NCBI GenBank assembly: GCA_964016885.1
Contig: OZ024762.1
Span: 3,100,001 to 3,164,000 of the forward strand
DNA from: Eledone cirrhosa
Lineage: Eukaryota
DNA: 64,000 bases
Reading direction: 5' to 3'
Shown piece after piece: positions 1 to 64,000 of this stretch. The notes beneath the pieces were generated by a model. It had not been told where the DNA came from. It was given only the letters and a program-made list of their open reading frames with translations, and did no database searches. Numbering within the stretch: the first letter of the stretch is position 1; the number at the start of each line of letters is the position of its first letter. Made by a program: the position numbers and the translations under genes.

Positions 1-404
1 ATATGCATGCCTTTTGCTATTCTTTTGTTAGATAAGTGAAAAGAAGGAAAGACTAAAAGAAAAACACAGAACTACTACAGACAAGTAATAGCTAATGGAA
101 AGCTTATTCTTTTTCCCCTAACAAAAAAATACAGAGAAAGACAGAAAGATTGCTACTTAAATTTGTTAAATATATGTCATGTCATTTCTGCAATACAAGC
201 TTTCAGCTTTCAAAAGCATCTAGAGGTTACAGCTTCATTTCTATCTATCTATTTCATAATTGAAACGAAGTGTTGGTTGGTTCCCTCAGCACCCACAGCC
301 ATGAAGAACGACGACGTCATCAAAATTAGTCATAGCGAGGCCACGGTTAGTTCTATCTTTCTATCTATTTTTTCTCATTGAAACGAAGTGTAGGTCGGCA
401 ACTG

Positions 405-710
405 GGACCCGTAACACGGAGAGGAACACAAACCTGGGAACTGCCGTCTGTAACACGGAGAGAAGAAGACAGAGAAACCCAGAGAGGAGAAGAGAGAGAA
501 ACCCGGGAACTGTCACCCGTAACACGGAGAGGAGAGAGAAACCCTGGAAGTGCCACCCGTAACACGGAGAGGAGTGGAGAGAGAAACCTTGGAACTGCCA
601 CCTGTAATACGGAGAGGAGAGAAACCCGGGAACTGCCGCTCGTAACACGGAGAGGAGAGATAAACCCGGGAACTGCCGCCCGTAACATAGAGAGGAGTGG
701 AGAGGCGAGA
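405..710. repeat. GC-rich minisatellite (GGGAACTGCCRCCCGTAACACGGAGAGGAG...AAACC)
   Basis: About 7 imperfect tandem units visible. Confidence 0.9.
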
Positions 711-849
711 AAAATAGCCAAAATACTGAGACCTCATCGACAGCTTCCTTTTAGTGCCGGTCGCCGTCGAGACCTCTGGTGTCCTCAGTCTCCGAAGTAC
801 CCTTTTTCTTTGCAAAATTGGAAAAAGTGCATGCCCGCTTGAGGATGGA

Positions 850-1180
850 CCACCTAGACTGAGATGTACCACCTAGACTGGGGTGTAGAGTCTGTCATTC
901 CCTACCACAGCTGTGATATACCACCTAGACTGGGGTGTAGAGACTGTCACTCACAGCTGAGATATACCACCTAGAGTGGGGTGTAGAGTCTGTCACTCAC
1001 AGCTGAGATATACCACCTAGACTGGGGTGTAGAGTCTGTCACTCACAGCTGAGATATACCACCTAGACTGCAGTGTAGAGTCTGCCACTCACAGCTGAGA
1101 TATACCACCTAGACTGGGTTGTAGGGTCTGTCACTCCCTACCACAGCTAAGATGTACCACCTAGACTGGGGTGTAGAGAA
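850..1180. repeat. ~46-bp minisatellite (CCACCTAGACTGGGGTGTAGAGTCTGTCACTCACAGCTGAGATATA)
   Basis: About 6-7 tandem units. Confidence 0.9.
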
Positions 1181-1939
1181 CATGTATAAACGCCTGGAGA
1201 TTAGGTCTCAATTTTGATCCAACGTAATTTCTGCTGTTTCGGGGAGAATGATTTCAATTCGAACTATTTAAACTCAGATGAAGACGGTACGGGACCAGAT
1301 TTAAAGTGTCGCTGATGAAACACTTCAATAATAAATAAATAAATAAATAAATAAACTCAGTTAATCAAAGATCGCTGATAATTTTAATCTCAAGATCTGA
1401 AAATTGTACATCTGAAAGATAATAATTACCTTGGAAGAAAAATTAGGATAAAAAAAAAAACAATTATGAATCTAATGCATAAAACGGCTTCGTTTTTATT
1501 TCTAAAATATAAAAGAAAAATGCTTATAAATATATTATTTTACATTTTTATAAGAAAAATATTTCTCGATTTCGAAATAAAATTATTTTATTAGTATCTT
1601 TACATTTGCTTCCTTGTATCTGTTTGTATATTTATTTCTTTTTGCTCCTAATATTTTTTGTTTGTTGTTTAATTCGTTTTTTTTTTTTTTGTACGTTTAT
1701 TTTTTATATTTTAATTTGTTTTATTTTTTATTTTAATATTTTCTGTAAAACATTACGAGCTTCAAAAAAAAACATTCCTTCAAAAAAAAACATTCCTCTA
1801 TGTTAGAAACTTTGAATACGAATGAAAGTATCAAATATTCTAATTGAATAAAACCGAGAAAGAACTACACGATATATAGAGAAAGAAAGACAAAAGAAAA
1901 TACTTTTAAATACCGACAAAAACTAAACCTGTAAATATA

Positions 1940-2155
1940 TTGGTTTCTGATTTAGGCACAAGGCCAAAAATTTCGGCGTAAGAGAATGTCCACTAAATCG
2001 ACGACAGTCGTTAGTGGTAATTCATTTTATTGATGTTCGTAAGGATGAAAGGCAAAACTAACCTCGGCGGAATTTGAACTCAGAACGTAAAGGGACGTAA
2101 CTATGCCATAAAGCATTTCTGACTCTCTACTGATACTGCCAATCCACCGCCCTTA
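1940..2155 (-). mobile_element. tRNA-derived SINE (family A)
   Basis: Reverse strand has A-box TGGCAGTATC and B-box GAGTTCAAAT, then GCCTTTCATCC...GGCCTTGTGCC. Many dispersed copies in the window. Confidence 0.8.
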
Positions 2156-2394
2156 AACCTTTAAATACGTTGACGAGAGATAAATTTCAACTCTTCAGTC
2201 CAATGAAAATGAAACGTAGAAAATCTGAAGGAAACAAAAAGGCTTTCAAATCTCATCTGTCCACGCGGTATTTTAAAATAACGCGTGAACATACAGATAA
2301 AGATGGCAACATTACTGCTCCCACTGTAAAGTTAACTTCGGCGAGATTTGAACTTAGAGAATGCAGAGAGGCAGAACGAATACCGCAAAGCATT

Positions 2395-2615
2395 CTATCT
2401 GACGTTCTAACCACTCTACCATTCTATCTGTCGTTCTAATGACTACCATTCTATCTGACGTTCTAACCACTCTACCATTCTATCTGTCGTTCTAATGACT
2501 ACCATTCTATCTGACGTTCTAACCACTCTACCATTCTATCTGTCGTTCTAATGACTACCATTCTATCTGTCGTTCTAACGACTACCAATCTATCTGACGT
2601 TCTAATGACTACCAA
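2395..2615. repeat. Tandem repeat expanded from a SINE segment
   Basis: Repeated CATTCTATCTGNCGTTCTAA units inside a SINE A-like copy. Confidence 0.8.
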
Positions 2616-2970
2616 TTCGCCGCCATATACCAAAGCTTCCGTTGCAATTTTGGAATTGGAGGGGCTTAAGTATATATATATATATATATATATGTATTGT
2701 TGGGCGGAGAGGGAAGTGCTGCCTTCCAGTCAGTTTGTTGAAAGGTGGGTGAGAGAGGCAAGCATGGCCCGGGTGGATGGGCTTTCCCTGAGCGTGTCCC
2801 TGTAGTATCGTAGGAGGAAAACTGGAAGAGGGCGCTTGCTCTAGCGGTGAGGGTGACCGTGACTTTATGTGGGCTTTCTCCACGAGTGACGCACGGAAGT
2901 CTCCCTCCTCACCTATTGGGGAATTTTTCCTTTGTTTTCTTTTTTTTCTTACATCCTTTGTTTTTCTTTA

Positions 2971-3004
<34 letters not shown>

Positions 3005-4604
3005 TTTTTTTTACACGCAGAAATGCCCATTTGTACCGCCCTGTGTCGTCCTTAATGTTATCCCTTCAATGGACGAAAGATAAAGTTGACTTTAGCGAGA
3101 TTTGAACTGAGAGAGCAGAGAACTGAAACTAATGCTACAAAATATTTTATCTGGGGTTCTAACGACTCTACTAATTCGCCGCCTCAAATATGAGGTATGT
3201 ATGAATCTATGGTCTCGTAACTCCTGATAGGGCCCCGTGTTGACATACGACGTTTCTGGGGCATTTTTATCGACCATGAATGGATGAAAGGCAAAACTGA
3301 CTTCGGTGGGATTTGAACTCAAAAGAGAGCAGCGAACAAATGATTACTAGAAAGTATCCTATCTGTGGTTTTAAAGACTCTGCCAATTCATCAGCTATAA
3401 CAGTTGATCAACAAGTTCCCAAACCTCATTAACGATTGGGTGGAGCTTGTAAAATCGGACCGAGTAAATAATGTTTCCATCGGGTCTTTCCAATTGCTAA
3501 TACTATCTATCGGTCGCAAATCCAGGCAGAAGGAGCAACGTGAAGTAAAGTGTCATGTTCAAGGACATAACACATCGCCCGGTCCGGGAATCGAACTCAC
3601 AACCTCACAATTGCGAATCTAATTCTTTTCCCATCCAGTCACGCGCCTTCATGGCAATATATATTTTTTCACGCTTTCTAACGCTAAATCATTAATAACA
3701 ATATACCGTATTTGCCGGCCTGTTGGACGCTCCTTCGCATAAGACGCCCTCTTCTTTTTATTATATTATACGTTATATTTTCAGGCATTTTTAGGGACCA
3801 CGTCCAATATTCGCGGTTTTTTCACTCTTCGCTGGTGCTATTGAAACGTAGCCCCCGCGAATACATAACCCATCGCCCGGTCCAGGAATCGAGCTCACAA
3901 CCTCACGATTGCGAATCCAATTCTCTAACCACTCAGCCATACTCCTTCATCTCCCCTAATCTCCTTATATTAATCTCTAATTAAGGCCACAACGCCACCA
4001 AATTGATTAAATCAACCCAAGTATATTACTGATACTTTCTTTTATTCCAATCCACCAATTTTTCACAATATCAATAATGGTTTTTAATTTAGGCACAAGG
4101 CCAGCATTTTTTGTGGGATGGGGAAGAATCAATTATATCGACCCAAGTTCTTTGCTGGTAACTAGCAGAAAACCACCCTTTGGTGTAGTGTGCATATTGA
4201 TATTATACGTAAATATACCTGCATGTAGATATGATACGTCAAATAAAATCGTAATTGACAATATGCACAGAAATTGAAGTGAGACTGTGTTACACTGTCT
4301 TCTGTAATCAGTAAAGTAATCAATGATACATTTAAAAAAGACGATATTATATATAAACTGCATTACGGTGAAATTTTATGAAAACGAAAAAGGAGAAAAT
4401 TAGCGACGGAAATATAAACGTTATATAATGATGCAAATATATGTACGTTTAAATAAGCGATGTGATACAGCGTCCATTATATCATAATCGGAAGTATTGA
4501 CATTTGAAAATTTTAAAAGAAAGGGATCTTGAAATAAGCAATACAATTATTTATATTTAATCAAGAGTTACGAAATTTAGTGCATAAATTATGTAATATT
4601 CATT

Positions 4605-4785
4605 CATTTTGGCAGTATCGGTAGAGGGTCGGACATGCTTTCCAGCATAGTTGCGTCCCTTTATGATCTGAGTTCAAATCCCTCTAAGGTTAACTTTGCC
4701 TTTCATCCTTACGGGGTCGATAAAATAAAGTACCGGTAATGCACTGGATATTTGCTGGCCTTGTGCCAAACGTAGAAACAATTAT
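4605..4785 (+). mobile_element. tRNA-derived SINE (family A)
   Basis: TGGCAGTATCGGTAGAG...GAGTTCAAATCC...GCCTTTCATCC...GGCCTTGTGCC. Confidence 0.85.
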
Positions 4786-4803
4786 ATATATATATATATA
4801 TAT

Positions 4804-5330
4804 TGTTATACTTTGGGAGGGTCATGTTGCCAATAAGAAACACACGCACCAGTTGCTTTCACTTGTAAGTTGTGATATTGCTGTTCCAAACATGAATGGA
4901 ACAGCAACATCACAACTTACAATTAAGGACAAAATGAAAACACACACACACATAGAACAAACAACCAACCAGTAACATGTAAATAAACAAATAAATAAAC
5001 AAATAAATAAACAAATATAAACACACACAGACACCCGGATGTAACACATGCGCAAACTAAGCACACAACACACACAAAAACAAGATGGCGTAGGACAGAA
5101 CAAAGGAGAGGCACAAAAACAAAGAAAAGAATCCCCAGTCACTGAAGAGGTCACAGAATGTGTGACGAAAGAACTTTGACAATATATAAACAATCATCTG
5201 GTTGTGGAACCAACCAACCAACCGGAAATTTATAAATTCCTAAATTTATAAATTTATTATAATAAATTGAAGTGAAAGCAACTGGTGCGTGTGTTTCTTA
5301 TTGGCAACATGACCCTCCCAAAGTATAACA
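4804..5330. mobile_element. Non-autonomous TIR element, Ginger-like
   Basis: Perfect 61-bp TIRs (4804-4864 and 5270-5330) with TGT...ACA ends, and ATAT on both flanks. Confidence 0.75.
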
Positions 5331-5691
5331 ATATCGGTTTCAACACACGTTTTCAGATAAAGAATCTTGCTAAACAAATTCAGAAACGATGAGTTGTATA
5401 TATATATAATTGACAAGTAAATGCAGCCATTAATGTCAACTAACGAGCGACATTCTGTCCGTTCTACCAATCATAGAGTGTTTGTTGTTAGTGTTGTAGA
5501 ATAAGATATTATCTTGGTGGTGGTGGTAGAGGGGGTGGGGGGTAGGGGGGGGGACTCCTGGGCGGCAGTGGAGTGACACTTGTTCATTAGAGATATTTAC
5601 ATACGGATCGTATATATATACCTACCTATATTTCCCTCTCTTTCCATATACACACATATATATACATACACATATATATACATATATATAC

Positions 5692-5751
<60 letters not shown>

Positions 5752-6099
5752 TTATATATATATATATACATTTATATATATATTTATATATACATATGTA
5801 TATACATATATATATATATATATACATATGTATATACATATATATATATATATATGTATATACATATATATATATATATATATATACATATGTATATACA
5901 TATATATATATACATATGTATATACATATGTATATACATATATATATATACATATGTATATACATATATATATATATACACATATATATATATACACATA
6001 TATATATATATATATACAATATACATACACATATATACATATATATACACATATATACATATATATATATACACATATATACATATATATATACACATA

Positions 6100-6430
6100 T
6101 ATGGTGGCTGCCAACTCGTTTTCGAGTACGGCCACTACTTTATATCCATGTAGGAGAACCCCTACCGATGCGCTGAACGAGTGTGACTTTTTAGTCCAGC
6201 CAGCGACTTGAAAACTCTGGTACAAACACCACACTTGTGACAATTATTGACACATAGTGCTTTGCATTTGGTACCATGTGACGACAAGTGCAGAGAGATC
6301 TCCAGATATAAAGCAATGCCTGTGCCGTGAAGCTTTTATAGTGAGCAAAGGCACTGCACAAAGCCAGTCCCACTCTCTTAACCAAGATGATATTTACCAA
6401 AAAGAAGAACAAGTCAACATCATTGGATAC
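6100..6430 (-). mobile_element. LINE 3' end fragment (RTE-like) with terminal C2H2 finger
   Basis: Minus strand 6250-6162 reads [26 protein letters not shown], followed by a short UTR and microsatellite. Confidence 0.6.
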
Positions 6431-6667
6431 CATCAGGGTTGCAGGTGTTATATCAGAGTTTTCCTTCTCCTAGAATTCTGCCTTGACAAAGGCTAAGGGG
6501 TCATCTCTCCCAAATACACATATATACATATATATATACACATATATACACACATATATACACATATATACATATATATACACATATACATACACACATA
6601 TATATACATATATATACACATATATATACATATATACTCATATATACTACTACAGCAATGAATATAA

Positions 6668-6703
<36 letters not shown>

Positions 6704-6704
6704 T

Positions 6705-7140
6705 TATATTCATTGCTGTAGTGGAGTCTGTGCTGCTGTATGGGTCTGAGACTTGGACACTGACCAAGAAACTCACTCAGATGGTGGATGGGTGCTACAC
6801 GAGAATGCTGAGGATGGCTCTGAACATTAATCAGTATACACTGAGGATGAAAAACTCGGAGCTGTATGGGAGCATCCCAAAAGTCAGCTCAAAAGTGACA
6901 CAGAGGAGACTGAGGTTGGCTGGACATGCTCACCGACATCCAGAGTTGACATTGCACTCAGTGCTCCTTTGGGAGCCCCTACATGGACACACTAGAAGAG
7001 GAAGACCAAGGTTAACATATGTTGATGCCCTAAGGACAGACACTGGTCTGTTGGAGATGCAGGATATGGCAGCGATAATGAGGGACAGAGACCGCTGGAG
7101 AGAACTCGTCCATGGATCTCGGGAATTTTACCCGCCTTAG
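6705..7140 (+). mobile_element. RTE-type LINE 3' fragment
   Basis: [15 protein letters not shown]...RMLRMALNI...RRLRLAGH...GRPRLTY...DRDRWR motifs. Confidence 0.9.
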
Positions 7141-7144
7141 ATAG

Positions 7145-7190
<46 letters not shown>

Positions 7191-7194
7191 ATAC

Positions 7195-7227
<33 letters not shown>

Positions 7228-7232
7228 CATAC

Positions 7233-7263
<31 letters not shown>

Positions 7264-7268
7264 CATAC

Positions 7269-7301
<33 letters not shown>

Positions 7302-7482
7302 CATACATATATATATATACATATATATATATACATATACATACATATATATATATACATATATATATATACATATACATACATATATATATATACATAT
7401 ATATATATACATATACATACATATATATATATACATATATATATATACATATATATATATACATATACATATATATATATAC

Positions 7483-7557
<75 letters not shown>

Positions 7558-7764
7558 CATATATATATACATATATATATACATATATATATACATACAT
7601 ATACATATATATATATATACATATATATATACATATATATATACATACATATATATATACATACATATATATATACATACATATATATATATATATATAC
7701 ATACATATATATATATACATACATATATATATACATACATATATACATATATATATACATACAT

Positions 7765-7940
7765 AAAAAAGCGCAGCTCCCTAATTCATAGTCTACAAAT
7801 GGCTGCGATAGCTGGCACCTTCAAAATTTGCAAAACATTCTTGCGATTCAAGGGATGACAATTTCTTTTCTTTTACAACCTTGCCACCAGGAAGGTGGCC
7901 GGTCAAAATAATATACTCGAAATTAAGAGAAAGAGAAAAT
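7765..7940 (+). mobile_element. R4/Dong-like retrotransposon 3' end (subfamily 2)
   Basis: [19 protein letters not shown] plus 3' UTR, flanked by CATA repeats. Near-identical to 9174-9422. Confidence 0.75.
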
Positions 7941-7941
7941 A

Positions 7942-7975
<34 letters not shown>

Positions 7976-8005
7976 CATACATACATACATATATACATAC
8001 ATACA

Positions 8006-8039
<34 letters not shown>

Positions 8040-8061
8040 CATATATACATACATACATACA

Positions 8062-8095
<34 letters not shown>

Positions 8096-8124
8096 CATAC
8101 ATATATATATACATACATACATAT

Positions 8125-8157
<33 letters not shown>

Positions 8158-8287
8158 CATACATACATATATATACATACATATACATACACATATGTAT
8201 ATATAGGTAAAGGAGGTTTGAGTGAGGCAAATAGCGTGGGGATGACTTGTATATATGTGCGTGCAGGTATCTAATATATATATATAT

Positions 8288-8322
<35 letters not shown>

Positions 8323-8323
8323 A

Positions 8324-8368
<45 letters not shown>

Positions 8369-8915
8369 AGTATGTGTGTGTGTGTGTGCGTGCGTGTGCG
8401 TGTGTGTGTATAAGTCACTAACGAGCAAATGCTCACCATACCATTAAATGACAACACCACCATCGTCATGACCATTTACACTACGATACCACCAACATTA
8501 CCACCAATCCAAGACCAACCATCACCATCATCACCATCATCATCATCACAATTAGCATCACAGTAAACCACCACCCCACCCCCCACCACCCCCCACCACC
8601 CCTTATCGAGATATCATCTCCACCGTCGTCAACAAGTGAAACGTCATCTGTCGAGTTAATAAACATCAGATTCGAAAGAAAGACTTTTTTTTTTTTGTTA
8701 GACAAAACGTCATATTTAAAATGGCGATATTGACATATGTTAAATGAAGTCGTTCTATAAGACAAATACGAAAATATGTTGAAATCAATAGGTCAAATAT
8801 GATATTATGGTGAATTGCGAAAATAGAACGAATGTTTATTGATTTTAAATTTAAGCACAAGGCCAGGGAATGTGAAGCCACAGTACGTACGTACGTATAT
8901 ATGTATGTATGTATG

Positions 8916-9157
8916 TTCTTTTGTTTCATAATTTCACAAATGTTTGCCAATAGAGAGAGAGTCGGTTTCTAACATAGATACAAGACTCTCATTGGAATTT
9001 ACCAATCAACTAGGTAGATATGTCTGCATGCGTGCAGGTGTGGATGTTATTGTATGTGCGGATGTGTATGATTTGAGTTATATGTGTGTATATGATGTTA
9101 TTAGATGCAGAATTTTTGGAACCCTTTACATATTTTTACTGTTCCATTACTGGATTG
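8916..9157 (-). mobile_element. R4/Dong-like retrotransposon 3' end (subfamily 1)
   Basis: Homologous to 17622-17917. TATG repeats on both sides. Confidence 0.75.
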
Positions 9158-9173
9158 TATGTATGTATGTATG

Positions 9174-9422
9174 TTATCCCTTTCTCTTAATTTCGAGTAT
9201 ATTTTTTTGACCGGTCACCTTCCTGGTGGCAAGGTTGTAAAAGAAAAGAAATTGTCATCCCTTGAATCGCAAAAATGTTTTGCAAATTTTGAAGGTACCA
9301 GCTATCGCAGCCATTTGTAGACTATGAATTAGGGAGCTGCGCTTTTTGTCCGCAAATCCAAGTTCAGTCATACTTTGGTCCAAGCGGGTTGGTATATAAC
9401 CCGTAGCTCCAATAATGATGGG
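9174..9422 (-). mobile_element. R4/Dong-like retrotransposon 3' end (subfamily 2)
   Basis: PIIIGATGYIP...GTFKICKTF, the C-terminus of a restriction-like endonuclease. TATG repeats on both sides. Confidence 0.8.
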
Positions 9423-9879
9423 TATGTATGTATGTATGTATGTATGTATGTATGTATGTATGTATGTATGTATGTATGTATGCATGCATGGTCACGTAAC
9501 CCCTGATAGAATCGTAGGGGCGCCGTGTTGACATACAGCGTATTGGGGGCATTTTAAGCCTGGTGGAGCCCACCCCCCTCCAGACCTGAGTACAGCAGAT
9601 ATCTTCCATAGAAAGATAGAAAGTGAAAGAGAGATATAGAGGAAGAATCGACCCAGTACTAATACTGGTACTTTTTTATTGACCTCGAAAGGATGAAAGG
9701 CAAAATTGACCTCGGCGGGATTTGAACGAATACCATAAAGCCTTCTATCCGATGTTCTAACGATTTTGCCAATTCGCCGCCTTGAAGCAAGAGTACAGAA
9801 ATATATATTCCAGATGATTCCATACGGATGAAACAGCTGTAGTCCTGTAGAAATCATTTCTATATAAGACCTCGGGCGT

Positions 9880-10350
9880 ACTTGGACCCCTTTTGTGTAT
9901 CTTACGGATACCGTAGAAAAGGCTGAGTTTGTTTTGAAGTCAGTGATATAGTTGTATTCCTTGTCGGTAAGTCCTTCTCTGTTAAGGGTTATCAGAGTTT
10001 TTAGGTTTCTCATTATTTTCTGTTGGCTGTAGCGTTGAGCCTTTTCGTAGTATGTTTCGTCTTCTAAAGATGAGAGTACTAGGGTTGTATAATATTCTGT
10101 CTCCATAAGGACTACCGCACTCCATTTATCCACCTCTTTTATTGTTATAGTTTTATCATTCTTTAATCTGTTAAGCTCATCCCATTCTTTCTTGTTGGGG
10201 TTTGGCTTGTGTTTATGTCTGTGTAGGTGTTGATATGGGTGATTTGTAATGTGTTCGATGGAATGTAGTTGCTTCTATTTCTAGCTAGTGAAGTTCTCGC
10301 TAAGTCTTAATTTTCTACAAAATTCTGCAATGTCTTCCTTCATTTCGGAG
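9880..10350 (-). mobile_element. Penelope-like element fragment
   Basis: IKEVDKWSAVVLMETEYY...LEDETYY resembles the PLE IKxADKGxxVVxM region. A decayed hammerhead lies next to it at 9811-9841. Confidence 0.7.
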
Positions 10351-10351
10351 T

Positions 10352-10448
10352 AGGGTGTTCCCCAAAAATGTATACATACTTCAACACCATTCTAATAAAT
10401 ATTGCCTGTACTGGTAATCAAAATGTGTATACATTTTGGGGGACACTG
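10352..10448. mobile_element. Short Tc1/mariner-like MITE
   Basis: Imperfect TIRs GTGTTCCCCAAAAATGTATACA and TGTATACATTTTGGGGACAC. Confidence 0.55.
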
Positions 10449-10642
10449 TGTGTGTGGCGGTATTGTAATGTTAATGGTACGGTTAACTTTAGAGAGTAAT
10501 AGTTAAGGGAGAGGGGGGGGGGGATTATTAGTATGAGTTTGGAAAAAATAATTAAATTTATTGTAGATAATGAAAATAAAGAAAAAAAATTAATAGGATT
10601 TGAAATTATCTGAAAAATACTTTTCAAAACTAATTCACGAAA

Positions 10643-10685
<43 letters not shown>

Positions 10686-11030
10686 CTCGGAACAATAAGT
10701 CTCTCCGTCTACTACCACTACTCCACCTGGCAGACCAACGCCTTTCTTTCTCGCCTCCTCTTGCAAGAAGTCATGTTTTCATTACAAAACGTTTACCTGA
10801 CGAGATATTGCGGTCGGCATGCCTCGAAACATATGTAGTGTTGGTTTGTTTATATTAACACATTACAGCTCTTTCAGAAATGATTGAGTTCTCTTCACGC
10901 CTTGGGATATTGAAATTGTTACAATATACGTAGTGTGTGTGTGTATGCGTGTGAGTGAGTGTGAGTGTGTGTGTGTGTCAGGTGTATTTAATCATATACG
11001 AAACGTTCATGACAATATAGATTTTTATAG

Positions 11031-11121
<91 letters not shown>

Positions 11122-11193
11122 CATTTTATATATATATATATATATACATTTTATATATATATATATATATACATTTTATATATATATATATAT

Positions 11194-11234
<41 letters not shown>

Positions 11235-11351
11235 TTTATATATACATATGTATGCATGTAAACACATATATATATATATATATACATGTATTTATACAAA
11301 CATATATATATATATACACATGTATATATACGAACATATATATATATAAAC

Positions 11352-11436
<85 letters not shown>

Positions 11437-11789
11437 GTGTATATATATAATATTGCCGTACTAGATATAGTTTTTGATGAAAATTAAGATTATTGAAGAA
11501 GAAAGGTTTAATAAAAATTGCCTAATTTGTAGTCGATGTCTATACTTGAAGATTTCGTTTTTCGTTTCTTGTTATTTGTTCTTATTTTTATACTATCCGT
11601 TCTCCATATAGATTGGATTATAAATCTGTCGTGATCTCATCTTTCTCCTCCTGTGAGATTTCAAGTTAATCACGCGATATTGCAATCTCTCACATAACAA
11701 TACCTTTCTTTATTCTGGCTTTTATCAATGCCATCTTTGATCGATCCCTCGCCTAACTTCATCTTTATCTTTATCTCCCCCCCCCCTTT

Positions 11790-12420
11790 CTCTATCTCTC
11801 TCTCTATCGCTCAAATCCATCTGTTTATATATTATATATATATCCCTGTTTATCTACATATACTGTATATCTATCTATCTATCTTCTTCTCTCTCTTCTT
11901 CTTTATCTCACCCTCTCTTTCTATGTATCTATCTCTATCTATCTCTCCCCCTCTCTCTCAAATCCATCTGTTTATATATTATATATATATCCCTGTTTAT
12001 CTACATATACTGTATATCTATCTATCTATCTTCTTCTCTCTCTTCTTCTTTATCTCACCCTCTCTTTCTATGTATCTATCTCTATCTATCTCTCCCCCTC
12101 TCTCTCAAATCCATCTGTTTATATATTATATATATATCCCTGTTTATCTACATATACTGTATATCTATCTATCTACATATGTATCTATCTATCTTCCTCT
12201 CTCTCTTCTTTTTTATCTCACCCTCTCTTTCTATGTATCTATCTCTTCCCCTCTCTCTCAAATCCATCTGTTTATGTATATATATATATCCCTGTTTATC
12301 TACCTATGTATCTATATATCTATCTATCTCACCCCCCCTCTCTCTCTCTCTCGGTCTCTCTCCCAAACTCATCTGTTTATGTATATATATATCTGTCTAC
12401 CTATGTATCTATCTACCTAT
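11790..12420. repeat. 147-bp unit tandem repeat of CT/TA low-complexity sequence
   Basis: TCAAATCCATCTG recurs at 11811, 11958 and 12105, then in degenerate copies. Confidence 0.85.
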
Positions 12421-12465
12421 CTCTCTTCCCTCTCCCTCTCTCTCTCACCCTGTCATATATATATA

Positions 12466-13485
12466 TACTAGTGAAGTAATAGACTGGTTTAAAAATATAG
12501 AAAATAAGAAAAATCACAAATTTATTTAAATGGACATAGCAAGTTACTACTTATCTATTACACCTAACCTCTTGAATAAGGCTTTGTCTTATGCTTATAA
12601 ACATACAGATCTAACTAGCGAGGAGATTAATATCATATTAACAGCTAGAAGAACCCTAATTATTTTTAATAATGCGTTTTGGACCCGCTCGGATTGGAAT
12701 AGAAATGTTGACATTACCATGGAGTCATCTGACTCTGCACAAATTACCGATCTTCTGGGAATTTTTATCCTCAATATGGTCAATAGAAAATTGCCGGAGA
12801 TTACCGGTGGTTTATATAGGGATGATATTTTATTTACTGTAGTTAAGCATAGCAATACAGAACTAAATAGGGTTAAGAAACAATAATAGAATTCTTTAAA
12901 AATTATGACCTCAAATTAGAAGTTGAAAGTAGCACTAAAGTAGTTAACTTCCTTGATGTCACCCTTAATTTAAATTCAGGATTATATTAGCCCTTCCATA
13001 AGCCCAGTGAAAACCTAAATTATGTTAACTATTACTCAAATCACCCTAAATCCGTGAAAAATGCAATAGTCAATAGTGTTCAAAAACGCTTAACAAGATT
13101 ATCCGCTAACAAATCCATTTTTGATGAAAAAGCTGGATATTATAATGAGGCATTACATAAGGCAGGATATAAAAATAATATTGAATATCTAGATAATACT
13201 AATTCGAATTATAAATTAGGTAAAAATACGAATAACATAAATAAAGCTGACTCTAAAAATTATTTAAATATAAATAAAAATAATAATGTGAATAAATCTC
13301 GGAAAAAAATCAGAACCAAAGCAGTTATTTGGTATGCACCTCCCGCGTCTTTAGCTATCAAAACACCCCTGGCAAATTTATTCTTTAATGCTTTAAATAA
13401 ATGCTTTCCCAGTACACATAAATACCATTCTATATTCAATAGACATACAATTAAGCTATCTTACTCTACAACTATGAATATGGCA
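12466..13485 (+). mobile_element. Penelope-like element reverse transcriptase fragment (decayed)
   Basis: VIDWFKNI, DIASYY, GLYRDDIL, FLDVTLNL, SNHPKS, IWYAPP and IFNRHTIKLSYS motifs, with internal stops and a frameshift. Confidence 0.88.
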
Positions 13486-13489
13486 CAGA

Positions 13490-14140
13490 ACAGTGGCGAG
13501 TGCGTAAATCGCGTCCGTCATCTACTACCGCCTGACCATCGTGCTTTAAACCCCGTCCGTGCTTCGTCAAGTTGGAACGGCTCCTCTTCAAATTCTTGTG
13601 GAAAGGACAAGTTCCGTTGGGGAGGCGGTCCATCTGCTGCCAGCCCCTCTACGCGGAGGGCTGGGCATGTCGTGGCTAATGATGCGCAGACATGCGTTGA
13701 GGCTGCGACATCTCCAGATATTCTGCCTAAACGGTGAACAGGTGTGGTCGCCGTTTATCAGATGGGCCTTTCCGCAACTCGTTTCTTTGACTGAGCTGCA
13801 GTCCTGGGTCAAGAAGAGACCGAGACTGGGTGACTTGCACCTGGAATGTTGCCAGGCACTCACTGCCCTCTACCAAGCGGGCAATGCGATCAGTGGAACT
13901 TCCACTCTCGAGTTCTATAGAGGATTAGTGGTGGGCAAGTGCGATGACGCACTCGGAGAAGCTTTGGGCCTCGACGAAGTCGAACTGACCAGTCTATACC
14001 GGAGGACTTTCGAGTCGGGGACGATGGACAATTTCCAGAAATCCCTCGCTTGGCAGTGCTACTGGGGGCACTGGCGGTTCGGGATAAATTTCTTCAAGTT
14101 TCACCTGGAAAGGAAGGTGAGGGTGGATGGAGAAGTGCCT
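13490..14140 (+). mobile_element. Probable L1/Tx1-type LINE ORF2 C-terminal fragment
   Basis: Abrupt GC-rich block with GGLGM...RHALRLRHL and FYRGL...FQKSLAWQCYWG. Confidence 0.55.
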
Positions 14141-14159
14141 TGTGCCAAAAGAAGAAACA

Positions 14160-14560
14160 ATTATTATAATCATTGTTGTTATTATTGTTGTTGTTATTGT
14201 CATTTTCGTTGTTGTCGTTGTTGTTGTCGTGGTTGTTATTGTCGTTATTGTCATTGTTGTTATTGTTGTTGTCGTTGTCGTTATTGTTGTTATTGTCGTT
14301 GTTGTTGTCGTTATTATTGTTGTTGTTATTTTGTTGTCATTATTATTATTATTATTGTTATTGTCATTATTATTGTTGTTGTTGTTGTTGTTATTGTTAT
14401 TGTCATTATTACTGTTGTTGTTATTATTGTTGTTGTTGTTATTGTTGTTGTTAGTATTGTTATTATTGTTATTATTATTGTTGTTATTGTTGGTTGTTGT
14501 TGTTATTATTGTTGTTATTGTTATTGTTATTGTTGTTGTTGTTATTATTGTTATTATTCA
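14160..14560. repeat. (TTG/TTA/TCG)n trinucleotide array
   Basis: Direct reading. Confidence 0.95.
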
Positions 14561-15117
14561 AGTATTTTCCCATGTTATATCCTGACAGTAATAGGAACTG
14601 CCGTTTCATAAATATGACAGGAAGGTTTTTTTGAATTTAGATTTCTCTGAGTATTTGTTTGTGTTCTTGTATTTCTTATAGTTTTTGCTTCTTTAAAGAG
14701 AAGGGGGTTGTTTCCTTTATTGGAGAGGTGTGTGTAGTTTTGGGTTTTTTTTTATTTTTAGTAGTTTTCTTTACTTGAGAGGGGGTAGCAGGGAGAGGGG
14801 GTTTTCTGAAAATGTGTTTCCTTTATCGCGTTTAAATTAAATTATACTTCATGTTTGATATCCGTCTATCACGTTATCATTTATGCTTTCATATTTTTTC
14901 GTTTCGTTTCTACAGCGATAAATTGGTAGAGTTGTTATAAAATGTTGAATAGAATCCTTTGTGTTATTCGGTTCGGCTCTTTGCTGCTCTCTCTGAGTTC
15001 AAATCCTGCCCAGGAGAACTTTGCCTTTCACTTTCTTATTGTATGGGGGATTTTTGTTCGTGTTTAGGCAACCACGTCACCTTTTTGTTCACCTTTTTGT
15101 TCAACACTGACACAGGA

Positions 15118-15160
15118 ACGATGTACTAGTTTCAAGCTTATTAGCTATCGTCAGCATCAT
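15118..15160 (-). ncRNA. Minimal type I hammerhead ribozyme
   Basis: Minus strand reads ATGATG-CTGACGA-T-AGCT-AATA-AGCT-T-GAAA-CTAG-TA-CATCGT. It has a 6-bp stem I with one G-U, a 4-bp stem II and a palindromic stem III. Confidence 0.78.
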
Positions 15161-15624
15161 ATACCTTCCTGCCAGATGGTTGAACGTCTGAAAGTATATA
15201 CTTTCTTTATGCATATTAACGGCTGAGCAGCCTAATTTGCATATCGAGTGAGTTTAGTCGGCCGGGCACACCGAAAACGATAAATGGAATAGAATGAAAC
15301 GAAATTTCATTTCTCACTCTTAGTATGGCACTTACTTAGATGTAAGTATGTATGTATACACTGTACGGCGTAATTCGGGCTGTTTGTTTGTTTACAAACA
15401 AACCGAGCATTATAATAAATGTTCGGTAAACCGATACGTGCATATATATATGTGAGCATGTATGTATATATATACATACTACTGTGTGCATGTATGTATA
15501 TATATACATACTACAGTGTATCCATGCTATGTATACATACTACAGTGTGTCCATGCAGGGGCTCCCACAGGAGCACTGAGTGCAATGTCAACTCTGGATT
15601 TCGGTGAGCATGTCCAGCTAACCT

Positions 15625-15836
15625 CAGTCTCCTCTGACTTTAGGAAGGCCTTGGATTCTGAGGACCGTCACTGCCTGAAGAAGATCTTACAGGCTTATGG
15701 AATCCCCAAGAAGATAGTGGACCTGATATCACTGCTCTACACCAACACCAAAGCTCAAGTCATTACACCTGATGGTATGACAGAGTTCTTTGAGATACTG
15801 GCTGGAGTGCTCCAGGGAGATACATTGGCTCCCTAA
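15625..15836 (+). mobile_element. RTE-type LINE RT fragment
   Basis: DFRKALDS...ILQAYGIP...[10 protein letters not shown]. Confidence 0.9.
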
Positions 15837-16021
15837 CTTTTTATATATATATATATATAATACATGCAAAACTAATTCATCGCCATTATAATATATATAT
15901 AAATATATATATATAAATATATATATAAATATATATATAAATATATATATATATATGCAAGCGTGGAAGATGGACGTTAAACGATGATGATATATATAAA
16001 TATATAAATAGATATCAAAGA

Positions 16022-16057
<36 letters not shown>

Positions 16058-16333
16058 CACCCAGCCCACACTGTAAAGTGGACGTGTAGGCGCCACGAAA
16101 AAGCACCCAGCACTCACTGTAAATGAGGTTGGTGTTAGGAAGGGCATCCAGCTGTAGAAATCAAGCCAGAATCAATTCCTGTATGAGCAAGGCATGGTCA
16201 GCCGACCAGACACTGCCCACAACAGGACAACCCGTCTAACCCATGCTAGAGTGGAAGAACGGACGTAAAACGGTGATGATGATGATGATGATGATATATA
16301 TGTACACACACGCAGAAGTAAATATCAAAGCTG

Positions 16334-16381
<48 letters not shown>

Positions 16382-16406
16382 CACGCAGAAGTAAATATCA
16401 AAGGTG

Positions 16407-16464
<58 letters not shown>

Positions 16465-17051
16465 CACGCAGAAGTAGATATCAAAGCTGATTATATATAT
16501 ATATATATATTTCAGAAGTCACGTTTCCAAACCAGAAGTGCACAAAGGTAGGGAAATGTGTAAAGTTCGCTGTTTGAGTTTGTGCGAATGTGTGTGCATG
16601 TGTCTACATATGCTGTCTGTCTGTGCGTATTTACATGTGTGTCGGTGTATTTGCTTTAAGTTCCTTTGTATCTTCTATTCTGGTTCAATTTGTTGCTCGG
16701 AAGAGAATTTGATATCAAAGGAAAACAAATAATAAGCGTCTCGTTATGTCGATTATGAAAGCAAATTATCAAAAGTCAAAAGTAAAATATAAATAATTGT
16801 TTCTACTTTTGGCACAAGGCCAGCAATTATCCCAGTGTATTACTGGTACTTTATTTTATTAACCCCGTAAGGATGAAAGGCAAAGTTAACCTCGACGGGA
16901 TTTGAACTCAGATCGTAAAGGGACGTAACTATGGTGGAAAGCATGGCGTCCGACCCTCTACCGATTCACCCTGGTTTCATAATAATAATAATTGTTAATA
17001 ATAATGATAATAATTGTTTCTACTTTAGGCACAAGGCCAGCAATTACCCCA

Positions 17052-17917
17052 GGGATGCAGGCAAAACACCTAGATGTGATAACAAGTGCAGACTCTGCAG
17101 AACTAACATCGAAGATGTCACCCATATCATCAGCAGCTGTCCAAAGATGTCATCGCGGTACTATCTACCTATGAGGCATGATGTAGTGGCCAAAACACTG
17201 TACAATGCAATCCCTAAAAAAGATAGCCCCGATAATAAACACATTAAAAGCTACAACAATGTGGAAGACATCCATGTACATAATATGAAAGAGTACTGGT
17301 GGAATGTTCCAGTAAAACCCCCAATAAAATGCAGGCATAATAGACCAGATATTATGATATGGGACAGAGAGAAGAAAACATGCACAGTAGTGGAAATTAG
17401 CTGTCCAGCAGATGCCAATATAATATCAAAGATTAGCGAAAAGGAGAATATTTATGCAGAACTGATGAGAAATCTGCAGATACTCCACCCTGATTACACC
17501 TTCAGATTTATGCCTGTGATTATTGGGGCACTGGGGTATGTTAGTAACTGCCTCAATACAAATCTTGAGAAGCTAGGCTTCACAGGAACAGAAAGAACAC
17601 AACTAGTTAGGAAATTACAAGTACAATCCATTAATGGAACAGTAAAAATATGTAAAACATTCCAAAAATGTTGCATCTACACATGTACAGATACAAAGCA
17701 TATACACATGCACACATACAACTCAAAACATACACATCCACACATACAACTCAAAACATACAAATCCACACATACAATAACATCCATATCTACACATGCA
17801 TGCATACATATCTACCTAGTTGATATTGTGTAAATTCCAATGAGAGAGTCTTGTGTCTATGTTAGAAACCGACTCTCTCTCTATTGGGAAAAAATGTGAA
17901 ATTATAAAACCAGAAGA
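17052..17917 (+). mobile_element. R4/Dong-clade non-LTR retrotransposon 3' part (zinc knuckle, restriction-like endonuclease, 3' UTR)
   Basis: CRLC...HIISSC, RHD, NRPDI...VVEISCP...EKENIY and PVIIGALG motifs. The 3' end runs into (CATA)n. Confidence 0.9.
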
Positions 17918-17936
17918 ACATACATACATACATACA

Positions 17937-17967
<31 letters not shown>

Positions 17968-18019
17968 GTATTTGTTTCCCGAACTGCTAAGAAAGGCCAA
18001 AGACGAGATTCACCCAGAA

Positions 18020-18175
18020 AATTCATAGTCTACAAATGGCTGCGATAGCTGGCACCTTCAAAATTTGAAAAAAATTCTTGCGATTCAAGGAATGACAATT
18101 TCTTTTCTTTTACAACCTTGCCACCAGAAAGGTGGCCGGTCAAAAAAAATACTCGAAATTAAGAGAAAGAGATAA
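18020..18175 (+). mobile_element. R4/Dong-like 3' end (subfamily 2)
   Basis: Near-identical to 7783-7940 and followed by CATACATACA. Confidence 0.75.
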
Positions 18176-18272
18176 CATACATACAAACATATACATACAA
18201 GAATAAGAGAGTTCAAGAAGAGAAATAATATACATGATGCGAAATAATATACAAGAAGAGAAATAATATATA

Positions 18273-18420
18273 TGGAGGCACATGGCTTAGTGGTTAGAGC
18301 ATTGGCCTTGCAATCGAAAGGTTGTGAGTTCAATTCTCAGACCGGGTGATGTGTTGTTCCCTTGAGTAATACACTTTATTTCACATTGCTCCAGTTTACT
18401 CAGCTGTAGAAATGAGATGA
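18273..18420 (+). mobile_element. tRNA-derived SINE (family B)
   Basis: A-box TGGCTTAGTGG and B-box GAGTTCAATTC, then CCTTGAG..ACACTTTATTTCAC. Related copies near 3530-3650, 46075-46215, 57180-57290 and 58585-58725. Confidence 0.8.
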
Positions 18421-18968
18421 TAGGACTGGGGTCCATATCATTCCACTGTAAAGTGGACGTGGAGGTGTCACGGCAAAAAAGCACCCAGCACTCACTGTAA
18501 ATGAGGTTGGTGTTAGGAAGGGCATCCAGCTGTAGAAATCAAGCCAGCATCAGTTCCCGTCCCACCCTTGCAAGCAGGGAAAAGCGGACGTAAAATGAAA
18601 TGATGATGATGATGATGATGATGATGATGCAGTTTGAGAAATTTTCTGGGTAAATCTCGTCTTTGGCCTTTCTTAGCAGTTCGGGAAACAAATACATATA
18701 TAGTGGATCTATGTCGGTTTCTGCATGAGCTGGTAACAATATGGCGACGTTTGAAGTATGAATGGCGAAATAATGGATTAATAGAATATCATGGTAAACT
18801 AATACAGGCGAGATGGGGAAAGTTCTATAGAGGAGAGAATAATGGAATTATATGTTGTTAACTAACTCAGACAAGCAGAGGATAATGAGAAAAAGAATAC
18901 TAAGAATTGGTCAATCGAAATATTCCAAAATATTTTCATGTCAGTCATATTTCTTTCATTTCTTTCTA

Positions 18969-19061
<93 letters not shown>

Positions 19062-19131
19062 CACACACACACAGTATATATATATACACATACACACTAT
19101 ATATATATATAAATATATATATACACATACA

Positions 19132-19178
<47 letters not shown>

Positions 19179-19477
19179 CACAAGATATATATATATATAT
19201 ATATATACACATACACACGATATATATATATATACATACACACGATATATATATATATATACATACACATACATACACACACTATATATATATACATATA
19301 TACACACACTTTATATATATATATATACATACACACACTATATATATGTATACATACATACACACACACTATACATACATACATACATACATACATACAT
19401 ACATACATACACACTATATATATATATATACACTATATATATACATATATATATATACATACATATATACGCACTCA

Positions 19478-19514
<37 letters not shown>

Positions 19515-21092
19515 GACATACATTATATATATATATAGATCAGAAACATAAAAGTTCTGATAAAGTTTTACCAACAAAGATTCAAGTTCAATACATTTCC
19601 ACGATCGGCGAAATAAGTCGAACCAATACATCACTTAAGAAATATATTTATTTTATACTTTACTAGCTGGCCCATCTGGCTGGCGTCAGGCTAGGTATAC
19701 GGTTACCCCCCCCCCCCCCCCCTCCCTCCACTCCAGTGTAAAGATACCGCACGCCCTCTCAAGTCTACGAGGTTGGGCGGGGGGGGGGGGGGGGGGGGTA
19801 ACGTGCTCTGATGTTGGGTTTGAATAGTCTTTAGGATTCCCCAGTTCAGCAACCAGTACGTTAAAGAAAATTGATTGTTACAACAATAAAGGCTGAACAG
19901 AGAACACATTCTTTAACAAACAATAATTTGTACAATCATAATGGAAATTCCAAGTAACAGAAAATATTTAAATTCCAAAAAAAAGGAATCAGTTGTTGGC
20001 CGGAAAGAAAGGTGTCTGACCTCAGCCCTTTCAACCTCGTCCACCATACAACCTCTTTCGCCATAGCTATCACACAAAGGAAAACCACCTCTCCTTCGTT
20101 TTAGAAGGAGGGTGGCGGTTTGATTATGACAATGGACTCGGTATTCAACTGGATCGGTCCCACCAATAGTCGTTCTACATAGCCCCACAGGTCGGTAACA
20201 GACATATATAGATACAGATATATAAATAGTACCAGTCATTGACTGGAGTCAATGTAATCAACCTTCCCCAACCCCTGTACCACAAATTACTGTCCATACT
20301 TCTAAATTAAAAAAATAAATCATCGTTATATTATTAAATTAACAAGTGGACGTGGACGTACTTTGACAAACTACAATTCCGACATTTCTTCAAGCTCGAG
20401 TACTAACAAACGAGTACAGTCTTTGGAATGTTTTACAAATAAGATTTTTTTTCCAATTATGTTTTGTTTTTGTCTTAAAAAAAAATTTTGACTAAAATTT
20501 TAAGTCAACATGCCTCCAGTCCTCTCAAAATAGACAAAAGAATGCAATACAGAGAAATCATAAAACAAATTAAATATTATGTTAACAATAATATCAACGA
20601 TGACAACAGCAGCGACATAAACATCAACAACATTAGCAAAACGGAATCAACAACAGCTGTAACAACAACAACAGCTGTAACAACACCATCAACAACGACA
20701 ACACCAACAACATCAACATCAACATCAACAACACCAACAACACCACCAACACCAACACCATCAACAACAACACCACCAACAACACCATCAATAACAACAC
20801 CACCAACACCAACAATACCATCAACACCAACAACAACACCATCAACAACACCATCAACAACACCATCAATAAACAACAACACCATCAACAACACCATCAA
20901 CACCAACAACGACAACAACAATGACAGCTGTACTACCCCAGACATTTTGTCAAAGGTGGTCGGGAACAATATTAGAATGGCAATAATATTAACATAAGCT
21001 ATTAATAAGAACATATTGAGTATTGGATATAAACCAAATATTGTTTTAATAATGAATTCAATCACAGATTAGTAAACCATAGCAAAGGAATA

Positions 21093-22053
21093 TGAGAGGG
21101 CTTCAAAAAGTTTGTGGAAAAAGAACAGTTGAAAAAAAACTGTACTTGTTTATGGCTCTGTCACTTGGACGCTAACGTTGAAACTGGTGAAAAAGCTAGA
21201 CGGGGCATACACGCGTATGCTCCGCACTTGCTTTAAACGTGTCTTGGAGGGAACACCCAACAAATAAGGATCTCTCTGGCAATATACCACCTATCAGCAG
21301 GTCAATACGTGGATTTGCTGGCCACTGTTGGCGCAGCAAGGAAGAAATAGCAGGTGATGTGTTGTTATGGAGTCTATCTCATGGAGCAAGAAACGCTGGT
21401 CGTCCCAAGAAGACATACGTCAAGCAACTTGAGGACGATAGTGGATGCACTGCGGAAGAACTGGCAAACGCTATGAGAGACAGAGATGGATGGAGGAAAC
21501 GTGTCGTAGAAAGCCGAGCAAGCTCAACCTGATGATGATGAAAAAAAACGGTTTAAGTTATGATGTTTATTTTTCAACACATGCTCCATCTAAGTCAATA
21601 CACTTCAGCAAGTTGATACCAGCCTTTAAATCTGTGTAAATCTGAGGGCCATGCAATTTAAACCATGTCAAAGCAGCTTTTTGTACATCTTCAACTGGGG
21701 ATCATCTTCAACCTCATCTCTTCCACTTCTAACACGACTTATCCATTTGTAGGGTGTTGATTTCTTTGGGGCATTGTCCCCATAAACCTGCCCCAGAGCG
21801 TCAATGATTTGGCTGCTATTCCACCCTAGCTTCACCATGAATTTGATGTTTTGATGGAGGCCAGGGGGCCATATTGCTCAAGTGGGTGTTGACTTCCAAC
21901 TGGCGGCGCTGCATTGCAACATACATTTAAGGGTTCATGTTAGAACATGTTATGACACGTTAGTACGAGAACGTACAGGTGCATTGAGATCAAAATTCCT
22001 TTATATGATTTCTAGTGACGTACTTTTTCCACAAACTTTTTGAAGCCTCCTCG
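21093..22053 (-). mobile_element. Internally deleted mariner (irritans/Hsmar2-like) with nested LINE fragment
   Basis: TIRs ...GGCTTCAAAAAGTTTGTGGAAAAAG flanked by TA. Minus strand encodes NIKFMVKLGW...VYGDNAPKKS..YKWI and KCIDLDGACVEK*. Confidence 0.88.
21140..21540 (+). mobile_element. RTE-type LINE 3' fragment nested in the mariner
   Basis: VLVYGSVTWTL..., FAGHCWRS, GRPKKTY and DRDGWR motifs, with a (GAT)n tail. Confidence 0.85.
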
Positions 22054-22184
22054 TATAACAACAAATTCATTCACAGATACAGTAATTGCTGCGTCAAGTA
22101 AAAATACACAAATCATACATATCTATCTCTCTATCCATCCATCTACCTGTTTGTCTATCTATCCATCCATCCGCCTATCTATCT

Positions 22185-22625
22185 ATCCAATCTATCTATC
22201 TGCCTACCTGTTACCTGTCTACCTATCTATCTATCTATCTGCCTACCTGTTACCTGTCTATCTATCCAATCTATCTATCTGCCTACCTGTTACCTGTCTA
22301 CCTATCTATCTATCTATCTGCCTACCTGTTACCCGTCTACCTATCTATCTATCTATCTGCCTACCTGTTACCTGTCTATCTATCTGCCTACCTGTTACCT
22401 GTCTACCTATCTATCTATCTATCTGCCTACCTGTTACCTGTCTACCTATCTATCTATCTATCTGCCTACCTGTTACCTGTCTACCTATCTATCTATCTAT
22501 CTGCCTACCTGTTACCTGTCTACCTATCTATCTATCTATCTGCCTACCTGTTACCTGTCTACCTATCTATCTATCTATCTATCTGCCTACCTGTCTATCT
22601 ATCCATCCATCTGTCTACCTGTCTA
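22185..22625. repeat. ~39-bp (CTAT)n-GCCTACCTGTTACCTGT minisatellite
   Basis: About 10 tandem units. Confidence 0.9.
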
Positions 22626-22762
22626 TCTATCCATCTGCCTACCTGCCCACCTATCTGTGTCTGTTTGGCTATCTATCTACCTGCCTATCTATCCACCCAT
22701 TCTCTTACATGACACCAGTCCATGGCGCCATAAAAGGTTGGGGAAGCTGCTCTAACACATAA

Positions 22763-22955
22763 CAGACCTGTCAACTCCTAAACACTTAAACGGGGGCGTA
22801 CCATGAAGAAAAGTGCCCCAAAACTGGGAAAAATGAGGCAAAATGGGGAGATTTTGCATAATGAAAGCTATAACCATTTTCACAAGAGAAGACATCTCTC
22901 ACCCACACCAAAGTGGGTGGGAGATCTCATCAGACGGGGAGAGTTGACAGGTCTG
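22763..22955. mobile_element. MITE with CAGACCTGTCAACTC TIRs (hAT-like)
   Basis: 15-bp perfect TIRs. No clear TSD. Confidence 0.55.
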
Positions 22956-23729
22956 ATATAAAATTATGCTTATAGTTGTTTTTTTTCTTCTCATAATATT
23001 CCACCTTTTTCAACTACGTATTAGTTTAGCTGTTAAATATTTATTCCTCACATTTCATGAATCTTTAAAACCATCTCGACAACTCAAGTTACTTCCTTAA
23101 CGGTATATATGACCTTATAAGGACATTCATAAAATGTAATTTTGTTTCATGACATTTTAATTAGCCTAAAGCCTAACTAACAATTAATAATATATCTTCT
23201 ATTCGGTTTTTTTTAATCACTAGAGTGTAATAAAAGTCACTTGTATTTTCTCACTAAAACAATTCATTCACCTACCTTCATCCTTCGTTATATTCTTCTT
23301 TTGTCATTCCGTGTGTTTTTCTGTCCACAAAGAGAATAGCTTAGAGTAAGTAAAGTGTTTACAACAGAGTTTTATCTCTACGTGGGCATAAAAAATGTGG
23401 TCGGGAGGATAGCCTTCCATTTTATATTACTTTTAAAACGTTGTATAAGACTCTTCTTCATTTTCGCTCACTTATACCTAAGAGGATCGTAGGGGTAGAG
23501 TCCTCAAACAATTCTTCCAGAGGTTCCTGTCAGAAGCAACCGGCTCCAATTTATCTGGCAGGATCCCTAAACGAGACCAGCCGAGTTCATGGATGATATC
23601 CAACCATCTTGCTCAGGGTCTACTCCTGGGTCTCCTGTATGTTGATAATGAGAATCAATTAATTTATAAAATAATTAAAAAATAATCAATTAATTAAGCG
23701 AGCTTGTATAAAGCTTGTCTAATTATTGA

Positions 23730-24480
23730 AAACATTGATGCCATTGCCTTGATCACAGAGGAAATGAGCCAAGCTCAAGCACTGCTCACACGTGTCGAGG
23801 TTGAATCAGGCAAAATAGGACTGCATCTCAATGCATAGAAGACCGAAATCCTGCATTACAATCAGGTTGGTCCAGCTCCATTGTTGTACCGTCAACAATC
23901 ATATTGATTGTTGACGGTACAGCATTCAATACAGTTGAGAAGTATCCTGGTGCATGGATGCACAGCTCATGTAAGGACTTTAAAGTTAGAAAAGCATTAG
24001 CATGCCACAAGCTGCTGAAGGTGTGGAAGTCTGACCTAAATCGCAAAATTAAGGAGCGCTTCTTCCTAGCATCTGTTGAGTCCGTCCTGCTTTACGGCAG
24101 TGAAACGTGGACTATTGACAAAGTGCTGTGCAAGAGACTTGACGGATGTCACACGAGGATGCTGAGAATGGCTCTCAACATTTCTTGGAAACAGAAGCTG
24201 ACAAATAAAGAACTATACAGATCACTACCACCAGTCTCAGAAAAAGTTGCCTGCCAGCGAATGAAACTGGCTGGGCAGTGCATCTGTCAAGAAACAGCAT
24301 CTCAACTTGTGATCTGGAGACCGGTGGTCGAACGAAGAATTGTGGGAAGACAGGCCGTCTCCTTCATTGATACCCTGCTGAGTGATGTCAACATTGATAA
24401 CATCGATGAACTGAGAAATGTCATGCGTGGATTAGAGAAAGCTGCTGAATCTTTGCGAGTGTAAACTCGGCCGAAGAAGA
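23730..24480 (+). mobile_element. RTE-type LINE 3' fragment
   Basis: [13 protein letters not shown]...RMLRMALNISW motifs. Confidence 0.88.
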
Positions 24481-26891
24481 AAGAATTAATTAATTAATTG
24501 ATTTTTTTAATTGTCTTAATTAATTGATCCACATTATCAACATGCGCGTCTAAAAAGTCACCAGCCACCTCCTACTTCACCTTCTTCAGTTCCTTTGGCT
24601 CCCTCTGAAGTATTACCTGATAGAAGATCTCCATTCCGGGATAATACCTGATGGGAGATCTCCATTCTGAGATAATACGTGATAGAAGATCTCCATTCTG
24701 GGATATTGTCTGGTGGAAGATCTCCACTTCTCCTTGTTGCACGCCTCGTCACGGACCTATTCTCCCATTCCAGGCGCATGTCTACCAGATCTTCCTCCAC
24801 TGACCTCAATCAGGTCTTTATCGATCTGATTTGCTTCCTGCATCCTCCTCCTCCTCCTAGCTTTCATTCGTGGAGTAAGGGGCCTTCACTCGTCTCTTCG
24901 TGGACATACGGAGTACATGACCAACCAAACATCTTCCGACATTGTACGGAGATCGTGCCCCGTAAACTATTCTGTTAGGCCTTATTCCATCGGGACATTT
25001 CCTTGACCCCCTCCTTTGTAATGTAACCCCACCAAGAAAGCCTACGTATGGTCCCATAGAAGTTATTTGTAAATCGGTAGATTCTCCAAGGCTCAGCTGA
25101 AAAGTTCATAGAATGACCAGAATACTCTCATGGAATGAGCAAATGAGGTTTATTTTTCAACATAGTCTCTGGAAAGAAACAATGCAGTTATTGATAAGAA
25201 GAGTTGGAATTAATGCCTGCAAGATTTCACAGCTCTAGCATCACTCCTTCATAGTCAGCATATAAACTTTTCAGCCTCCCCTCGTGCGAGGCTGACCCCC
25301 GATACTCTCATGGGATGACGAAATAAGGTTTATTTTTCAGCAGTCTCTAGAAGGAGCAGAAAAAGAAGAAAATGAAAAAGAAAAAAAAGAAGGTGAAGTG
25401 ATGGAATATGGAATAAGAGGAGAATCTAGATGATTTTTGTGGCTGCTATTTCTAGCAGGTTGGGCGACAAGGGTTAGCGAGAAATTACTTTGTTTGTTCC
25501 ATCAATAGAAAATATATCTAGCAGGGATTCAGAAAATTAACAAATTTCATTTCCTTGTTATTGTTGTTGTTATTGTTGTTATTATTGTCGTTATTGTTGT
25601 TGCTGTTGTCGTTGCTGGTGTTTTAAGTGTGTGTGAGTTTGTGTGAGTGTATGTGAGTGTATGTGTGAGTGTGTGTGTGAGTATGGGAGTGAGAGCAAGT
25701 GTGTGCCGTATGCGTGTTAGTGTGCCGTGTGTGTGTGACGTGTGTATGTGTGAGTTTGTCTGTATGTGTGTATGAGTATGGGAGTGAGAGCAAGTGTGTG
25801 TGTGTGTGTCGTATGTGTCTTTATGGGACACCATATGTATATATGAGTGTACGGTGTGTATGTTTGTGCGTCGTATATATATATATGTTTGTGTATATAT
25901 ATATATTTATATATGTTTGTGTATATATATATATTTATATGTTTGTGTATGTATATATATATATTTATGTTTGTGTGTATATATATATATATATGTTTGT
26001 GTGTATATATATATATATATATATATGTGTGTATATATATATTTATAAATGTTTGTAAGTGTATATATATATATTTATATGTTTGTGTGTGTGTATATAT
26101 ATTTATGTTTGTGTGTGTGTGTGTATGTATATATATATATTTATATGTTTGTGTGTGTGTATATATATATATGTTTGTGTGTGTGTATATATATATTTAT
26201 ATATGTGTGTGTGTGTATATATATATTTATATATGTGTGTGTGTGTATATATATATATATGTGTGTGTGTGTGTATGTATGTTTGTGTGTGTGTCATATG
26301 CTGTTTTTTATGGATTTTTCTCTGTTTCCCTTTAATCTAATTTCCTAAAAACTAGCATAATAAACTGGAATAAATGTTATTTTCCCATCAATGATCAATC
26401 ACTGATCAACAATCGATCTCCCTGGAGCATTTTTTCCTAGTTATTTCATTCCAAACACATTTGTTTACATTTATAAATATTTCTTTCGCGGGCAAATTTT
26501 CATTTTTTGTTTTTTTCTTCTTCGCTCTTGTTTTTTACTTAATTTGATTTTCGTTTTGTTTCGTTTGGATTTTTGTTTTTATGCTTCCCTTTTTTTTTCA
26601 ATTTTCATCTTACATCATCATTATTATTATTATTATTAATTTGACGCATTGAGTTACGGCCCTTGCCATTCTGTGTTCAAATCCCGCCGAGGCTAGCTTT
26701 GCCTTTCATCTTTACGGGGTCGATAAAATAAAGTACCAGTAATACACTGGTTAATTGCTGGCTTTGTGTGTGCCAAAAGTAGAAACAATTATTATTATTT
26801 TATTGGTTTATTTAGTCAGGAGGAGGAACGAGTAAATTATCGTTTAATTAAAACACAATTATATCATTATTCATTTTTGTTATGTTTATTA

Positions 26892-27975
26892 CTAGCTGAT
26901 GTACCCAGCTTTGCCCAGGTAAACAGATGATAGAAGACAAGTAGAAAAGAAAATGGTTGTATTGGATGTTTGTCTGGTTTACAGTATGAGGCGAGACTGT
27001 GGTGTCTGTCTCTCTCTCAGTCTCTCTCTGCCTCTCTCTGCCTGTGTGTATGTGTAGTGTCGTGGGTGTATGTGTAGTGTTGTGTGTGTATATGTATGTG
27101 TAGTGTTGTGTGTGTGTGTGTATGTGTATGTGTGTCTGTATGTGTGTTACAAAAAAATAAACAGTAAAAATATCTTCCAGATACACCAGATTCTTCGTTT
27201 GACCGTTCCTGCATAGTATATGAAGATTTCTAGGTGTCTCCACTCTCGAACAACCTACATATGACTGTCCATGGGTAGAAAGGGATTCTCTGATTCAATT
27301 CTACAACTTTGAGACTTTGACCCTGAGTTTTATGTACAGTCCTAGCAAAACTGACAGATCTGAAGTCTTGATAATTTGACCCTGAGTTTTATGTACAGTC
27401 CTAGCAAAACTGACAGATCTGAAGTCTTGAGAATTTGACCCTGAGTTTTATGTACAGTCCTAGCAAAACTGACAGATCTGAAGTCTTGAGAATTTGACCC
27501 TGAGTTTTATGTACAGTCCTAGCAAAACTGACAGATCTGAAGTCTTGAGACTTTGACCCTGAGTTTTATGTACAGTCCTAGCAAAACTGACAGATCTGAA
27601 GTCTTGAGAATTTGACCCTGAGTTTTATGTACAGTCCTAGCAAAACTGACAGATCTGAAGTCTTGAGACTTTGACCCTGAGTTTTATGTACAGTCCTAGC
27701 AAAACTGACAGATCTGAAGTCTTGAGAATTTGACCCTGAGTTTTATGTACAGTCCTAGCAAAACTGACAGATCTGAAGTCTTGAGACTTTGAATGGCAGC
27801 TCGGTAAAGGAAGGGATGAGAGGAATCTTAGGAATAAATGCATTTTCTCCTCGATGATTGCCTCCAGGGATAGTGACCTCTAGGAGATGGTTCATCATCC
27901 TCCTGGCTGTAAAGTGTGTGCCATTGTATAGAAGTAGTGGGTCCAGGTTTCTCAAAAGGATGATGGAAGTTCCAA
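26892..27975 (-). mobile_element. Helitron 3' fragment (Pif1-like helicase C-terminus and CTAG end)
   Basis: LRNLDP...NGT, FIPKIPLIPS, FARTVHKTQGQ, HGQSYVGCSRV and TKNLVY motifs. An imperfect subterminal hairpin precedes CTAG|T at about 26892. Confidence 0.88.
27310..27792. repeat. 59-bp tandem repeat (~8 copies) within the Helitron helicase sequence
   Basis: Unit TTTGACCCTGAGTTTTATGTACAGTCCTAGCAAAACTGACAGATCTGAAGTCTTGAGAA. Confidence 0.95.
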
Positions 27976-30900
27976 TATTTTATATTATATGTAGATATAT
28001 AGATTATATATAGATATATATATACTATATAGATTATATATAGATATATATATACTATATAGATTATATATAGATATATATATACTATATAGATTATATA
28101 TATAGATAATTGTATATAAATGTGTGTTTGTGTGTGTGAGTGTGTATGTGTACACGCATGTGTGTGTGTGAGAACTAGCGTCCGAATCTTGTGTTTAATT
28201 CTGTGATTCTGATTAAGTACTTATGTGAAGATGTGTGTATGTAAGTTACTAAGGCGTAACGTACGTAACGATGAAGGAGTGTAGAGATGGGAGGGGGTGT
28301 AGAGATGGGAGGGGGTGTAGAGATGGGAGGGGGTGTAGAGATGGGAGAGGGGGTGTATTTCGGATCAGTTTTCTTTGTCGCCATTCCATCTTTTAATTGC
28401 TCCAGCTTAATACTTTCTGACAACAAAGTAAATATATTAAATAACAATCTATTTGATATTTCCAACTATTTTATTTTGATGACAACTTTTAAATGGAAAA
28501 TCTGAAAAAGGAGGGAAAACTGAGAAAATGGCGTTTGTTAGTTTAGTTTTACTGAAATATTTCACTTGCGGTTTCTCTGTTTCTTATTTCTGTATTTCTT
28601 ATTTTATTTTAGTTTTATTTAATTTCAATTTATTTAATTCTAGTTATATAAATTTATTTTATTTTAGTTTATTTTAGTTATTTAAATTTATTTTATTTTA
28701 TTTTTATTTTATTCTACTTATATAAATTAATTTTATTTTATTTAAATTTCATTTAATTTTATCTTGATTTTATTTACATTATATTTTAATTAGGTTTTAT
28801 TTAATTCTATTTTAATATTTATCTTATTTAAATTCTAATTTTTGTTTTATTTTATGTTATCTAAATTTTATTTCATTTTATTTTTGTTATTTGTTTGAGT
28901 TTTTTTTATTCTTTTTATTTTTTTGTTTAATTTTCGTCAAATTCGACAATTTGATATAGTGTTCCTTCCAAATTTTAAAAGTATGAAATAATGGCTTTTT
29001 TCCTAAACCTTAGTAATCTTAATAACACGATGTTGTTACAGGAAGATAACACCTTGTTTTGCTTAAATTTCCTCCAAAAGATTCCAATACACACACAGAC
29101 GCATACAGACATATACGCACATAGACACACTCACACAAACACAGACCTATACACACACAAAAACCTATACACATATGCATATATACACACACACGTGCAC
29201 ATATATATACACACATTTATATACACACACACGCACATATATATACACACATGCACATACACACACGCACATATATACACACACACAAATGCTCACATAT
29301 ACAAACACACAAAATACACAATACAGACACACGCACACACAATTGCTCACACATACATACACAAATGCATACAGGTATAAACACACATACATATACACAC
29401 ACCCATACATACATATACACACACAGAGTTGCCAACACATACGCACACAAATGCATACACTGGTATACAGAGAGAGAGAGAGAGAGACCTACACAGACGC
29501 ATTAACTTCTTCAAATATGACATTTTTAGACATTAGATCGCCAAGCAAACAGCGACACACCCTTGTGACCTTTTCAAACTTAAATGAGTTCTGTCGTTTA
29601 GTTGGTCGCTTCATTTCCTTCCACCTGTTCTACCCTGCCTGCCTGCCTGCCTGCCTGCAAACAAAAACACAGGAGGCAATTTTTACAGTTATATTAGGCT
29701 CGTTATTGCTCCTATTAGTCTACTCACCCTCTACAAATACCCTAAACTGAACGCCAACCTGTACCCCTCCCCAGACTCTCTTTACACAACCAGACCTTAA
29801 CAGTCACCTAATGGAGGAAGACGGACGTTATCAAGCCACAGCTGTCATATTACGTAGTTTCTATATAATACAGCCAAACCTATTATTATCTGCAGCGACC
29901 ACTCCCCTTGTGTGTGTGTGTATGTATATATATATATATATATATATGAGTCGTGACAACACTGGTGCCAAGCTGTGTCAGTCCTTCCCTTTCTCTTGGA
30001 CCAGTGTCTGGTGAGAGAGCCGGTTTAATCGCCAACCACTCGACCATGAAGCATTTTTTGGTAGGGATGGGTTTTAGGGGGAAGAGGTTTTTAGGGTTTT
30101 TAGTCATTTTTATTTGTTTGGCTTTATTTTTGCTCACAAGGAATTGGTCAACCTGGGGCTATAGTATAAGGCAATCCTCGCGGTGCCAAATAAGACTTTA
30201 AATTAGAGTTAAGAAATGCCTCGTCACACACACATACACACACAGTGTCATGGTGAATCTCCCTGAGAACTTCAACGGTACATGTATCTGTGGAATGCTC
30301 AGCCACCTACACTATAATACATGAACTGAAGCTATAAATTCAAAGAGCCAGCCATGTCACACACACACAGTGTCATGCTGAATCTCACTGAGAACTGCGT
30401 CAACGGTACACGCAGGACCTATGAGAGGGGGTAGGGGTTCAGCCGGTACTTTGTTCCCTGGGTCCAAGAGCTAAGAAGCCCCCACAGCAACCAAGCAACA
30501 CCCATTTTGAGAAAAATCTTTGCCTGCTTCTGACTCCATGGGGCTCTTGTACCGCCCTGCGAAATTTCTTTTGGATGCCCTAGGTACATGTGTCTGTGAA
30601 ACGTTCTATAGAATGCTCAGCCCACATATACACGTAAATTTCACGAGCAGGCTATTATATTGACCGAACCAACCGACGAAGGTCCAATATTGTTTGTAGT
30701 GAATTTTACGAGTGGGTTATTCCATTAATCGAAACCAACTAGAACACTCACCGTCGAAACCGACGGAGATCCAATATTGTTTGTTGTCCGTCCACATAGT
30801 AAATTTCACAAGTAGGCTATTCCATTTTTCGAAACCAACTGAAACCGACGGAGATCCAATATTGTTTGTTGTCCGTCCACATAGTAAATTTCACAAGTAG

Positions 30901-33288
30901 GCTATTCCATTTTTCGAAACCAACTGAAACACTTGCCGTCGAAACCGACGGAGGTCCAGTATTGTTTGTAGTGAATTTCAATCAGTTGATTGAACCAACT
31001 GAAACACCCACCGTCGAAACCGACGGAGGTCCAGTATTGTTTGTTGTCCTCTCACATAGTAACTTTCACGAGTAGGCTAGCTATTCTATTAATCTAAACC
31101 AACTGGAACACTCGCCGTCTAAACCGACGGAGATCCAGTATTTGTTTCTTTGTTTGTTTGTTGCCCTCCACAGACCTCGCCATATGTAAATGATGTGTTT
31201 CAACCGCAGGCAGGAATTCATAAAGACGTGAGGTTTCTACATTTATCGTTGGTTGCTTTCATGTCACTCACACTATGAGCAGACTGAAACCTATTCAAAG
31301 TGATAGCTCACCTCACAACTCACACAGACACACGTATATGTGTGTATCTATATATCTCTACATCTATACATATCTACATCTAGATCTATATATATCTAGA
31401 TCTATCTATCTATATAGATATATAGATATATATATAGCTATCTATCTATCTGTCGTGCTCCTGTGGCTAATAAAGAAATATATCTATCTGTCGTGCGATA
31501 GATCGATGGTAAGATTTTGTAAAAATTTTCCTAACTTTAACAATGTCGAACGCTAGACAGCGAGAAGAGAAGGAAAGAGACAGATATAAGCGTTATATCT
31601 CCCTCTATTTCCATAGAAGTATCTATGGAGACGAACAACAACAAAACTTCGTTTCGTAAAGAAATGAATATTCACACAACAAAAGATGAAAATAACAGCC
31701 GACAACAGACAGCAAAAAACACAGAAAATGCTGAAAATGCTGAAAATGAAACAATTGACACAACTACACACGAAAAAAACCAACAACAACACCAATAAGA
31801 TGAAAAATGTAAACAACGACGACGACGACAATGATAACAACAACAATAACAACGACGATGACAGCAACAATGATAACAACAACAACACCAACAACAACAA
31901 CACGAAAAACTCCACAAACAAGTAAAAGATTTCCTTCGCAAAAACCGTCCAAAAGACGGAACTGTTTACATACCTTGACATTTCCAATGCTAGGGAAATG
32001 TTAAGTGATGCAAAGCAGTGTGTAACTTTTGGTGAGAGTGGTGCTTTCAGCATCACTTCTCAACAGTTACGTAGAGAAACTGTCCTAAAAACCAGTAATT
32101 TTTAGGACAGTTTCAAATGTGGCGAAAAAACCAGTCCAATTATCTCAAAACGACATTGAACTGGTTCTGAAAAATTCCATGAAGGATATTGCCTTCATTC
32201 AAAAAGGTAAACTTTTTGGAAGCATTTCGGTGTTGTTGAAAGACCAATTGACGGCACAAAATTATTCTGTGTCGCCGATTGTGTGATAGACACACATATA
32301 CATATATATATACACATACATATACACGTAGACACACATATACATATTTATACACATACATATAGACACACATATACATATTTATACACATACATATAGA
32401 CACACATATACATATATATATACACATACATATAGACACACATATACATATATATACACATACATATAGACACACATATACATATTTATACACATATACA
32501 TACATATACATATATATATATACACATACATATACACGTAGACACACATATACATATTTATACACATATACGTACATATATATACACATACATATACATA
32601 TTTATACACATATACATACATATAGACACACATATATACATATATATATACACATGCATATACACGTAGACACACATATACATATTTATACACATATACG
32701 TACATATATATATATACACATACATATAGACACACACACATATTTATACACATATACATACATATAGACACACATATACATATATACACATACATATACA
32801 CGTAGACACATACATATTTATACACATATACGTACATATATATACACATACATATAGACACACATACATATTTATACACATATACATACATATAGACACA
32901 CTACATATATATATATACATAGACACACATCTGCATATATATACATATAGACACATATACATATATATATATATATATACATATAGACATGAATAAGACC
33001 CGTCCCACCCTTGCAAGCAGGGAAAAGCGGACGTAAAATGATGATGATGATAGACACACATAAACATATATATATATTTATATATACATACATATAGACA
33101 CACATATACATATATATATACATACATATAGACACACACATATATATATACATACATATAGACACTGCTAAAGAGGAATCCCATTGCGAATCATCTTCCA
33201 AAATACCACGCTTAAAGCAGGCTTCCTGGTACGTATCACATATTTCTCCAACAGTTTTGAGGTCCTGAAAACTTTAGGGATTCAAAAT

Positions 33289-33320
<32 letters not shown>

Positions 33321-33369
33321 GACATCCTCAGTTTTATATATATAGATATATTATTTACAATGTGCATGT

Positions 33370-33560
33370 AGACAGGTCTTTCCTGAGACATTCTAACCAC
33401 ATGCCCATAGTATGGCAGCTGTGATCTCTCAATTTGGAGTAGTGGCTCTACCTGGAGTGACTCACTGATCTCCGAGCTACGCACTTTATCGACTAACCTT
33501 ACTCCAAAGACCCTTCGGAGGAGGAACCCCATTTCAGCCGCTTGTATTCGACTAATTGTT
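33370..33560 (-). mobile_element. RTE-type LINE fragment
   Basis: RIQAAEMGFL...IERSQLPYYGHVVRM. Confidence 0.8.
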
Positions 33561-33884
33561 TTTTTAATCAGATGGAGACAACCTAGAAAAATTACCGATT
33601 TACAAACTTTATACCCTGCACCTGACATTCGTAGTTTAAACCCCATTTATTTACTGCAGCTGTTAGTATTTAGCAGTATTGTGTTGTTATTTTCTGTATT
33701 GAAAGCAATGTTTTCAATATATACATGATAGGTCTAAGGATGATGAGAAGTGGTGATGGCCCGTGAAACATATACACACCAGGTCCGAATACAAAAGAAC
33801 CAAACTCCCACAGCTCCCACATATACACTACGTCTGAACACAAAGGAACCAAACTCCCACTGCCACTCCTGTTCTCCCCATCTC

Positions 33885-34020
33885 GAACATATATCACCAT
33901 CAAGCAATGACTTACCATAAATGTTGATTTGTCAACTTGTATGGAAAATTCATCAATCCGGGAGATTATAAACGAGTTCATGTTTGACGTGGGTAGCCAT
34001 TTTGTTTATACGTCAAGAAA
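33885..34020 (-). mobile_element. hAT (Buster/Charlie-like) transposase fragment
   Basis: DEFSIQVDKST...IYVR resembles the FSIQLDEST...YVR motif. Confidence 0.6.
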
Positions 34021-34116
34021 TTGTTAAGTGGAGCACTAGGTTATTATTAAGTGGAAATGTCTTGATAATTGTGTCGGAGTTTTTTTATGCATTAGAGACA
34101 AGAGAACTTCTTCAAT

Positions 34117-34770
34117 AATTGTTTCTACTTTAGGCACAAGGCCAGCAATTACCCAGTGCATTACTGGTACTTTATTTTATCGACCCCGTAAGGATGAAAG
34201 GCAAAGTCAACCTCGGCGGGACTTGAACTCAGATCGTAAAGGGACGTAACTATGCTGGAAAGCATGGCGTCCGACCCTCTACCGATACTACCAATCCACC
34301 GCCCTAATAATTGTTTCTACTTTAGGCACAAGGCCAGCAACTACCCAGTACATTACTGGTACTTTATTTTATCGACCCCGTAAGGATGAAAGGCAAAGTC
34401 AACCTCGGCGGGATTTGAACTCAGACTGTAAAGGGACGTAACTATGCTAGAAAGCATGGCGTCCAACCCTCTACCGATACTGCCAATTCACCGCCCTAAT
34501 AATGTCAAAGTAAGGTGTCTCCTATAATGTGCGACTTACTAGGATTTGGGACCAGTAACGTAATGCTGTATAATTCAATAATTGTTTCTACTTTTGGCAC
34601 AAGGCCAGCAATTACTCAGTACATTACTGGTACTTTATTTTATCGACCCCGTAAGGATGAAAGGCAAAGTTAACCTCGGCGGAATTTGAACTCAGAATGG
34701 AAAGGGCTGTAACTCTATGCGTCAAAGCATGGCATTCGACTCTCTACCGATACTGCCAATCCACGCTATA
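34117..34770 (-). mobile_element. Three closely spaced family-A SINEs, two of them head-to-tail
   Basis: Highly similar ~190-bp copies at about 34117, 34309 and 34580. Confidence 0.9.
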
Positions 34771-35399
34771 TAATTCAATAATATTGTCATCCAGCTGCGT
34801 GGTTGCTTTCTGAAATTCTGTATTCAACCTTTAACGCTCTTCAAACGAAGTTGTAAGGGATATAACTAAGATTTTTGCTCTGGTCAGCATGCTTAGAATA
34901 TAAATGACATTTTAAAACATGAAAGCTTCGTGGCTTCGTTGCATGTTTGGTTGCAAAGAATACATATTGGTAGTTTTCTGCTCTAAGAAGCGATAAACCC
35001 ATAAGATAAATAAATAATACTGTATTGACGACAAATTTTCTTAAATGGAGTCATTGTGGGTGTTTAAAAAATTGTACAATACTAAGAGAAAATAGTAGGA
35101 ACAATAAATAACAAAATTGACCTTCACCAAGTTATATTGTTACTCCAAGTCCGTCTTCAATAATCTATAGAACATAGCTCACGAGCTTGTACAAGACGAA
35201 CTGTTAATTTACTGCAGACTTGTCATTGAACTGGTGAGCAGAAAAAACGGACTTCCGGTCAGGCAGAACACATTACCTAAATTTCAGTTCTTGCCTTTGT
35301 CATCCAATAAATCAGTTTATTTGACATAGTTTAACTACAGCTATAACAGGTTCCTTTGAGAAAAAAAAATTTTTTCGGGTAACTTATGCTGAAATTATG

Positions 35400-35865
35400 A
35401 GGAGGCACGTGACTTCGTGATAAGGGAGTTAGACTTACGATCATAATGTCGTGGGTGCGATTCCTGAGCTGGGTTGCGAGTTGTGTTCTTGAGCAAAACA
35501 CTCATTTCACGTTGCCCCAGTATACTCAGCAGAACATGAGTACCAGCAATTGTTGGGGGTTAATCCTGCAATGGACTAGCGTTTTGTCCAGGGGGAAGTC
35601 TTGTTATTCACTAGTGGTAAGGGTGTTGAACTTACGATCATAATGGCGTGAGTTCGATTCCTAGACTGGGTTGTGTTGTGTTCTTGAGCAAAAATCTTCA
35701 TTTCATATTGCTCCAGTATACTCAGCTGAAAATGAGTACCAGCAATAGCTGGGGGTTTAACCCTGTGATGGACTGGCGTCCTGTCCAGGGGGAAGTCTTT
35801 ACTTTCAGTCGCTTCACGCCATGAAACCGGGATAAGCACCAGCCAAATGAGCCTTCTGGCTTAGA
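35400..35865 (+). mobile_element. Two tandem tRNA-derived SINEs (family C)
   Basis: tRNA-like head, then CCCTGTGATGGACTGGCGTCCTGTCCAGGGG and GAAACCGGGATAAG. A related pair lies at 45040-45355 (-). Confidence 0.75.
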
Positions 35866-36182
35866 TTTTGGAACTATGTTGAAATACATTCTTAATTGTT
35901 TCTACTTTTGACACAAGGCCAGCAATTACCCAGTTCATTACTGGTACTTTATTTTATCGACCCCGTAAGGATGAAAGGCAAAGTTAACCTCGGCGGGATT
36001 TGAACTCAGAATGGCAAGGGCCGTAACTCTATGCGTCAAAGCATGGCGTCCGACCCTCTACCGATACTGCCACTTAACACTCAAAATCCGATATCCCCCA
36101 AAATATTCTGTTCAGTTGAAAAGTTGAAATGGCCCAGGTTGAGAAAACCTGCTCTGTGTCAAGGTATCTCAAAACATGACCC

Positions 36183-36202
36183 TCAGATTAATTTTCTTTG
36201 TC
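36183..36202 (-). CDS. Putative terminal Dmrt exon (G-QRKLI-stop)
   Basis: Strong acceptor ttttctttcattctatcgcag at 36203. Its phase-1 reading matches the 39708 donor and ends at TGA. Confidence 0.4.
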
Positions 36203-37459
36203 CTGCGATAGAATGAAAGAAAATTTGTCCCCTCTACATTTTGTACTACATATATCCTAGAAATGATTTAGGCCAACAATTTTGGGAGAAGGAAAAGTCG
36301 GTTAAATCGACCCCAGTGCGTTACAGGTACTTTATTTATTCAACCCAATAAGAATGAAAGACAAAACTAACCTAGGCAGATTTCCAAGGTTGGCTAAGGA
36401 ACACTTCAAAAGAGATGTCTACTGGGAACAGCAAAGCCCTCCTCATATGTCCTGTAGCAGCTTGATGTTCATTTGGGCTATTTTCTGGTTAAGTACACAG
36501 AAATGACTGAGATATCAAATTCATTATTCTTCTTCTTCTTCTTCACCCACTTATTCCTGAGAGGGTCGTGGGGACAGAGTCCTCAAACACTCCCTCCAGC
36601 AGGTCCGTCAGAAGCAACCATCTCCAACTGATCCTGCTGGATTCCCAATCGTGACCAGCCAAGCTCATGGATGTTATCCAACCACCTTGTTCGGGGTCTA
36701 CCCCTGGGTCTCCTGCCTCTTCCTTTCAAACTCAGAACTATAATTTCTCAGATAAGTGGCTTACGTCTAATTAAACAGGTAAAGCCGCCGTCTCTTGTTA
36801 TTTTGAATAATAAAATCACTTTCAAAAAATATAATCTTTATTTAACCAACAGGGGAAAAAAACAAAACAGAACATCTTTTTTTAATATTGGTTTCTGATT
36901 TAGGCACAAGGCCAACAATTTTGAGGGAAGGGGAAAGTCGATGAAATCGACCCCAATGCATTACTGGTACTTTATTTTATCGACCCTGTAAGGATGAAAA
37001 TCAAAGTAAACCTCGGCGGGATTTGAACTCAGACCGTAGAGCCTGTAAAACATGCCCGATGCTCTACAGATACTGCCAATCCCCTTCCTTTTTTTTTTAA
37101 ATAATTGTTTCTATATTTGGCACAAGGCCAGCAATTTGGGGGAGAGGAAGAGTCAATTAAGTCGACTCCAGTACATTACTGGTACTTTTTTTTATCGACC
37201 CAATAAGGATGAAAGGCAAAGTTAACCTCAGAATGTAGAAGCAGCAAAACATGTTTTCCAACGCTCTACCGATTCTGCCAGTCCACCAGCCTTTTGTTTT
37301 GTTTTTCAATAATACAAAATAAAGTTTCTTTTTTTTTAGGGGGAGGGGGGGTATTGGCAACTAATTTATTGGAATGTCCAGAAAAATGTCCAAACATCTC
37401 ACATTGAAAGAATAATTAATTTAACAAGGAATTATTGGTGCTACTTTAGAATATGGTCA

Positions 37460-37940
37460 ACCAATGTCCAGACATTTGACAAGGAATTACTGGTGTCATG
37501 TGGTCAATCGATGTCCAGAATAGTGTCTAGACATTTGACAAGGAGTTATTGGTGTCATGTGGTCAATCGATGTCCAGAATAGTGTCCAGACATTTGACAA
37601 GGAGTTATTGGTGTCATGTGGTCAATCGATGTCCAGAATAGTGTCCAGACATTTGACAAGGAGTTATTGGTGTCATGTGGTCAATCGATGTCCAGAATAG
37701 TGTCCAGACATTTGACAAGGAGTTATTGGTGTCATGTGGTCAATCGATGTCCAGAATAGTGTCCAGACATTTGACAAGGAATTATTGGTGTCATGTGGTC
37801 AATTGATGTCCAGAATAGTGTCCAGACATTTGACAAGGAATTATTGGTGTTATTTGGTCAACCAATGTCCAAGAGAAGTGTCCAGACACTCAACAATTAT
37901 TGGTGCTATGTGGTCAACCAATGTCCAGATATTTGACAGT
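37460..37940. repeat. 59-bp minisatellite (~7-8 copies)
   Basis: Unit GTCCAGACATTTGACAAGGAGTTATTGGTGTCATGTGGTCAATCGATGTCCAGAATAGT. Confidence 0.95.
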
Positions 37941-39708
37941 CAAAGAACATTATATTTGCTGCCCTATCAGACACACTTTTTAAAAAACAAAAAAACAAAA
38001 GAAAAAACCATTTTAAAATCCTCCCAGCTTCCCACACATTTTTATCACCGGTGGGAGACTGAATGGAGATGAGGGTAATCATGGTTAAAAAACATTTAGT
38101 TTGTATTACTATTAGTATTACTAATACAGTAATACAATTATTTAGTATTAGTAATACAGTTTAGTTAGTATTAGTATTACTAATATAGTAATACAATATA
38201 ATTTAGTTTGTATTACTGTTAGTATTACTAATACATTAATACAATACAATTTATATCAGTAAAATGATGTCAAACTTATACAAGAGTTTCTGGAAAGACA
38301 AGGAAATAATTTTTAATAAATTTATGAAGAAATGTACTAAAATTCTTATTTTCTCAAAATGTCCGTTTAAAACCAGAGGGCGTCCAATAGGCCAGCAAAT
38401 ACAGTAATTCAACAAGGGATTCATTAGGGATACTTTAGTATGTGGTCTACAACGGTATCTGTAGTCTCTGCTGTGTAATAACTTCTCTTGTCTACTAGAG
38501 TTAAGATTAGGGCTAAAGTTAGGGTAAGGGTTAGGTGGTAGGGTTTTGTTTGTTGAGATAGACAACACACTCAACTGTAAATAACCAGGTAGACCAAATA
38601 CTGGACTGTAAATGACCAGGTAGACAACACACTGAAGTATAAATGACCAGGTAGACCCGCCCCCCACTAAAGTGGCACCAATATATGAAGGACCCTCACC
38701 AAATACTAACTTCAAAATTAAGAAAATGTTTGTAAAGGTGAGGGTAGTGAGAAAAGAAAACCAAATAATGTAAAAAAATGAATTAACAGCAATGATTTGT
38801 AATGTTTCAGTTGTTTGTGTAAGTGGCTGAGCATTCAACAAGCACGTGTACCCTTAACGTAAGTCAGCATCACACTGTGTGATAAGTTATATTCCACTAA
38901 CACATGTACTCTTAAAATATTTCTCAGGGAGATTCAGTATATCACAGGGTGACAAGTTTAGCCCCTTTAAGATATTGTTCTCAAAATAAATGTTTCTACT
39001 TTTGGCACAAGGGCAACTATTATCCCCAGTGTATTACTGGTACTTTATTTTACCAACCCCTTAAGGATGAAAGGCAAAGTTAACCTCGGCTGGATTTGAA
39101 CCCAGACTGTAAAAGGCCGTAACTCTATGCTGCAAAGCATGGCGTCCGACCCTCTACCAATACTGCCAATCCACTGCCCTGTTCTCAAAATAAATATCAG
39201 AATCTCATAAATTTGATATTATGTGAGATACAAACATTACAATAGTAGATAAAGAGTAATGTTAAAGAGTTAAGGTATTGTTCTCAAAATAAATAATATC
39301 AAAATCTCATAGATTCAATATTATGTGAGATAATTATGTAAGATAAAGCCTTTACCATTAAAATACAATAGTAGATATAGAGTAATGTAAATGCTAAAGG
39401 GTTAAACTGGCCATAGCTGGCCAGAATTCTCTCACTTCCTTCTGTTCAAACCGGCTGTAACTGGCCACTCATACTGACGTTAAGGTATTCTTCTCAAAAT
39501 AAATAATATCCAAATAGATTTGATATTATGTGAGATAAAGTGTTTAACGTGAAAATACAATAGTAAATATAGAAAATACAATCGTAAATATAGAATAATG
39601 AATAATGGGTTAGAATTTTTAAAAAAATGAAAAGATAAGTTTTGACAAGTGGTGGAGAAAAGATGCTCAGGGATAGGAAGGCACATGAAACACAGATGTG
39701 CAGCTTAC

Positions 39709-40027
39709 CACTGTGGTAACTGACTGAACTGTCCTCATAAACCATGGTCTTTTCAATTACTACATGATATATAAAGGGGGAGGGCTCCTCCTCACTTGAG
39801 GTATTCATCGATGTTGCTATTGTTGTAATCGTTGTTGCTGTTGTTGTTATTGTTGCTGCTGTTACTGTTATTGTTGCTGCTGTTGTTGTTACTGTTATTG
39901 TTGCTGCTGTCACTGTCATCATTATGCTGTTGTTGTTGTTAGTATTGCCATTTTTGAGGCCGGTTAAGGAACCAGAAACGGTGCCATCAGAGTGCTCTCC
40001 CTTGATGAAATCAACCTCTTCTAAAAT
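39709..40027 (-). CDS. Putative third Dmrt exon (ILEEVDFIKG...Thr-rich...SYHS)
   Basis: Open frame after ttgctgtag and ending at donor G|GTAAGC (39708). An upstream donor GTTAGT lies at 40328. It is in frame with exon 2 only if one A is inserted at 40349-40352. Confidence 0.5.
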
Positions 40028-40126
40028 CTACAGCAAGGCTATAAAAATGTTTATTTACAGGAACATTGGAAATATGATTCAATATAGGACACCAGTCGTG
40101 TGTGTGTGTGTGTGTTGTAGGGATGG

Positions 40127-40161
<35 letters not shown>

Positions 40162-40345
40162 GGACGGATGGTTTTGTGTGTTGGATGGATGGTTTTGTGT
40201 GTGTGTATGTGTATGAGTTGGATGGCTTTAATTGTGTGTGTGTGTGTGTGTGTGAAAGAGTTGGATGTATGTTTTTAATTGTGTGTAAGAAAAAACAAAT
40301 ACTTTGATACATTCACACACACACTAACATCTGTTGCTCTAGCAA

Positions 40346-40995
40346 CTATTTTGTGGTGTCCGCGGCCAGCTTACAAGACTCCATAGAACTATCCAGATGT
40401 TTGAAAGAGAGGTTTTCCGGTATTTGTATATCCTTCACAGTGGAAGCCACGGAGCTGTCGCAGAGCTTCTGGGTCCAGGAATTCATTGGGTAATTAAGGG
40501 TGTTCCAGAACAACGGGGTTCTGTTGTAATTGCTGAACCCTAGGTTTTGAGACGCACGTGCCAACTGGTAGCCGTTGCTTTGATAGAAGTATGAAGGGTT
40601 GAACTCAGAGCCTGTCATGCCACTGGTGGACATCTGTGATGGCGGATAGTATATAGAGTTGGCATTGGGCATGTTAGTACTACTACTTGTAGCAGTAGTA
40701 GTACTACTACTATTAGTACTACTAACACTACTACCAATATTGCTGCTACTACTGAAGCTAGTACCATCGGATATCTTGGTGGATGAAGCGAGGGCGCCAC
40801 AGTTGGAAGCTGAGAAGGACGTCTTTGGGGTATAGTAGCCAAAGTCTGCTTGAGTTGGGGATGAATAGATGTAACCTGTTGGTGGCTGAGTGGAAGGTAT
40901 CTGTAAGTTCAATGGCAGGTTTACATTAGGTATGGTCTGATTACCACTGATCTGTTGTACAACAGGATAGCTGTTAGACGCTGAAACGAAAGAAT
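40346..40995 (-). CDS. dmrt: Dmrt gene second coding exon (Ser/Thr/Pro/Tyr-rich), to the in-frame TAG
   Basis: Long non-microsatellite ORF preceded by pyrimidine-rich acceptors (tttcag at 40996 and 40981). Both are phase 1 and match the DM-exon donor. Joined, the two exons encode 311 aa as sequenced. Confidence 0.8.
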
Positions 40996-41178
40996 CTGAA
41001 ATGCCAAAGGTTGACAAGAAAACGAAACAAATTATGCTGTGAAAACTTGATGAATAAAACAATTACATAATTACCTCCCCTGACAATTGATCTTAATCTG
41101 TTAGCTGCCGAGTATATTTTACAATTACAGTTGCTGGACTGGTTTGTTTTTTATTCATTAAAATGACTATTTTTTTAA

Positions 41179-41515
41179 CCCTTTAGCATTTACATTAATA
41201 TCATATTTTCCCGGTAAATACTTTATTTCACATAATTACCTCACATAATATCAAATCTATGAGATTTTGATATTATTTATTTTGAGAAGAATACCTTAAC
41301 TCTTTAGTATTTACTCTATATATACTAATGTATTTTGGGGGTAGTCTTTATCTCACGTAATATCGAATTTATGAGATTCCAATATTATTTATTTTGAGAA
41401 CAGGGTGGTGGATTGGCAGCATTGCTGCTTATAATGTAGGTATAGGCAGCTGGTTCTGGCCAGTTTGAACAGAAAGAGGTGAGAGAATTCTGGTCGGATA
41501 TGGCCAGTTTAAGGG
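41179..41515. mobile_element. piggyBac-like MITE
   Basis: TTAA|CCCTTTAGC...AAGGG|TTAA. The family also appears at about 39180-39600 and 61790-62530. Confidence 0.7.
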
Positions 41516-41741
41516 TTAACTGCCACACCTATTTTACACAGCTACAGTTGCTGTGCCAGGTTTTTTTTCAGTAAAATGACAAACATTTATTAACACATAT
41601 CTGAATGATTGACAAACGTCACATCAATAAACTAGTAACGCCATCTAGCTTTGAAGTTAGGAACTGTTGGAAAAGAGTTCAAACATATTAGGACGAGTTA
41701 TCTCGTCTACAGCACTGAAGAGGTTAAACAACTGTATTTAA

Positions 41742-44276
41742 CCCTTTAGCCTTTAAACCAGCCGAATCAGGCCAGAATCACCTCTTTCTGTTCAAACTGG
41801 CTGTGATCAGCCACTCATACTGATGTTAAGGTATTGTTCTCAAAATAAATAACATAAAAATCTCTTAGATTCGATATTATGTAAGATAAGCCTTTACTAT
41901 GAAAATATAATAGTATATATACTATTATATATATATATATATAATATATATATACTATTATACTCAGTCAATGTGGTTGGTATTAAGAAGGGCATCCAGC
42001 CGTAGAAAACCAGCCAGAAACACCCCTATATAAGCATGACATGGTCAGCCAACCCAACTTGCCTCTAAATGGGACCTGTCTAACCTATGCTAGCATGGAA
42101 GATGGACGTTAATCGATGATGATGATATATATATATATATATAAATAATATATATATCATCATTATATCGAACATGGCCATTTCCCTGACGGAATCAGGG
42201 TTTTGTCCTCTTTTCTATTCATCAACACTTTTGTCTTAGCTAGGTTCACTCTCAGTCCTCTTGCTTCCAACTGCTGTTTCCATAGCCAGAATTTATTCTC
42301 TAGCTCCTCTACTGATTCTGCTATAAGAACCAGATCGTCAGCATAGAGAAGTTCCCATGGGCATCCAGTCTTAAACTCCTCTGATATGGCTTGGAGGAAT
42401 ATAATGAACAAGAGCGGGCTGAGGACCGAACCTTGATGTACTCCTATTTATATCTGGAATTCCTCACTAAACTCCATTCCTACTCTCACTTTACTGACAG
42501 CACCCCTGTACATAGCTTGCACTGTCCTCACAAGCCATTCCTCAACACCTAGCTTCCTTAGGGACCACCAGATGACAGATCGGGGTACCCTATCAAAGGC
42601 CTTCTCTAGGTCAACAAAAGCTAAGTATAGTGGCTTATTTTTCTCTAAGAACCTCTCTTGTAATTGTCTCACCAAGAAGAAGGCATCTGTTGTACTCTTC
42701 CCAGGCACAAACCAAACTGCATCTCATCTAGTTTGACCCTTTCTCTAATTAGTTGTGCTAATATCCTTTCTGCCACTTTCATAACCTGATCCATCAGTTT
42801 TATACCCCAATAATTGCTCCTCTCCAGAGCATCCCCTTTACCTTTGTAGCAATTTATGAGAATACTGCTGCACCAGTCTTTGGGTATGACACCACCATAT
42901 ATAGCCTGATTGATGATGTGTGCAACCAGTTTAGTGCCAACGTCCCCTGATGCCTTCAGCATCTCAGCAACTATCTCCGATGATCCAGCAGCCTTACCAT
43001 TTTTCATTTCCTTGATCGCCTCTTGGACCCTATATTCATCAATCTCAATAGCTGGTCCCTCTGTCAGATCTACTGAGGGTAATTTCTCTCTCTCCCATTC
43101 GTTCTCCACATTCATTAGTCTCTCATAATGACATTTCCAGGCCTCCTTTTTCTGATCATTTGTGACACTAAGTACACCGGCTTCATTCCAGACACATTTA
43201 TCTCCAACAACATCCTGATTTGCATTGACACACTGCCTTGCAATGTGGAACACCGCACGCCTCTGATCTTCCTGTCGCAGAACATTCGCAAACCTCCTAC
43301 TCTCAGCCTCCCTGCGTGCTAAGTACACCTGACGTCTAGCTTCTCTCTTAGCGGCTGTATATCCTTCTCTACTCCCACCCTTTTCCCAAGCCTTCCATGC
43401 TAGTCTTTTGTCTCTAATGGCCTTATCTACTGTGCTGTTCCACCACCAGGTCACTCTCTGTCTGGTTGGAGCTCTGCTCCAGCCACAAGTTTCATCAGTA
43501 GCCTGCAGTAAGTTGTCACGTAAGAAATTCCAGTTATTATCTATGTCATACGTCTCTAAATCGTCTTCTTTTTCGTCATACACATCTTGAAGGGCTTTCC
43601 TAAATTTGTATTTTAGTGAAAGGTCTTTTAGCTTCCAGACCTTTCTTCTCCACACCTTCCTGTATGTCTCATTCCATCTCTTGCTTACTGAGATATCATT
43701 ACTTGTTGCTGTGCTTATAATCGTTTTGGCATTGATACATGGTTGGATGCCCTTCCTAACACCAGCGCCACTTTACAGCATGGACTGGGTGCTTTTATTT
43801 GTGCCACCAGCACTAGAGAGGATGTCTTACTGGACTCATGGGCCTTCTCTACCCCTCCATTTTACAGCATGGTCATAAAAAAAAATATATATATATATAA
43901 TATAATATAGAGTAATGTAAATGTGAGATATGTGTGGTAAAGACCTTACCATGAAAATACAATAGTAAATATAAAGTAATGTAAATGTTATGTAAGATAT
44001 TATGTGAAGTAAAGACTTCACCGTGGAAATACAATAGTAAATATAAAGTAATGTAAATATTATGTGAGATATTATGAGATAAGACTTTACCGTGGAAATA
44101 TAATATATATATAGTGTAATGTAAATGTTATGAGATAATTATGTGAGCTAAAGATTTTACAAGGAAAATACAATAGTATATATAGAGTAATGAAAATATT
44201 ATGAGATATTATGTGAGGTAAAGCCTTTAGCATAGAAATACAATAGTAAATATAGAGTAATGTAAATGCTAAAGGG
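41742..44276. mobile_element. piggyBac-like MITE interrupted by nested insertions
   Basis: TTAA|CCCTTTAGC at 41742 and GCTAAAGGG|TTAA at 44276 enclose the RTE fragment. Confidence 0.65.
42163..43675 (-). mobile_element. RTE-clade LINE ORF2 fragment (RT domain), frameshifted
   Basis: TWWWN, YKGKGDALE, AFVDLEKAFDRVPR, QGSVLSP and LLYADDLVL motifs across three broken ORFs. It lies in the Dmrt intron. Confidence 0.95.
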
Positions 44277-44484
44277 TTAATGGATTATGCTGTCAAACAA
44301 CTTGAAGAATAAAACAATTACATAATTACCTCCCCTGACAATTGATCTCAACTCTTAAAAAAGCTATTTATTGGATTATTAGACTCCCCTTTGTATAAGA
44401 CCACCACCTGGTTTTAGAAGGACATTTTGAGAAAAAATAATTTTAGTACATTTCTTCATAAATTTATTAAAAATTATTTCGAAC

Positions 44485-44780
44485 AGCAAAACAAACGAAC
44501 TAAGTGAGAAATTAGGAATAAGAGGGATCAGATACTTGAGAGGAGATTACATTGGTGTGGTCATGTGATGCGCATGAAAGACGACAGCTGTATAAAAAAG
44601 TGCTGGTCGATCAAAATTGATGGAAGCTACGGAGTAGGTAGACCCAGAAAAACCTGGGACGATATGATAAAAACTCACCTTGCACACTTACACCTCTCTA
44701 AGACAATGTCACTGGATTGAGACCTTTGGCGCTACGCAGTAATACAGAAGACCCACCTTCCCTATGTGCAAAGTTAACCT
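44485..44780 (+). mobile_element. RTE-type LINE 3' fragment
   Basis: RRLHWCGHVMRM...GRPRKTWDD. Confidence 0.8.
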
Positions 44781-46749
44781 AACCAGTAGGCACCTCTTAA
44801 CCAAATATACACCCCAACCCACTACCCCGACTCCATCCTCCCACTCCCACCAACACCACCCCTTCTCTGTAAAATTATGTTGGTATCAAACTAAATTTTT
44901 TTAACCATGATTTTCCTCACACTCCATTCAGCCTTCTCTCGGTGATATAGGCGTATTGGACGCAGGGAAGATTTTTTGTTTTGGAGGGGGAAAAGTGTGT
45001 CTAATAGGCTGGCAAATACTGTATATATTACACTATATTTTACTCATTTTCAGCTGAGTATACTGGAGTAATGTGAAATGAAGAGTTTTGCTCAAGAACA
45101 CAACACACAACCCAGTCCTGGAATCAAACCCATGACATTATGATTGTAAGTCCAACACCATTACCACTAGGCCACACTACAATCCCCTTAGACAGAAAGC
45201 CAGTCCATCACAGGGTTAAACTCCCAGCTATTGCTGGTACTCATTTTCAGCTGAGTATACTGGAGCAATGTGAAATAACACACAACCCAGCCCAGGAATT
45301 GAACCCACATTATGATTTTAAGTCCAACACCCTTACCACTTGGCCATGTGCCTCCAAAGAAATCTGGATGGACTGAGAGACACAGAACAATTTTGAGAAG
45401 GATCATGGAAGCTAAAAGACCACCAATGTTAAATATAGGTTCATTCACCAAAATCATTCTCATTTCCATTCTTTCTACCTTTGGGCTCTCATCACCTCTG
45501 CCTATGTCTTCCCTGGTCTTTCTCTACTATACCTACCTCATACTGGAATTTCTTGGCACTTCTTTACCCAACGATTAAAAACAACCAGCCCACACTGTAA
45601 AGTGGTTGTGTAGGTGTCATGAAAAAAAGCACCCAGCCCACATTGTAAAGTGATCGTGTAGGAGACACGGCAAAAAGCACCCATCCCACATTGTAAAGTG
45701 ATCGTGTAGGAGACACGGCAAAAAGCACCCAGCCCACATTGTAAAGTGGTTGTGTAGGTGTCATGAAAAAAAGCACCCAGCCCACTCTGTAAAGTGGTCA
45801 TGTAGGAGACACGGCAAAAAGCACCCAGCCCACGCTGTAAATGTGGTTGGTGTTAGGAAGGGCATCCAGCTGTAGAAAACCTGCCAGAAATACTCCTATA
45901 TGAGCAGTACACGGTCACCTGACCCAACTTGCCTCTAATGGGACAAACCCGTCTAACACATGCGAGTGTGGAAAATGGATGTTAAACGATGATGACGATG
46001 ATATACATTATATATGATATTGTCCAAGGGAAAAGAAAAGACAGATACAACTTAGCACTAGTGACATCACAATTCATTTCCACCAGTTGACTAAACTGGA
46101 ACAACGTGAAATAAAGTGTCTTGCTCAAAGACACAACACACCACCTGCTCTATGACTCGAACTCACTACCTTACGATTGTGAGCCCAAAGAAATAACCAC
46201 TAAACCACATGCCTTCGCACTATACATAGCGTATTTACTCAAATATAAGCCAAGGAATATGTGACCAAAAAATCAATTATATTCTTATATTTATATCCAA
46301 GGCCAATATTTTGAATATTTTCACCAACTTCAAATTCTATGTAAATAAGGTTTGAATTTTTGCCAATTTCTCAAACATAAAATTGTGGAGTCAGCTTATA
46401 TTCGAGTATGGTCCTAAGGGAGTCATAGGGGCGCCATATTGACATACAGACCCCATATCCTCTCCAGGTTTCTTCCAGAGAAGGATAAAGGGTGAGAGAA
46501 TGGAAGTGAGAAAGAAATATAGAGGAAGAATCGACCCCAGTATTAGACTGGTACTTTTTTAATTGACCATAAATGAATGAAAGGCAAAGTTGACCTTGGC
46601 AGTATTTGATGAGAGAGCCGCAATGAATACTGTTCTAACGACTCCTATTTGCCACCTATATTCGAGTATGTAGATGTAGAGTCCCCTAACTTCTGATAGT
46701 TGTAGGGGCACCATATTGACATACAGCGGTTCTTGGCCATTTTAAGCTT

Positions 46750-47382
46750 GGCAGAGCCCATCCCTTCTCCAGGTCTGACCTGGCGGAGTCCATCCCTTCT
46801 CCAGGTCTGACCTGGCGGAGCCCATCCCTTCTCCAGGTCTGACCTGGCAGAGCCCATCCCTTCTCCAGGTCTGACCTGGCAGAGCCCATCCCTTCTCCAG
46901 GTCTGACCTGGCAGAGCCCATCCCTTCTCCAGGTCTGACCTGGCAGAGCCCATCCCTTCTCCAGGTCTGACCTGGCGGAGTCCATCCCTTCTCCAGGTCT
47001 GACCTGGCGGAGTCCATCCCTTCTCCAGGTCTGACCTGGCGGAGTCCATCCCTTCTCCAGGTCTGACCTGGCGGAGTCCATCCCTTCTCCAGGTCTGACC
47101 TGGCGGAGTCCATCCCTTCTCCAGGTCTGACCTGGCGGAGTCCATCCCTTCTCCAGGTCTGACCTGGCGGAGTCCATCCCTTCTCCAGGTCTGACCTGGC
47201 GGAGTCCATCCCTTCTCCAGGTCTGACCTGGCGGAGTCCATCCCTTCTCCAGGTCTGACCTGGCGGAGTCCATCCCTTCTCCAGGTCTGACCTGGCGGAG
47301 TCCATCCCTTCTCCAGGTCTGACCTGGCGGAGTCCATCCCTTCTCCAGGTCTGACCTGGCGGAGTCCATCCCTTCTCCAGGC
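46750..47382. repeat. 32-bp minisatellite (~20 copies) inside a SINE-like element
   Basis: Unit CCATCCCTTCTCCAGGTCTGACCTGGCGGAGT. The flanks match the unexpanded element at about 9510-9780. Confidence 0.95.
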
Positions 47383-47637
47383 CTGAGTACAGCAGATTTC
47401 TTCCAGAGAAAGATAGAAAGTGAGAGAGAGGAGATGAGAAAGAGATGTAGAGGAAGAATCGACCTCAGTACTAAACTGGTACTTTTTTTTATCAACCATG
47501 ATGAAAGGCAAAGTTGACCTTGATGGGATTTGAACTCAGAGAGTCGGAACAAATACTACAAAACCTTCCAATGTTCTAACTCTGCCAATTGATGGCCTAT
47601 ATTGAGTATACGCAGTTACTAATATATAAAATCTTAC

Positions 47638-47923
47638 CTGGATTGACACAACCGGAATAGTCAGTAATTTGCTGACATGATTTATCACATCTTAAGCAAC
47701 CTTTGAAAATATCCTTCACATTCATATCTGGGTGTCTTTGTAAGAGAATTTGTTGCCGACTTATTCGGCGCCGCTCCTCCACAAGAATACATTTTATGCA
47801 GTTACAAAGTAGATAGGGGCAAAAGCCTTTGTGTCCCTTCATTTTGGCATCGAAACCATGATTTCTACAACGAGAACATTTGGGGTTCCGATATGAAGTT
47901 GGATATGGTTTCTTCACATCCAT
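47638..47923 (-). CDS. dmrt: Dmrt (doublesex/mab-3 related) transcription factor, DM-domain exon
   Basis: Translation RNPKCSRCRNHGFDAKMKGHKGFCPYLLCNCIKC has the full DM zinc-ligand spacing C-x2-C-x2-H-x8-H-x3-C-x4-C-x-C-x2-C. Acceptor tttccag at 47960, with 12 open codons before the ATG. Phase-1 donor CAG|GTAAGA at 47637. Subfamily not assigned. Confidence 0.93.
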
Positions 47924-48039
47924 AGCAGTGGTATCACCTTGGGGGGGAACACTAGAACTCTGGAAAGATAAACAATATTTAACTTAGATGAAAGACACAA
48001 AGGGATTTTGATTTTAATATATCTTCCTCACACAATCTT

Positions 48040-48335
48040 TCAGTCAAGTACTGGGGGTCGATAAATAAAAGTACCAGTTGAGTATTGAGGGGGTAAAATA
48101 AAATACCAGTGAAATATTGGGGTAGATAAAATAAAGTACCAATAAAATACTGGGGTTGATAAAATAATATAGTACCAGTGAAATACTTGGGTTGATATAA
48201 TAATATAGTACCAGTAAAATACTGAGGCTGATATAATATAGTACCAGTAAAATACTGGGGCTGATATAATATAGTACCAGTAAAATATTGGGGTTGATAT
48301 AATATAGTACCAGTAAAATACTGAGGCTGATATAA
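48040..48335. repeat. ~33-36-bp tandem repeat derived from the SINE A central segment
   Basis: Repeated AGTACCAGTAAAATACTGGGGTTGAT units. Confidence 0.85.
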
Positions 48336-48869
48336 TATATATATTGTCAGTATGATCTTTTTCAACTCCAAACAGACGGACATGCTCATGTGTATACACT
48401 AACTCATACATACACATTTACACACTCACTGAATCACTTCACATGCACGCACGCAGACGAATTCATACACACACAAAGACTCACACAGACATACACACTC
48501 ACAGATAGACATACAGACACACACACACAGCAAGATACATGTGCGTGTGCATACACAAACTCATACATACACATTTACACACACATTGAATCACTCACAT
48601 GCACGCACGCAGACAAATTGATATACACAAGACAGACATACACTCACAGATATAGACACACACACACTCAGAGAAACATATAGACATACACACACAGCGA
48701 GACACGTGTGAGTGTGCATACACAAACTCATACATACACATTTACACACTAAATCACTCACATACACGCAAGCAAATTCATACACACAGATTAAGACGCA
48801 GACAGACACACACAAAGGCACTTTCACAAACACGCGTGCACACTCATAGACACACGCACACATACACAA

Positions 48870-49600
48870 CATTCATACGCCACAGACACACGCACACATA
48901 CACAACATACATACGCCACAGACACACGCACACACGCACACATACACAACATACATACGCCACAGACACACGCACATTACACATACATACGCCACAGACA
49001 CACTCACATTACACATACATACATACGCCACAGACACACGCACATTACACATACATACGCCACAGACACACTCACATTACACATACATACATACGCCAGA
49101 CACACGCAAATTACACATACATACGCCAGACACACTCACATTACACATACATACGCCACAGACACACACACATACACAACATACATACGCCACAGACACA
49201 CACACATACACAACATACATACGCCACAGACACACGCACATTACACATACATACGCCACAGACACACACACATTACACAACATACATACGCCACAGACAC
49301 ACGCACATTACACATACATACGCCACAGACACACACACATTACACAACATACATACGCCACAGACACATACACAACATACATACGCCACAGACACACACA
49401 CATTACACAACATACATACGCCACAGACACACGCACATTACACATACATACGCCACAGACACACACACATTACACAACATACATACGCCACAGACACACG
49501 CACATTACACATACATACGCCACAGACACATACACAACATACATACGCCAGACACACGCACATTACACATACATACGCCAGACACACACACACATTACAC
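48870..49600. repeat. CA-rich composite minisatellite (CATACATACGCCACAGACACAC...)
   Basis: Direct reading. Confidence 0.9.
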
Positions 49601-50101
49601 ACGCGGTCTTCCATCTTCAGATATTATCTTTTCATGTTTTCTAAATGTTGCTTATATTAGACAAAAATATCCCATAATTTCGGGAATATTGTGACAGGAA
49701 AATATATTTAAAACTTGGTCTCTTTCATCAAAGTTAAATATTTCACTGAAGAAAAGGTATAAAACCGACAGCAGAAAGAATTAGTTTCGATTAATAATAG
49801 AAACGGTGTTTAAATATCGGAAGTGAAATAGTAAAATATTAACGGTTTATAATTTAGGGAACAAGGCCAGCAATTTAGGGTGAGAAGAGAGGTGGAAGCA
49901 TATACCCCCTTCCTTCAGTATTTCACTGGTAATATATCATATCAGCCATCAGTATTTCATGGTACTATATCAACACCAAGGGGGAAGTTGATGTATATCA
50001 ATCTCCAGTATTTTACGGGTACTATATTATATCTAACCCCCTAATATTCCACTGGTACTCTATTTTATCAAACCACCATCCTCAGTATTTCACTAGTACT
50101 A

Positions 50102-50470
50102 TCTATATACTACTAAAACTCTGTGGTTGTCTTGGGAAAATACTTTGAAAGGAAGTTGACACTGAAATGGGAATACAAATGGACTAAAGCAAGTTTCGCG
50201 TAAATCGGTGCACGGGTTCCCGAGATACGGGGTTTTTCAGGGTACCTTCATAAACAGAGAGAGAGAAGCATAGAGAGAAAGAGATAGAGGTTGTTAGAGA
50301 GTAAATTGAAAGAGAGAGAGAACTGGTGGTGTTGTTGAATGAAATGTGTGTTAATTCGTAGAGCTATAAATACATGTCTATATTTTAACTATTTAAAGAT
50401 TATTTTTAAGTGAAATGATTCTTTAAAAAAATATTTTTAAGTAAACGTGAACAGGTCATGGTTAGTCTAG
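50102..50470 (+). mobile_element. Non-autonomous Helitron
   Basis: A|TCTATATACTACTAAAAC...GTTAGTCTAG|T. It interrupts a tandem array between A and T without a TSD. Confidence 0.65.
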
Positions 50471-50865
50471 TATTATATAAATCCGCAGTATTTCACTGGT
50501 AGTATATAAAATCAACCCCAATATTTCACTGGTACTAAATCATTATATCAGCCCCACAAGGATTTCACTGCTACTATATTGTATCAAGTCCTAGTATTTC
50601 ACTGGTATATCATTATATCAGCCCTAATATTTAACTGGTACTATATATCAATCCCGGTATTTCACTGCCATTGTGGATTGGTGTACCGGTAGAGGGTCGG
50701 ATGCCATGCTTTGCAGCATAGAGTTACAGCCCTTTACGGTAAGGATGAAAGCAAAGTTAAGCTCGGCGGGATTTGAAATTAATCTTGAAATTAATGCCAG
50801 CAAGATTTCACAGCTCTAGCCTCACTCCTTCATAATCAGCCTACGAACCTTTCAGCCGATCCCCG

Positions 50866-50899
<34 letters not shown>

Positions 50900-50900
<1 letters not shown>

Positions 50901-51094
50901 GAGGGTCGACTGAAAAGTTCGTAGGTTGATTATGAATGAGTGATGCTAGTGCTGTGAAATCTTGCTGGCATTAATTTCAACTCTTATTAAATAACTGCAT
51001 TGTTTCTTTCAGGGACTATGTTGGAAAATAAACCTCATTTGGTCATTCCGTGAGAGTATCTTGGTCAGCCTATGAACCTTTCAGCTGACCCTCG
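50900..51094. mobile_element. Mariner-derived MITE
   Basis: TA|CGAGGGTCGACTGAAAAGTTC...GAACCTTTCAGCTGACCCTCG|TA. Related copies at about 25090-25285 and 50790-50865. Confidence 0.85.
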
Positions 51095-51503
51095 TACATT
51101 AAATGTTGAGACACCTCAAGCTAATGATATCCTTTAAGATAGTTTGGGCAACATGCGGCCCGTTTGGCTTTCTCAACGGCATTCGTAATTTCAAAATTGC
51201 CTTCAATTTTTTATTAGAACTGCGACCCACTGCCCGAAAAAGGTTGACCATGCTTGCTTTAAAGAAATAGAGATAAAAACCCCACAGAAATCAAGTCCCT
51301 TTTGACTAGAACCAAAAAAAAAGGTTTAAACAACAATATAAGTGGTTTTTTTAGGATTTTTTCTTCTTCATTACCTTCCGTTTGTACACACACACACACA
51401 CACATACATATATACACACACACACACACATATACATACATATATACATACACATACATATATACATACACATATATATATACATACACATATATATATA
51501 CAT

Positions 51504-51545
<42 letters not shown>

Positions 51546-54500
51546 CAAGGAGACGATAAAACAGGTACAAAAAGTCTTATTAGTTTCATGCTTTATATGG
51601 AAAAAGGAGAAAGAAAGTTTGACGTGTCGGTCTTTAGTCCTTCTTCAGAAGTACAAAAATAGAGACAGGATCACGAAGGATAGATACAGAAAATAAAAGG
51701 TAGTCCAAGTAAAAAAAAGTATATATATACATACATATATATGTATATATACATATATATATATATAGAGAGAGAGAGAGATTCCTGTAGAAGTCTATTT
51801 TTTAATATATGTATATGTAAAAGATAAACAGAAATAACAACACAATCGGTACAGTATATGGAAGGAATGAAACGGTTCTAGTCCTGTAGAAGCCATTTCT
51901 ATATTAATATGTATACTCTGCTATGTATTGAATACCTTACTGTGGTTACCCCCGATTGAACTCGGGATATATATATATATATATAAACGGAAAAAAAATG
52001 AAACGAAATTTCATTTCCCACTCTTAGTACGGCTGTTACTTAAATATAAGTATGTACACGTACATACATATATGTATACAGACGTACAGTAGTATGTATA
52101 TATATATATACATACATGCACACATATATATATGTATGTATGGATTCACCGAACATTTATTATAATGCTCGGTGCATTATAATAAATGTTCGGTGAATCC
52201 ATACGTACATATATGTGTGTGCATGTATGTATATATATATACATACTACTGTACGTCTGTATACATATATGTATGTACGTGTACATACTTATATATATAT
52301 ATATATATATGCGACTATTATATATATATATATATATATAATAGTCGCATATATGTTATAGAATGCTGTTAGCTTCTCGCTAAAACAATCTCTATACCTC
52401 TCATTTATATATATATATATATATATATATACCGTAGCCCTTTAGTTACCAACCCGGCCAAAACCATCTCTGGCTCTATGAAATAAAACCACCCATTTTA
52501 AAAGGTTCCCAATTTAAAATAAAATCTTCCAACATAATTTTATATACGAACCTTACATTAAGATACTATTTCTATCTTAACTATGAAATCATTAATAATT
52601 TTAATAACACCCTTAAAACTTTCGATTAATTAATTGAAATAGAGTGTATTTAATTAGAAATATGCTAATGAAAGGCCTAGACAAAAATATTTTTTTTAGA
52701 TATATAAAAAAAGCTTTTTGTTCTGGCTTCTCTAAAACTGGATTGTTGAATAAACTGGGGAAAATGGGATAAAAAGAGTCAGGTATATAAAAGAAAGACT
52801 TAACGAGACCAGGATTTACCTATGAAGCTTGGTGGTGACTGAAAGACAGTCAGAGGAAGATCGATGATAGGTAAAATTTCGATCGATGTCCTCCAATTTG
52901 GTGTATCAGAAGAGAAGTCGGTCCAACATCCGCAAAGATATGATAAATTGATTGATTCAATCAAGTAATCGCGCCAATTTGTTTGAAGCGGGAGAAGAAG
53001 GAGGTTATTACGTGGTGGCGGCGGAGGTGGTAATGGAGTATTTGGTGGTGGACGTGATAGTGATGGTGATGGTGATGGAGGTGTATTGATGGTGTTGGTG
53101 GTGGTGGTGGTGGTGGTGCATAGTGGTGGTTTGGTGATGGTGGAGGAGTTGGTGGTATTACTGGTGGAGATGGTAGTGATGGTATTGGTGGTGATGGTAA
53201 TGGTAATATGTAGATTTTCTGACCTAAGATAGTTTCCCAACAGCCCACTAGTATATATATATATATAGCAGAGTACTCGAGACAATAGAGAGTGTATATA
53301 TATATATATATTATTATTAGTATTATTATTACTTTCAAAGTAAAGGGTGTCATGAATGATACAAAATCAAACACACGTCTTGTCTCTAAAAACAGCTCAA
53401 GATAGAATTCAGAGAATAAAATCGAGCCTTAATTATTATAAGAAAGTGATACACACGCACACATACATACATAGACATACATACACACACACACATACAT
53501 ACATAGACATACACATACATACACACACACACATACATGATGGCTGCAACTCGATTTCTGGTAATGCCATCGCTTGATACGGTCGTGGTTTTTTAATCCT
53601 GCTAGGAACTTGCCTATGGCCAGCAATACCATGCATGGCAATAAATGTCACATATCAGGGAATACCTCTGCTTGAAGCTTTTTTAAGTGAAGAAAGGATC
53701 TGCACGGGGTCAATCTCACTCTGAACATCGAATGCATTTGCCCAAAAATAACTGGTCTACATCATTGGATGCAAACGAAGTCGCAGGTCTTATATTAGAG
53801 TGACCTTATCCAAGAGAGAAGTCTTAATGAAGACTAGGGATCTCTCGCTCCATAAAAAAAAAACTTTCTTGGGTGGCCGATGACTTTCTTGAGTTCCTCA
53901 ATCCTTTGACGGGTTTTGTTTTTCATCTCGCAGGGTGTCCAAGTTCACCCTCCTCACCAAGCAAGCTCGGTTGTGTTGAATGTGGCTGGTATTTAATGAT
54001 AATGTTAGATTTATTTAAGTTCAGGTTTCGCCAACTGACTGCCTTATTTGCATACATATGTCTTTATATTTTACTAAATAACAATTAAATAGAACTGAAT
54101 TACATTTCTAAATTAAACTTTTTATTACCCTGTTTCTAATGAAATACTTTGTATTCTAATCAACTAATTCTTGTTATTTTTCATTAATAATGTTATATTA
54201 TAAAGTTGTGAATGTAATTTATATTGTTTCTCGATCTGGTTTTTATCTCTACATATAATTTATTTAAGATATGTGTTGTTTTTTTCTGGTCGGGCGACCA
54301 CGTTTCATTGTAAAGGGCGGTGGATTGGCAGTATCGGTAGAGCATCGGCCAACATGCATTGCGGCATATAGTTTCGTCTCTTTACATTCTGATTTTAAAT
54401 TCCGTCGAAGTTAGCTTTGCTTTTCATCCTTACGTGGTTGATAAATTAAAGTACTAGTCACGCGCAGAGGTCGATTTGATCGACTTGCCCCTACCCCAAA

Positions 54501-57297
54501 ATTGTTGGCCTTGTGCCTAAATCAGAAATCATTACATATAAGGTAAAGGCTCCCTTCGGTCAAGAATGACCATGGGGTTTGCACCTAGAAAGGTCCCCTC
54601 CGCGATACAAGCATGGACAAAATTGTTTGTGCAAGACGAGGAATCGAACTCACAACCTTATATATATATATATATATTTAAAGGTTAAACAATATTCAAT
54701 AAATAAATCAAGAATGAGTTTTACAATAGATTAAGGTATATAAATATTGAGTTTTGTCAAATCTTATTCACTACCATGACTGAATCTTAACCATCTACTA
54801 AGTCAGGGTATGTCATGCACTATCTTATTTTATCTGATGAGGACGTACTGTTGAAGTTAGCTCATTAACTCTGAAATATGTATAATAAAATATACTTGAT
54901 CACACGAATGTCTATTTTTGAGGTTGACTTTGCCTTTCATCCTTACGTGGTCGATAAAATAAAGTACCAGTAATGGCCTTGTGCCTAAAGTAGAAACAAA
55001 TATATACATATATATATAAAGAGAGAGAGAGAGAGAGAAAGACATACATATATGTATACGGAGAGAAAGAGGGTGAGAGATAGACTATGTCGTAAGAGTA
55101 ACGTTATAAGGGAAGTAATTGCTGCTGGGCTTCTTCGGTAGTTTCCAAGATTTACTTCCCTTTGACTGATACTTTTTTTAATCGACCTCGAATGTATGAA
55201 AATCAAAGCTGACCTTGGCAGAATTATGATACAACGAGCAGAGAGCCGAAATGAATACCATAAACCATTCTATTCGACGTTCTAACGACTCTGCTAATTC
55301 GCCGCCATACACACATACTAACATACACACGTTTCATTTTTGTTTTATTCTATTTTCATTTCATTAACAATGTCTTATGTGTGAATGTAATCTAGATTGT
55401 GTCTTACTTAGGTTTTATTCATGTATTCAAATTTTTTTTTGTTTTTGTTTTGTTTTTTTTACCTGTTAGAACGACCTTTTAACAGACTTGGCGCAATCTT
55501 TAAACGAGATTTGAGTAACGACCAAAGGAAAATAATTGGTGGCTGTTTACTTCTGTATGTGTCAAGATTTACTTCCCTATAACTGTTAAATTTTATTAAC
55601 GTTAACTCTTAAACACCTGTAAAATCTTTATTCAATAAATTTCGATTAAATTATGTTTGTAATCATTTTTTTTTATTAAATAATGAAGGTAAAGCGAGGA
55701 GAGGGGTGGCAGACAATATACCCCAATCTAGATGGTTTATACTGTTAAATTAATCTGATATGATGTAAGAAGGCAGCACGGATAAGAACTTTTGTATGGG
55801 TGTCGTGAAATAGTTTTTATCTTTGTTTTTGACATAGAATTTAATATTGTTAAAATGTAAATATCAGCTATTCCAATGACTGGTGCTTTATTTTATCAAC
55901 CCCGTAAGGATAAAAGATGAAGCTAACTTCGGCAGGACTTGAACTCATAACGTAAAGGAACGCAACTATATGCCGCAAAGAATGTTGTCCGGCGCTCTAC
56001 CGATTCTACTACCAATCACTTTAAAATAAAATAAATGTCATCATATAACTCGTGTTGCAGACGACAATGTATTGAAAAGGGTTGTAATGAGAGTTGTCTA
56101 CCTTAGTATATGATAATATAAAACATGCGCATCTATAGTGGTTCTTATTTCTGGTTCCGCTTTAAGACGATGCGAGTTATTTGCTTCATATAAAATATCT
56201 CTCAACTATCTGCCAAACACCATTTATAAAATAATTCCATAAGTTTGATTATCTGTTGGTTCTTGACTCACGATGGAAGCAGGATCGTGGGCATTTTAAA
56301 CCTGGCTGAGCTCATCTCTCCTCTCCGAAGGTTTGAACACAGCCGATTTCTTCTATAGAAAGGGAAAGTGGTTGATCCCCTGATCAGGACTGGTGTTTTA
56401 TTATTTACAGGACTCGAAATCGTGAAAGACGATGTTGTCCTCGGAGGGATTTGAAATCGGGGCGCAGAAAGCCGGAACGAATTAAAACAATTTACGTAAG
56501 TATTAAAGACTAAAAGATATATAATTTAATTGTTTCTACCTTTGGCACAAGGCCAGCAATTACCCAGTACATTACTGGTACTTTATTTATCGACCTCGTA
56601 AGGATATAATTTAATATTGTGTAATTTCGAGTCTTTATGTTCGCCAAGTCTGAAAGTTGCGTGAGATGAGCTATTTCGTTTCGTTGCTCGCTTATGCATT
56701 TTTAAACCTCACCCAACAGATTCATTATTCGTTTGATTCTTAAAAGTTTCGCTTTCTAAAAAGTACTTTCGCCGAATCCTTAGTACATGTGATCATCATC
56801 ATCATCATCACCTTTAATGTCTACTTTTCCATGCTTGCATGGGTTAGACGGGTCGTCCACGTCATGAAACAAGTTTGGCCAGTTGGTTGCGCCGTACCTT
56901 GCTCAAAAGGAACTGTATTTTGGCTGGGATTTTTACAACTGAATGCCCTTCCTAACACCAACCACATATTACACACACGCACATATATTTAGAGCTGGGA
57001 CTCCGTCGATTACGACGACAAGTGTTCCAGTTGATCCGATCAACGGAACAGCCTGCTCGTGAAATTAACGTGCAAGTGGCTGAGCATTCCACAGACACGC
57101 GTACCCATAACATAGCTCTCAGGGAGATTCAGCATGACACAGAATGTGACAATACTGGCCCTTCGAGTTACAGGTACAACTCACTTTTGCCAGCTAAGTG
57201 GACCGGAGCAACGTGAAATAAAGTGCCTTGCTCAAGGACACAACGCGCCGCCGGGAATTGAACTCCTGACCTTACGATTATGAACCGAATCGGAAAT

Positions 57298-57420
57298 ATT
57301 TGTTCACACTCAGAGTTGCTGAAGCATGGAACAAACTACCTGCATCAGTTGTTAGCTATCGACACACTGCATCCTTCAAAACCTCCATTCTTCCTGAAAT
57401 TCGCCAACACTACACCTCCT
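57298..57420 (+). mobile_element. CR1/L2-type LINE 3' end
   Basis: FTLRVAEAWNKLPASVV...SFK. Confidence 0.75.
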
Positions 57421-58899
57421 ATTCCCCCTCGCACGCATATATTTGTGTGTATATTATGAGTCATAGGCTGTTCACTTCCCTGACATTTATACATTATTCT
57501 ATGTACTATACATGCACCTTTGGTGAGTTGTAGTGCACCTGAGCACTGTACACAATCATTTTCATTATTATTTTGACCACAAAACTGCGTGTGTGTGTGT
57601 GTGTATTATTTAACGTCAATATGTGTATATCATATATATATGTATGTTTATGTGTGTGTGTATACACATATATATCATGTAACACAATCTAGCTGTAGAC
57701 TTCACACAAAGTTGTATTATGCATTTCATTTTAATAACAAATCAAAAAGTAAAATTCAATGTAGAAATATAATAATTGTTTCTACTTTAAGCACAAGGCC
57801 AGCAATTACCCCAGCGTATTACTGGTACTTTATTTTATCGACCCCCGTAAGGATGAAAGGCAAAGTCAACCTCGGCGGGATTTGAACTCAGATCGTAAAG
57901 GGACGTAACTATGCTGGAAAGCATGGCGTCCGATACTGCCAATATTTTGTATTACTATATTATGTCTCCAGCCGAAAGACTGAGGCCATGCTGGGGCAAT
58001 GCCATTGATTGTTCTTTTTTTTTTTCCAGGTTAACGGATGACATTGGCATAAAAGAATTATTTTAACTTCATGAATGACCATAGGATTTGCACCAAGAAA
58101 GTTTCCCTCTGAGGCACGAGTCCGGGCAAAGTTGTTTGAGTAAGACCACCAGTCACCCATGCATAACAGCCTCCCCTCTCTAAGCTACTGATGATGTCCA
58201 AGGGAAAGGCAATGGCTGATACAGCTTGGCACCAGTGACGTCGCAACTCATATATTCACTATATATACACAATATATACTATATTTACATTATGCACAGT
58301 ATATATACACTATATGTACACAATATATACTATATATAAATTATGTACAGTATATATACACTATTTACATGCTGTAAAGTGGCACTGGTGTTAGGAAGGG
58401 CATCCAACCAGTGTATCAATGCCAAAACAATTACGAGCACAGCAACAAATATATATCGCAATAACTGCTGAATAAGACCTGTCCCACCCTTGTAAGCAGG
58501 GAAAAGCGGACGTAAAATGATGATGATCATGATGTCCAAGGGAAAGACAATGGCCAATACAGCTTGGCACTAGTGACGTCACAACTCATTTCTACAATTG
58601 AATAAACTGGAGCAACATGAAATAAAGTGTCTTACTCAAGGACACAATGCATCACCCAGTCCAAGAATTGAACTCACAACCTTCCGAATGCAAACCCAAT
58701 GTTCTAACCAGTAAGCCATGTGCCTTCTCATATGCATCAGTATTAATGATCTTTTAAAGAAGAGTAAAGAAAACTTGTTATCCTGGACAGATATAAGGAA
58801 CTTTACATAAATCTGCGGTGAAATTACTGTTTAGAATCTGTCTAGAATGGTTCTATATGGATTAAACTTGGACATCATCGTCCAGTTTTTGATTATGCA

Positions 58900-59150
58900 G
58901 GACACAATTAATCCTTAATAGGAGTGGGTCCTGCCTGACAGCGCTCCTGAGTGTCCCTCTCCATGTGTTTCTGTCCACCGGTCTCACTTGGGCCAGGCCA
59001 AGCCTAACTTCATCCCAACGGACATCCTCCATCCAAGTCCTTTTTGGTCTTCCTGGGCCTCTACTGCCTCCTGGATTGACATCACTTTGCTGATCCAGCC
59101 CTCACTGCGCTTGACATGGCCCTACCAGCACATACGTCTCATACAGCTGT
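58900..59150 (-). mobile_element. RTE-type LINE 3' end (decayed)
   Basis: RPKRTWMEDV...DRNTWR on the minus strand. Confidence 0.6.
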
Positions 59151-59577
59151 TAAAACAGCCAAATGCTGTCAATGACAGAGACCAGTAACCAGTGGTCAGT
59201 ATAGATACAATCCACAAGGTGGGTGACAGGTAGATAAAATATAGAAAAGATTGAGAGGGGAAGAGGATAAGGAGAAGCATGTGAATTAATATATATACAT
59301 ATATATATAACATATAATAAGTAACAGGAATATGACAGCATTGCATTTAAACTGTGAAGTTGTCATATTCCTGTTACTTATTATATTATATATAAACACT
59401 CCTGGAATTACCTTCATTGTACCAGCGGTTAACCACCACGGAAACATTTGATAAACCTTTCACCTGTCGAGTCAAAAACCATCGTATGTTGACATAGTCT
59501 TCGATTTCCCCTAACGAAATCTGATTTCTACTATATTCTATATATATATATATATATATTGTAGTAGGAGCAGAAAA

Positions 59578-60639
59578 ATGATGGAAAAGGAATTATGTGG
59601 AAGCCGAGTTAAAGGTATAGCCCAATCTGAAATGACTGAGTTTACTGATACAATGCTGAAAGAGACAGAAAAAAACTCATATCATTGTGATATCTGTGAT
59701 AAATCCTTCAATCAAAAAGGTAACTTAAATACTCACGGACGTATTCATACAGGAGAGAAACCATATCACTGCGTTGTCTGTGGTAAATCATTCACTGCAA
59801 GAAGTCACTTAACCCCTCATAAACGTACCCATACCGGGGAAAAACCGTATCACTGTGATATCTGTGGTAAAACGTTCTCTGAAGGCTGTAAACTGAATAA
59901 GCATAAATACATTCATACAGGAGAAAAGCCCTATCACTGTGAAATCTGTGGTAAATCATTCTCTCAAGGAAGTAACTTAACTAAACACAAGTACCTTCAT
60001 ATAGGAGAGAAGCCATATCACTGTGATATCTGTGGTAAATCATTCTTTCAGAGAGTTCATGTCACTACTCACAAACGTGTTCATACAGGAGAGAAACCAT
60101 ATCACTGTGATATCTGTGGTAAATCATTTTCTCAAACAAGTCACATAGCTATACACAACAGACGTATTCATTCAGAAGAGAAAGACATTCATACAGAAGA
60201 GAAACCACATCACTGTGATATCTGTGGTAAATCATTCTCTGAAACAAGTTACTTAGCTAAACATATACGTATTCATACTGGAGAGAAACCATATCACTGT
60301 GATATCTGTGGTAAATCATTCTCTGAAGGTGGAGTATTAACTAAACACAGACGTATTCATACAGGAGAGAAACCATATCACTGTGATATATGTGGTATAT
60401 CATTCTCTCAAACAGGTCATTTGACTACTCACAAACACATCCATACAGGAGAGAAACCATATCACTGTGATATCTGTGGTAAATCATTCTCTCAAAGAAG
60501 TCATTTAACTATTCACAAACGTATACATACAGGAGAGAAACCATATCACTGTGATATTTGTGGTAAATCATTCTCTCAAAATAGCGATGTAACTAAACAT
60601 AAACGTAGTCATACAGGAAAGAAGCCATATCTCTGGTAA
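59578..60639 (+). CDS. Tandem C2H2 zinc-finger protein, 11 fingers, 353 aa
   Basis: Eleven C-x2-C-x12-H-x3/4-H repeats with TGEKP linkers (YHCDICGKSFS...H). Tandem TAG/TAG/GAG/CAG acceptors at 59562-59573 imply an upstream exon. Confidence 0.95.
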   Translation: MMEKELCGSRVKGIAQSEMTEFTDTMLKETEKNSYHCDICDKSFNQKGNLNTHGRIHTGEKPYHCVVCGKSFTARSHLTPHKRTHTGEKPYHCDICGKTFSEGCKLNKHKYIHTGEKPYHCEICGKSFSQGSNLTKHKYLHIGEKPYHCDICGKSFFQRVHVTTHKRVHTGEKPYHCDICGKSFSQTSHIAIHNRRIHSEEKDIHTEEKPHHCDICGKSFSETSYLAKHIRIHTGEKPYHCDICGKSFSEGGVLTKHRRIHTGEKPYHCDICGISFSQTGHLTTHKHIHTGEKPYHCDICGKSFSQRSHLTIHKRIHTGEKPYHCDICGKSFSQNSDVTKHKRSHTGKKPYLW

Positions 60640-62233
60640 ATCTTTCCCCTGAAGAAAGTGTATTATCTAAACATAAAAGCATTAATTCTGGTGAAAAGTC
60701 ATACCACAATGATGTATGGCAAATCACTCGGGAAGTAAATTGACTAACCATGACACACACATCATCATTTAACGTCCATTTTTTCCACGCTAGCATAGGT
60801 TAGACAAGTCAGATCAGATGACCATGTTTTGCTCATACACAACTGATTTTGGCTTGGTTTCTACAGCTAGATGCCCTTCTGAATGCCAACCACATTTACA
60901 GTGTGGACTGGGTGATTTTTGCTGTGACACCTACATGACCACTTTACAGTGTAGACTGGGTGATTTTTGCTGTGACACCTACACAACCACTTTACAGTGT
61001 GGGCTGTAACACACACTCACATATATATATAAAACAAAGTTTAATATAGAAATAGCTTCTACAGGACTAGAACTGTTTCATTTGAAGGAAATCATCAAGA
61101 AAAGCCCCCGAATGAAACAGTTCTAGTCCTGTGAGTACCTTACTGCAGTTACCCCCAATTGAACCCGGGACTGACTGTATGTATATATAAAATCATTATC
61201 ATATCATCTAATGTTCTTCTCCACAGACCAAGTCAGTACTCAAATAGAGCTACTAACCTCACTTCGCCATAATAAAGAATATGATTAAACTCTACTTCAG
61301 TATTGAGTACTCATTCTCACTTGTTGCATTCCTTCATTATCTCCTCTGTGAGCTTCAGTGATTTGAGATCAGCTCTCACCACTTCCACCCGGGTCTTCTT
61401 CTGCAGCTTCCTTCCACTGGGATATCTTCCCCCAATGATGTTCATCCATGCATATCACCTGGTCATATTATTACAGTCTTCTCTCCTACACACTACATCT
61501 AATTCCTCTTATACCCAGGTCTTCCTATACAGCAGCTTCCTTCCACTGAGATTTCTTGGCACTTCACCCAGTGATCATCCATGCACATCACATATCAGTA
61601 CAGTCTTCTCTCACACACACTACTTCTGATTCCTCTTATACCTAGATTTTCTCTCAGTTAATCCATGCTTTGTTGTTTCCACCCATTGAAGCATGCATGC
61701 TTCAATCTCTCCAGTCTTCATACATCCTCGATGTTCACTGCTCATGTCTTAATACATTAAAAATTCGTAATTTGCACAACACTTCTTAACCTTTTAGCAT
61801 TTACATTACTCTATATATACTATTGTATTTTCACAGTAAAGGCTTTACCTCACATAACATTTACATTACTCTATATATACTATTGTATTTTCACAGTAAA
61901 GGCTTTACCTCACATAATATCGAATCTATAAGATTTTGATATTTATTTTGAGAACAATACTTTAATGTCAGTATGAGCGGCTGGTTACAACCAGTTTGAA
62001 CAAGTGAGAGAATTCTAGCCAGATAAGGCCGGTTTAACCCTTTAGCATTTAAACCAGCCATATTCAGCCAGAATTCTCTCACCTCCTTCTGTTCAAACCA
62101 GCCACTCCTACTGATGTTAAGGTATTGTTCTCAAAATAAATTATATCAAAATCCCATAGATTCGATATTCTGTGAGGTAAAGCCTTTAATGCAAAAATAC
62201 AATAGTAAATATAGAGTAATGTAAATGCTAAAG

Positions 62234-62521
62234 CAGGCATGGGTAACCTTTTTCGAGAAGTGGGCCGCATGAGATATGGCTCATCATCAGACAAGCCACA
62301 AACGCTAATTTACATTCGTGCCTACATTAAAAAAGAAGGCAGTAACTCAGGTTGTTTTGATTTGTTTCTTCAGAATTGGTACACATTTTCCTCGATCATA
62401 AAAATGATAGAAAGATAAATTACAACTGAAAATTTGGGGTTAAAAAATCAGAAAGATTTCACTTAGGTGACTTAGGCGAGTCATTCAGAAAGCTTTGCGG
62501 GCCACAGGTTGTCCATGACTA
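62234..62521. mobile_element. hAT MITE inserted into the end of a piggyBac-like MITE
   Basis: CAGGCATGGGTAACC...GGTTGTCCATGACTA, with an 8-bp TSD TGCTAAAG/TGCTAAAA. Confidence 0.75.
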
Positions 62522-63006
62522 TGCTAAAAGGTTAAGGTACTGCTCCAGAACAGACATGGTCTAGTGAATGAATGCAGTAGAAGAATGTAGAATTTATTTC
62601 TTTATTTCGATTAATTCATTTAGTTGAAGAATGCATGCAACTGTGAAGGATCCAGTAACAGGATAAAAACCAGATTATTTGGTTTACTTAGAATTTACAA
62701 GATATAATCAATAACCAATCAACCAATCAAAATCAATCAAAATCAAGTTATTCCAATCAAATAAACATATTTGATGTTATGACAAAATTTACAAAAAAAG
62801 TGAGGCTTTATTTTATTTATGTGTGTATATATATATATGTGTGTGTATATATGTATATGTGTGTGTGTGTATGTAATATATATATCATCACCGTTTTACG
62901 TCCATTTTTCCCCGCTAGCATGGGTTAGACGAGTTGTCCTGTTGTGGGCAATGCTAGGTCAGGTGACCATGTCTTGCTCATATAGATATATATAAATATA
63001 TATTTT

Positions 63007-63350
63007 AATGACCGGGTTCAGTATGAATCCGGTGACATCATCAGGTAATTCAAAATATAAAGGAATATATCAGATAAAAATCTTTGGTGTTTAAATCAGA
63101 GATGGCGGTCGACGTAGACACAAGTCGCTAAAATACTGGCCGCCCTCTTGTCTCTGATTTAAACACCAAAGATTTTTATCTGATATATTCCTTCGTTATA
63201 TTTTGAATTACCTGATGATGTGACTGGATTCATACTGAACCCGGTCATTGAAATGATCATAGTAAAATAAACCTTTCAAGGATTTACACCAGAACATGCC
63301 TCCTGTTATTTTGTAATAATCAACTCCGTACTCGCACCACCAACTACACA
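63007..63350 (+). mobile_element. Penelope-type pseudo-LTR remnant with inverted duplication
   Basis: Inverted arms of about 95 bp (63007-63101 and about 63143-63249). The right arm contains the hammerhead. Confidence 0.6.
63208..63265 (+). ncRNA. Minimal type I hammerhead ribozyme (Penelope pseudo-LTR type)
   Basis: TTAC-CTGATGA-[long stem II hairpin]-GAAA-TGATCA-TA-GTAA. The core is intact, stem I is TTAC/GTAA and stem III is palindromic. Predicted cleavage after 63261. Confidence 0.75.
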
Positions 63351-63892
63351 AACGAAGATGGGGGGTTGCATTACGTTGAGTGCTTTCCATAACATTACAT
63401 CGTGGCTGACCACACAGAATGACCAGTTCTTACCCATGGTGAACCAACAAACCCAAATAAATATATATATATATATATATATATACTTAAGAAAATTAAC
63501 AAAGAAAGGACAAGACAACAAACGGAAACAAAACAAAAAACAAGGGGAAACCTTAAAAAATTATTTTTTAAATAGATATACAAACGAAAGACACAGAACT
63601 CCATGGTCATCGGCCGTTGAGATAGACTTGGGCAGTTTTGACCCCTACCAACGGTACTGCTGGTTCATCTGGAAAATCACAGCTTAAACACTGTCCAAAG
63701 GAGTACGAGACAAAAGACAAAACAGTTTATAGATATACAGTGTATCCCCGGCATTCGTGGAATCTCCCTTAGAACCAAACTAATAATTATTCGTGGCAAC
63801 CCCCGCATATTCGCGGAATCGTAAATATCTTCCAACATTTTTTTTTGTGGCAATATATATTTTTTTAACGCTAAATTATTAATAACAATCTA

Positions 63893-64000
63893 CCATATTT
63901 ACCGGCCTATTGGACACCCCTTGCCATAAGACACTCCCTCTTTTTTTTTTTATTATATTTTGATGTTTATAGGCATTTTTATGGACCACGTCCAATATTC
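63893..64000 (+). mobile_element. End of a Tc2/pogo-like DNA element
   Basis: Matches 3706-3815 (TACCGTATTTGCCGG...GGACCACGTCCAATATTC). Reverse ends occur near 38405 and 45022. Confidence 0.5.

What the first reader, a model, noticed from the sequence alone, without database searches (positions are those of the whole stretch)
40346..47959. Divergent Dmrt gene, a candidate cephalopod sex-development regulator
Seen: a DM domain with all eight zinc ligands, spliced in phase across a 6.6-kb TE-filled intron to a Ser/Pro/Tyr-rich exon. The recognition-helix region reads EERRRISRQQILLQR instead of the usual ERQRVMAAQVALRR. A CxxCxxxC cluster follows the domain, and no DMA domain is evident. Established: dsx, mab-3, DMRT1, DMY and DM-W control sexual development, and fast-evolving DMA-less members such as molluscan Dmrt1-like tend to be gonad-specific. 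Inference: this is a fast-evolving Dmrt, possibly with altered DNA specificity.
Basis: partly seen in the sequence, partly recalled or inferred. Interest (0 to 1): 0.8.

Follow-up and report, generated by a model that had tools for sequence, protein, structure and literature searches.

The report
Octopod Dmrt-1L, likely testis transcription factor
This is an intact octopod gene for a zinc-binding DM-domain transcription factor, the direct counterpart of the already catalogued Octopus Dmrt-1L, which likely binds the ordinary Dmrt DNA site and likely works in the testis downstream of the sex-chromosome signal rather than as the sex switch itself.

Summary
A minus-strand CDS (ATG 47923, GT-AG intron of 6642 nt, stop ending 40346) gives 311 aa: a DM domain with all eight zinc ligands, four more cysteines, no DMA domain. 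It is collinear with O. bimaculoides XP_014782618.1 (219/308 identical) and O. sinensis XP_036368911.1 (220/308). Both are curated as mollusc-specific Dmrt-1L (PMC12530298). So the gene is known in two relatives and new only for this species. The odd helix is identical in three Octopus species, so it is old and conserved. The three base-reading positions are kept (R51, I59, R63), and insect Dsx helices with about half their residues changed still select ACAyTGT. Altered specificity is therefore the weaker reading. An O. sinensis 'Dmrt1', probably this gene family, is testis-biased (136.43 vs 1.56 FPKM). No Z-linked Dmrt1L hit was reported in O. bimaculoides. Splicing, expression, sex linkage and binding were not tested for this species. 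Open points: an octopod-only four-cysteine segment after a proline that ends the helix, and younger Octopus copies with Asn at a base-reading position.

The parts
47638..47959 (-). Exon holding the start codon (36 nt of likely 5' UTR from the acceptor at 47960, ATG 47923) and residues 1-95 plus one base
   Evidence: the orthologues start at the same Met
47750..47890 (-). DM domain (Pfam PF00751, residues 12-58) with zinc ligands C16 C19 H22 H31 C35 C40 C42 C45
   Evidence: best PDB sequence match 4YJ0, E 3e-15; the model's best structural match is 4yj0_A, Z 5.8, rmsd 3.0, 59 aligned
47735..47797 (-). Predicted recognition helix, residues 43-63. Base-reading positions R51, I59, R63; rare residues S55, R56, L60, Q62; P65 follows the helix
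   Evidence: positions 8/16/20 taken from 10.1101/2024.09.25.614005
47648..47698 (-). Four-cysteine segment C76-x2-C79-x3-C83-x8-C92, seen only in octopod proteins; possible extra metal site, untested
   Evidence: 7 of 7 octopod proteins compared; CxxCxxxC follows 0 of 222 other DM domains; pLDDT 43-53
40996..47637 (-). Phase-1 GT-AG intron, 6642 nt, about three quarters repeats
42166..43772 (-). Broken non-LTR retrotransposon (RT LINE) fragment in the intron, in three frame pieces
   Evidence: RVT_1 E 6.1e-6 and 5.4e-14
46749..47386 (.). 32-bp minisatellite, 19.9 copies, 98% matches, in the intron
40346..40995 (-). Last coding exon: Ser/Thr/Asn-rich low-complexity region of 215 residues plus stop; likely a transcription-regulating region (inferred)
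   Evidence: only 2 of 817 candidates match it, both Octopus
40050..40345 (-). Likely 3' UTR with candidate poly(A) signals ATTAAA (40279, 40232) and AATAAA (40055)
   Evidence: sequence only

Best explanation
This is the intact octopod orthologue of Octopus Dmrt-1L, a DM-domain transcription factor without a DMA domain, which likely binds the ordinary Dmrt site (ACAnTGT core) and likely acts in the testis to build or maintain the male gonad and germ line, downstream of the ZZ/Z0 signal rather than as the switch. Shown: gene anatomy, the DM domain, and end-to-end orthology to three Octopus species. From the literature on its orthologues: placement in Dmrt-1L. Inferred: two intertwined zinc sites hold the DM fold, the helix reads major-groove bases through R51, I59 and R63, and the Ser/Thr/Asn-rich tail recruits co-regulators. 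Testis bias is inferred from O. sinensis and bivalves, and the male-gonad role from oyster RNAi.
For: 311 aa, collinear with XP_014782618.1 (also 311 aa; 219/308) and XP_036368911.1 (220/308), with no gap at the junction. Both exons find only these Octopus proteins: 2 of 8 candidates and 2 of 817. PMC12530298 Table S6 lists them and two more O. sinensis proteins as Dmrt-1L, and its mollusc-only tree labels them inside the Dmrt-1L bracket. The seven octopod DM domains form one group (95/95). Base-reading positions: R51 occurs in 75 of 76 single-DM hits and R63 in 65 of 76; position 59 is V in 57 and I in 10 of 76. Seven insect and crustacean Dsx DM domains, some with about half the helix changed, all selected ACAyTGT. 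O. sinensis EVM0011468 'Dmrt1' has 136.43 vs 1.56 FPKM in testis vs ovary, FDR 3.48e-5, with only a DM domain listed. Scallop DMRT1L is testis-enriched, and oyster RNAi shrank male gonads (as cited in PMC10588774). A BLASTP of scallop DMRT1L against O. bimaculoides Z proteins was run, and Z hits were reported only for FOXL2 and ZNK226l.
Against: No RNA, binding or genetic data exist here for this species. The Dmrt-1L label is manual ('Manually annotated'); its monophyly fails in the broad tree and is recovered only with molluscs alone, and I could not read the support values. My own tree held no named molluscan Dmrt, so it cannot confirm the label. EVM0011468 was not matched by sequence to these proteins and is not among the qPCR-checked genes. 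The comparison was 3 testes vs 2 ovaries, and the 'immature' testes already held spermatids and sperm, so the bias may reflect spermatogenesis only. Two residues on the DNA-facing side are rare: S55 (4 of 76) and Q62 (1 of 76). Q62 sits where DMRT1 R/K122 contacts the phosphate backbone. P65 ends the predicted helix early.
Confidence: 0.6

Rival explanations
1. Same gene, but with a changed binding mode. The lost backbone contact (Q62), the changed S55/R56/L60, the early helix end at P65 and the four-cysteine segment would change affinity, the number of protomers per site or flanking preference, perhaps through a third zinc site.
For: S55, R56, L60, Q62 and P65 occur in 4, 3, 0, 1 and 2 of 76 single-DM hits. 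They are fixed in the window, O. bimaculoides and the O. sinensis/O. vulgaris copy closest to them. The Cys segment follows no other of 222 DM domains. One DMRT1 helix change (R111G) alters stoichiometry and sites in vivo (PMC9713387).
Against: Base-reading residues are kept, and insect SELEX shows the motif tolerates large helix changes, including at dimer-face residues. Conservation of the four Cys is unremarkable by itself: 22 of 30 positions in 66-95 are invariant in five proteins, so four invariant positions have a chance of about 0.3.
Confidence: 0.2
2. It is not a true Dmrt-1L but a Dmrt-3 or Dmrt-4/5 that lost its DMA domain and diverged in octopods, drawn to Dmrt-1L by long branches. 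It could then have somatic or neural roles.
For: The mollusc-only tree lists only Dmrt-1L and Dmrt-2 for both Octopus species and no cephalopod Dmrt-3 or Dmrt-4/5 (whole file read). The stem is long. Dmrt-1L monophyly is unstable, and C. elegans genes fall among these proteins in the broad tree.
Against: Both published trees list the Octopus proteins next to gastropod Dmrt-1L entries (order of labels only). No DMA trace. The testis-biased O. sinensis DM gene fits Dmrt-1L.
Confidence: 0.12
3. It is the primary, dose-sensitive or sex-linked sex determiner of this species, like avian Z-linked DMRT1 (comparison recalled).
For: Cephalopods have ZZ/Z0 sex chromosomes. Dmrt-1L is proposed as a primary determiner in bivalves from its high divergence.
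Against: No Z-linked DMRT1L hit was reported in O. bimaculoides, and the coleoid Z is syntenically conserved. That paper does not state the gene's chromosome, and a move in this lineage is not excluded.
Confidence: 0.05
4. The two exons are not joined, or the locus is a dead copy.
For: No spliced read was seen.
Against: The frame is open across a consensus junction that is the best of 23 alternatives. Both exons are conserved in order with no stop at about 29% divergence. Contigs of one public sample span each exon without a coding change; one synonymous difference in exon 2.
Confidence: 0.03

Closest known systems
Octopus Dmrt-1L: O. bimaculoides XP_014782618.1 (RefSeq name 'putative protein TPRXL') and O. 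sinensis XP_036368911.1, XP_029647701.2, XP_036366646.1 (PMC12530298 Table S6)
   Same: Same start Met, length (311 vs 311/312), domain order, four extra Cys and C-terminal end; residues 46-65 identical to XP_014782618.1 and XP_036368911.1.
   Different: About 71% identical overall (67% to the two 295-aa copies); exon 2 is about 65% identical. The window's protein lies outside the three named species under midpoint rooting.
Bivalve and gastropod Dmrt-1L / DMRT1L (scallop, oyster, mussel)
   Same: DM domain only, with no DMA, Dmrt1 or Dsx domain; high divergence; male-biased gonad expression in relatives.
   Different: No bivalve or gastropod sequence was obtained, so direct similarity was not tested. 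Some members have two DM domains; this one has one, and the Cys segment is not a detectable relic of a second.
Human DMRT1 DM domain on DNA (PDB 4YJ0) and Drosophila Dsx (1LPV)
   Same: Eight ligands, same spacing, no indel; Arg at the R111 and R123 positions and a hydrophobic residue between them.
   Different: Not orthologues according to PMC12530298. The helix is 6 of 14 identical in the quoted stretch; Gln at the R/K122 backbone position; Pro two residues after R63; no Dmrt1 or DSX_dimer domain.

Membership tests
DM-domain (Dmrt) family | Pfam DM domain above the curated cut-off | tested here: met
   68.5 bits vs 27, profile 1-47 of 47
DM-domain (Dmrt) family | Intertwined CCHC and HCCC ligands followed by a recognition helix | tested here: met
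   Eight ligands; predicted helix 43-63 at block pLDDT 72-91; matches 4yj0_A at Z 5.8
DM-domain (Dmrt) family | Binds an ACAnTGT-type site | not testable with these tools
   Inferred from the retained base-reading residues
Octopus Dmrt-1L orthologue group | Full-length collinear orthology to the curated Octopus proteins | tested here: met
   219/308 and 220/308 identical; only hits for both exons; one group at 95/95; accessions curated as Dmrt-1L
Mollusc-wide Dmrt-1L | DM domain(s) only; no DMA, Dmrt1 or Dsx domain | tested here: met
   Pfam scans of both exons and of three orthologues; definition as in PMC10541798
Mollusc-wide Dmrt-1L | Groups with bivalve and gastropod Dmrt-1L in a DM tree | tested here: inconclusive
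   My tree had no named molluscan references. The published mollusc-only tree places the orthologues there and the broad tree does not support the clade; support values not readable
Mollusc-wide Dmrt-1L | Male-biased gonad expression | not testable with these tools
   No RNA run available for this locus; the O. sinensis datum is indirect
Dmrt-3/93B and Dmrt-4-5/99B | DMA domain after the DM domain (present in most molluscan members) | tested here: not met
   No PF03474 hit; family description
Dmrt-2/11E | Orthology to the Octopus Dmrt-2 proteins XP_052832484.1 / XP_029650766.2 | tested here: not met
   Its orthologues are the other Octopus Dmrt proteins, listed apart from Dmrt-2; the Dmrt-2 sequences themselves were not fetched
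Sex-linked Dmrt master determiners (DMY, DM-W, Z-linked DMRT1; names recalled) | Sex-chromosome linkage and a sex-reversing loss of function | not testable with these tools
   No genome held; one unsexed sample; literature gives no Z hit in O. bimaculoides

The most novel reading that the evidence does not exclude
Octopods rebuilt the back half of the DM domain: a proline stops the recognition helix early and a four-cysteine segment found in no other retrieved Dmrt binds a third zinc and takes over protomer assembly, so that the male-gonad Dmrt of the oldest known animal sex-chromosome system reads the standard core site in a new oligomeric mode. Its younger duplicates in O. sinensis and O. 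vulgaris, with Asn at a base-reading position, would read a different site.
Probability: 0.2. Interest if true: 0.55.

Novelty: new member of a known kind. Interest (0 to 1): 0.3.

Why it matters
Cephalopods have an ancient ZZ/Z0 system, and the genes that turn Z dose into testis or ovary are not identified in the papers read. Octopus appears to keep only two Dmrt types, so this gene is the obvious DM-domain candidate for the male gonad, and the exon model gives a defined target for expression and knockout work. It has already been catalogued in two species, and a testis-biased 'Dmrt1' is published, so a further orthologue adds little. The points not met in the passages read are the conserved odd helix with its base-reading residues intact, the four-cysteine segment, and the Ile-to-Asn change in the younger duplicates.

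Tried and rejected
1) The Cys segment as a relic of a second DM domain: against a profile of 190 DM domains, residues 66-135 scored -1.4, -1.4 and -1.2 bits, matched or beaten by 533, 566 and 483 of 1000 shuffles. Rejected.
2) Fold of the Cys segment: pLDDT 43-53. Foldseek found nothing at E<=0.001, not even the DM structures. The Atlas gave no usable hit for residues 60-110. All uninformative.
4) Junction reads: no RNA holder listed. The three runs are one sample whose contigs run through exon-intron borders, as genomic DNA does. This is no evidence on expression, and depth cannot test sex linkage.
5) Whole-genome context, copy number and chromosome: no genome held.
6) Own test of Dmrt-1L membership: the best 150 of 2339 phmmer hits gave no named molluscan Dmrt among the 20 looked up other than an O. 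vulgaris copy. The tree used 84 rows and 55 columns and left out multi-DM proteins (except one), rows with other ligand spacing and one Octopus fragment.
7) Linking EVM0011468 to a RefSeq protein: no occurrence in the one supplement held.
8) DM core sites near the gene: 0, 5 and 1 upstream, in the intron and downstream, against 1.1, 2.1 and 1.4 in mononucleotide shuffles; no case for autoregulation.
9) Other genes in the window: of 140 further ORFs, 2 had weak hits below cut-off; Rfam found nothing.
10) The DMRT1-DNA structure paper was not held and a search for its contact residues found 0 papers, so contacts come from secondary sources.
11) Two look-ups of earlier findings returned nothing.
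Full report
1. Observation. The minus strand carries an exon from an AG acceptor at 47960 through ATG 47923 to a CAG|GTAAGA donor after 47638. A 6642-nt GT-AG intron in phase 1 follows, then an exon 40995-40346 ending in TAG. Joined, this is 936 nt and 311 aa without a stop. Among 23 open in-frame donor/acceptor pairs nearby, this junction aligns best to the two Octopus orthologues. Residues 12-58 match Pfam DM (E 4.6e-19) and exon 2 matches nothing, so there is no DMA. All eight zinc ligands are present. The intron holds a broken RT LINE, a 32-bp minisatellite and other repeats, 5020 of 6642 bases in all. Exon 2 is Ser/Thr/Asn-rich more than Pro/Tyr-rich. Contigs from one public sample cross each exon; exon 2 differs by one synonymous base and there is a one-base UTR insertion in one run. 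No spliced reads were available.

2. What it is. Searched separately, each exon finds only the same two Octopus clusters (2 of 8 and 2 of 817 candidates). They hold O. bimaculoides XP_014782618.1, three O. sinensis proteins and two O. vulgaris models; a third O. vulgaris fragment appeared later. The window's protein aligns from first Met to last Lys: 219/308 with O. bimaculoides, 220/308 with XP_036368911.1, 194/290 and 195/290 with the two shorter O. sinensis copies. The DM domain is 44/47 identical and exon 2 about 65%. The source is therefore inferred to be another octopod; I did not try to name it. PMC12530298 lists all four RefSeq proteins as 'Manually annotated as Dmrt-1L'. Its mollusc-only tree shows only Dmrt-1L and Dmrt-2 for Octopus. 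The authors say Dmrt-1L is mollusc-specific, not orthologous to DMRT1 or dsx, and monophyletic only when molluscs are analysed alone. My DM tree (84 rows, 55 columns, bootstrap not fully settled) gives one octopod group (95/95) on a stem of 1.11 changes per column with very short inner branches. It held no named molluscan references and so does not test the Dmrt-1L label.

3. The helix. Residues 46-65 are identical in the window, O. bimaculoides, and one copy each of O. sinensis and O. vulgaris, so the odd sequence is old and conserved. Alignment to 4YJ0 has no gap; the numbering offset of about 60 is my inference. A preprint on cricket Dsx gives three base-contacting helix positions, 8, 16 and 20: two Arg and a variable Thr/Met/Val. 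Here they are R51, I59 and R63. R is found there in 75 and 65 of 76 single-DM hits, and I in 10 of 76 beside V in 57. In that preprint seven DM domains, some with about half the helix changed, all selected ACAyTGT. Against this, S55, R56, L60, Q62 and P65 are rare (4, 3, 0, 1 and 2 of 76). Q62 replaces a backbone-contacting basic residue (DMRT1 R/K122), and the predicted helix stops at 63. A change in affinity or in protomer number is thus more plausible than a new base code.

4. The cysteines. C76, C79, C83 and C92 are kept in 7 of 7 octopod proteins, and CxxCxxxC follows 0 of 222 other DM domains. The segment is 22/30 invariant anyway, so this is no proof of a metal site. It is not a detectable relic of a second DM domain, and the model has no confidence there.

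5. How it likely works. Shown: an intact DM fold and orthology. Inferred: binding to ACAnTGT-type sites, with the low-complexity tail as the regulatory region. The role comes from relatives. O. sinensis 'Dmrt1' (EVM0011468, DM domain only) has 136.43 vs 1.56 FPKM in testis vs ovary (3 vs 2 samples; not in the qPCR set; not tied by sequence to these proteins). Scallop DMRT1L is testis-enriched and found in germ and follicle cells. Oyster RNAi reduced male gonads (second-hand). A search of O. bimaculoides Z proteins with scallop DMRT1L gave no reported hit, while FOXL2 and a zinc-finger gene did. I therefore read it as a likely autosomal male-gonad and germ-line regulator downstream of Z dose (0.6). 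Rivals: a changed binding mode (0.2), a disguised Dmrt-3 or Dmrt-4/5 (0.12), a primary switch (0.05), not spliced or dead (0.03).

6. Novelty and score. New member of a known kind: the orthologues are catalogued and a testis-biased octopus 'Dmrt1' is published. In the passages read I met no account of the octopod helix, the Cys segment or the Asn-bearing duplicates. The searches were made; this is not a proof of absence, and most subscription papers are not held. Interest 0.3.

7. What was read. PMC12530298: passages, part 4 of 39 of the supplementary tables, part 1 of 2 of one tree file and one whole tree file (labels only, no topology or support); files 13 and 14 were not searched. PMC11202624: passages, the tables section and a supplement search. 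PMC10925132, PMC9713387, PMC12186615, PMC6113668, PMC13219418, PMC9068888, PMC10541798, PMC10588774 and 10.1101/2024.12.09.627507: passages only. 10.1101/2024.09.25.614005: passages and two full results sections; its figures and supplements, which mark the contact residues, were not seen. Murphy et al. 2015, Evensen et al. 2022 and Sun et al. 2022 were not seen, only cited through these papers. The comparison with DMY, DM-W and avian DMRT1 is recalled or taken from the finding.

Noticed in passing
Related proteins P0004, P0005, P0007, P0008, P0006, P0046: O. sinensis and O. vulgaris each carry three Dmrt-1L models on two large contigs (31.2 and 55.4 Mb; 48.2 and 73.6 Mb). The copies on the second contig have Asn instead of Ile at base-reading helix position 16 and Arg at position 19. 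The duplication looks younger than the split from O. bimaculoides (87/87, midpoint root). These copies are better candidates for changed DNA specificity than the window's gene.
   Followed up: partly
PMC12530298 mollusc-only tree: Both Octopus species have only Dmrt-1L and Dmrt-2 entries; no cephalopod Dmrt-3 or Dmrt-4/5 is listed. Loss, or a gap in annotation.
   Followed up: no
window 59515-60639 (+): Single-frame ORF of 374 aa with 11 C2H2 fingers, 11.6 kb upstream and on the opposite strand; typical of the expanded octopus C2H2 family.
   Followed up: partly
window 47960 and upstream (-): A pyrimidine-rich AG acceptor 37 nt before the ATG implies an upstream, probably untranslated exon that was not located.
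   Followed up: no
window 46749-47386: Very homogeneous 32-bp x 19.9 minisatellite (98% matches) inside a repeat that has a shorter relative at about 9474-9727; all three minus-strand frames are open through it.
   Followed up: no
window 21671-21877 (-), 23805-24461 (+): Weak Pfam hits below cut-off to a Mos1 transposase HTH and DUF6451; likely transposon remnants.
   Followed up: no
P0003 (XP_014782618.1): RefSeq names the O. bimaculoides orthologue 'putative protein TPRXL', which hides it from name searches for Dmrt.
   Followed up: yes
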